The notes below the pieces were generated by a model. The model was not told the DNA's origin, did not search any database, and worked only from the letters and a program-made list of their open reading frames with translations. A DNA stretch of 38,661 nucleotides, taken from positions 1 through 38,661 of the IMG/VR virus record IMGVR_UViG_3300048881_000221. One strand, 5' to 3'. Made by a program: the position numbers and the translations under genes. Below, one piece after another: positions 1 to 38,661 of the stretch (the stretch's first letter is position 1; the number at the start of each line of letters is the position of its first letter). The stretch comes from a virus (Duplodnaviria > Caudoviricetes).

Positions 1-127
1 AGCTAGACCAGCGAAAGCCGCGGCCGATATTTTTGCTGTACTCGCTAAACCCTTTTCGAAAGACTTAGTTTTACCTTGCAGCCTTTTTAACTCTTTATCG
101 AACTCGTTAGCTTTAGCGCCGATACGA
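1..127. repeat. Terminal direct repeat, left copy (circular assembly overlap)
   Basis: 1-127 is identical to 38535-38661, and the tape measure ORF reads through the join, giving a 38,534-bp circle. Confidence 0.97.
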
Positions 128-147
128 ATAATTAAACTGTCACCCAT
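1..147 (-). CDS. Tail tape measure protein, N-terminal part (wraps the contig junction)
   Basis: ATG at 147 gives MGDSLIIRIGAKANEFDKELKRLQGKTK..., in frame with 38534->35895. GAGG lies upstream and the start overlaps the TAC-GT stop. Confidence 0.9.
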   Translation of the reverse strand, partial: MGDSLIIRIGAKANEFDKELKRLQGKTKSFEKGLASTAKISAAAFAGLA

Positions 148-457
148 TAGAAGCCTCGTGCTGTTGTTTCATTCTCTCAAGTACCGACATAGCTTGAGTA
201 TCAGCCTCTTCTCGCTCTTCTCTAGTGAGCCTAAGCGCGTCTACTCTTGGCTTCAGTTTCACGCCATGTAACTTGGCCTGTACTGATAAGTCGTCATACT
301 TGGCTTTATCAATTACTCTTAGTAGGTACGTAACCTGTCTTAGAGTATAACCTTCGTAAAACTCGTCTGGTGTAAGTCCATATCTAGCGGCGAAAGCATC
401 ATAAAGCGTGGCCCAGCAAGTAGCTATATCTTCGCTATCGCCGCTCTTTACTTTTTT
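140..457 (-). CDS. Tail assembly chaperone GT extension (-1 frameshift portion)
   Basis: The -1 frame is open from the A-AAA-AAG slip site (457-451) to TGA at 142-140: KVKSGDSEDIATCWATLYDAFAARYGLTPDEFYEGYTLRQV... Its position between TAC and TMP is canonical. Confidence 0.85.
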   Translation of the reverse strand, partial: KKVKSGDSEDIATCWATLYDAFAARYGLTPDEFYEGYTLRQVTYLLRVIDKAKYDDLSVQAKLHGVKLKPRVDALRLTREEREEADTQAMSVLERMKQQHEASNG

Positions 458-825
458 AGCTCGACCTCTTCGGCCGTATCGTCTTCGCTAAGCTGACTAA
501 CACCAAGACAGCGACTAAATGGCTCTAGTAAAATCTTTACAATACTGTAATGATCGCCTAGGGCGTCGATAAAACTTTCTTCATTAGGAAAATCTGTCTT
601 ATCTTTCAGTAAAAAGTAGCAAGTCTTAGCTATCGCACTAGGGTCTAGCTCAACTAATTTCTGACTTAAAACATTTAAACCGTTAGCCTCTTCAGCTGTA
701 GCGAACTCGTCGTGCGCCCATACCTGAGCGGCTAAAGAAAACTTTTTCATTTCGTAAGTTTTCCCAGCTAAAGTAAATTTAGACGGTCTAGGGTTTAAGT
801 CATTAATACTAACTTTATTACTCAT
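448..825 (-). CDS. Tail assembly chaperone (gpG-like)
   Basis: 125 aa, between major tail and tape measure genes, ending CTA AAA AAG TAA (slippery heptamer). Confidence 0.85.
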   Translation of the reverse strand: MSNKVSINDLNPRPSKFTLAGKTYEMKKFSLAAQVWAHDEFATAEEANGLNVLSQKLVELDPSAIAKTCYFLLKDKTDFPNEESFIDALGDHYSIVKILLEPFSRCLGVSQLSEDDTAEEVELKK

Positions 826-843
826 AATAGCCTCACTTAATAG

Positions 844-901
844 TTTACGTTTTATAATTAATTTTTTACACTTTTATTATGTTAAACACTTACGTTAAAC
901 A
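844..901 (+). promoter_or_regulatory. Sigma70-like promoter and tandem operator for the RHH gene
   Basis: TTTACG(844-849)-17 bp-TACACT(867-872), followed by TGTTAAACA (880-888) and CGTTAAACA (893-901). Confidence 0.55.
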
Positions 902-920
902 TTATCGTTAGGTATAAACT

Positions 921-1166
921 ATGGCAAGACTGAAAAGAGATAAAATTTATAAGACTGAGTTTATAGGTATTCGCTGCACCGAAGAGCAGTATAATGAGAT
1001 TAAGATAAAAGCTAACATATATACTGACGGTAATATGAGTGAATACGTCTTGTATGCTGCAGAAAACTTCGAAGTTAATTACGAAGATTTAGAAGCGCCT
1101 GAGTTAGACGAGCTTATTAAGAAAAGCGCTAAGGCAAAAAATACACACTTTACTTCTAAAAAATAA
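921..1166 (+). CDS. Ribbon-helix-helix (MobC/DUF1778-like) DNA-binding protein
   Basis: FIGIRCTEEQYNEIKIKA...GNMSEYVLYAA fits a beta-alpha-alpha RHH pattern. Antisense to the tail operon. Confidence 0.7.
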   Translation: MARLKRDKIYKTEFIGIRCTEEQYNEIKIKANIYTDGNMSEYVLYAAENFEVNYEDLEAPELDELIKKSAKAKNTHFTSKK

Positions 1167-1188
1167 AAGGCCTCTTATTCAAGAGGCC
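1158..1188 (-). terminator. Intrinsic terminator after the major tail gene
   Basis: GGCCTCTT/AAGAGGCC 8-bp stem (1169-1188) followed by a U-rich tract on the minus strand. Confidence 0.8.
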
Positions 1189-1217
1189 AGTCGTTATATA
1201 ATAATTTTACTTACTAA

Positions 1218-2114
1218 TTAACACCCGCTATCAGCACCTTTAATTTTTCTAAAAGTAGCGATACGGTTTTTGCAGTTATCATAAAGTAGCTTAACTGTAA
1301 GCTCTGGAATAGAGAAGACAGTTTCTTCTAGCGCTACTGGAAAACCAGCACCGACGGCTTTATGAATATCAATTTCTAGCATATCACCATTAGAACGCTT
1401 AGCAGCTAGAGCTACCTCACCATGCTCAGGGAATGTAGCACTTGATTTACCGATAATAATTTCTGAAATACCACCATGAGCAGCCGCTACTTTAAATACC
1501 GCAGTATCGTCAGCTGTCATACCAATAGTACCAGACCCACCAGTAAGCTCTACACCAGTGTTAGGAATTTCTACAGCTGTCGAAGCTGTGATCGTAAGTG
1601 GTGTAGCATTAATCTTAAGGCTATCGTCGATATACTCAAGATCGTTACCGTTAGAAAATTCAATATCAGTCATATAGTAAGCGTCTACTGTAGTAGCTGT
1701 TACTGCTTTAACAACAACGATACCAGCTTTAAGGTCAGCTTCAGACCCAGACTTAACTGTCGCTGTCGCGATACCTGTAGATGCTTCTAGTACTGAAGCG
1801 CCTTTTACGTTTTCGAAACCGTCTACAGTACCAGTAGCCGAAGCCGCTGTCGTGTTTACAGTCGCACCTAAAAATACTTCGAAAAGAAAGTCTGGCATAG
1901 ACTTAACTGTCGCCGTAAATTCTGCACTAATTGTTTTTGCTTCAGACGCCCACGCGTATTTATTAGACCCACCGAATAAGTCTTCGAACTCAGCTGATAG
2001 TGAAATAGTACCACCACCAAGTACTTTAAAAATACCGTAAGGTAACTTGTCTGCTCTTCTATACGGTACTAAACTATGAATACCGTATGCGATAAAGTCA
2101 TTAGAAAGACCCAT
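1218..2114 (-). CDS. Major tail tube protein
   Basis: 298 aa, Thr/Ala/Gly-rich, upstream of TAC and TMP, with GAGGT RBS and its own terminator. Confidence 0.75.
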   Translation of the reverse strand: MGLSNDFIAYGIHSLVPYRRADKLPYGIFKVLGGGTISLSAEFEDLFGGSNKYAWASEAKTISAEFTATVKSMPDFLFEVFLGATVNTTAASATGTVDGFENVKGASVLEASTGIATATVKSGSEADLKAGIVVVKAVTATTVDAYYMTDIEFSNGNDLEYIDDSLKINATPLTITASTAVEIPNTGVELTGGSGTIGMTADDTAVFKVAAAHGGISEIIIGKSSATFPEHGEVALAAKRSNGDMLEIDIHKAVGAGFPVALEETVFSIPELTVKLLYDNCKNRIATFRKIKGADSGC

Positions 2115-2129
2115 TTTATACCTCGTTTG

Positions 2130-2303
2130 TTAGATTACGTTTTCTGTTTTTAAAACTTCGAGAAACTTTTCTGGTACGTTTACTTCGTCGCCCTTTTTAA
2201 TTTCGTGCCTTTCTCCATTTTGAAAAATAACATGATCTTTTTTAGCGGTAAGTCTTTTAACCTTTTCTACTTTCTCTTGTTTCGTTTCTTTTTGTTTCTT
2301 CAT
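2130..2303 (-). CDS. Small hypothetical protein (57 aa; not in ORF track)
   Basis: MKKQKETKQEKVEKVKRLTAKKDHVIFQNGERHEIKKGDEVNVPEKFLEVLKTENVI. AAGGGGT RBS; fills the gap in the operon. Confidence 0.8.
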   Translation of the reverse strand: MKKQKETKQEKVEKVKRLTAKKDHVIFQNGERHEIKKGDEVNVPEKFLEVLKTENVI

Positions 2304-2319
2304 ACTAAACCCCTTAGTG

Positions 2320-2799
2320 TTAGTTTCTACTCATATTGGCTGTTACAAGTATACCAGCACTTCGAAAAGTTTTACCGCCGAGGTCGAAGCTAGTCGGGCT
2401 GAGACTAGATACCTGTACTTTAAGACCACTACGAATTTTATCGTAGTTTTTATCTATAACAGACTCAAGCGCTCGCGTGTATCTTAATAACTTATAAAAA
2501 ATATTTTCATTGATAGGCCCACCGTCGTCAGGTAAACAGACTTCAAAAAATAACTGAGTCTGTTTCATAGCATTGTTACTCTGGCTATCAGTTTGGGTAG
2601 GGTTATCGTAGATACCCCAAACCACGAAGTTAGCATAAGACCAGACCTCGTCGTCTAAATTCTGAAAGTACCAAGCGTTATCATTGATAGGGTCTAAAAC
2701 ATAGTCACCCTTATCAGTATCGACTATAGCGATCTCGGCGTTTAGTTTCGCCTTCATTAATTCACTAGTCTTTTTTAATAAACATTCAGTATCAAACAT
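2320..2799 (-). CDS. Putative tail terminator/completion protein
   Basis: Size and synteny just upstream of the tail tube gene. Confidence 0.55.
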   Translation of the reverse strand: MFDTECLLKKTSELMKAKLNAEIAIVDTDKGDYVLDPINDNAWYFQNLDDEVWSYANFVVWGIYDNPTQTDSQSNNAMKQTQLFFEVCLPDDGGPINENIFYKLLRYTRALESVIDKNYDKIRSGLKVQVSSLSPTSFDLGGKTFRSAGILVTANMSRN

Positions 2800-2802
2800 A
2801 AT

Positions 2803-3321
2803 TTATATCTCGAAATTTTCTATATTATCTAATATGTATTGGTTAATTATATTCAGCCAAGCCTCTCTACGTCCAGAGGTTTTTGCACCTTGCGACGTTT
2901 CGAAAGGCCCACCGTCTATAAACACTACTTTACGCTGTGGTATTTTCGTACGCGGCCTATCAGATTGATGAAATTTCGTATATGGTACGTCTGTACCTAG
3001 TAGTAAATTCTGCTTAGTGATAACGCGTACAGTCTCAGGGTCGCCAGCATTAGTTAAAGAAGAGGCCAGTCGTCCAGTCTTAAAAAGTATCGGATAAATA
3101 AAGCCGACTTGTCTTTTCTTGGTTTTCTTATACTCTTCGCTAAGGTCAGGATATTTACCAGCTGACTGAAGACTAAAGACTTTCTTATTACCGCGATAAA
3201 ATTCTTTCGCTATAAGTCCGAATGGTATTCTAAAATCATTGGTAGCAAGCGCTAAACGATCTAAGGCTCTTTTAAAGTCTTCGTCGTTTTCTACAATGTA
3301 GCTTGTTACCGCTTCAGCCAT
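2803..3321 (-). CDS. Virion morphogenesis (Mu gpG / tail S-like) neck protein
   Basis: Motifs ILFKTGRLASSL, GTDVPYTKFHQ, IPQRKV. Confidence 0.8.
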   Translation of the reverse strand: MAEAVTSYIVENDEDFKRALDRLALATNDFRIPFGLIAKEFYRGNKKVFSLQSAGKYPDLSEEYKKTKKRQVGFIYPILFKTGRLASSLTNAGDPETVRVITKQNLLLGTDVPYTKFHQSDRPRTKIPQRKVVFIDGGPFETSQGAKTSGRREAWLNIINQYILDNIENFEI

Positions 3322-3815
3322 TACCAGTTAGGCCCTGTTTTAGTAAACTGAGCTGTATTACTAGCACTGCTAAACAGACTCGCCCCCGTAGGCGGCTCAG
3401 ATAATAGCGGTGTATCAGGTAAAGGCATTACTGGTTTATCTTTACAAGAGCCGCAGTCTTGCTCAGGGCATATTTTCTCTAGCATCTCTTTAGCTTTCTT
3501 ACCCCAATTAGGCCCCATATCTTGATTTTTACGATCACTGTTATTATTTACAGTAAGTGCCATAATGTTTTTAATAATGTCAGCTACTAGATACTTGACT
3601 GCGATACCGATAATCGTAGTAGACTCAGTACCTATATTAGTAATATCGTAGCAAGTTGAAAGTCTAGCTTTTACAGCTATCTCAGTCTCGTCGATAAACT
3701 CGTCTACCTCTTCGATAGTTACGACTGTGTTAGTTTTCTCGTCGCCAGTATCGGCCTCGATCTTGATACGTCTAAATAAACTTTTTACATTTTCTACCGT
3801 AGTGAAAGCACCCAT
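3321..3815 (-). CDS. Head-tail adaptor (Mu gp36/DUF1320-like)
   Basis: N-terminal FTTVENV, helical IDETEIAVKARLS..Y and KAKEMLEKI pattern, plus synteny. Confidence 0.65.
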   Translation of the reverse strand: MGAFTTVENVKSLFRRIKIEADTGDEKTNTVVTIEEVDEFIDETEIAVKARLSTCYDITNIGTESTTIIGIAVKYLVADIIKNIMALTVNNNSDRKNQDMGPNWGKKAKEMLEKICPEQDCGSCKDKPVMPLPDTPLLSEPPTGASLFSSASNTAQFTKTGPNW

Positions 3816-4114
3816 TACTTACCTCTCTCAGATTGTAACCGCTCGATAACCATTTCTAACTTGGCTACACGCTCCTTAAGCTGATTAACCTCGATTGATG
3901 TAGTTTCTCTAGTCACTTCGAGGGTTATAAATATCTTTTCTACTTTACCTACAAGCTCTTCGACTTTATGAAGTAAAGGCCCTACATGGCTCACGTCGTC
4001 TATCTTCCTTAATATTGATTTAATATAATTCATAAATACAAGCGCCATAATACCGCTTAAAGAAACTAGAGCTATGACGCCTACACCTAATATTTTATCA
4101 CTTATAACGTCCAT
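3815..4114 (-). CDS. Single-TM coiled-coil protein (holin-like candidate)
   Basis: Hydrophobic ILGVGVIALVSLSGIMALVFM followed by a coiled coil ending ERVAKLE. Confidence 0.55.
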   Translation of the reverse strand: MDVISDKILGVGVIALVSLSGIMALVFMNYIKSILRKIDDVSHVGPLLHKVEELVGKVEKIFITLEVTRETTSIEVNQLKERVAKLEMVIERLQSERGK

Positions 4115-4116
4115 TG

Positions 4117-4719
4117 TTAAACCTTATCTGACTCGAAGATCACTTCGAATAAATTCTTATCTTCTAGGTAAGTTTCGTAACTGAAAATCTCTTTACCTTT
4201 TACTACTTCTTTACACTTTAATTTTATCTCTGGCCTTACCATTTTGAAAATATGCGCTACGGCTTCAAAGCAGTACATGGCCGCACCGTCTTTATCGAAA
4301 AGGTAGTCGTACGGTATACCTAAAATACGTTTAGCCTCTACTGGTATCTGTACTTTATCTTCTTGAGTTAAGAAATTAGGCTCGCACCCGACAACTAAAT
4401 CTTTCGTGGTTAAGAAAGTTACTAGGTCGGTCTTTACTACGCCTCTACCCAGAGCCTCTACGACATAACGAATACCGTCGCCGTCAAGATCGCCGACATA
4501 AATACCAGCGTGTTTAATCTTCTCAGGGTTAATTAAGTTAGAAAACTCACCTCTCGTAGTTGTAAGAAATACCGTACCTACATTAATTTTATCTCTAAGT
4601 AGGTAGTAGTGTTTTCCTGTTACTCGCTTGTGAGTAAAGGGTACGTGTAATTTACCCCACCAAACTACGAAGGGTTTTAATACTTTTAATATCCAAGTGT
4701 ATATAGCGTCCATGCTCAC
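4117..4719 (-). CDS. Permuted papain-like amidase (YaeF/YiiX, peptidase C92/NlpC-P60 superfamily)
   Basis: HAGIYVG...VVEA...PYDYLF...YCFEAV, with catalytic His preceding Cys. Confidence 0.85.
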   Translation of the reverse strand: MSMDAIYTWILKVLKPFVVWWGKLHVPFTHKRVTGKHYYLLRDKINVGTVFLTTTRGEFSNLINPEKIKHAGIYVGDLDGDGIRYVVEALGRGVVKTDLVTFLTTKDLVVGCEPNFLTQEDKVQIPVEAKRILGIPYDYLFDKDGAAMYCFEAVAHIFKMVRPEIKLKCKEVVKGKEIFSYETYLEDKNLFEVIFESDKV

Positions 4720-4722
4720 CTC

Positions 4723-5598
4723 TTATATGTTAAACTCGTTAATTAAATACTGTCTTATCGTAGTCATACCGCCTAAACTAGCTGGCGCTTTATCAAGCCA
4801 CTCGTTATAGTTTACACTTGACTCGTCTCTTAACTTAACTACGATTGTTTTCATTCCCGCGTCTGGGCTGGCTGGGTCTGTAATGGTACTAGAGTTTTCT
4901 ACGAAGTTACTAAAAGACTGCTCGTAGTCGTCCATAAATGCGCGACCTTTTAATACTACAGCTTCTTGAGTGTAGCCAAGCGGTACAAGTACTTCGGTCA
5001 TAAATGTCAGTGTAGGTATCTGTATAGAATTTACTAATAATTTTCTACGCCTTAAGCCCTCGTCGATCATATCTGAAGGGTTTACGAAGTAGTACTTGTT
5101 AGTCACTTTCCTCTCTGGGTTTTCTGACCCGTCCTCGTTAATCCAAGTACGCGTAGTAACCCTACTTGTGGCGAAGCCTGTTACGTCTCTATTATAGACT
5201 ACGTCGACTTTTATAACCAAGTCTGTAGGCTTCATTTCAGCGTCTAAGCTCTTAAACCATTCTACCTTAGTTACCTCGCCTCGTGTAACTGTACGAAGCG
5301 GTATTAAGGCCTGAGTTAATTCTTTTTTATAATTTATATTATGAAAATGTTTAGTGATAGCTTCGGCTTTCGCTACAGAAAATATTTTAGGTACTACAAG
5401 CTCTGGGTCTGAGTCGTCGAATGTAGCTACTAGATTATCTAGCGCCGTATCCTCTTCAGCTGTTAAAGCTTCAGATAAAGTAAATCTAAGGTCGTCGTCG
5501 CCTATTTTTAAAACTATCTGAATTTTACTATTTAGCGATCTAGCCGCGTCGTTAAACCCGTTTATATTTTTAATATCTCTAGTCTTATTAATAAACAT
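4723..5598 (-). CDS. Hypothetical protein, probably virion-associated
   Basis: 291-aa ORF coupled to neighbours; no motif recognised. Confidence 0.7.
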   Translation of the reverse strand: MFINKTRDIKNINGFNDAARSLNSKIQIVLKIGDDDLRFTLSEALTAEEDTALDNLVATFDDSDPELVVPKIFSVAKAEAITKHFHNINYKKELTQALIPLRTVTRGEVTKVEWFKSLDAEMKPTDLVIKVDVVYNRDVTGFATSRVTTRTWINEDGSENPERKVTNKYYFVNPSDMIDEGLRRRKLLVNSIQIPTLTFMTEVLVPLGYTQEAVVLKGRAFMDDYEQSFSNFVENSSTITDPASPDAGMKTIVVKLRDESSVNYNEWLDKAPASLGGMTTIRQYLINEFNI

Positions 5599-6218
5599 TA
5601 TGAATACCTCACGACTTTAGCAGTATAGTTTTTTAGCTGAGCTGTACCACCCGTAGCCTCTTTAGAAAATCTTAGAGTTAAATCATACGTACCAGCCGCG
5701 ATATTCCCTAAGTCGAAACATTGACTACGCCAGTTAGACTGCGCCGTATTGGTGTCTTTATGCTCTTCGGCGTACACGGGTGATAAAATAACCCCGTCGA
5801 ACTCTATATCGAACTCCATATCATTACCAGTAGAGTGGCCTTTAACTGCGAGTGATACGTCAAGAAAGCAGTCGCCTGTAGCTGAGATAGTTACACTATC
5901 TGTATATATGTCTTGTTTCGTAGTTGAGTTAGGTAAAGTAACTGTCGCAGTCTCACTAATGAAAGCCTCGACATTCATAGGGCCAGCTGGCCCAGTATCA
6001 CCTTGCGGCCCTTGAGGCCCGATAGGCCCTTGCGGCCCTGTAGGCCCTTGAGGCCCAGTGACTCCGATAGTTACTACAGTACCGTCGTCTTTCTCACCCT
6101 TGAGAATTATGTCGCCCCCGTCTAATTCATACCACGTATAAATATAGTCAGTATCAGGGTTTTCGCCCGCGGGTGCGCCACTTCTTAAATATACCTCTTC
6201 TATACCGTCTAAAGACAT
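5598..6218 (-). CDS. Collagen-like fibre protein
   Basis: GPQGPTGPQGPIGPQGPQGDTGPAGP repeat followed by a beta-rich C-terminal domain. Confidence 0.8.
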   Translation of the reverse strand: MSLDGIEEVYLRSGAPAGENPDTDYIYTWYELDGGDIILKGEKDDGTVVTIGVTGPQGPTGPQGPIGPQGPQGDTGPAGPMNVEAFISETATVTLPNSTTKQDIYTDSVTISATGDCFLDVSLAVKGHSTGNDMEFDIEFDGVILSPVYAEEHKDTNTAQSNWRSQCFDLGNIAAGTYDLTLRFSKEATGGTAQLKNYTAKVVRYS

Positions 6219-6466
6219 TATGCAGACCTCTTCTTAAACCCGCTACGCTTAACGTAGCCAGCACGTTTATAGTGACTTTTAAAAATGGAGAGTTTATTTA
6301 TCTCAACATTAACCACCTCGCCGAGCGGTACATTGTACCAGCCCGCGTGGTGGTCTTGAGTAAGCCTTTTTAAAGTCACCGCTGGGGTTACTTCAGCATC
6401 TTCAAAGGTAAGCGTATTACCTGAGACTATGCCTTTACATATACGTAGTAGCCCCTTAACGATCAT
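6218..6466 (-). CDS. Hypothetical protein
   Basis: 82-aa ORF coupled to both neighbours. Confidence 0.65.
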   Translation of the reverse strand: MIVKGLLRICKGIVSGNTLTFEDAEVTPAVTLKRLTQDHHAGWYNVPLGEVVNVEINKLSIFKSHYKRAGYVKRSGFKKRSA

Positions 6467-6467
6467 A

Positions 6468-7094
6468 TTATACCATCACCACTTTACCAGCGAATCTACA
6501 GTCAGGCGACTCTGGTACTCTCATTTCGACGTCGCCATTAGCTAATACTTTTAGCTCGTCTAATTCAACTTTTACGAAGTCAGACCCACTAACCTCGAAG
6601 ACGTCTACTTGTGGCGAAGTACCTCTAGTATGAGTAGCTTGGGTAATTGTTTGAGTATAGTACCCACCCGATGCTGTACCCCAAGAAGTAGTAGCGTCGA
6701 AAGTCGAAGTAAATCTAGCAGTCGCTAGGGTATCGGCCTCTTCTAAGAAGTTTACATACCATACACCCTCGTCAGTAGAGTTATCTACTAGAGTGAACTC
6801 GTAAGCTCTATCTGGTGTAACAGTTTTACGAAGTACTGGCGTAACCGCATCGTAAGTTTTTACATTTAAGTTTGAAGTCTTACCCTCAACTACGATGGCC
6901 CACCCATTAGGTAGAGTAGTCGCGTCTGGTAGAATTACGTCTTGTACTGCAGCTGCAGTAATTTGTTGCCAGTATTCTGAATGAATTTCTAGCTGTTCAG
7001 CCGCCGTAATTGTACTAGCTAAAAGCCCTTGGTTTACTCTTCTAGCCGCATTAATCGTACGACATACATTTAGATCGCCCTTGATTGTACCCAT
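6468..7094 (-). CDS. Putative head fibre/decoration protein
   Basis: VILPDATTLPNGW fibre-like motif; C-terminal domain paralogous to 7098-7379. Confidence 0.6.
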   Translation of the reverse strand: MGTIKGDLNVCRTINAARRVNQGLLASTITAAEQLEIHSEYWQQITAAAVQDVILPDATTLPNGWAIVVEGKTSNLNVKTYDAVTPVLRKTVTPDRAYEFTLVDNSTDEGVWYVNFLEEADTLATARFTSTFDATTSWGTASGGYYTQTITQATHTRGTSPQVDVFEVSGSDFVKVELDELKVLANGDVEMRVPESPDCRFAGKVVMV

Positions 7095-7097
7095 GTC

Positions 7098-7379
7098 TTA
7101 GTCTCCTTGAGTTTTAAAAATTATTATTCTACCCGAAAATCTACAGTCAGGATTATAGGCGACGTGTAGCCTTATCGTGTTATTATTTACAATTTCTTTT
7201 CGGTCTACCTCGACCGCGTCAATGTTATTTTCCCATATAGCGACATTGACTTTCTCGCTATCTAAATTATGGCTTATATCTAGTATATACTCACCAGCAC
7301 TTAAAACCCAGTCACTAATGAGAAAATCAGCACTCGCCGAAATTATCTGGTCTGCTAATATCGCTCCGATAATAGGCAT
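7098..7379 (-). CDS. Small structural protein, paralog of the 6468-7094 C-terminal domain
   Basis: Shared W...Y...H...PDCRF.G pattern. Confidence 0.65.
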   Translation of the reverse strand: MPIIGAILADQIISASADFLISDWVLSAGEYILDISHNLDSEKVNVAIWENNIDAVEVDRKEIVNNNTIRLHVAYNPDCRFSGRIIIFKTQGD

Positions 7380-7786
7380 TAGCTAAGCTCCTCAATATCT
7401 AAAGTTACGTTACCAGTCTCGGCCTTGGCATAGAGTGTAATCGTATCTTTAATATCATACTGTCTTTCTCCACCATTCTTACGAATAGTCATACCAGTAT
7501 AAGTACCTATGCTATTAACATAGTTTATTTTTACGTTTGACGTAGTGCTATTATTCTGTATAGCTATAGCATTACGGTCAGACAGTGCCGTACTCGGTAG
7601 CGCTGTCCAGCTTGAGTCGTTTACTGTTACTTCAGAATGTCGACCAGCATTTTTTAACCCCGATGGGTTAAACTCGGCTGTAATAGTATCCAAGAAAACA
7701 CGTAATTTCTGAATGACCTTAGAGCTGTCGTCTGGGTCTATTTCACTTTTCCACGCTTTCGGCTCGTCTATTAAACCACCAGCCAT
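7379..7786 (-). CDS. Hypothetical beta-rich virion protein
   Basis: 135 aa with RNAIAIQNNS and LYAKA strands, in the head accessory cluster. Confidence 0.6.
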   Translation of the reverse strand: MAGGLIDEPKAWKSEIDPDDSSKVIQKLRVFLDTITAEFNPSGLKNAGRHSEVTVNDSSWTALPSTALSDRNAIAIQNNSTTSNVKINYVNSIGTYTGMTIRKNGGERQYDIKDTITLYAKAETGNVTLDIEELS

Positions 7787-8016
7787 TACTTAGCCTTTTT
7801 AGAAACTTTTTTACTAGCTTTCTTAGCTACTTTTTTAACAGGCTTTTCGTCCTCGACTTTCTCTACGATAAACCAATATTTAGGCCCTTCGTTTTTTAAG
7901 TCTTTAATCTCAGCGTCGTTAAGCTCAATTTCTTGCTCTTGATAAGTCACCATATAGCGACCGAATGACATTGCATTATGAGGGTGCTTACGACTTAATT
8001 TAATTCTAACTTTCAT
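7786..8016 (-). CDS. Mu gp35/HI1506-like protein with Lys-rich tail
   Basis: Follows gpT as in Mu-like heads; EIELNDAEIKDLKNE pattern. Confidence 0.55.
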   Translation of the reverse strand: MKVRIKLSRKHPHNAMSFGRYMVTYQEQEIELNDAEIKDLKNEGPKYWFIVEKVEDEKPVKKVAKKASKKVSKKAK

Positions 8017-8027
8017 TGATAACCTCG

Positions 8028-8056
8028 AAAAGAAAAGAGAGGGCCGTAGCCCCCTC
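8028..8056 (-). terminator. Intrinsic terminator after the major capsid gene
   Basis: GAGGGGGC-UACG-GCCCUCUC followed by UUUUCUUUU. Confidence 0.85.
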
Positions 8057-8063
8057 AGTAATC

Positions 8064-8975
8064 TTAGTACTTAACTTTGATTGATTTTTGCCACAGACCG
8101 TAACCGAAACCGACTCTATAGTCGATACCGTACTTGTAAGTCTTGTGCATAAAACCATGCTCGCTAGTAGCTTCTAAAGCACCAAACCTAGGAGCTTGTC
8201 TATTTTGCTGAATGAATGGCTTTAAGTTACCGCTCATTTCTACGATGTACCAGTTAGACCCAGTAAGTCTACCAGACGTCATATACTTCGAAGCACCTTT
8301 AAGAGTGTTAGTAGCGTTGTCAAGAAGCTCAGCTCCGAAAACTCTATCTAATACACCTTCAAGGTCAGGCGAAGCAACGATCATAAGGTCTAAAGACCCT
8401 TCGTTAAATGGCTCACCTTGATCGTCTACGAATTTTCTCATCTTACCACGAGCAAGCTCGAAGTCAGCTGAAAGCTCCGCAGCTGTAGGTACAGTACCAG
8501 CCTTAGTACCAGTATGTAGGTTAGACTGAGCAGCTGAGTCAGCTGTATACTTGTGAGACGCTGAGTAAAACGCTACACCGTCGAAAGCAAGTCCTACTTC
8601 ACCATTAGAAAGTAATTCAAAAAATTTCTTTCTTGGGTGAGTCTTAGCTCTACGAGCTAGGTCTTGAATACGTACTTTAATCGCGCCGTACTGGTCGTCT
8701 TCAATATCGTCTCTATCTACTTGTAGAGTCGACTCATAATGCACATTAGGAATAGAGTAATCGAAGTCAAGAATACCGCTAAGTTTTCTTGAGTCTTTCC
8801 ACTCTCTAAGCTGAGGTACACTACCTAGCCACCCATACTTTTCTGACCCAGACGTCGAAGCCGTCTGCATAATCATTGGCATTACGTCAGCTGGATTTTC
8901 GCCGTTATCAAACGACTTCATAAATTCAGTACGTAGTGCTTTTTCTAAAACAATACTATTTTTAATTTGTCCCAT
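8064..8975 (-). CDS. Major capsid protein (Mu gpT-like)
   Basis: EKYGWLGSVPQLREW, YESTLQVDRDDIEDDQYG, KPFIQQNR, YGIDYRVGFGYGLWQ. Confidence 0.95.
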   Translation of the reverse strand: MGQIKNSIVLEKALRTEFMKSFDNGENPADVMPMIMQTASTSGSEKYGWLGSVPQLREWKDSRKLSGILDFDYSIPNVHYESTLQVDRDDIEDDQYGAIKVRIQDLARRAKTHPRKKFFELLSNGEVGLAFDGVAFYSASHKYTADSAAQSNLHTGTKAGTVPTAAELSADFELARGKMRKFVDDQGEPFNEGSLDLMIVASPDLEGVLDRVFGAELLDNATNTLKGASKYMTSGRLTGSNWYIVEMSGNLKPFIQQNRQAPRFGALEATSEHGFMHKTYKYGIDYRVGFGYGLWQKSIKVKY

Positions 8976-9000
8976 TTTAAACCTCTTAGTTTTTAGTTAA

Positions 9001-9405
9001 TTAAACTTCAATGTCTACGTATACTAATGTAGCACTTACTACTTGAGCGATCTTACCTACAGCGATCTCGTTAGCACCTTGAGTAGTACTTACAGTTTGA
9101 TCGTCTGAAGCGTATACAACTTTACCAATGTCGGCTTGTGAAAAACCAGACCCAGCAAGCTCGAATAGACCTTCGCGTAAAAGTTTACAGTTAATATCAC
9201 CAGCTGACCCGTTAGAGTTATCAGCTTTTTCGTAGGCCATACCAGCCATAGTCGCGTCAGCTAGAGCCGCCGCTGGTGCTAGAAAACCAGACGCGTTACC
9301 CATAACGATAGCGCCTTTAAAGATAACTACCGAAGCCGCTACAGGGTTTTCGATTAGTCGTCTATGCTTCTCACCTACTTCTTTATTATCAGTTAATGCA
9401 GTCAT
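9001..9405 (-). CDS. Capsid decoration/cement protein (DUF2190-like)
   Basis: PVAASVVIFKGAIV, DIGKVVYASDDQTV; sits between protease and capsid genes. Confidence 0.8.
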   Translation of the reverse strand: MTALTDNKEVGEKHRRLIENPVAASVVIFKGAIVMGNASGFLAPAAALADATMAGMAYEKADNSNGSAGDINCKLLREGLFELAGSGFSQADIGKVVYASDDQTVSTTQGANEIAVGKIAQVVSATLVYVDIEV

Positions 9406-9419
9406 TTAATACCTCGTGT

Positions 9420-9830
9420 TTATAGATTGTACTTTACGTAATCTTCTTTACTGATACCAAGTGCTTTACAAGCTTTCTCGTCTGACTCAGATAATTCGAT
9501 TACTGGGTTTTCGCCGTCTTTACCGTTAGGCTCTGTAGTTAGTTTCTCGCTTAGTGCAAGTACTTCGTACATATCCTTACCTTCGTTAAGAGCAGTTAGC
9601 TGAGCCTTAGAGATTTTCCCTTCAGAAAATAATTTCTCGTGCTTAGCTTCTAATTCAGCTTTTTCTTTAGCTTCTTTAATTTCTTTTAGCTCTGTAGAAA
9701 GTTTAGTAATTTCGTCTTTCTGACCTTCAATTAGTTTCTTAGCTTTCTCTTCAGAAAGTTTAAAATCACTAATTGTTTTCTCAAGGTCAGACGTAATAGC
9801 TTTATGCTCATTAAGCGCTATAGTTTCCAT
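9420..9830 (-). CDS. Scaffold protein from an internal in-frame start (Mu gpZ-like), 136 aa
   Basis: AAAAGAGGTAACA-ATG at 9830 (METIALNEHK...) immediately after the protease domain. Confidence 0.7.
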   Translation of the reverse strand: METIALNEHKAITSDLEKTISDFKLSEEKAKKLIEGQKDEITKLSTELKEIKEAKEKAELEAKHEKLFSEGKISKAQLTALNEGKDMYEVLALSEKLTTEPNGKDGENPVIELSESDEKACKALGISKEDYVKYNL

Positions 9831-10652
9831 TGTTACCTCTTTTGAATTGTTAATAGTTTCTTTAAAAGTTACGATCGCGTCCATTTTTAGAAACGGTCGA
9901 TTAACTAAGCCACCACCTAACATAGTAGGGCCATGACTGACACCAGTATGCGGGTGTACATAATTCAATGTAAATTCTGGGCTAAAATACCTAAACTCTC
10001 GGTCACTCAAACATTGAGCGCCTTTAGGTGTCCATTTAACCTCGCCGAAAAGAGTAGAGCCGTCCATAGAAACAAAAACAGATTTAACCCAACCCGCAGC
10101 CCCGCGTTGCTCATGGTCATAATCTATCATTAAATCTACACCGACTACACCCTCATTAAAATTATGAGCGAATGACTGTAGCATTTCTGTAGTAATTTCA
10201 ACTTTACCGTAATTAACGTGAGTGCCATTTACGACTTTCGCTAATTCGATAATATGAGGTAGGCTACCACTAAGTTTAATAGTGTCGTCGTTTCTAAGTG
10301 ATAGAAAGACGTCGTTACACCCACCCTCTACAGCATCTTGCTTTAATACGCCTACTACGGCGTCAAGACCTGTACCAATATTTATGGTTTTCATTGTACC
10401 GTCTATAAATTCTGAGGCGTCTAGCTGTGGAATAATCCAAGCTACGCCAGAGTCCTCTACAGTTTCAACTACGAAGAAATGCTCACGAGCATATAACCTA
10501 GCGTCGTCCTCAGACGGGTAAATTTCTTTCGATAAGATAAGAGACTGAATAACCGAGTTTTTATCTACCTCATTATTCTGTAGTAGCTGCTCGACCTCGT
10601 CGATGCTTTCAAAATATTTCTTATCTAAAAGTACGTTATGTATATAATTCAT
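9420..10652 (-). CDS. Mu I-like prohead protease with C-terminal scaffold
   Basis: IDYDHE...AAGW...KWTPKG...FRYFSPEF...LVNRPF followed by a coiled coil. Confidence 0.92.
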   Translation of the reverse strand: MNYIHNVLLDKKYFESIDEVEQLLQNNEVDKNSVIQSLILSKEIYPSEDDARLYAREHFFVVETVEDSGVAWIIPQLDASEFIDGTMKTINIGTGLDAVVGVLKQDAVEGGCNDVFLSLRNDDTIKLSGSLPHIIELAKVVNGTHVNYGKVEITTEMLQSFAHNFNEGVVGVDLMIDYDHEQRGAAGWVKSVFVSMDGSTLFGEVKWTPKGAQCLSDREFRYFSPEFTLNYVHPHTGVSHGPTMLGGGLVNRPFLKMDAIVTFKETINNSKEVTMETIALNEHKAITSDLEKTISDFKLSEEKAKKLIEGQKDEITKLSTELKEIKEAKEKAELEAKHEKLFSEGKISKAQLTALNEGKDMYEVLALSEKLTTEPNGKDGENPVIELSESDEKACKALGISKEDYVKYNL

Positions 10653-12928
10653 TAATGCCCCTTACACTTATTCTCGAATACATTAAGTAATTTTTCAATC
10701 TTTTCTTTTTCACTTAGCGTAATACTTTTTCTGTCAGTCTCAGTAATCGGCGGTAATGGCTCGATCTCTGGTTTAGTTTTAGCCGCTTGTGGTACTGCAC
10801 TTAAATATGATTTACAATTATGGTGCAGCGGTGGGCTATACTGTAGAAACTCAGTATCGTTTTTAGCGAATACTCTACCAGCTAATTTCTGGCATATCGC
10901 AGCTTTCGGGTCTGAGTTAGTAAACCTAAAAGCATATATCTCTTCTAAGACCTCATCGTCGAAGAAAAACTCGTTTCTAGTTTGGTTTACTAAAGTACTT
11001 GATACGTTAGTAGCTGCAGTATTGACAGCTGGGCTATTTACATAATCAGTCGCGGCGTTAGTTAAATCTTTTTCTATAGTAGCCGCGCTGTCTGTAGTCT
11101 GCTCAGTCTGCATAAATGTAAATGCTACTCTATCTTCTAGCTCAGACGCTTGACGATCTGCAATACGGTTAGCCTGTAGAGTAATCAATTTTCTTACGTG
11201 AGCTGGTAAACTAGAGAAGTCGTTATCAGCGAATTTAATAGAGCCGTAATTATCTAGGAGAGTAAAAAACTCTTCATTATTTTTTAACTTTACGTCTGAC
11301 GCCTCTGGCACTTCTTGAGTTACTTGGTCTAGGGCCTTAGTCGACGTCGTCGTTAATGTACCCTTAAGCTGTCTTTTATATTTAGCAGTACCGCCGAGCT
11401 TGATATTATCAATAGCTCTAAGCTTACCGCTTTCTGGTAGCTGCTTATATTTTCTAACTACGTCGGCTACTAATTTCTCACCGATAAATTGTAGGTTAGA
11501 CTTCATAACCTCGTTGATAGTCTTGGCCTCTTGGTTAATGAGGCTCTTAGGGTTTTTGGCCTCAGCTAGTTTTATCTTTTCTGATAATTGTACGTCGGCC
11601 TCTGGCTCTTCTTGGTTATCGGCGGTGTCGTTGCTCGTACCGTCAGTATTATTAGAGTTATCAGTAGTATCGTCTGAATTATTAATAGCCTCATCTTGAG
11701 TACCTTGATTTTCAAGTGCTGTACCTTCAGCTTTCTTAGGTAGGCCATGCACCTTACGTACATGGTCTTCTAACTGCTCGTCTTTACCTACTACGCCCGC
11801 GTTGGTGTAGCCTGTTACGATCTCCATAAACTCTTTACCGACTTTATCAGTGATACCAGTAAAAGTAATCTTAGGCATTACTTCTAGCTCGTCACCATAG
11901 TTAAGTCTCATAAGGTTAGGCACTAACTTAGTGTTAATCGTATTAGCTATGGCCTTAGCGAATGACGCTATAACTTGTGCGAAAAATCTTTCTAGGTTTT
12001 CGCCTAATGCATAAGCACCACCATTACCACCAGTACCAAGCTCTAAGAAAGTAGCTAGGATAGCGCCCGCCATTTTCTCGTCTTCTCTCTTGATAGAATC
12101 TTCTAGTTTCATAGGGTCGAAACCGCTATTCTGGTGTAGGTCTAATTCCCACCCTTTCGGATAAGTGATATAAGCATTTTCAGCACTTGTAAAAGTGTTA
12201 AGGATATTTACAGCCGCCTTATACTCTTCGTCTTTAGGGCTGATATTTTCTGGTACTTGCAGCGTCGGCGTTGGAATAGCTGACCTTTCAATACCGATCA
12301 TTTTTAAAGTTTCAATTAGTAGCTTTCTTTTATATGGCCCGTACAATGGTCTTAGTAATGGAAAACCATTATCGTCGCCCTCACGCTCATTAAAAAACAT
12401 TAGCAGCGTATCAGTCTTTAACCATACGTCTACTTCAGCGTCGCCCGACTGCTCTTGGTGTACTTCGGTTAGGTGAGAAGTACGCGGGTCTACTCGCCAT
12501 TCAGTTATCGTAGTTTGATTACGAAATGCCAGATTAGCTAGACCTGTATAAGCGCCGAACTCACTAGAAATTTTATTCTCGTGTATAACCTCGAAGATAG
12601 AAAAGCCGTGAGCTAAGAAAGTTAATATTTCGCCTAGCTTGTGGTCGTAGTCTAGGTCAGTAAAGAAGATACGCTCCATTAAAGCCGCAGCTTCAATATC
12701 TTTATCTTCGTCACTTGCGGCCTCGAAAGACCATGTAGCAGATTTAATAGGGCTTGTGATAGCAGATAATACTTTTCTAACTTGCGGGTCGCTTCGCCTC
12801 ATCTTATTGTAGACAGTATGAGACTCTACACCAGTAAGCTCGCTTAGATATTCATTCTGATAAACTAGTGCGCTTATCGCTGTACCAGAGTTACCTTTTT
12901 CTTTAGTATTAAATGTTAATTCAGACAT
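10652..12928 (-). CDS. Portal protein (DUF935-like) fused to MuF head morphogenesis domain
   Basis: N-terminal YNKMRRSDPQV, GFSIFEVI, GFPLLRPLY; acidic linker; C-terminal C..LAGRVF...PPLHHNCKS. Confidence 0.9.
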   Translation of the reverse strand: MSELTFNTKEKGNSGTAISALVYQNEYLSELTGVESHTVYNKMRRSDPQVRKVLSAITSPIKSATWSFEAASDEDKDIEAAALMERIFFTDLDYDHKLGEILTFLAHGFSIFEVIHENKISSEFGAYTGLANLAFRNQTTITEWRVDPRTSHLTEVHQEQSGDAEVDVWLKTDTLLMFFNEREGDDNGFPLLRPLYGPYKRKLLIETLKMIGIERSAIPTPTLQVPENISPKDEEYKAAVNILNTFTSAENAYITYPKGWELDLHQNSGFDPMKLEDSIKREDEKMAGAILATFLELGTGGNGGAYALGENLERFFAQVIASFAKAIANTINTKLVPNLMRLNYGDELEVMPKITFTGITDKVGKEFMEIVTGYTNAGVVGKDEQLEDHVRKVHGLPKKAEGTALENQGTQDEAINNSDDTTDNSNNTDGTSNDTADNQEEPEADVQLSEKIKLAEAKNPKSLINQEAKTINEVMKSNLQFIGEKLVADVVRKYKQLPESGKLRAIDNIKLGGTAKYKRQLKGTLTTTSTKALDQVTQEVPEASDVKLKNNEEFFTLLDNYGSIKFADNDFSSLPAHVRKLITLQANRIADRQASELEDRVAFTFMQTEQTTDSAATIEKDLTNAATDYVNSPAVNTAATNVSSTLVNQTRNEFFFDDEVLEEIYAFRFTNSDPKAAICQKLAGRVFAKNDTEFLQYSPPLHHNCKSYLSAVPQAAKTKPEIEPLPPITETDRKSITLSEKEKIEKLLNVFENKCKGH

Positions 12929-12943
12929 TAGCTACCCTATTAT

Positions 12944-14557
12944 TTAATATTGATTTAATTTTATACGCTTTTCTATTCTTTTCATAGTATCACTTGACTT
13001 TTCTTTTTTGTTAAGTGTTTTCCCACCAGTCATACCAGAGAAAAAGCCTATGACACTTTTTCTATGACGCCCTAGGTTAGCTAAGGCCAAACTATCTGAG
13101 CTATCTGGCGAGCTATTACCTGTACGCTTTTTATAATCTTCTTTACTTTCTATAAGCATCTTACCTGTACTATTAAAAGTAAACTTAATCGTAGGTAGCT
13201 CTTCTAAATACTCAGCATCGTCGAATAAGTCTAACTCGTGTTTTATGTCTTGGCTAAGTAAATCAAACATACGCGCTTTTAGATTGACATATCGCTTTTT
13301 AATTTCTTCGGCCTCGTCTTTCTTGTCGGTGTCCATAATAGGCGACTGACCGAAATGTATTTCGATAATTTCGACTGAGCGGTCTTTTCTATATTTCTCG
13401 GCCAGCAAGTCGTATACGCCCGCGCCGATACCAGTAGCATCTACTAAGACTTTAGTACTCGCCGCCTTGCTAGCTTCAATGACATTAATAACCTCGCCGC
13501 TGACTTCGGTGACGTTTCTTTTAGATAGTGTTTTCTTTAGGTCTTGCTTAGCGCCTCGAAGACTCGTTATTACAGTATCGTCGTCACCATACCTAGCAAC
13601 GTCGACCCCGATACACCTTTCGTCTGTAGGCTCTACCTCTCTACTGATAGCAGTCTCTACGTCCTCAAGTTGTACGATTACGTTTTCGTCTACACTAGGG
13701 AAAATACCAAGGGCCTTAGATTGAAATAGCGGGTGATCGATACCCCACTTAAGAGCTGAAGACATTACCCATTGACAAGATAATAAATGCGGTACAGGCT
13801 TTTCGTATGACTCTATGTATTCCAACCTTTCAGCCTGACCCATTTCTCTTAGTTTTACTATTTCTCTTTTTAGTTTATGTAAATCAGTTATGCCATTAGC
13901 GATAAGGTTAGGAGAGTCGAAACAACTTAAATAAACATTGTACCAAGCTGGGTCGCTAAATGTTTTAAAAAACTCACTCGCCCTCGTCGTAGGGTTAGCG
14001 ATCGCAACGAATTTAACTATCTTACCTGACGTTAATAAACCTTCGGCCATTTTCCATATATCAGCTGGTATACCTGTGGCCTCGTCGAATATGATTAAAA
14101 TGTAATCAGCGTGAAAACCTTGAAAGCTAGAACCTGACTGCTCTTTACCTTCGCCGCCCGCTTCTTTCTGAGGACTAAAGCCCATGATATACCACTCAGG
14201 GCCTATCTGTAATTCAGTCGTAAGTAGCTTACCGCCTAGTGGGTGCTTACTCTCTTGGTATGCACTATGAAGCTCACCCCATAAAAGCTTTTTAACCTGT
14301 CGCCCTGTAGGTGCTGTCGTAATTACTTTACTGTTTTTATAAACTGTACCAAACCACAAGGCCACTCGCGCCATAGTCCATGTCTTACCGACTGAGTGAG
14401 TCGCGGCTATTGATACCCTAGGGTACTTAGCGATAGGCTCAAGTATTTTATCTTCTTGGTATTTCTCTAAACTCTCTACACCAAGTACGTCTTTAAAAAA
14501 GACCTTAGGCCCTTCAGTACTCTGTAGCTTTTCGATAAAGTTTTTCTCATTAGACAT
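12944..14557 (-). CDS. terL: Terminase large subunit
   Basis: Walker A HSVGKT, Walker B LIIFDEA, ANPT coupling motif, nuclease GVDVARYG.D and SPDSSDS. Confidence 0.95.
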   Translation of the reverse strand: MSNEKNFIEKLQSTEGPKVFFKDVLGVESLEKYQEDKILEPIAKYPRVSIAATHSVGKTWTMARVALWFGTVYKNSKVITTAPTGRQVKKLLWGELHSAYQESKHPLGGKLLTTELQIGPEWYIMGFSPQKEAGGEGKEQSGSSFQGFHADYILIIFDEATGIPADIWKMAEGLLTSGKIVKFVAIANPTTRASEFFKTFSDPAWYNVYLSCFDSPNLIANGITDLHKLKREIVKLREMGQAERLEYIESYEKPVPHLLSCQWVMSSALKWGIDHPLFQSKALGIFPSVDENVIVQLEDVETAISREVEPTDERCIGVDVARYGDDDTVITSLRGAKQDLKKTLSKRNVTEVSGEVINVIEASKAASTKVLVDATGIGAGVYDLLAEKYRKDRSVEIIEIHFGQSPIMDTDKKDEAEEIKKRYVNLKARMFDLLSQDIKHELDLFDDAEYLEELPTIKFTFNSTGKMLIESKEDYKKRTGNSSPDSSDSLALANLGRHRKSVIGFFSGMTGGKTLNKKEKSSDTMKRIEKRIKLNQY

Positions 14558-14564
14558 AAAAAAG

Positions 14565-14594
14565 ATTTTACATACGTGTTTAACATAATGACAA
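14565..14594 (-). promoter_or_regulatory. Predicted terL promoter with operator in the spacer
   Basis: TTGTCA-18-TAAAAT ending 7 nt before the ATG; the spacer contains TGTTAAACA. Confidence 0.6.
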
Positions 14595-14629
14595 GAAATA
14601 TAACTACGAGGTCTTGATATTCTACTGTA

Positions 14630-14650
14630 AAATTAAACTGAGTTTAATTT
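14630..14650. promoter_or_regulatory. Perfect palindrome upstream of the peptidase gene
   Basis: AAATTAAACT-G-AGTTTAATTT. Confidence 0.5.
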
Positions 14651-14669
14651 CTGTACATGGACGTAAAGA

Positions 14670-14957
14670 ATGACCCTACCTAAGAGCGTTAAAATATTCG
14701 GTTTAAAATTTAAAGTTAAAGTCACTAAGTTAAATGGTTACTTAGGTTTATGCGATCGCCTAACCAATACTATCTATATCGAGGCTAATCAATCTGATAA
14801 AGATAAGCTGCATACCCTCATACACGAAATAGGTCACGCCGTATTCGGCCGCGTTGGATTATGTCAGGGTATCAGTCCAGAGATAGAAGAGGTCATAGTA
14901 GAAAACATGGCCACAGCTATAATAGAAAATAATCTAATAGAAATTAAAGCGCCTTAA
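14670..14957 (+). CDS. Small HExxH zinc metallopeptidase-like protein (ImmA/IrrE-like fold)
   Basis: YLGLCD....IYI...TLIHEIGHAV...EEVIV; antisense between terS and terL. Confidence 0.8.
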   Translation: MTLPKSVKIFGLKFKVKVTKLNGYLGLCDRLTNTIYIEANQSDKDKLHTLIHEIGHAVFGRVGLCQGISPEIEEVIVENMATAIIENNLIEIKAP

Positions 14958-14960
14958 CTA

Positions 14961-15075
14961 CGTTACTTGTAGACATAGAGACGCGGCTACACCTTGGAAT
15001 GGTTTAACGACCTTCGTTGCTCACAGGATACGCCGACCGAGCCGTTAAACTCAGCACGTAGTCTGCACTGTAATG
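14961..15075 (+). ncRNA. Candidate rod-like structured RNA
   Basis: Nested stems 14961-66/15070-75, 14968-74/15061-67, 15001-09/15043-51, 15012-19/15034-41. G-U pairs favour the + strand; no sizeable ORF. Confidence 0.45.
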
Positions 15076-15090
15076 AAAAGACGGTCAGCG

Positions 15091-15609
15091 CTAACTATGA
15101 TTATTAACCAAGTCTGTTATAGAGTTTACCGTTACATTCCCTGATAGTTCAAGTCTTTCTCTCGTAGCGCCTGTATGTTTGGCCAGCATTTCTACAGCTT
15201 TCTCTTTACTGAAAACTTTAAAGTTAACTATGACAGTACCGCGCTTAGTTTCACTCATAGAAACCTCGGTGCAATACTTACGAATATGTTTAGGAATAGC
15301 TTTAAATTCTTTTAGCTCTACACCACTCTTACCAATGGCCGCGAAGTCTTCTAAGTCTAGCTCAGCCGCGCCCTTGAGATATTCTATAACATAGGTCGAG
15401 TCTACATTAGCCCGCTCGTTTCTTTCTCTTAGTATTTCGTCTAGGCGAGCTTTCACTTTAACTTGTGATAACAGCCTCGAACCAGCCGCACTAGCAGTCT
15501 CTACATTCTTTTTAGTACCATAAGCGTACTGATAAGCTCGTGAGATATTAAAATCTGACACGTAGCTCTGTAAAAATTTTTCTTGTTTCTCTACTAATTT
15601 CGTAACCAT
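15091..15609 (-). CDS. terS: Terminase small subunit
   Basis: KQEKFLQSY..DFNISRAY..AY...ASAAGSRLL; KEKAVEMLAKHTG. Confidence 0.92.
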   Translation of the reverse strand: MVTKLVEKQEKFLQSYVSDFNISRAYQYAYGTKKNVETASAAGSRLLSQVKVKARLDEILRERNERANVDSTYVIEYLKGAAELDLEDFAAIGKSGVELKEFKAIPKHIRKYCTEVSMSETKRGTVIVNFKVFSKEKAVEMLAKHTGATRERLELSGNVTVNSITDLVNNHS

Positions 15610-15615
15610 AGGATA

Positions 15616-15644
15616 AGTTTAATAGAATGTTAAACATTTAGCCA
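15616..15644 (-). promoter_or_regulatory. Predicted terS promoter with palindromic operator
   Basis: TGGCTA-17-TAAACT ending 6 nt before the ATG; the spacer holds AATGTT-A-AACATT (15626-15638). Confidence 0.55.
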
Positions 15645-15673
15645 GAGTTAACTACGAAAAACTCTCAATTTTG

Positions 15674-15999
15674 TTATGACGCATAGCCAGTGCCTTATCT
15701 TTTGCTTACTCAGAACTTTCTTTTTATCACCCCCTCTTTAACCTCGATAGGGTGGGCTTCTCGCCTTTTTCTTTTATTATATAAAAATATAAAAAGATAA
15801 GTCACTTAAGTCACCTAAGTAATATTATTAATAACTTAACTGTAGTTTTTGGTGACTTATGGGGTGACTTATGGGTGACTCATGTGACTCAACTTTTCGG
15901 GGTTTTATGACGCGAGCGCTCGCGCATATAGTATTAAATTCATACCATTATTTTATGACGCGCCGAGGGTGCTTTTACTTTTCAAAAAAGATAAGGCAC
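15674..15999. repeat. Iteron cluster; probable replication origin (and/or pac region)
   Basis: TAAGTCAC x2 (15798-15814), AT-rich spacer, inverted (G)GTGACT(T/C)A x4 (15851-15891), TTATGACGC x3, and a 14-bp inverted pair 15690-15703/15986-15999. Lies just 3' of the primase-helicase gene. Confidence 0.75.
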
Positions 16000-16030
16000 C
16001 TCACGCCGCATTAAGTAATTGTTTTTAGGT

Positions 16031-18400
16031 TTAGTATTTTGAAGGGTCGAAGTCGTCAACTTCGGTTTTCTTGATAGTATAAAACTGACCTTTTTTACCA
16101 GTCTTACCCTTTAGGCCTAATTCGGTCATACGATTAAAAAATCTTTTAAGACCCATTGAGTACCTTTCGCGTTGCTGCTCAGTCATAAATTCTACGTAAG
16201 CCTTATACGCCTCTCTAGGTTTTACGAAGTCGTGCGGCTCACCTTCAGCTGGTACAAGCTCATTTAATTCTAGCCACTCTTCGACGCTGTCTTGCGCCCT
16301 AAATGACTCTTGAGCTTCGGTTAGGTCACTAATATACTCGTGAATATACGTAGTATTATTATTTTCATCTATTCCACGCCAGAGCTTGACATAATCAATC
16401 TCATTAATGTCGTCCCACTGACACCTTTTATCTACCCAGTATTCAAAATAACGACGCGAGCTTGTAGGGTCGTGGATAATATCAGCGACGTGACTATTAG
16501 AAGTACCGATAAACGACGCGAAGTTTTTACCTTGCACTCTCGTAGTTTTACCTAGTGGTCTATAGTTTAACCATTTCGAAGTTATCTTATTTTTTAGCGC
16601 TTCGACATTTACTTTTCTTGTCGCGGCCATCTCATCGAAAAATACAATAGCATTAGCTGTAAGTCTAAAGTCGTGCCTTTCGTCTGCTATAGAGTCGAGC
16701 ATCATAGTGTCGACTAATTCTTTAAACGGCTTAAAAAGTTTTATAATAGCTTGAGTCTTACCAGTGTTAGTGATACCAGCGAGTACGATCATCATTTCGC
16801 GCTCTACAGATAGGCCGCATACTTTACGCTTAACGAGCCAGCACCAGTGCTTTAATACATTAACTTCAAGCTCTGACGGCTCACGAGATAGAACCGCAGT
16901 TAAAAACTTTTCGACGAGGTCGTTACTACCTTCGTAGCTTAAATGATCTTGTAGACTCTGAAGTCTTTTAGCTCGCTCGTTGGATTCCCACTCGTTTAAA
17001 AATGCAGTAATTCTATTTTGCGAAACCATTTTATATTCTTTTCTACTTACTAAGTCTGAAGCGTTAAATATACGATCTTCGATTACGTTTCTAGGTATAG
17101 GGTTTTCTAGGTCATTATTTAGAAACCAGTTATTAGCTAGAGTAACTACGGCCATGTTTTCTACAAGCCAGTTTCTAATAAATTCTGTAGCTGGTTTAGC
17201 TGCTATCGTTGCCAGCTCTTGAAAAGCAGACTTCGGTGCATCTACTGGCACTGGTCTTTTATCTTTTCTTAGCTTGGCCCACAGATCACACTTAGCGCTA
17301 CAGTGCTTAGACTTGATAGGCTCTAAACACCCGTGGTTATAGAAACGATCGCCGTTATAAATATCATGTATCATATCGAAGCACTCGGCTTGGCGATGCT
17401 CAGGCATTACGCGCTCTATCCAAGGGGTCATAACATTAATACAATGCTCGATAGCTTTACCGCTTTTAAAAAGATCATTGATTAAAATTAGGCACGTTGT
17501 ATTTCTTTCGCCCTCGTCTATCTCAGCTTCGAAAAGTCTCTTGATACATACCTTACCGTCGAAAGCCTCAAGTCTTGTAGGCTCAAGAGCAGTACCAGCT
17601 TTAGACTTATCGTAAGCAGCTGTAGCTTTCGCTTGCTCTAATATATCTACGAGAATAGGGTTAGGCTCAACTTCGTAGTTTTTAATTTCGTACATGGTAT
17701 CGCGACGTACTTTACAATATTCTTTAATCGCGTTTATGTCTTTCGTATCGACGCCAACGTGACTAACAATAGTTTTATAGAGTCCAGTCTTAGCGTGTTT
17801 AGAATTAGGTACACGAAACTTACGACCGATATTATACACTGACGTATCGAGTGTAGGAAAATGCGGCTTCAGCTCATGCGATAAATTTCTAAGAGTCTTA
17901 GGTAGATTTTCGTCAGCTGGTAGGCCGAAGTATTCGAAAGGTACAGAGATATGAAAACCCTTAGACCCTGAGTACGCGACGTAAAAGTATTCGAAGCGAA
18001 AGTAATTTAAGAAAGCTTGTACGTCTCTTAGAGAATTTTCTGGACTGTCTTCGTCGTCGAAGTCGAAACCTACTAGCCCGAAAGCTGGACGACAAGCGCC
18101 CTCGGCGTTTTTGAATGTTAGACCTAGGTTAACTTCGCCCTCGTCTAGTTTGATATTATCAGACTGAGCTACTGTACGAATGACTTTGGTTTTAAACTTC
18201 GAGCCATCTTTCGCGGTTTTCTCAACGAGTTTACCAGTGTCGATAGCTACCTTCAGCCCTGACTCTGGTACGTCGAAATGATTATAGTAAGCTTCGCTAC
18301 CGTCGTGGTTTTTGATAGCTTCGACGAGGTCGTCAGAGTTTAAATGCCCGTCAGTACCCTTAGCGAATTTCGATGTAACTAGATAGTTAATATGTTTCAT
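16031..18400 (-). CDS. AEP primase-polymerase fused to PriCT-like domain and VirE/VapE P-loop helicase
   Basis: AEP motifs FDFDD, YSGSKGFHI, RKFRVPNS; GERN helical domain; Walker A GITNTGKT, Walker B FFDE, FIGTSN, SSRRY. Confidence 0.92.
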   Translation of the reverse strand: MKHINYLVTSKFAKGTDGHLNSDDLVEAIKNHDGSEAYYNHFDVPESGLKVAIDTGKLVEKTAKDGSKFKTKVIRTVAQSDNIKLDEGEVNLGLTFKNAEGACRPAFGLVGFDFDDEDSPENSLRDVQAFLNYFRFEYFYVAYSGSKGFHISVPFEYFGLPADENLPKTLRNLSHELKPHFPTLDTSVYNIGRKFRVPNSKHAKTGLYKTIVSHVGVDTKDINAIKEYCKVRRDTMYEIKNYEVEPNPILVDILEQAKATAAYDKSKAGTALEPTRLEAFDGKVCIKRLFEAEIDEGERNTTCLILINDLFKSGKAIEHCINVMTPWIERVMPEHRQAECFDMIHDIYNGDRFYNHGCLEPIKSKHCSAKCDLWAKLRKDKRPVPVDAPKSAFQELATIAAKPATEFIRNWLVENMAVVTLANNWFLNNDLENPIPRNVIEDRIFNASDLVSRKEYKMVSQNRITAFLNEWESNERAKRLQSLQDHLSYEGSNDLVEKFLTAVLSREPSELEVNVLKHWCWLVKRKVCGLSVEREMMIVLAGITNTGKTQAIIKLFKPFKELVDTMMLDSIADERHDFRLTANAIVFFDEMAATRKVNVEALKNKITSKWLNYRPLGKTTRVQGKNFASFIGTSNSHVADIIHDPTSSRRYFEYWVDKRCQWDDINEIDYVKLWRGIDENNNTTYIHEYISDLTEAQESFRAQDSVEEWLELNELVPAEGEPHDFVKPREAYKAYVEFMTEQQRERYSMGLKRFFNRMTELGLKGKTGKKGQFYTIKKTEVDDFDPSKY

Positions 18401-18434
18401 TGTACCCCTACAAGTTTAAATATATGAGGTGCAT

Positions 18435-18485
18435 AGGCTAAAAGTTATTTTATAGATTGACAAGTGAAAATTATTTTTCGATTAT
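18435..18485. promoter_or_regulatory. Back-to-back promoters sharing overlapping -35 boxes
   Basis: Minus strand: TTGTCA(18463-58)-17-TAGCCT(18440-35) toward primase. Plus strand: TTGACA(18457-62)-17-GATTAT(18480-85) toward the hairpin RNA. Confidence 0.6.
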
Positions 18486-18490
18486 AAGAC

Positions 18491-18575
18491 CTTATGGTTA
18501 TGAGCCATAGATCACCTAGCGCCCTCGTACGCCTGAGTAGTACCCCTACCCTAACGTCGAGGGCGTTCTAGGTTT
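18491..18575 (+). ncRNA. Candidate antisense small RNA with anti-RBS loop
   Basis: Hairpin 18492-18510, then stem ACCUAG-CGCCCUCG/CGAGGGCG-UU-CUAGGU enclosing GUAGUACCCCUAC, complementary to several phage RBSs. Confidence 0.55.
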
Positions 18576-18768
18576 ACTCTCCTAACTCTTCACAAGTAAG
18601 CCCAGCGAAAACGCTATTTAGTCTTTCAAGTGATAGAGTACCGTCGAAAGGGTCGAGTACTTTTTTATCTCTATGTATTAGCGCCCAAGCTAAGTAGATC
18701 GCGTCTACTATGGTGCGAGTGTCGTCTTCAGTCATCATACTTACGGCTGGCTTCATTACGTCTTTCAT
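18574..18768 (-). CDS. Hypothetical protein
   Basis: ATGA overlap with the upstream gene; GAGGT RBS. Confidence 0.65.
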   Translation of the reverse strand: MKDVMKPAVSMMTEDDTRTIVDAIYLAWALIHRDKKVLDPFDGTLSLERLNSVFAGLTCEELGE

Positions 18769-19238
18769 TTTAACTTACCTCGTCTTAACATAAAGCCAAG
18801 CTCTTTAAATTTATCTATACACGACTCTTCTTTAAAGTCGCCTTTTAAAAATAAGTCTTCTTGATTTTTATATTTAGTTAGTAGCTTAGCCTTATTATCT
18901 TTAATACAGTTTTTAACATTACAGTAGCGATCTATTAATTTAACTTTCATAGCAGTATGATTACATAAGAGCTTTTCTCTTAGAGGTATATCGCTATTAG
19001 TAAGGGCGTAAACAGCGTTAGCGGTATCTACACCGAAACCAGCTTTAAGCATATCGTAGCTAACTTCGGTGTCCTCTATAATATCATGCAAGTATGCGAC
19101 CTCTATTAATAGACGCTTATTATATCTAATATCCATACCTTTAATGGTATTAGCGACCTCGTCTAAATGAAATATGTAAGGCTTATCACCGTATTTCTGC
19201 CCCCAGTGGTATTGTATTGCATAGTCTCTAGCACTCAT
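18765..19238 (-). CDS. HD-domain small alarmone hydrolase-like protein (SpoT/Mesh1 family)
   Basis: H.GQ.Y...PYIFH...VA, AYLHDIIEDT, FG...A..V..LT, VKLIDR..N. Confidence 0.88.
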   Translation of the reverse strand: MSARDYAIQYHWGQKYGDKPYIFHLDEVANTIKGMDIRYNKRLLIEVAYLHDIIEDTEVSYDMLKAGFGVDTANAVYALTNSDIPLREKLLCNHTAMKVKLIDRYCNVKNCIKDNKAKLLTKYKNQEDLFLKGDFKEESCIDKFKELGFMLRRGKLK

Positions 19239-19675
19239 TTTAATACCCCTCTAATTTCGTTGGCGAAGTCTGGCATTTCTTCTTTCATATCTTCGCTGTA
19301 AATTAATTTTAACTCTCCATACGCGAGCTTTAGAAGACGCTTTAAGTTAGCTATCTCTTCTTTCTTGGTAGGCTTCTTAGCTGGTTTAATCGGTACGCGG
19401 TGGGTACATTCCCATACGAGTACAGTCTGCTTAGTAACCTTACAAGGGCGCTTGTCTTTCTCGACGACACTACCCATAGCTCGTAACTCTCCTAACCTCG
19501 TGGTTATGTTAGCTTGGTTAATTTTCTTTTTACCTACGAGATTTTTATAAAGCTCATTCGCGGTACAAGGCCCATAATTAAAGAGGGCTTCGTATACTAG
19601 TTTTTGCATATTACCTAGCTCGCCTGAGCTTATAACTTTCTCTAGTGCTTTCTTACTTGTATCTCTTACACTCAT
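19235..19675 (-). CDS. Winged-helix DNA-binding protein
   Basis: QKLVYEAL...GPCTANEL...ITTRLGELRAMGSV...RPCKVT.....VW. Confidence 0.75.
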   Translation of the reverse strand: MSVRDTSKKALEKVISSGELGNMQKLVYEALFNYGPCTANELYKNLVGKKKINQANITTRLGELRAMGSVVEKDKRPCKVTKQTVLVWECTHRVPIKPAKKPTKKEEIANLKRLLKLAYGELKLIYSEDMKEEMPDFANEIRGVLK

Positions 19676-20007
19676 AATATCACCTCTACCTCATACTTAT
19701 TATTTTTATAAACTACGAAGCACCCGTAGTTTTTCTGTAGTTTACCTATACTGACTTTACCAGCGACTTGAAAGCGTTTACCCTTGATAATCTCTTTCGT
19801 ACCTCTATGTTTGAAAGCATTATCGAATTTAACTTTAGCGCCATGTAGCTTATTCTTTACAGCTTCTTGACACTCTACGACCGCGTCAGTAGTCCACGGT
19901 ACTTCTATCTCAGGCTCAGACTTTTCGAAGCCGCCCATAAAATAAGTTACTACTGTTACAATTACGGTTAAGTTAATTACACCGATTAGGTTTTTATTTA
20001 TCTTCAT
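19672..20007 (-). CDS. Membrane-anchored hypothetical protein
   Basis: N-terminal TM segment, then a small domain with two Cys (CQEAVK, YGC). Confidence 0.7.
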   Translation of the reverse strand: MKINKNLIGVINLTVIVTVVTYFMGGFEKSEPEIEVPWTTDAVVECQEAVKNKLHGAKVKFDNAFKHRGTKEIIKGKRFQVAGKVSIGKLQKNYGCFVVYKNNKYEVEVIL

Positions 20008-20182
20008 TTTTAGACCTCACTGTTATGTAATTATGGTAGGGGTGTATATCACCATTCAATATGCCGTCTATAAATTTCTGAAGTGAGCCGTACTTCTTGC
20101 ATATCTTTTCTTTAATCTTAGGCTCTAGCCTTACACTGTAGCTTTTCTTTACTTCTTTACCGTCTCTTGGTCTACCTAACAT
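19994..20182 (-). CDS. Small DNA-binding protein (GRP hook plus RHH-like)
   Basis: GRPR....KKSYSVRLEPKIKEKI..KYGSLQKFID. Confidence 0.65.
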   Translation of the reverse strand: MLGRPRDGKEVKKSYSVRLEPKIKEKICKKYGSLQKFIDGILNGDIHPYHNYITVRSKNEDK

Positions 20183-20340
20183 TATCGCCCCCAGTTACAA
20201 GATACGCCGACACCACTAGCCGTAGCAACTACGATACACTCTTTACCACCTATCGTAGTTTTCTGGCTCTGAAAGCTGAAGTACGACGCGGTCGCAGTTA
20301 GACATAGTCCTAATATAATACCAATTATAAAACCTTTCAT
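20182..20340 (-). CDS. Small secreted/membrane protein (52 aa; not in ORF track)
   Basis: MKGFIIGIILGLCLTATASYFSFQSQKTTIGGKECIVVATASGVGVSCNWGR; GAGGTG RBS. Confidence 0.75.
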   Translation of the reverse strand: MKGFIIGIILGLCLTATASYFSFQSQKTTIGGKECIVVATASGVGVSCNWGR

Positions 20341-20489
20341 ACTTTCACCTCTATGTTAAAGAGCTGCTTAAATAGCCCCTCTACTATTAATTTACATTCC
20401 CTCTCGCGGTCAGTACCTCTAACACGTCTAAGCTCTTCTATAGCTAGTTGTACTTGTGCGAGCAGTCTCATTTCTTCTAATGCTGTCAT
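20337..20489 (-). CDS. Small hypothetical protein (50 aa; not in ORF track)
   Basis: MTALEEMRLLAQVQLAIEELRRVRG...; GAGGT RBS and ATGA overlap. Confidence 0.75.
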   Translation of the reverse strand: MTALEEMRLLAQVQLAIEELRRVRGTDRERECKLIVEGLFKQLFNIEVKV

Positions 20490-20510
20490 ATTAACCTCGT
20501 AGTTATGAGC

Positions 20511-20669
20511 CTAGTTGTCTAGGCCCACAAGTATATTTAAGATATTTTCTAAAGCGTTAATTTCTTTAACGACGCTGTCTTTATGGCCGTCGTCATAATG
20601 CTTTAGAATTTCTTCTAAATGATTAATACGATCTTGGATAATAACGATTAATGAATTAATGTAAGTCAT
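20511..20669 (-). CDS. Small hypothetical protein (52 aa), first gene of the leftward early operon
   Basis: MTYINSLIVIIQDRINHLEEILKHY...; AGGGGT RBS downstream of a strong promoter. Confidence 0.75.
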   Translation of the reverse strand: MTYINSLIVIIQDRINHLEEILKHYDDGHKDSVVKEINALENILNILVGLDN

Positions 20670-20699
20670 GCAGTACCCCTACTGTTTAAGTTATAACTC

Positions 20700-20728
20700 A
20701 TAGTAGCATTTCGTACCACGAAAAGCAA
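20700..20728 (-). promoter_or_regulatory. Leftward early promoter with palindromic operator
   Basis: TTGCTT-17-TACTAT; TTTCGT-ACC-ACGAAA at 20709-20723; AT-rich upstream element. Confidence 0.75.
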
Positions 20729-20749
20729 GCTTTATTTTAAAATATTTTC

Positions 20750-20783
20750 TTGACGATAGAAAAAGTATAGGTTACTCATATAC
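20750..20783 (+). promoter_or_regulatory. Rightward promoter region
   Basis: TTGACG at 20750 with an imperfect -10; ATAGGTTANNCATATAC motif shared with 26085-26101. Confidence 0.5.
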
Positions 20784-20809
20784 TTCAATTACTTACAGGG
20801 GTGCTATAA

Positions 20810-21091
20810 ATGTTTAATGTAAAAGTACTTAACGACGCGATCGTATCGTTATCAGACGAAGGTAAAGCAGAAATACAGAAAATGGTAGATATTTTCGAGC
20901 AGTATAAATCTGAGGTAGAAAGACTAGAAGAGGTCGCCGAAGGTTTCGAGCAGCTATCTAAGCAACTTCAAAAAGACAAAGAAAACCTAGAGGCCACAGT
21001 AGCTAGTCAAGCTGAAAAGATTACTCAGCTAACTGAGGGTACTACAGTAATCAAACCTAAAGAAGAGTTTCTAAACTCGCACGAGCTATAG
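20810..21091 (+). CDS. Coiled-coil hypothetical protein
   Basis: Heptad-rich; AGGGGT RBS. Confidence 0.75.
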   Translation: MFNVKVLNDAIVSLSDEGKAEIQKMVDIFEQYKSEVERLEEVAEGFEQLSKQLQKDKENLEATVASQAEKITQLTEGTTVIKPKEEFLNSHEL

Positions 21092-21092
21092 T

Positions 21093-21464
21093 ATGGACAT
21101 TAACGACCCGAATGTTATGGACTTGAGCCACTTAAAAGCTACTCAAGAAGACCGCTTCAAGATACACCAAAAAATGGGCCTACCAGTTAATGAGCTTCGT
21201 AGAGTCCTAGATACTCTGTACGACGGCGAAATGCGTACAGCTATCTGGCTAACTCAGATTAGAGCTTTCTACTCTAAGAAACAAAATTTAACTCGTGAGC
21301 ATCAAGTATACTTATGGCTTATACGTAACGAGCTTACAGGGCTTAGACTTGTAGAGTTTTTTGAGAATGAAGACGGCTTCTTAAATGCAATGAATTTAAT
21401 TATTAACCGTATCGAGGGTAGAAAAATCTCTCTCGAAAGAATTAAAATTGATGAAGCTCTTTAA
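21093..21464 (+). CDS. Hypothetical protein
   Basis: 123-aa ORF coupled to neighbours. Confidence 0.7.
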   Translation: MDINDPNVMDLSHLKATQEDRFKIHQKMGLPVNELRRVLDTLYDGEMRTAIWLTQIRAFYSKKQNLTREHQVYLWLIRNELTGLRLVEFFENEDGFLNAMNLIINRIEGRKISLERIKIDEAL

Positions 21465-21552
21465 AGATATACCTACATTCGAAGGTGTCTACTTAGCTAA
21501 TAAATGTGGTCAGAATATTGTATTAAAACTAATAAAACATGGAGTCACGTAA
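21451..21552 (+). pseudogene. NUMOD4-motif remnant (decayed HNH homing endonuclease N-terminus)
   Basis: MKLFKDIPTFEGVYLANKCGQ resembles the NUMOD4 pattern WKDIPGYEGLYQVSN.G; an adjacent frame continues YCIKTNK. Confidence 0.6.
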
Positions 21553-21553
21553 A

Positions 21554-22441
21554 ATGAAATGGTTATGGAGAAAGATCAAAAACTTCTTTAGAAAGAAGAA
21601 ACCTACACCACCAATCATAATTAATGACGAGGTCGAAAATGAAACAAGACCTAACGATAATGAAGACACTGATAAGCCTGACGACTTAGGTATCGACGAG
21701 ACTGTATACACTGAGGGCGCTAAAGAATTAGTATACCCTAAAGCTGTGTACTACGGTGAGAAAATGAGGACTAGAGGGCGTTATAAGAAAGGCTACCCAC
21801 AAGGTGCTATTATTCATTATACGGCTGGACGTAGTCGTAACAAGGTCGAGGGTGGTAGTAGACATAAAGACACTAATAAAGAAATGGGTAAAAAATCTAC
21901 TGACAGTGCTATCAGAAATAACTCTCTATGCTATTTCGTAAACGACCGCGACGGTAATATACACCAAGCTTTTAAGCTTAATCGTTGGGGTTATCATGCT
22001 GGTACATCTAAATGGCCTAAGCTGTGGGGTAGTGTAAGTGACGAGCTTGTAGGTATTGAAACTCAGGGCGCTGGTAAACTCTCCGAAGTTCACGAAGGTA
22101 TTTATAAAGCCTACTTCACTGATACTAATAAAGGTGACTTACCGTTTTATGAAGACGAGGTAAGACATATAACTACGACGAAAGATAATTTAACTAGAGG
22201 TACTTTTCATAAGTTTACTGAAGCTCAAGAGAAAGGACTCGTAGAGTTACTACTATGGCTTAAACGTAATAACCCCGAAGTTTTTAACTTCGATCTAGTA
22301 TTAGGTCACGACGAGGTAGCTGGTAAAGAAATGCTAGGTTATCAGAGAAAAGTAGACCCTAGTGGTAGTCTGTCAATGACTATGCCAGAGTTTAGGGAAT
22401 ATCTGAAGAAAGAATATAAAAACAGATATGGAGAGTCATAG
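21554..22441 (+). CDS. N-acetylmuramoyl-L-alanine amidase (Amidase_2), endolysin-like
   Basis: IIHYTAG, GYHAG, VGIE, LGHDEV...KVDP zinc-amidase motifs. GGAG at 21541 favours the start at 21554. Confidence 0.9.
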   Translation: MKWLWRKIKNFFRKKKPTPPIIINDEVENETRPNDNEDTDKPDDLGIDETVYTEGAKELVYPKAVYYGEKMRTRGRYKKGYPQGAIIHYTAGRSRNKVEGGSRHKDTNKEMGKKSTDSAIRNNSLCYFVNDRDGNIHQAFKLNRWGYHAGTSKWPKLWGSVSDELVGIETQGAGKLSEVHEGIYKAYFTDTNKGDLPFYEDEVRHITTTKDNLTRGTFHKFTEAQEKGLVELLLWLKRNNPEVFNFDLVLGHDEVAGKEMLGYQRKVDPSGSLSMTMPEFREYLKKEYKNRYGES

Positions 22442-22443
22442 TT

Positions 22444-22623
22444 ATGAATGGAAAACGAGCAAGACAGATTAGAAAAGCAGCTGGTGGTCAAGAGATTACT
22501 ACAGAGCGTGAGTATTTTTATGAGAAAGTAGGTAGTGGTCGTCAGATTATTTTAAACAAAAATTCTAGTCGTAAGCGCTATCAAGCTTTAAAACGAGTCT
22601 TTAAAGAAAGCGCTTCAATGTAA
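22444..22623 (+). CDS. Small basic hypothetical protein (59 aa; not in ORF track)
   Basis: MNGKRARQIRKAAG...RKRYQALKR; coupled to neighbours. Confidence 0.75.
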   Translation: MNGKRARQIRKAAGGQEITTEREYFYEKVGSGRQIILNKNSSRKRYQALKRVFKESASM

Positions 22624-22772
22624 TGGAAAATAAACAAGAGCCTATCGCTTGGGTATGTACAGACTGTGGGGCCGAGTCTACTTACAGAGTAGAGCATAAT
22701 GAGAAAGCCCCGCGAGGCTGGCGCGAAGACGATAAAGGTTATCATTGTAATAAATGTAGGGGTAAAAAATGA
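22623..22772 (+). CDS. Small zinc-ribbon protein (49 aa; not in ORF track)
   Basis: WVCTDCG...PRGW...HCNKC. Confidence 0.75.
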   Translation: MENKQEPIAWVCTDCGAESTYRVEHNEKAPRGWREDDKGYHCNKCRGKK

Positions 22773-22915
22773 GCTATAACAATTGTATAGAGAAACTTGA
22801 AGAGGCTAAAAAAGAATTAATAAATGAAAAACAATTCGTAAAGGCTGAAATTAAATTTTTGCTGGTGCAGATTGATTTAGCGATTGAAGCCATAACTAAC
22901 CAATGGGGTAAATAA
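22769..22915 (+). CDS. Small hypothetical protein (48 aa; not in ORF track)
   Basis: MSYNNCIEKLEEAKKELINEK...; AGGGGT RBS and overlaps at both ends. Confidence 0.7.
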   Translation: MSYNNCIEKLEEAKKELINEKQFVKAEIKFLLVQIDLAIEAITNQWGK

Positions 22916-23661
22916 TGTTAGTACTAGGACTAGATTTAGAAACTACGACATTCGATCAAGATATTTTACGAATTACTGAGGTAGGGGCCGTACTTTATGA
23001 CACTGACTTAAAGTGCCCTATCGAAGTACAGGCCGACCTAGTATACGAGCCAGACATTCCATTACCTATGGACACTTTCGTAGTAGGGTTGACTGGTATT
23101 ACTGACGATATGATTAAAAACTACGGTAAGAAGCCTGAGGACGTGTTAGGTAAGTTTTTTGATCTTTATAAAAGAGCCGAATATATCGTAGCTCATAACG
23201 GTAATGAGTTCGACCGCCCAGCTATGCAAAATTTTATAGCTAGGTATTACAGTCAAGATTTAATGAAGGCTAACGGTATTGAGCCTAAGCATTGGATAGA
23301 TACCATGACTGACGTACCTTACGGCGAGTATATCAATACGCGAAAGCTAGAAGACTTGACGGGTCGTCATGGTTTCTTAAACCCATTCCCACATAGAGCT
23401 TTCACCGATGTAATGAGTATGCTTAGAATTATGAGCGAGTACGACTTCGACGAGGTCGTGAAAATTTCTCACTCTCCGACCCTGAAGTTTCACGCTAACG
23501 TCGACTATCATAATAAAGACGTCGCTAAGCAAGCTGGCTTTAAGTGGGATACGGCGGCTCGTAAGTGGTGGTATAAAATGAAAGAATGTTTCATAGATCA
23601 AGAGGCGTACGCTAATGGTACTCTCTGGGATTTTCCATATAGTGAGGTAAAGAATGACTAA
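22915..23661 (+). CDS. DEDDh 3'-5' exonuclease (DnaQ-like) with C-terminal DUF5710-like domain
   Basis: LDLETT, VAHNGNEFD, WIDT, HRAFTD; tail KDVAKQAGFKWD...KWW. Confidence 0.92.
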   Translation: MLVLGLDLETTTFDQDILRITEVGAVLYDTDLKCPIEVQADLVYEPDIPLPMDTFVVGLTGITDDMIKNYGKKPEDVLGKFFDLYKRAEYIVAHNGNEFDRPAMQNFIARYYSQDLMKANGIEPKHWIDTMTDVPYGEYINTRKLEDLTGRHGFLNPFPHRAFTDVMSMLRIMSEYDFDEVVKISHSPTLKFHANVDYHNKDVAKQAGFKWDTAARKWWYKMKECFIDQEAYANGTLWDFPYSEVKND

Positions 23662-23905
23662 GCCTTTTAAGCATATAATTAATGGTATGCAAGTAAAGGG
23701 TAATTGTTTCGCTTGTGAGCATTTAGAATACGTAGACGACCAGAGCTATGAGATACAAGACGGCGGTTTTTGCTGTAATAAAAGAGAATATAAAACAGAA
23801 AGACAAGAGCGCGACCATTTAAACTTATTAAACTATGAAGACCAGCGATACCTAAAGACAGCTAAGAAATGCTGTGAAATTAGAAAAGACTGGCTAAAGG
23901 GGTAA
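23654..23905 (+). CDS. Cys-rich hypothetical protein
   Basis: CFACEH...FCC...CCE. Confidence 0.7.
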   Translation: MTKPFKHIINGMQVKGNCFACEHLEYVDDQSYEIQDGGFCCNKREYKTERQERDHLNLLNYEDQRYLKTAKKCCEIRKDWLKG

Positions 23906-23907
23906 TT

Positions 23908-24072
23908 ATGAATTTATTTAATTGTTTTCAAGCTATGGCATTTTATACACTGTCACCATTTTTAGCGCAGTACCTATTTAATAATAACTACAGTGTCTGG
24001 GGTTATATCTGTAGCGGCGCTATCGCTATAAGCTATGTAGTATTATCTATAAACCTACACGAGAGTAAATAA
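23908..24072 (+). CDS. Small membrane protein (54 aa; not in ORF track)
   Basis: MNLFNCFQAMAFYTLSPFLAQYLF...WGYICSGAIAISYVVLSINL; AGGGGT RBS. Confidence 0.7.
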   Translation: MNLFNCFQAMAFYTLSPFLAQYLFNNNYSVWGYICSGAIAISYVVLSINLHESK

Positions 24073-24074
24073 CT

Positions 24075-24320
24075 ATGAAAAAGCAGACACCCCAAGAGCG
24101 TATAGCTATCAAGAAGATTTTAAAAGACGAGTACGGCGAAGACCACCCGACTTTTAAGAAGATAATTATTATCGACGAGTGTACTAGGTTTACTGAGCTT
24201 GACAGCGGTAAAGTCTTTACTTGCATCGAAGTTCAGTTAAAGGGGTGTCTAATCGAAAACGGTATAAGACGTAGATACGTTAGCTATGCTGACCTAGAAA
24301 ACTACGAAGTGAGTAATTAA
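24075..24320 (+). CDS. Hypothetical protein
   Basis: Coupled ORF in the operon. Confidence 0.7.
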   Translation: MKKQTPQERIAIKKILKDEYGEDHPTFKKIIIIDECTRFTELDSGKVFTCIEVQLKGCLIENGIRRRYVSYADLENYEVSN

Positions 24321-24673
24321 TGCAAGAGTTTAAAGTAGGCGAAACTGTAGTCTATACAATGTCTGGCTATTATTATCAAGGTATCACACTATCTAAAATA
24401 GTTAGAGAGACTAAAAAGCAGTACATACTTGAAAACGGACGCCGATACTGGAAAGAAACATTAAGCGAAGTAGGCGAGCGCTATAGTAGAATAGGTAAGT
24501 TTACCGATGAGCTTAAAGCTAAATATAAATTACAGCGAAAGCTAAGCGAGGTATCTGTTAGACTAAGTAAACTAAACGAGCGTAGAAACCATATAAAAGT
24601 AAAAGACTTAAGTAAACTAGGTAATGCTATAAACCTACTAGATCAGCTTGAAAAAGTTTTAGAGTTAAAATGA
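24320..24673 (+). CDS. Hypothetical protein (SH3-like N-terminus)
   Basis: FKVGETV...KIVRETKKQYILENGRRY. Confidence 0.7.
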   Translation: MQEFKVGETVVYTMSGYYYQGITLSKIVRETKKQYILENGRRYWKETLSEVGERYSRIGKFTDELKAKYKLQRKLSEVSVRLSKLNERRNHIKVKDLSKLGNAINLLDQLEKVLELK

Positions 24674-26088
24674 CTAATCTTAATCACGAAAATCTATACG
24701 ATTTTCAAAAAGAAATTTATAACCGTTTTAAAGACGATAATAACGCCGCCCTCTTAATGGACATGGGTACAGGTAAGACGCCTACTACTATCTCACTTAT
24801 CAGATACAAGTACGGTATGGCTGGCGGGGTATTACCCACCGTAGTTTTTTGCCCTGTTATTACGTTAGAAAACTGGAAAAACGAGCTAACTACGTGGACG
24901 AAGTTAAAGCCTGAGTATATCGGTATCGTTAAAGGTACACCGAAGAAACGCTTAGAGACTATCGAAAACCCTCAGCATAAAATTATCATTGTAAACTACG
25001 AGGCTTTAAGGTCTGAAAAAGTAGTCGAAGCTCTGAAGAAAAGACGCTTTCAGATAGCTGTATGTGACGAGTCTCAGCGTATCAAGTCTTATAAGTCTAT
25101 TTCTTGTCGTAAAGTCTTACAGGTTACTAAGACCGCTACAACTTTCAAGGCGATACTGTCAGGTACACCGATAACTAATATGGTGTCTGATATATGGAGC
25201 CAGTTTCTTTTCTTAGACGGTGGTGCTACTTTCGGTAATCGTATGTCTGTTTTCAAGGCTCGCTATATGGAGCAGTACATACCGCATGGTGAGACTTACC
25301 CTAAGTGGCGACTAAACCCGCATAAGTCTGAAGAGTTTACAGGTATGTTATCTACAAGAGCTGCACGTATTACTACTGAAGAGGCCGTAGATTTACCAGA
25401 AATGAGTATTAACCACGTTGACGTTGAACTTTCTAAAGAACAGAAAAAGCACTACGACGAGGTCGTGAAAGAATTAATCACATGGCTTGACGATCAAGAA
25501 GACAACCCACTTATAGTTAAAAATGCTCTGACTAAGATGCTTAGACTTAATGAAATATCGTCGGGGTTTATGAAGCTTCACGACGGTACGGTACATAGAT
25601 TTAAGACTAATCCTAGACTAGACGCCTGTATGGAGCTAGTCGAAATGGCCAGACCACATAAGATAATTATTTTCTGTATATTTAAAGAGAACTATAAAGA
25701 CCTTAGACGTGAGCTAGAAAAGAGAAATATCAAGTATGTAGAAATTACAGGCGAGGTATCGACTGAAGAAAAGCTCGCCGCGGCCGCTGAATTTAATAGT
25801 CCAGACGGTGAAGCTGAGGTATGTATCGCCAACACTAGAGCAGCGGGGTTAGGTGTAAACCTCGTCGGTGCGAGATATAAATTTTACTATACTCGTAACT
25901 TTAGCCTCGACGACTACTTGCAGTCTCAAAAACGTAATAATAGAGCGGGCGCTATCAAGTTTCATAAGAAGCTTTTCGACTATCATTTAATAGCACCGAA
26001 AACTATCGACGAAAGAATATATAAAAGAATTATCCAAAAAAAGAAATTTAGTGAAAAGTTACTTGACATTAAGTCAATGCTTACATAG
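24670..26088 (+). CDS. SNF2-family superfamily 2 helicase
   Basis: DMGTGKT, CDESQRIK, LSGTP, GLGVNL, QSQKRNNRAG. Confidence 0.93.
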   Translation: MTNLNHENLYDFQKEIYNRFKDDNNAALLMDMGTGKTPTTISLIRYKYGMAGGVLPTVVFCPVITLENWKNELTTWTKLKPEYIGIVKGTPKKRLETIENPQHKIIIVNYEALRSEKVVEALKKRRFQIAVCDESQRIKSYKSISCRKVLQVTKTATTFKAILSGTPITNMVSDIWSQFLFLDGGATFGNRMSVFKARYMEQYIPHGETYPKWRLNPHKSEEFTGMLSTRAARITTEEAVDLPEMSINHVDVELSKEQKKHYDEVVKELITWLDDQEDNPLIVKNALTKMLRLNEISSGFMKLHDGTVHRFKTNPRLDACMELVEMARPHKIIIFCIFKENYKDLRRELEKRNIKYVEITGEVSTEEKLAAAAEFNSPDGEAEVCIANTRAAGLGVNLVGARYKFYYTRNFSLDDYLQSQKRNNRAGAIKFHKKLFDYHLIAPKTIDERIYKRIIQKKKFSEKLLDIKSMLT

Positions 26089-26091
26089 GTT
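26063..26091 (+). promoter_or_regulatory. Internal promoter for the replication sub-operon
   Basis: TTGACA-17-TAGGTT; the -35 box is part of the inverted repeat TTGAC-ATTAA-GTCAA. Confidence 0.7.
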
Positions 26092-26119
26092 AGGCATATA
26101 CAAAACATAGGGGTACTAT

Positions 26120-26308
26120 ATGAGTAATTTCGAAGTGAATATACGTGAGAACACTTACGACGTAGCGCTTAAAGAAGTCGGAGTAACTTACAACGGTTTA
26201 ACACTAAGTAAGAAATTTAGAACTTACTTTCTTATTAACTGGCGTATAGAAAGATTCGTTAAGAAAGCTAAGAGAACTTTAAAGAATATCAGTGGGGGTA
26301 CTAAATGA
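26120..26308 (+). CDS. Hypothetical protein
   Basis: AGGGGT RBS; first gene after the 26063 promoter. Confidence 0.7.
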   Translation: MSNFEVNIRENTYDVALKEVGVTYNGLTLSKKFRTYFLINWRIERFVKKAKRTLKNISGGTK

Positions 26309-26730
26309 GTGAACAAATTACACTAGAAGAGTTAAAAGGTTTATGCTTTGAAATGTTCAAGCAAAAAGCCGCGGTCGCTAAGATCAAAGAACATAAGACA
26401 GCTGAAGAGAAAAAGCTTAAAGAAATGCAAGATAAAATTATCTTTCATTTAGAGGGTCATGAGTTAAAAACTTTTGATACTGGTTTCGGTAAAGTTACTC
26501 GTAAAAATCAGCCTTACGCTAAGATCGTAGATAAAGAAGCCTTGACAGCATACCTAAAAGAAAAAGGTATCTTCGAGGACATGATTACTTACAACGCTAC
26601 GAAAATGAATAGCTACTATAAAGAAGAAATGGAAAAGGCTAAAGAAGAAATGAATTTAGACTTTAAAGTAGACGGTATGGACGTATCAAGTAATAGAGTT
26701 TCATTATCAGTAACAGGCGTAAAGCTATAA
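26305..26730 (+). CDS. Conserved-type phage replication/recombination region protein
   Basis: Coiled coil, then T.FGKV and VDKEAL..YL; typical position before an SSB-like gene. Confidence 0.65.
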   Translation: MSEQITLEELKGLCFEMFKQKAAVAKIKEHKTAEEKKLKEMQDKIIFHLEGHELKTFDTGFGKVTRKNQPYAKIVDKEALTAYLKEKGIFEDMITYNATKMNSYYKEEMEKAKEEMNLDFKVDGMDVSSNRVSLSVTGVKL

Positions 26731-26747
26731 CATTAGGAGTAAAGAAA

Positions 26748-26963
26748 ATGAAAAAGGCAACGAAGACAGCACCAGTAAAGAAAGCGGTAACGAAGAAAGT
26801 AACTAAGAAAAAGGTAGTAGTTAAGACTACTAAGAAAGCTACGAAGGCCGCACCAGCTAAAATTACTATGACTTATAAGCAAGCTCAAACACTACAGAAA
26901 GCACTAGGTAATAAGTCTTACGCTTTCTTGAATAAGAAACTAAGTGAGGTATCGAATGGGTAA
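26748..26963 (+). CDS. Histone H1-like Lys/Ala/Thr-rich basic protein
   Basis: MKKATKTAPVKKAVTKKVTKKKVVVKTTKKATKAAPAK; AGGAG RBS. Confidence 0.7.
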   Translation: MKKATKTAPVKKAVTKKVTKKKVVVKTTKKATKAAPAKITMTYKQAQTLQKALGNKSYAFLNKKLSEVSNG

Positions 26964-27705
26964 GAAAGAAACTAAAGACGTAGCAGTAAAAGAAGAGACG
27001 GCGGTAAGTACTAACGTACAGTCGTCTGGTAGTTTTAGTGAGGGCGTAGACGCGACCGACATTATCATACCGAAAGTACTTTTAATGCAAGCGATCTCGC
27101 AGTTAGTTGAGCAAGAAAAAGCTAAGCAAGGTGACTTTATACATTCTCTTGACGAGGTCGTTATCGGCGCTAAAGAAGATAAGCCAGTAGAGTTTATACC
27201 TCTAGGAATGTTTAAGACTCTTCAGACTTACGAAGACGATAAGTATGTTAAGACTGAAAGCCTAACGCCAGAAAATGCTAACCTACCGTATGAAGAGGTG
27301 GTAAATGGTGTAAAAGTTAATCGTACTAAGACTATGAATTACTACGTAATCAGACCAGACGACGTAGAAAATATGTCTGTATTCCCTATGGTAATTACGT
27401 TTAAGCGTACTTCATTAAAGGGCGGTAAGAAACTAGCGACTAAGTTAATGATGCTAGAAGAGTTCGGCGCTGAAATTTATATGAAGACTTTTAAGCTTGT
27501 GGCCAGACAAGAAGAGGGCGACAAGGGTAAATACTACGTTATGGACATTGTAGACGGTAGAAAGTCTAACGACATCGAAGTTAAGCAAGCTATCAAGTGG
27601 TCAGAAAGATTAAAAACTACGTCGATACAAGTTCACGAGGCTGAGGACGAAGCGGTAAATACTACGGCGAAACCAGCACAAGGTGACTCGAATATAGATT
27701 TTTAA
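26956..27705 (+). CDS. Putative single-stranded DNA-binding protein
   Basis: Acidic tail ending DSNIDF; lies upstream of polA. GAGGT RBS places the start at 26956. Confidence 0.6.
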   Translation: MGKKETKDVAVKEETAVSTNVQSSGSFSEGVDATDIIIPKVLLMQAISQLVEQEKAKQGDFIHSLDEVVIGAKEDKPVEFIPLGMFKTLQTYEDDKYVKTESLTPENANLPYEEVVNGVKVNRTKTMNYYVIRPDDVENMSVFPMVITFKRTSLKGGKKLATKLMMLEEFGAEIYMKTFKLVARQEEGDKGKYYVMDIVDGRKSNDIEVKQAIKWSERLKTTSIQVHEAEDEAVNTTAKPAQGDSNIDF

Positions 27706-27769
27706 TTTTAGAAGCCGAAGCTATATGAGCTAAAATATGGGCCTAGTAGAAAAATTGTGCTTAACTACT

Positions 27770-27835
27770 ATACCAGCTGCGGGTGTCTACAAGTTAAAGG
27801 TCTGGTATCGCCTTTACACGCGGCAAACGATACCA
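27770..27835 (+). promoter_or_regulatory. Predicted H-type RNA pseudoknot
   Basis: S1 UAAAGG/CCUUUA (27795-800/27811-16); S2 UGGUAUCG/CGAUACCA (27803-10/27828-35). Confidence 0.5.
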
Positions 27836-27863
27836 CTTACTAATTAAATAATCAGGTAATGAA

Positions 27864-28055
27864 ATGACTAAAAAAGCGATATATGTAGAGCTACCAGTTA
27901 AGGTAGTAACCGACGCTAAGAAATTAGCGAATAGGCTAGACATTCCTATGAATAAACTTGTAGAGATAGCCTTGAAAGAATTAATAGATAATGACCCTCA
28001 ACTACAGTTAGCGTTTAATAATGACAGTACTCGTAAACCACGAAAACTTAAATAG
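27864..28055 (+). CDS. Ribbon-helix-helix (CopG/Arc-like) regulator
   Basis: KAIYVELP......AKKLA......MNKLVEIALKELI. Confidence 0.75.
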   Translation: MTKKAIYVELPVKVVTDAKKLANRLDIPMNKLVEIALKELIDNDPQLQLAFNNDSTRKPRKLK

Positions 28056-29871
28056 TGTCGTAGAAACATTAACGACGCGGTCGAGGTTATCACTAGATAC
28101 TGAGACTACAGGGCTAGAGCCTTTCTTCGGTGATCGAATGTTTTCGACTATTATCGCTGACGAGTCCGAAGAGTACTACTTCAATTTTAATATCGGCGGC
28201 TTTCATAAAGCTGAGGTATTACCACTACTTCAAAAAATTATAGACTCTACTGAATATATGTTTTTCGTAAATTATGATTACGACTATACTATGCTCGCTA
28301 TGGACGGGGTCTTTATAGATAAACCTAAAATACTCGACGGCGGCGTACTGGCCAGACTAGAAAACTCAAGTCACCAGCCGTCAGGGTCTAAGGCCGATAA
28401 CCAGTTTTTCAGTATGGACTATCTGGCCAAGTATTATTTAAAGAAAGATAAAGACTCTACTGTAGAGAATTATATAAAAGATAACGGGCTTTATGGTGTA
28501 AATTCTAAAGGTAAAAAGAAACCCTTATACGATAAAGTACCCCTCGACATTATGTTTAAATATGGGTGTAGTGACGCCCGCTTAACTTTCGATATATGTA
28601 CTGAGATTATCAGACGTATTAATGGTAGAGATATTCACTATGAAAATACCAGACCTAAGAGCTGGCCTAAGATAATGAGTAAGCTGGCTAACGAGTCGGC
28701 GTTATCTAATGCTCTGGCCGCTACGAAACTTCGAGGTTTAGAGCTTAATAAAAAATACTGCGAGGTCGCTAGAGAGTATGAGCTTAAAAACTCAGCGCTC
28801 GCGTTAGAAGAAATTAAGAAGACTGTAAACCTTAATGTAAACTCTCCTAAGCAAGTACAGAATTATCTAATGAATGATCTAGGCTTAAAGCTACCGAAAA
28901 TTATCAAGCGTGGTAAGTGGACTGGTGGGTATAGTACCGACGCGAAAACCTTAGATATGTTAGCTGAAAAACATGATATGCCTATGCTACAGAAAATAGT
29001 AGGTGCGAAAAGATCGCAGAAAAAGGCTAACACTTACTATAAAAACTACCTAGAAATGGTCGACGCGGCTGGTATAATTCATTGTAGTTTAGGCCAAGAA
29101 ACTACGATTACTGGTAGGCTGTCGAGCTTCGCCCCTAATCTTCAGAATATACATAAAGAAAAATACCACGAGTGGGCGGTACGAAACGCGTTTAAATGTC
29201 GTGAGGGTTTTACTTTCTATTTCTTCGATTACAAGGGCCAAGAAATGTACATTATGATCGACCTTTCTGGCGATCAAGAAGTAATCGAAAAAGTAAAAAA
29301 TGGTACTGACATTTATATAGCTATGGCGGAAATGGTTAAGAAATTTACAGGTATCGAAATTAATCGTAGTCAGGCGAAAGCTCTAGCTCTTGGTGTAGCC
29401 TACGGTCAGGGTGCAGCTCTGATAGCGAAAAATCTAGGGTGTAGTGAGAATGAAGCTAAGAAGCTGAGAAGTGCTTTTAAGACTTCTCTAAAGGGCGTAA
29501 ATGCACTCGATCAATGGTGTAAAAAGCAAGCCGATATGTATGGTAAAATTCATAACCCTTACGGTAGAGTTTCGTTAATAGATAAAGGCTTCGAATATAA
29601 AACCCTTAATAGTTTAATTCAAGGTACTGCAGCTGACTGTACTAAGACAGCTTTCGTAAATTGTTATGAGTTTTTAAAAGAGTATCAGAGTGAAATAGTT
29701 TTAACAGTCCACGACGAGATTATTTTCGAGATAAAAGAGGGCGAAGAGTTTCTAGTAGACGACATTAAGAAAATTATGTCAGACGCCTACCCTCATAGAC
29801 ACTTACCTTTACGAGTCGACGTCGAGGTTTCTAAAACTACGTGGGCGGCTAAGGTAGAGTTAAACGCCTAG
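28021..29871 (+). CDS. polA: Family A DNA polymerase with 3'-5' exonuclease domain
   Basis: ExoI LDTETTGL, TGRLSS..PNLQNI, motif A DYKGQE, motif B RSQAKALALGVAYG, motif C VHDE. Confidence 0.96.
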   Translation: MTVLVNHENLNSVVETLTTRSRLSLDTETTGLEPFFGDRMFSTIIADESEEYYFNFNIGGFHKAEVLPLLQKIIDSTEYMFFVNYDYDYTMLAMDGVFIDKPKILDGGVLARLENSSHQPSGSKADNQFFSMDYLAKYYLKKDKDSTVENYIKDNGLYGVNSKGKKKPLYDKVPLDIMFKYGCSDARLTFDICTEIIRRINGRDIHYENTRPKSWPKIMSKLANESALSNALAATKLRGLELNKKYCEVAREYELKNSALALEEIKKTVNLNVNSPKQVQNYLMNDLGLKLPKIIKRGKWTGGYSTDAKTLDMLAEKHDMPMLQKIVGAKRSQKKANTYYKNYLEMVDAAGIIHCSLGQETTITGRLSSFAPNLQNIHKEKYHEWAVRNAFKCREGFTFYFFDYKGQEMYIMIDLSGDQEVIEKVKNGTDIYIAMAEMVKKFTGIEINRSQAKALALGVAYGQGAALIAKNLGCSENEAKKLRSAFKTSLKGVNALDQWCKKQADMYGKIHNPYGRVSLIDKGFEYKTLNSLIQGTAADCTKTAFVNCYEFLKEYQSEIVLTVHDEIIFEIKEGEEFLVDDIKKIMSDAYPHRHLPLRVDVEVSKTTWAAKVELNA

Positions 29872-29923
29872 GTTTAACCGATTAATGCTGTCAATCGTCT
29901 AATTATTACTTTAACATTATAGT

Positions 29924-30307
29924 ATGGCCAAGGACTTAGGTAATTACGCTGAGCTTCGATTTACCTTAGCAGCGTATGAAAAAGGATTTTCTATACTTAG
30001 GCCCTTTTCTGATAGTAGACCCTACGACTTCGTACTAGAAAAACATGGACGTTTTATAAGAGTACAAGTAAAAAGCTGTAGCTCACCACTTAACGAAAAG
30101 GGCTTATTCCCTGTCGGTGTATCTAAAGGCTCTAAGATTAGAACTAAGTACACTACAGAGGACTGTGACGTTATCGCAGTATACTTAAAAAGTCTCGACA
30201 TATTCTACATTATACCTATACAATTTATCAGCGTTGTAAAGATTAACCTTTACCCACTAAGAGAAACCTCGAAGTTTATCGAGTTTAAAAATAATTGGAA
30301 TGTATGA
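29924..30307 (+). CDS. Free-standing PD-(D/E)xK endonuclease (group I intron-associated family)
   Basis: G.YAE...PYDFV.......RVQVK...Y....CD.IAVY.....FYIIP. Confidence 0.88.
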   Translation: MAKDLGNYAELRFTLAAYEKGFSILRPFSDSRPYDFVLEKHGRFIRVQVKSCSSPLNEKGLFPVGVSKGSKIRTKYTTEDCDVIAVYLKSLDIFYIIPIQFISVVKINLYPLRETSKFIEFKNNWNV

Positions 30308-30627
30308 GCGAAGCCTTAATAACTAGGAAAACCAAAAAATTATTAGATACGTATGAGTCTAGTGGCGAGCCTATATATTTTAATAAAATCTCAGACCGTT
30401 TTACGTCTGGTATTCCAGACTTTCAAGGTACATTCTACGGGGTTTCTTTTTATATTGAGCTTAAAGACAAGGGCGAAGAGGCCCGTAAACTACAAGACTG
30501 GCATTTAAAGAGGGCCAGAAATGCGGGCGCTGAAGTGCTTAGTACTGACGATTACGACGCGGTCGTGGTGTTTATGGAACGTATCAGGGTAAATCACGAG
30601 AATATTACCCGTACTAGGTACAGCTAA
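30304..30627 (+). CDS. VRR-NUC domain nuclease
   Basis: SEALI...GIPD.......IELK......LQ...L......G; ATGA overlap start at 30304. Confidence 0.88.
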   Translation: MSEALITRKTKKLLDTYESSGEPIYFNKISDRFTSGIPDFQGTFYGVSFYIELKDKGEEARKLQDWHLKRARNAGAEVLSTDDYDAVVVFMERIRVNHENITRTRYS

Positions 30628-30953
30628 AATTTACAATAATCGCGCCTAACTCTAGCTAAATCTTTTATTTTAGGTCTAATCTCTGTGGCCATATCGTTTA
30701 CGAAAAAGCCTTGTACTTGGTCGCACTCTTCTAAAGGATAGTTACCACTCTCGAAGTTATCACCACAGTAATTATCAGATACGGTTTTCCAATTATTAAG
30801 GTCGAAGCATTGCACTTTACAGCTATTGTATTTCATTTTTACAGTGTGAATAACTACGTAATCAATCTGGTTTTTCTTAATCTGTTTACAGACTATTTTA
30901 GTCTTGCAGCTAGTTAAGAATATCGTCAATAGTGCTATCGTAATCAGCTTCAT
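30624..30953 (-). CDS. Lipoprotein (outer-membrane spanin candidate)
   Basis: MKLITIALLTIFLTS-C lipobox, Cys-rich, overlapping the upstream gene at the end of the late operon. Confidence 0.65.
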   Translation of the reverse strand: MKLITIALLTIFLTSCKTKIVCKQIKKNQIDYVVIHTVKMKYNSCKVQCFDLNNWKTVSDNYCGDNFESGNYPLEECDQVQGFFVNDMATEIRPKIKDLARVRRDYCKF

Positions 30954-31212
30954 TCTGGGCCTCGTTTAGTTTCTTAATCAATACTTTACCTTCGACTTTA
31001 TCGTAAGTGTAACCTATACGATTGACAGCGGCACGTACTAGAGGCTCACCGATCTCGTCGTAAAGCTCAGTGATTACGTACTTAACTAACCAAGCCTTAA
31101 AGCCGCCAGCTGCAGCACTACCTAGAATTTTCTTTAGGGCCAGCTTTACAGCGTGACCCCTCAGAAAGTTAATTAGGTTTTCTTTTAATGTAAGCCAAAA
31201 CTGCTTAGACAT
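30910..31212 (-). CDS. Hypothetical protein, possibly lysis-related
   Basis: Amphipathic helices; overlaps the lipoprotein gene by 44 nt. Confidence 0.6.
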   Translation of the reverse strand: MSKQFWLTLKENLINFLRGHAVKLALKKILGSAAAGGFKAWLVKYVITELYDEIGEPLVRAAVNRIGYTYDKVEGKVLIKKLNEAQNEADYDSTIDDILN

Positions 31213-31447
31213 TAGCTTCGTCGTCCATTCCTAGAATCTTACCTAGGTCTAGTTTTTCTTCGACTAGCTTCTTTACTTCTTTCTCAAGTAAAGGCCATAG
31301 AGAAGCCATAACCATATCGTCGATAGTGTTAGACGAGTCAGCTACTACTTTCTTTAGTGCCTCTTCGATAACTTCGTCGATAATACCGTTAGCCAGTTTT
31401 TTAAGGTCGATACTCTCTACTAGAATTGGTAAAAGTTTTTCTTTCAT
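31205..31447 (-). CDS. Hypothetical protein
   Basis: GAGGT RBS; KVVADSSNTIDD motif. Confidence 0.7.
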   Translation of the reverse strand: MKEKLLPILVESIDLKKLANGIIDEVIEEALKKVVADSSNTIDDMVMASLWPLLEKEVKKLVEEKLDLGKILGMDDEANV

Positions 31448-31461
31448 AATATACCTCTTGG

Positions 31462-31911
31462 TTATGAGTTAATGATAGCTTCTTTTTCACTTTGAAATTG
31501 AGCTATACGGCTTAATCTAAATACTGCATAAGCGTCAGCTTCAGCTATCTTAGCATTAGCATACGCCGTCACTGCGGCTTCGTCTACAAGACCTAAATTA
31601 CCCACGTAGTTAACTGGGCGTTTCGCCATAGCTTCGTAAGTCGACGCGGTCGCTTGAGCTGACACGTCATTATCTGTACCGAATACACTAAGCATCTCAG
31701 CATATACGTCTTTAACCATAACGTCGTAGGCTGCTTTTACTTGATCTTCTTTACTTTTTTGGGCGTCGGCTTGATCTAACAATACTTGAACGTCATTAGG
31801 TACAGTAGACCCGATTACGCCTGAGTACAGTATTTCAGCGTCGCTTGTCACAGATAAGGCCTCAACTTTTACCACTTTTTCATTTAATCTATATACATAT
31901 AATTTCTTCAT
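31462..31911 (-). CDS. Putative tail fibre assembly/accessory protein
   Basis: Directly follows the fibre gene; AGGAG RBS. Confidence 0.5.
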   Translation of the reverse strand: MKKLYVYRLNEKVVKVEALSVTSDAEILYSGVIGSTVPNDVQVLLDQADAQKSKEDQVKAAYDVMVKDVYAEMLSVFGTDNDVSAQATASTYEAMAKRPVNYVGNLGLVDEAAVTAYANAKIAEADAYAVFRLSRIAQFQSEKEAIINS

Positions 31912-31934
31912 TTTAGCTGTCTCCTATTAGTTAA

Positions 31935-33653
31935 TTAAGCTACTCTAGCTACGATAAGTCTACCGTAAGGCGCGTCGCCCCCGCCCGCATTAGTTATATG
32001 TGGACGTACAATATCACCAGCCTTCAAAGATACTGTATTACTTAAACCACCTGACGCGGTCGAAGTAGCTATACCAGTTTGAAGTAGCTTATCGGCTTGG
32101 TTAATAGTTGTATAGGCAGTACTTAGCTGAGTAGAGTTTAAGCTAAACCCATAAATGTTAGCTGACGAAGTACCCTCAGAGTATCCAAGAGCATATACAC
32201 CGTCTTCGTGTATAGTTATCTCTGTACCATTAGTAGTCTCAGTATCGTCATTATAACTAAAGTCCATACCCGTATACTCTAAAACGGTAGCGAATCTTCT
32301 AATAACTGTATTAGTAGAACCGTAACCATTCGACGTCGTTAACCATAGATAAGAATTAAATTTAACATAATCCGAAGCCCTAACTATATCGCTTGAACTA
32401 TCATTAAAAAATCTACCTACACTTCGCCATGTATGGTATGGGTGGTACAGTCCTTTAAGGTCTTTTCTAAGGTACGGTTTTTGGTCTGATATTATTCTCT
32501 CACCTTTAGTAGAGATATAAGCATAATACTTAGTACTAGAAGCTTCAGATAAGCCACTCTCTAAGTCTGTAGTCATATTCCAAGATAACTTATTAAGGTC
32601 TTGAACTACCTCGCCCCCGTAAACACTTACGCGACTACTGAAGTTTTTACTTGTTACAATTTCTGTAGAGTTTATTTCTAATTCTACATTGTTAAGGTCT
32701 TGAAACGTATTAGTAAAGTCACCAGACCTAGTAGCTATACAGGCCGTATCGTCAAGCGCGATAATACCTATTAACATTCTGTTTATAATTTCGAACTCTG
32801 TACCAGAGTATCTTTTCCAAACTTGATTAGGAATATCAAACCAATACTGACCTGTAGCTGGCCCTGAAGGTGCTTCGAAAGAATATGTAGGCTGAAGATA
32901 ACTAATATCTACCGTAGTACCATTATCCTCAACGAAGACCCACCCTATATTAATTAATGTAAGTGTATCGTTATTAGATAAGTTACCTCTAACAATAGGT
33001 GCTCCAGTATCGTCGAAAAAGAAACCTCTAAAAACATTAGTTATTTTAGTCGCACTCTCTAGGTAGCCGTACATAATCTCACCAGTCGCAGTTTTAAAAC
33101 CTACATACTGACCGATTTTAGCCGTAACCTCGGAACCTAAAGTGTCTATAGTAATCTCTTTAATTACAGCATCTACCTCACCAGCGTAAAGATCATTAAC
33201 CATAGCGGTATCATTTACTAGACAAGTATTATTAGCCGAAGGTGCTAGAGTTAACCCAGTTTTTACAATGTCTGTAGAAACCGTGACCGCGCTTGCATTA
33301 ATAGATAATGTAATATTAGTACTTGCACCAAGTACCGTCATAGTAGCGGCTGTACCGTCAGCATCTAGAAACTGAGGCTGGTCACTGTCTGCTCTAGTAG
33401 CACCACTTACAATACGGTTAGCTACTGAAGTAATCTGACCAGTATCTACTACAGACCCATTCAAGATAAGACTGTTAGCGTGTACTGCGCCCCAAGGTAT
33501 CGCAGCTGTACCCAAAGACTTACCGCTTTCGGGTACACCCGAAGTATTTCTACCTACGAATTGATTAATTACCGCCGCTGTCAGCTCATTAATATGAGAG
33601 GCGTCGATAATCTGGCCATTAGAGTAGGCCGTTTCTAAAGTGTTAGTACCCAT
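31935..33653 (-). CDS. Tail fibre/receptor-binding protein
   Basis: GQIIDASHINE anchor, APSGPATGQYWFD motif, and a C1q-like C-terminus (ITIHEDGVY...LKAGDIV). Confidence 0.75.
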   Translation of the reverse strand: MGTNTLETAYSNGQIIDASHINELTAAVINQFVGRNTSGVPESGKSLGTAAIPWGAVHANSLILNGSVVDTGQITSVANRIVSGATRADSDQPQFLDADGTAATMTVLGASTNITLSINASAVTVSTDIVKTGLTLAPSANNTCLVNDTAMVNDLYAGEVDAVIKEITIDTLGSEVTAKIGQYVGFKTATGEIMYGYLESATKITNVFRGFFFDDTGAPIVRGNLSNNDTLTLINIGWVFVEDNGTTVDISYLQPTYSFEAPSGPATGQYWFDIPNQVWKRYSGTEFEIINRMLIGIIALDDTACIATRSGDFTNTFQDLNNVELEINSTEIVTSKNFSSRVSVYGGEVVQDLNKLSWNMTTDLESGLSEASSTKYYAYISTKGERIISDQKPYLRKDLKGLYHPYHTWRSVGRFFNDSSSDIVRASDYVKFNSYLWLTTSNGYGSTNTVIRRFATVLEYTGMDFSYNDDTETTNGTEITIHEDGVYALGYSEGTSSANIYGFSLNSTQLSTAYTTINQADKLLQTGIATSTASGGLSNTVSLKAGDIVRPHITNAGGGDAPYGRLIVARVA

Positions 33654-33692
33654 AATTTCTACTCCTATTTTTATTAAAGTTTATATTCATAA

Positions 33693-35054
33693 TTACACCC
33701 TGTAAATCATAGTGCCATATAAACCAGCACCGTAAACATTTATAATATCTGGATTTTCTCTATCTGGGTCGAATTGGTAAACAGACTCGCCATATATCGC
33801 AGTACCATATAACGTAGCGATACTAGAAAATAGCCCGTCTGATATAGTCGTACCACGCTGACGTAGTTTAACTACGGTTTTATAATCTTTAGGCTTTTCT
33901 TGAAACCCGATAACCTTAAAGGCTAGTGCGGGCCTAATCTTCATATTACCTTGAATGAAAGGATATACGGCCGTACCATAGCGGCTAACTCCATAGGTAG
34001 GTAAGGTATCTTCGTTAGCTGGTCTAACCCGATATGGGTAGTCAATAGAGACAAGGTCGAAAAGATTAAGCCCTTTAGCTGTTTCTGTAGTCGTTTCTAT
34101 CTCTAATTCTAACTTGGGTACTTTAAATTCTGTAAGTACATTATTACCTACAGTCTCCATTTTGGTATTATCAGAAATGAAACCTAAATCAATCTTTTTC
34201 TGGCGTAAAGAGTAGGTTTCTATATACGTCTGATCACTGACCTCTCTATCGTTCACGACGATAGAGTTAAACATTCTCTGTACACCTGTGTTTAGGTTTC
34301 TAATGTTTAGTATATTTTCTCTACCGAATAAGTCACCATGACCGTAAAACTTAAATACAGAGCCGCTATTTTCTTCTCTAGTACGTACGACCATAGTACT
34401 ATCTTCGATTACCATTACCGAACTACTCGCCACCATAAGCGCGTCTAGCGCAGCTTTCGTAGTCTTATTATCGAACCACGAGCCGTCGTCAATTTCTAAG
34501 TCTAACCCTACAGTAATTTTAGCTGGGTCGTATGTTAGAACACTAGTAATATCTGGTACATTTATTATGGCCCTAATAGCTGTACTGAATAAAGTACCAC
34601 TAGTTATAGTACCACCAGACACCTTAGTTTTCCTAATAACTGAGTCTTGAGATAAGACTTTAAATTTTACTTCGTCTTTTAAAAAGTCTTGTCTAGTACC
34701 GTCCTCATTTATAAGGCCGTTAAAACTAATTAAAATATTACCGTCAGGGTCTAAGAAATTTACTAGTACTTTCGCCTTATCTCGTGAATATTTAAAGATA
34801 CTTCGCCAGTCCATTTCATCATTAAATCGACCATCGAGGTTTAAGGCTTTTATCGTAATACTACCATAAGTGAAAACGCCTATATCATAGTCGCCGTTAT
34901 CTACGTCTTGTTTGATAGTACCGATACCGCCCTCTTTAATATAGTCAGATAGGTCTATATCTTTAGTTACGTCGATCTCGGTACCGTAAGTGTCTTTATC
35001 AACTAACGGGGTAATGAGTACTTGATACTGTCTAATCGGTGTAACTGTAGCCAT
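33693..35054 (-). CDS. Tail tip/hub protein
   Basis: Second gene after TMP; C-terminal YG repeats. Confidence 0.65.
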   Translation of the reverse strand: MATVTPIRQYQVLITPLVDKDTYGTEIDVTKDIDLSDYIKEGGIGTIKQDVDNGDYDIGVFTYGSITIKALNLDGRFNDEMDWRSIFKYSRDKAKVLVNFLDPDGNILISFNGLINEDGTRQDFLKDEVKFKVLSQDSVIRKTKVSGGTITSGTLFSTAIRAIINVPDITSVLTYDPAKITVGLDLEIDDGSWFDNKTTKAALDALMVASSSVMVIEDSTMVVRTREENSGSVFKFYGHGDLFGRENILNIRNLNTGVQRMFNSIVVNDREVSDQTYIETYSLRQKKIDLGFISDNTKMETVGNNVLTEFKVPKLELEIETTTETAKGLNLFDLVSIDYPYRVRPANEDTLPTYGVSRYGTAVYPFIQGNMKIRPALAFKVIGFQEKPKDYKTVVKLRQRGTTISDGLFSSIATLYGTAIYGESVYQFDPDRENPDIINVYGAGLYGTMIYRV

Positions 35055-35893
35055 TATATAACCTCGACGAAAGACGCTGTCGTATTCGCTCCATTTTGAT
35101 AAATACCTTTTTCGTAGTTAGCGCCTAAAGGTCTACTAAGTTGCATATTATACACGTCTCTTAAGCGCCAGCCACGCTGCTCTATAGTGAAATGCTCACT
35201 ACCATAACGACCGCCACATAACCAAACAAGAAAACTATTTTCTCTCTCATGTAGATTATCTACTAAAGTTATATCGGCCTGTACTGGGTAAGTTTTAAAA
35301 TTCATTCTAAACGTCGTTGTTTCATAACCTTTCTGAATAACATTTTTACCAGATAAAGCTTTCGACCCTTTAATATTTCTATTATGCTGTACATTTTGAA
35401 TACGTGGAAAACCAGCGAAAGTACCAAGCTCAGTAGTGGCTATAAACTGCACCATATATTTTTGATCGTCTACGACCTGAGTAGTATCTACTGATATTGT
35501 AATAGAGTTAACTATGACGCTGTCGAATTTATAATAAGACGTGTCTTTATTGTAAGCAGTCTCAGCGATACCGCCTACAAGGTCGCCGTCGAGATTACTG
35601 ACATTAGTAAAGTCTGTACCGCCATTATATTTAATAGTGTACGCTTTAAAGTTATGCTCAATTAGAAGTAGTCTATCTAAAGTCTGAGCAGTCTTAAAGT
35701 TTATGGTGATAGTTTCGGTAATCGTATCATTAGAGCCTATAGATTCCCAACGTGTATACTTGCTAATATCTAACATAAACTTAGCCGCACTATCATTAGT
35801 GCTTGCATTAGCTGTATTACCGTCTCTAAATAACGCTTTATTCTTATCAAAAAACTTAACGCCGCCTGAAATATCTAAAATTTCACAAGTCAT
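35054..35893 (-). CDS. Distal tail protein candidate
   Basis: Immediately after TMP; beta-rich discoidin-like insert (TRWES..., HNFK). Confidence 0.6.
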   Translation of the reverse strand: MTCEILDISGGVKFFDKNKALFRDGNTANASTNDSAAKFMLDISKYTRWESIGSNDTITETITINFKTAQTLDRLLLIEHNFKAYTIKYNGGTDFTNVSNLDGDLVGGIAETAYNKDTSYYKFDSVIVNSITISVDTTQVVDDQKYMVQFIATTELGTFAGFPRIQNVQHNRNIKGSKALSGKNVIQKGYETTTFRMNFKTYPVQADITLVDNLHERENSFLVWLCGGRYGSEHFTIEQRGWRLRDVYNMQLSRPLGANYEKGIYQNGANTTASFVEVI

Positions 35894-35894
35894 A

Positions 35895-38661
35895 TTATGC
35901 CACCCCTATAGCTAGGTCTGTATTTTCTCTCTGTTTAGCTGTGATAAAGTCAGTCGCGTCGTCTTCTATAGCGATCTCTACTACTGACCCTCTAGCGTCG
36001 CCTTCGCCCTCATTAGCTTGAGCGTCTGGTCTACCTACAGACTGTATAAAGTCTGGCGCTAAACCTTTAGGTACTACAAGCTCATTAGGCTCTAGCATCA
36101 TAGGCACTCTATCTCTTGAGCCGCCACCCGCGCTAGGCACAATACCCCCACGCTGAGCCGCATTTACCTGAGCTAACCTTTCGCCACCATAAGCTATTAG
36201 TGCTGCAGCTGCAGCCGCCCCTAATGCTGGCCCTACGAATGGTATACCTGATAATGACGTATATGCTGAGATAGCACCACGAGCAGTATCAATAGCTATC
36301 TGAGCTTGTGCGGCTCGTTTACCAATAGCTTTTAAGGTTTTATTTTTACTATTTTGAAGTTGAGCTAACTGACCAGCCGTATCAGCTACGCCTTGAACCT
36401 CAGATTTATTTAGAAACTGGTTTAATGTAGCTACAGTTTTACCGTGAGCTTGCTCGTCTTTTAAAAATTGGTTTCTTTGTTTTATCTGAGCTTCAGCTTT
36501 TTGCTTCGCCGCTTGCTGCTCTACTTGCTGCTTAGTCATTATCTGATTACGTAAATCTTCTAACTCTTTTTCATTAAGTAAATCTCGCTGCTTTTGACTT
36601 AAAGCATTTAACTCTTCTTGTAACGCGGCTTCTTGCTCGCGTTGTAGAGCTTTTTCTTCTTGCTTCTTAACGAAAAATTCTTGCTCTTCTAATAGAAGCG
36701 CCTCATTTTGAAGCTTTAAATTTTCAAGAGCTAGAGCTTTTTCTTCTTGGTCTTTTATTTTCTCGGCCTCTAGCCCCTCTGCTTTAAGCTCTTGACGTTT
36801 TCTAATAAAGTCTATTTCTTCATTAGATAAATCATTATTCTTAGCCTTAATAAGTTCTTGCTCATTCTTTAAAGTCTGAATACGCTTCGCAGTTTCGGCG
36901 TCTACAGCTTTAGTCTTAGCCTCTTCAGTTTTTTTAACAGTTTCTACTACAGCTTCTTGAGAGTCACCAGCCCCGCCGTCAGCTGGCACAGGTTTAAATG
37001 GTATCTCTACAGGTTTATTACCTGTTAACATTTCTTCAATACCAGCCATAGGGTCAGTACCGTCGTCAGTAGGTCTAGCTAATAGCTTACCTGTACCGAA
37101 GTCCTCTGAAGCTTCTATCTGTTTTTTACGAAGCTCTTCTAGCTTGTCTATACGCTCTTGTATTTGCTGTACAGCCACAGACTGGTTAGGGTCTTTACCT
37201 GTATCTTCAGCAATCTTCTTATTAGCCTCAAGTGCCTTTTTCTGTTTTTCTAAAGCTTTATTAATTTCTTCTAAAGTCTCAGGCTTTTTACTTTCTGATA
37301 ACTTACTAACTAAAAACGCTATACCCCCAGCGACCGCGGCGATACCAGCTACGGCTAACCCTACAGGGCCAGTAAGAGCTACCCAAAAAGCTGTAGCGAT
37401 AGGTGCGGCTATAGCTAATGCACTAGAGATAGCCCCAACGAAAGCCGAAACTTTTACAATGACAAGACCAATAGTACTTAGCGCAGTTACACCAGCTGTA
37501 ATGGCTGCGCCCCACTTAATAAAAGTTACGATATTATCTTTAGTTTCGTCGTCGAGACTATTAAACCCTTTAGCTAAATCAGTAAGGCCCTTAGCTATAT
37601 CGCTAATCAATGGAGCGAAACGCTCACCGAGAGTAATGGCCACAGCCTCGAAAGACCTAGACAATTTAGCCAGTGACTTATCTAATGTTTCTTGCTTAGT
37701 TTTTAGGGCGTCGTTAAATGCAGCTGCTCTAGCTTGCTCGTCGTTTAACTCGCCTAGAATTTTCTTAAATGTACCAGCTTGAGCGCCTGTTAAAGATAGT
37801 GCAGCACTTAAAGCCTCACTACTACCTAAAAGTTTTTGAAGTTGTACGACATTACCACCAGTGGCGGCTTTAACCTCGGTTAACGCTTGTACGATACCTT
37901 TCTGCTCAATATTTTGAAGACTAAGAGCTTGCTGTACCTCAGCTGACTCATTCTTTAATCTACCTTGAGCTAGAATTACCGCATTTAATACGGCCTTAAA
38001 CTCAGTAAAAGCTTGAGCTGTAGGCTTAGCACCATTCGCAGTTAGTGAGGTAGCCGCTGCTAAGGCTTCATTAAAGTTTAAACCTAACTGTCTAGCTAAA
38101 CCACCGACCTTATTAAACTCAGTAGCAAGCTCACCCACGGTAGTTACACCGAATTTCTGAGCTGTAAAGAATTTCTCGGCGATCTCAGTACTTGTACCAG
38201 CCTCTTTACCGTAAGCTGTAATAGCCGCAGTTAACGCCTTAACAGACGTGGCCGTATCAGTCGCACCAGCTGTAGCTAAATTAACCGCGTCGGCTAATGC
38301 ACTTGTCGCCTCTTCAGCTGGTACACCAGCCGAGATAAGATCGAAAAGCGCCTGATTTAATGTATCGAAACTTTCGCCAGAGTCAGCCCCTAACTTTAGT
38401 ACGTCATTTCTTAAATCACTTATACCTTTAGATAATGTCTTAGTAGAAAAACTTGATTTATCTAGGAGAGTCTGCACGTTAGTAAAAGACTTCTCGAAAC
38501 TAGAAAACTTAGTAACTGCGACCCCTACGGCCGTAGCTAGACCAGCGAAAGCCGCGGCCGATATTTTTGCTGTACTCGCTAAACCCTTTTCGAAAGACTT
38601 AGTTTTACCTTGCAGCCTTTTTAACTCTTTATCGAACTCGTTAGCTTTAGCGCCGATACGA
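35895..38661 (-). CDS. Tail tape measure protein (TP901-type core); true start at 147 across the junction, ~928 aa
   Basis: LFDLISAG, AQKFGVTTVGELA, Ala/Leu helical repeats, central hydrophobic stretch and coiled coil. Confidence 0.93.
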   Translation of the reverse strand, partial: RIGAKANEFDKELKRLQGKTKSFEKGLASTAKISAAAFAGLATAVGVAVTKFSSFEKSFTNVQTLLDKSSFSTKTLSKGISDLRNDVLKLGADSGESFDTLNQALFDLISAGVPAEEATSALADAVNLATAGATDTATSVKALTAAITAYGKEAGTSTEIAEKFFTAQKFGVTTVGELATEFNKVGGLARQLGLNFNEALAAATSLTANGAKPTAQAFTEFKAVLNAVILAQGRLKNESAEVQQALSLQNIEQKGIVQALTEVKAATGGNVVQLQKLLGSSEALSAALSLTGAQAGTFKKILGELNDEQARAAAFNDALKTKQETLDKSLAKLSRSFEAVAITLGERFAPLISDIAKGLTDLAKGFNSLDDETKDNIVTFIKWGAAITAGVTALSTIGLVIVKVSAFVGAISSALAIAAPIATAFWVALTGPVGLAVAGIAAVAGGIAFLVSKLSESKKPETLEEINKALEKQKKALEANKKIAEDTGKDPNQSVAVQQIQERIDKLEELRKKQIEASEDFGTGKLLARPTDDGTDPMAGIEEMLTGNKPVEIPFKPVPADGGAGDSQEAVVETVKKTEEAKTKAVDAETAKRIQTLKNEQELIKAKNNDLSNEEIDFIRKRQELKAEGLEAEKIKDQEEKALALENLKLQNEALLLEEQEFFVKKQEEKALQREQEAALQEELNALSQKQRDLLNEKELEDLRNQIMTKQQVEQQAAKQKAEAQIKQRNQFLKDEQAHGKTVATLNQFLNKSEVQGVADTAGQLAQLQNSKNKTLKAIGKRAAQAQIAIDTARGAISAYTSLSGIPFVGPALGAAAAAALIAYGGERLAQVNAAQRGGIVPSAGGGSRDRVPMMLEPNELVVPKGLAPDFIQSVGRPDAQANEGEGDARGSVVEIAIEDDATDFITAKQRENTDLAIGVA
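38535..38661. repeat. Terminal direct repeat, right copy
   Basis: Identical to 1-127. Confidence 0.97.

Follow-up and report, generated by a model that had tools for sequence, protein, structure and literature searches.

The DNA upstream of the primase gene of an uncultured marine phage raises the question of whether a short non-coding element located there encodes an antisense RNA directed against the RBSs of the phage's own early genes, as an earlier note had proposed from the letters alone. The window analyzed here is the entire 38,661-nt sequence of IMGVR_UViG_3300048881_000221, a complete, circular genome (127-bp terminal overlap, 39% GC) whose sequence occurs in hydrothermal-vent metagenomes. 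For the three proteins tried, no close match was found in cultured phages (nearest below 36% identity). Head and tail genes are carried on the minus strand, and the early region (about 16.0-30.6 kb) comprises a primase-helicase gene, small genes in two divergent blocks, and genes for an exonuclease, an SF2 helicase and DNA polymerase A. An amidase gene (21539-22441, plus strand) also lies inside the early region, apart from the late genes, and a lysin-like or lipoprotein-like gene at an early position was likewise seen in the relatives G001, G002, and L082.

A predicted small RNA head-to-head with the primase gene

The primase-helicase gene (16031-18400, minus strand; AEP primase and VapE-like domain according to profile hits) stands head-to-head with the putative RNA gene. 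A promoter scan placed a predicted sigma-70-type promoter (TTGACA-17-GATTAT) at 18457-18485 on the plus strand, back to back with a predicted primase promoter (TTGTCA-17-TAGCCT, 18435-18463, minus strand) and with overlapping -35 elements, which agrees with the layout described in the earlier note. The same arrangement is visible in L082, and equivalents of the type TTGACA-17/18-hexamer are found in L001, L002, L082, L008, and L085. The site is one of four 10/12 sites among the 39 promoter-like sites of the 15-30 kb region; since shuffled sequence yields 34.5 such sites, the match by itself is not significant.

The predicted RNA of about 90 nt (18491-18580, plus strand), both ends of which are predictions as well, has homologues in L001, L002, and L082. 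It consists of a 5′ hairpin (18492-18510), for which relatives have one of different sequence, a seed-bearing hairpin (18514-18573), whose lower stem is also the terminator stem in relatives, and a weak U-tail (UUUACU, 18574-18580); in nine of nine clear relatives the U-tracts are stronger. The stretch 18491-18582 (plus strand) folds as two hairpins at -36.1 kcal/mol (z -4.8), a value equaled by none of 200 shuffles. Two short frames in the element, one of 8 codons on the minus strand and one of 25 codons on the plus strand, are absent from L082; a small-peptide reading of the element was therefore rejected, and its description as a non-coding two-hairpin structure holds. The seed GUAGUACCCCUAC is indeed found in the large stem (18537-18549, plus strand), as a 4-bp stem with a UACCC loop, but its presentation is partial: only this 5-nt loop and nearby internal loops are unpaired, while the remaining seed bases are held in the 4-bp stem at a predicted opening cost of about 5 kcal/mol. 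Searches against Rfam returned no matching family, the C4/CI type included: nothing in the window reached E <= 1, and six loci of relatives yielded only a tRNA.

The linker between the two hairpins (18511-18518, plus strand) reads GAUCACCU, which we take to resemble the 16S 3′ end, and its L082 counterpart reads GAUUACCU; judged by its sequence, the linker could be a second, weaker anti-SD segment, with a 7-bp match at gene 19675. A further hairpin with a U6 tail (18636-18667, plus strand), located inside the antisense of ORF 18574-18768, could terminate a read-through form of the RNA of about 175 nt. Just upstream of the RNA gene of L001 (9480-9830), tandem repeats were observed that represent short near-identical ORFs with WEA/REA repeats. 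Comparison with four DNA read runs confirmed the sequence; the element stretch reassembles unchanged in the likely source run, and the contigs of two other runs contain no listed differences.

RBS tags of early genes and the specificity of pairing

Seven RBSs carry a segment complementary to the seed, hereafter called tag, each of them where the earlier note had located it, with contiguous seed-tag duplexes of 13, 12, 12, 11, 10, 10, and 9 bp. The 13-bp duplex belongs to the first leftward early gene, 20669 (20670-20682, minus strand; predicted net energy -11.5 kcal/mol). The two 12-bp duplexes, both at -12.1 kcal/mol, are located on the plus strand in front of gene 26120 behind the promoter at 26063-26091 (26108-26119) and of gene 26305 (26292-26303), whose product gives weak Gp157/Gam-like matches. 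The first rightward early gene, 20810, follows with 11 bp (20797-20807, plus strand; -9.5 kcal/mol), the primase-helicase gene (18402-18411, minus strand; -6.0 kcal/mol) and the HD hydrolase gene (19241-19250, minus strand; -5.0 kcal/mol) with 10 bp each, and gene 22769 with 9 bp (22756-22764, plus strand; -6.7 kcal/mol). The net-energy pairing scan also gave a weak 6-bp match at the exonuclease start (22905-22910, plus strand), a doubtful target.

Four of the tags belong to first genes of putative units (18400, 20669, 20810, and 26120) and the remaining three are operon-internal. The claim of a "master" regulator acting on "every" operon is an overstatement, as 7/29 early-region genes are tagged at their starts, the starts of the DNA polymerase, the helicase and gene 26956 are untagged, and early genes show no enrichment as a class (9/29 vs 4/30 at <= -14 kcal/mol; Mann-Whitney p = 0.27). 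Late genes are mostly without a tag and would escape, as the earlier note expected of most structural genes; in G001 a gene of the late/lysis block has a 13-bp seed match.

Several comparisons addressed the specificity of the match. Allowing up to two mismatches, the seed 12-mer has 17 matches where 4.5 are expected, and 0/100 shuffles reached as many. Among 70,038 13-nt segments outside start regions the seed scored highest, and only three segments, all overlapping it, pair with seven starts (next best six and five); pairing of at least 9 bp is found at 7/66 start regions. When the flanks of the seed were shuffled and its CCCC core was kept, one of 1000 variants paired as well as the real seed, so that the match is not merely anti-SD and, as the earlier note had argued, goes beyond generic SD pairing; with a generic anti-SD, early and late genes do not differ (p = 0.59). 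With the opening of both RNAs included, 8/62 starts reach a net pairing energy of <= -5 kcal/mol, all of them early genes, and the ten best of the 62 starts are all early, too. Ranked by raw duplex energy, the element is second of 2601 windows. Equilibrium co-folding of whole RNAs, a method that cannot model loop-loop pairing, gave only -0.1 to -5.5 kcal/mol, with no separation of targets from controls.

Every deviation within the duplexes had been described as a G-U wobble. This is the case for the isolated inner deviations (6/6 wobble-compatible, p about 0.01) but not for all deviations, where 22 wobble-type changes face 18 mirror transitions (p = 0.16). The original statement is also partly circular, because the duplexes were trimmed where pairing ends, and four A-to-G cases among the six inner deviations strengthen the SD as well. 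The deviation pattern thus offers weak support for pairing between RNAs.

Both in the window (18380-18430, minus strand) and in L082 (1340-1384), folding predicts that the SD of the primase is masked by a CCUC-AUAU segment lying 5′ of it. The primase start codon is TTG in G001, G002, and L082 and probably ATC in L085. The masked SD together with these weak start codons suggests tight translational control of the primase.

Conservation and joint change in relatives

The comparison set consisted of 24 primase-bearing records placed on a tree. An element head-to-head with the primase unit is clear in ten of them, namely the window, G001, G002, and L082, then G005 and L085, and finally G026, G027 (a near copy of G026), G028, and G031. 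It is weak in three (G004, L084, and G007) and was not found in eleven, several of which are fragments. Among the latter, as judged with imperfect detectors, are G003 and G017, which adjoin the window clade. The terminator-based detector overlooked even the window's own element with its weak tail, so that its blanks in relatives carry little weight. The clear cases have in common a promoter-like site on the antisense strand, a weak one in the G026 group, as well as two or three hairpins and a stem with a U-tail, whose end lies some 150-185 nt ahead of the primase unit's first gene. In four genomes with primase N-termini 56-75% identical to that of the window, the seed is the sole well-conserved block of the RNA.

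Wider searches added little. The covariance model R1, built from four sequences with a poorly aligned lower stem, recovered only its own four members in 78 sources. A DNA pattern scan of viral contigs yielded 33 stretches, of which L190 (identical to L002) alone has the anatomy of the element; the other 32 were dismissed as chance by folding and tag counts. Scans based on the capsid, the terminase, the helicase and the 26305 product revealed no additional element-bearing genome among the loci covered, which did not include 80 helicase loci of at most 37% identity.

Across three primase clades the loop seed changes together with the RBS tag of each genome, orthologous genes included. The loop is conserved and tracks the tags, as the earlier note had required of its proposal. 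The seeds are GUACCCCUA in the window clade, UUUCUUCCCUGAA in G005, UUCCCCUUGAAG in L085, and AUUAGUCCUC in the G026 group. The window seed matches 7/66 starts of its own genome and three to four starts in G001 and G002; elsewhere it matches none (G005 0/75, L085 0/18, G026 0/65, G027 0/50, G028 0/46, and G031 0/70). Conversely, the AUUAGUCCUC seeds match 8/65 starts in G026 (one of these via the flank, not the tag), 4/50 in G027, 7/46 in G028, and 12/70 in G031, and 0/66 in the window. Of two clades, one has GUAGGGGUAC-type tags at the orthologues of gene 26305 and the other has GAGGACU-type tags there. The primase unit bears the tag of its own genome in 9/10 genomes, the primase start of G027 being outside the start list. 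In G001, the closing pair is C-G and not G-C, and two G001 tags read CUAGGGG. Because loop and tag differ jointly between relatives, one RNA likely shuts the tagged early genes off together. The agreement is less sharp in some genomes: the G005 and L085 seeds are less specific, with up to five and four starts matched in other genomes, respectively, and the L085 seed matches foreign genomes as often as its own. A lenient 9-bp count does not put the element first in G001, in G002 (4 vs 5), or in G005 (background up to 12). In G031, an array of small genes was noted (35543-38681), most of which have a repeated hairpin and a GAGGACUAA tag in front.

These data bear on the possibility that the element is a terminator with a chance or duplicated copy of the phage's favorite RBS and has no regulatory role. 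Such a reading would agree with the promoter-like site, which alone is not above chance, and with the element missing from 11/24 relatives, but it would leave the seed as the only well-conserved block of the RNA, and the recurrence of the seed-tag match with different sequences in three clades, to coincidence; we regard it as the most remote of the explanations discussed here.

A different reading takes the tag as an asymmetric DNA operator of a phage DNA-binding protein and the copy at 18537-18549 as one more operator, the model being the stoperators of cluster A mycobacteriophages. Joint change of seed and tag within a genome is also expected of a protein and its sites. The motif contains the dyad GTAG-N5-CTAC, Arc/CopG- and NikA-like proteins are encoded by the window phage (27864 and 921), and the copy is oriented along leftward transcription in the window, G001, and G002. 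However, the tags hold SD spacing relative to the start codons even of operon-internal genes, the lone copy is centered in the loop of covarying stems that are followed by a U-tract on the other strand, and the copy lies between divergent genes in 7/10 genomes, which makes an operator quite improbable. A separate sequence, (C/T)ATAGG(T/C)T, is located at the -10 region of three early promoters of the window (18432-18440, 20766-20773, and 26084-26091), in G001 (8217-8232, a clear inverted repeat) and in G002 (6605-6622). By analogy with ESAS beside SAS, it may be the operator of a ribbon-helix-helix protein; as a bare pattern it is not significant, an ATAGG-type search being too unspecific to score.

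As to the strand on which the element acts, double-sided changes occur at 10/26 stem pairs in the G026 group. The lower stems of the four window-type RNAs differ in sequence and keep their pairing, although an automatic alignment of these four recovered only seven pairs, two of them with double changes. In relatives the U-tracts follow the stems on the antisense strand. Since the neighboring gene points away from the element in seven of the ten genomes (L082, G005, L085, G026, G027, G028, and G031), there is no obvious sense mRNA over the copy there. The window itself is the least clear case among the genomes, as its tail is weak and the more stable fold of the element is that of the minus strand (-41.9 kcal/mol, against -36.1 kcal/mol for the plus strand). 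This minus-strand fold, with the motif in its loop, and the end of the leftward operon at 18574, directly adjoining the element, would fit a model in which the tag is the site of a phage RNA-binding translational regulator and the element, acting in sense (minus strand), either is a decoy or terminates the leftward operon as a structure in cis; for the SAS tags discussed below, Pope et al. kept RNA or protein binding open (PMC3203893). The promoter and U-tail found on the antisense strand in relatives, the poor sense fold of L008 (z -1.1 vs -4.1) and the G-U pairs in the terminators of L018 and L020, which favor the antisense strand, stand against this model, and we rate it slightly lower still than the operator.

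The features of a trans-acting sRNA are thus present as predictions, namely a non-coding RNA with its own promoter and intrinsic terminator (weak in the G026-group promoter and the window tail, respectively), and in the sequences as a conserved exposed seed complementary to the target RBSs. Taken together, the element is real and conserved, and it most likely represents an antisense RNA that addresses several targets through the RBS tag of the phage itself.

Proposed mechanism and comparison with known systems

We assign a probability of roughly 60% to the reading in which a stand-alone trans-acting antisense sRNA blocks translation of the tagged early genes and thereby causes a delayed early shut-off. 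The loop of the RNA at 18491-18580 (plus strand) would pair in trans with the tag over the SD of the primase and six other early genes. Loop-loop nucleation is predicted from the self-complementarity of the tag (GUAG...CUAC) and from the small hairpins that several of the tagged RBSs are predicted to form; after an opening of about 5 kcal/mol, nucleation would be followed by a 9-13-bp duplex across the SD, which would occlude 30S binding. Host RNA polymerase would transcribe the RNA from the start of infection, and the RNA, if stable, would climb in level with time and genome copy number until it terminates the burst of early and replication-initiation proteins. The outcome would be a delayed negative feedback, or early shut-off, via RNA instead of a protein repressor, from which the mostly tagless late genes would escape. 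No Hfq-like gene was recognized in the window genome. At 24320-24673 (plus strand), a weak match to a ProQ C-terminal-like domain (phage; E 0.0065, below the cutoff) provides a possible lead to an RNA chaperone.

Alternatively, in a phage that persists in a carrier or plasmid-like state, the same RNA and pairing might confer immunity or control copy number; a resident genome would then silence the primase and early genes and block superinfecting phages of the same tag, and the seed classes would represent immunity groups. The RNA gene is head-to-head with the replication initiator, in G005, L085, and the G026-G031 group the element lies between divergent early units, a frequent location of repressor genes, the seeds diversify between clades, and the weak primase start codons of several relatives would suit such control. 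Precedents are the P4 CI RNA, which silences replication genes in the lysogen (PMC4825925), and antisense copy control of plasmids (PMC5415839). However, integrase, CI and partition proteins were recognized neither among 61 window ORFs compared with PHROGs (30 of them also with Pfam) nor among 95 selected proteins of five relatives, where divergent genes could escape such searches, and no antirepressor hit was obtained among the window ORFs. The earlier note had likewise described a phage lacking CI and integrase; because these and partition genes were not found, its suggestion of RNA-based immunity gained no positive support. With the same reservation about divergent genes, the window phage does not match a temperate-phage immunity system as defined by an integrase or partition module and a demonstrated lysogen. 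No close relative of the window phage was found in bacterial genomes, and the phage encodes its own DNA polymerase and helicase. Immunity or copy control is therefore considered unlikely, and delayed shut-off is favored because no lysogeny module was found and because of the analogy to the phage Adephagia.

This analogy concerns SAS, a 13-bp asymmetric tag at the starts of non-structural genes in cluster K mycobacteriophages and cluster EF Microbacterium phages (PMC3203893, PMC7302621, PMC11373665). Like SAS, the window tag is an asymmetric RBS motif on non-structural genes, is conserved beyond 16S pairing, and has a single reversed copy off any start. It differs in sequence from the cluster K/EF consensus and occurs in an unrelated phage group, which makes it an analogue and not a homologue, and it is less numerous (7 tags vs 13-19 in cluster K). 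The accessible portions of the three papers make no connection between the reversed copy and an antisense RNA, and the role of SAS was still termed unknown in 2024 (PMC11373665). In the 34.6 kb of Adephagia that were examined, we found 16 sense SAS copies and one reversed copy. The latter lies between genes 92 and 93, within the 10-nt loop of a hairpin predicted with z -3.7. The hairpin is located at L427:33662-33713 (plus strand), corresponding to about 58,661-58,712 of the Adephagia record, on the late-transcript strand, and late transcription begins between these same genes according to RNA-seq (PMC11373665). On the strength of this modeled fold, it is a candidate anti-SAS RNA in a cultured phage. 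Unlike the window element, the hairpin may belong to the late leader instead of forming a separate gene, and Adephagia has a repressor and an integrase. The accessible portions of PMC4351075 and PMC9262239 held nothing further for this comparison.

Among phage antisense RNAs, the P4 CI RNA is similar in being small, using short complementary segments and silencing replication functions; it is processed from the leader under its control and acts by transcription termination at seqA/seqC (PMC4825925). The window RNA is not processed from a leader next to icd/ant or kil, its gene being divergent from the primase unit without overlap. The c4 RNA of P1 and P7 is a small antisense RNA controlling one antirepressor operon. 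Compared with CI and c4, the window RNA would be made from a promoter and end at a terminator of its own, both of them predicted; it lies apart from its targets and matches seven RBSs at distances of up to 8 kb. P22 sar, lambda OOP and aQ are phage antisense RNAs that tune development, with sar blocking initiation of ant translation (PMC12197685); as described there, each has one target, with whose region it is paired, and no genome-wide tag. The overlap and long perfect complementarity of cis-antisense RNAs are absent from the window, where matches of 9-13 bp occur at distant loci.

The antisense RNAs of plasmid copy control are transcribed across the rep leader, to which they are fully complementary. 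Those of IncFII, IncI/B and pT181 (PMC5415839) are like the window RNA in being small stem-loop RNAs transcribed opposite a replication-initiator unit whose synthesis they limit, whereas the window RNA is divergent, non-overlapping and multi-target. As in multi-target bacterial sRNAs, one short seed can occlude many RBSs (PMC12197685); in contrast to those, the window targets appear to have been equipped with one common tag, which is exchanged along with the seed.

Small RNAs that occlude an RBS are a known mechanism; for a regulon built on a seed-tag code specific to each clade, no published description was found. As far as the sources consulted describe them, phage antisense RNAs act on one phage gene or leader or on host genes (PMC12197685, PMC4825925). 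No paper on a phage sRNA against a shared RBS tag was found in a search that covered few subscription journals. The statement of the earlier note that no such system has been described thus stands for the mechanism, but the pattern of tags plus one reversed copy was published as SAS in 2011 (PMC3203893). We see even odds for the broader idea of an RNA repressor regulon, in which the sRNA and the RBS tags would correspond to a repressor and its operators at the ribosome, a code rewritten by each clade could define immunity or compatibility groups without CI, and the same logic would explain SAS. If the antisense reading is true, one RNA setting the timing of a whole group of early genes of the same phage via purpose-built RBS tags would represent a new layer of phage gene control. 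It would also offer a direct, testable explanation of SAS motifs, with Adephagia as the cultured system, and seed-tag pairs from different clades would be natural orthogonal translational switches.
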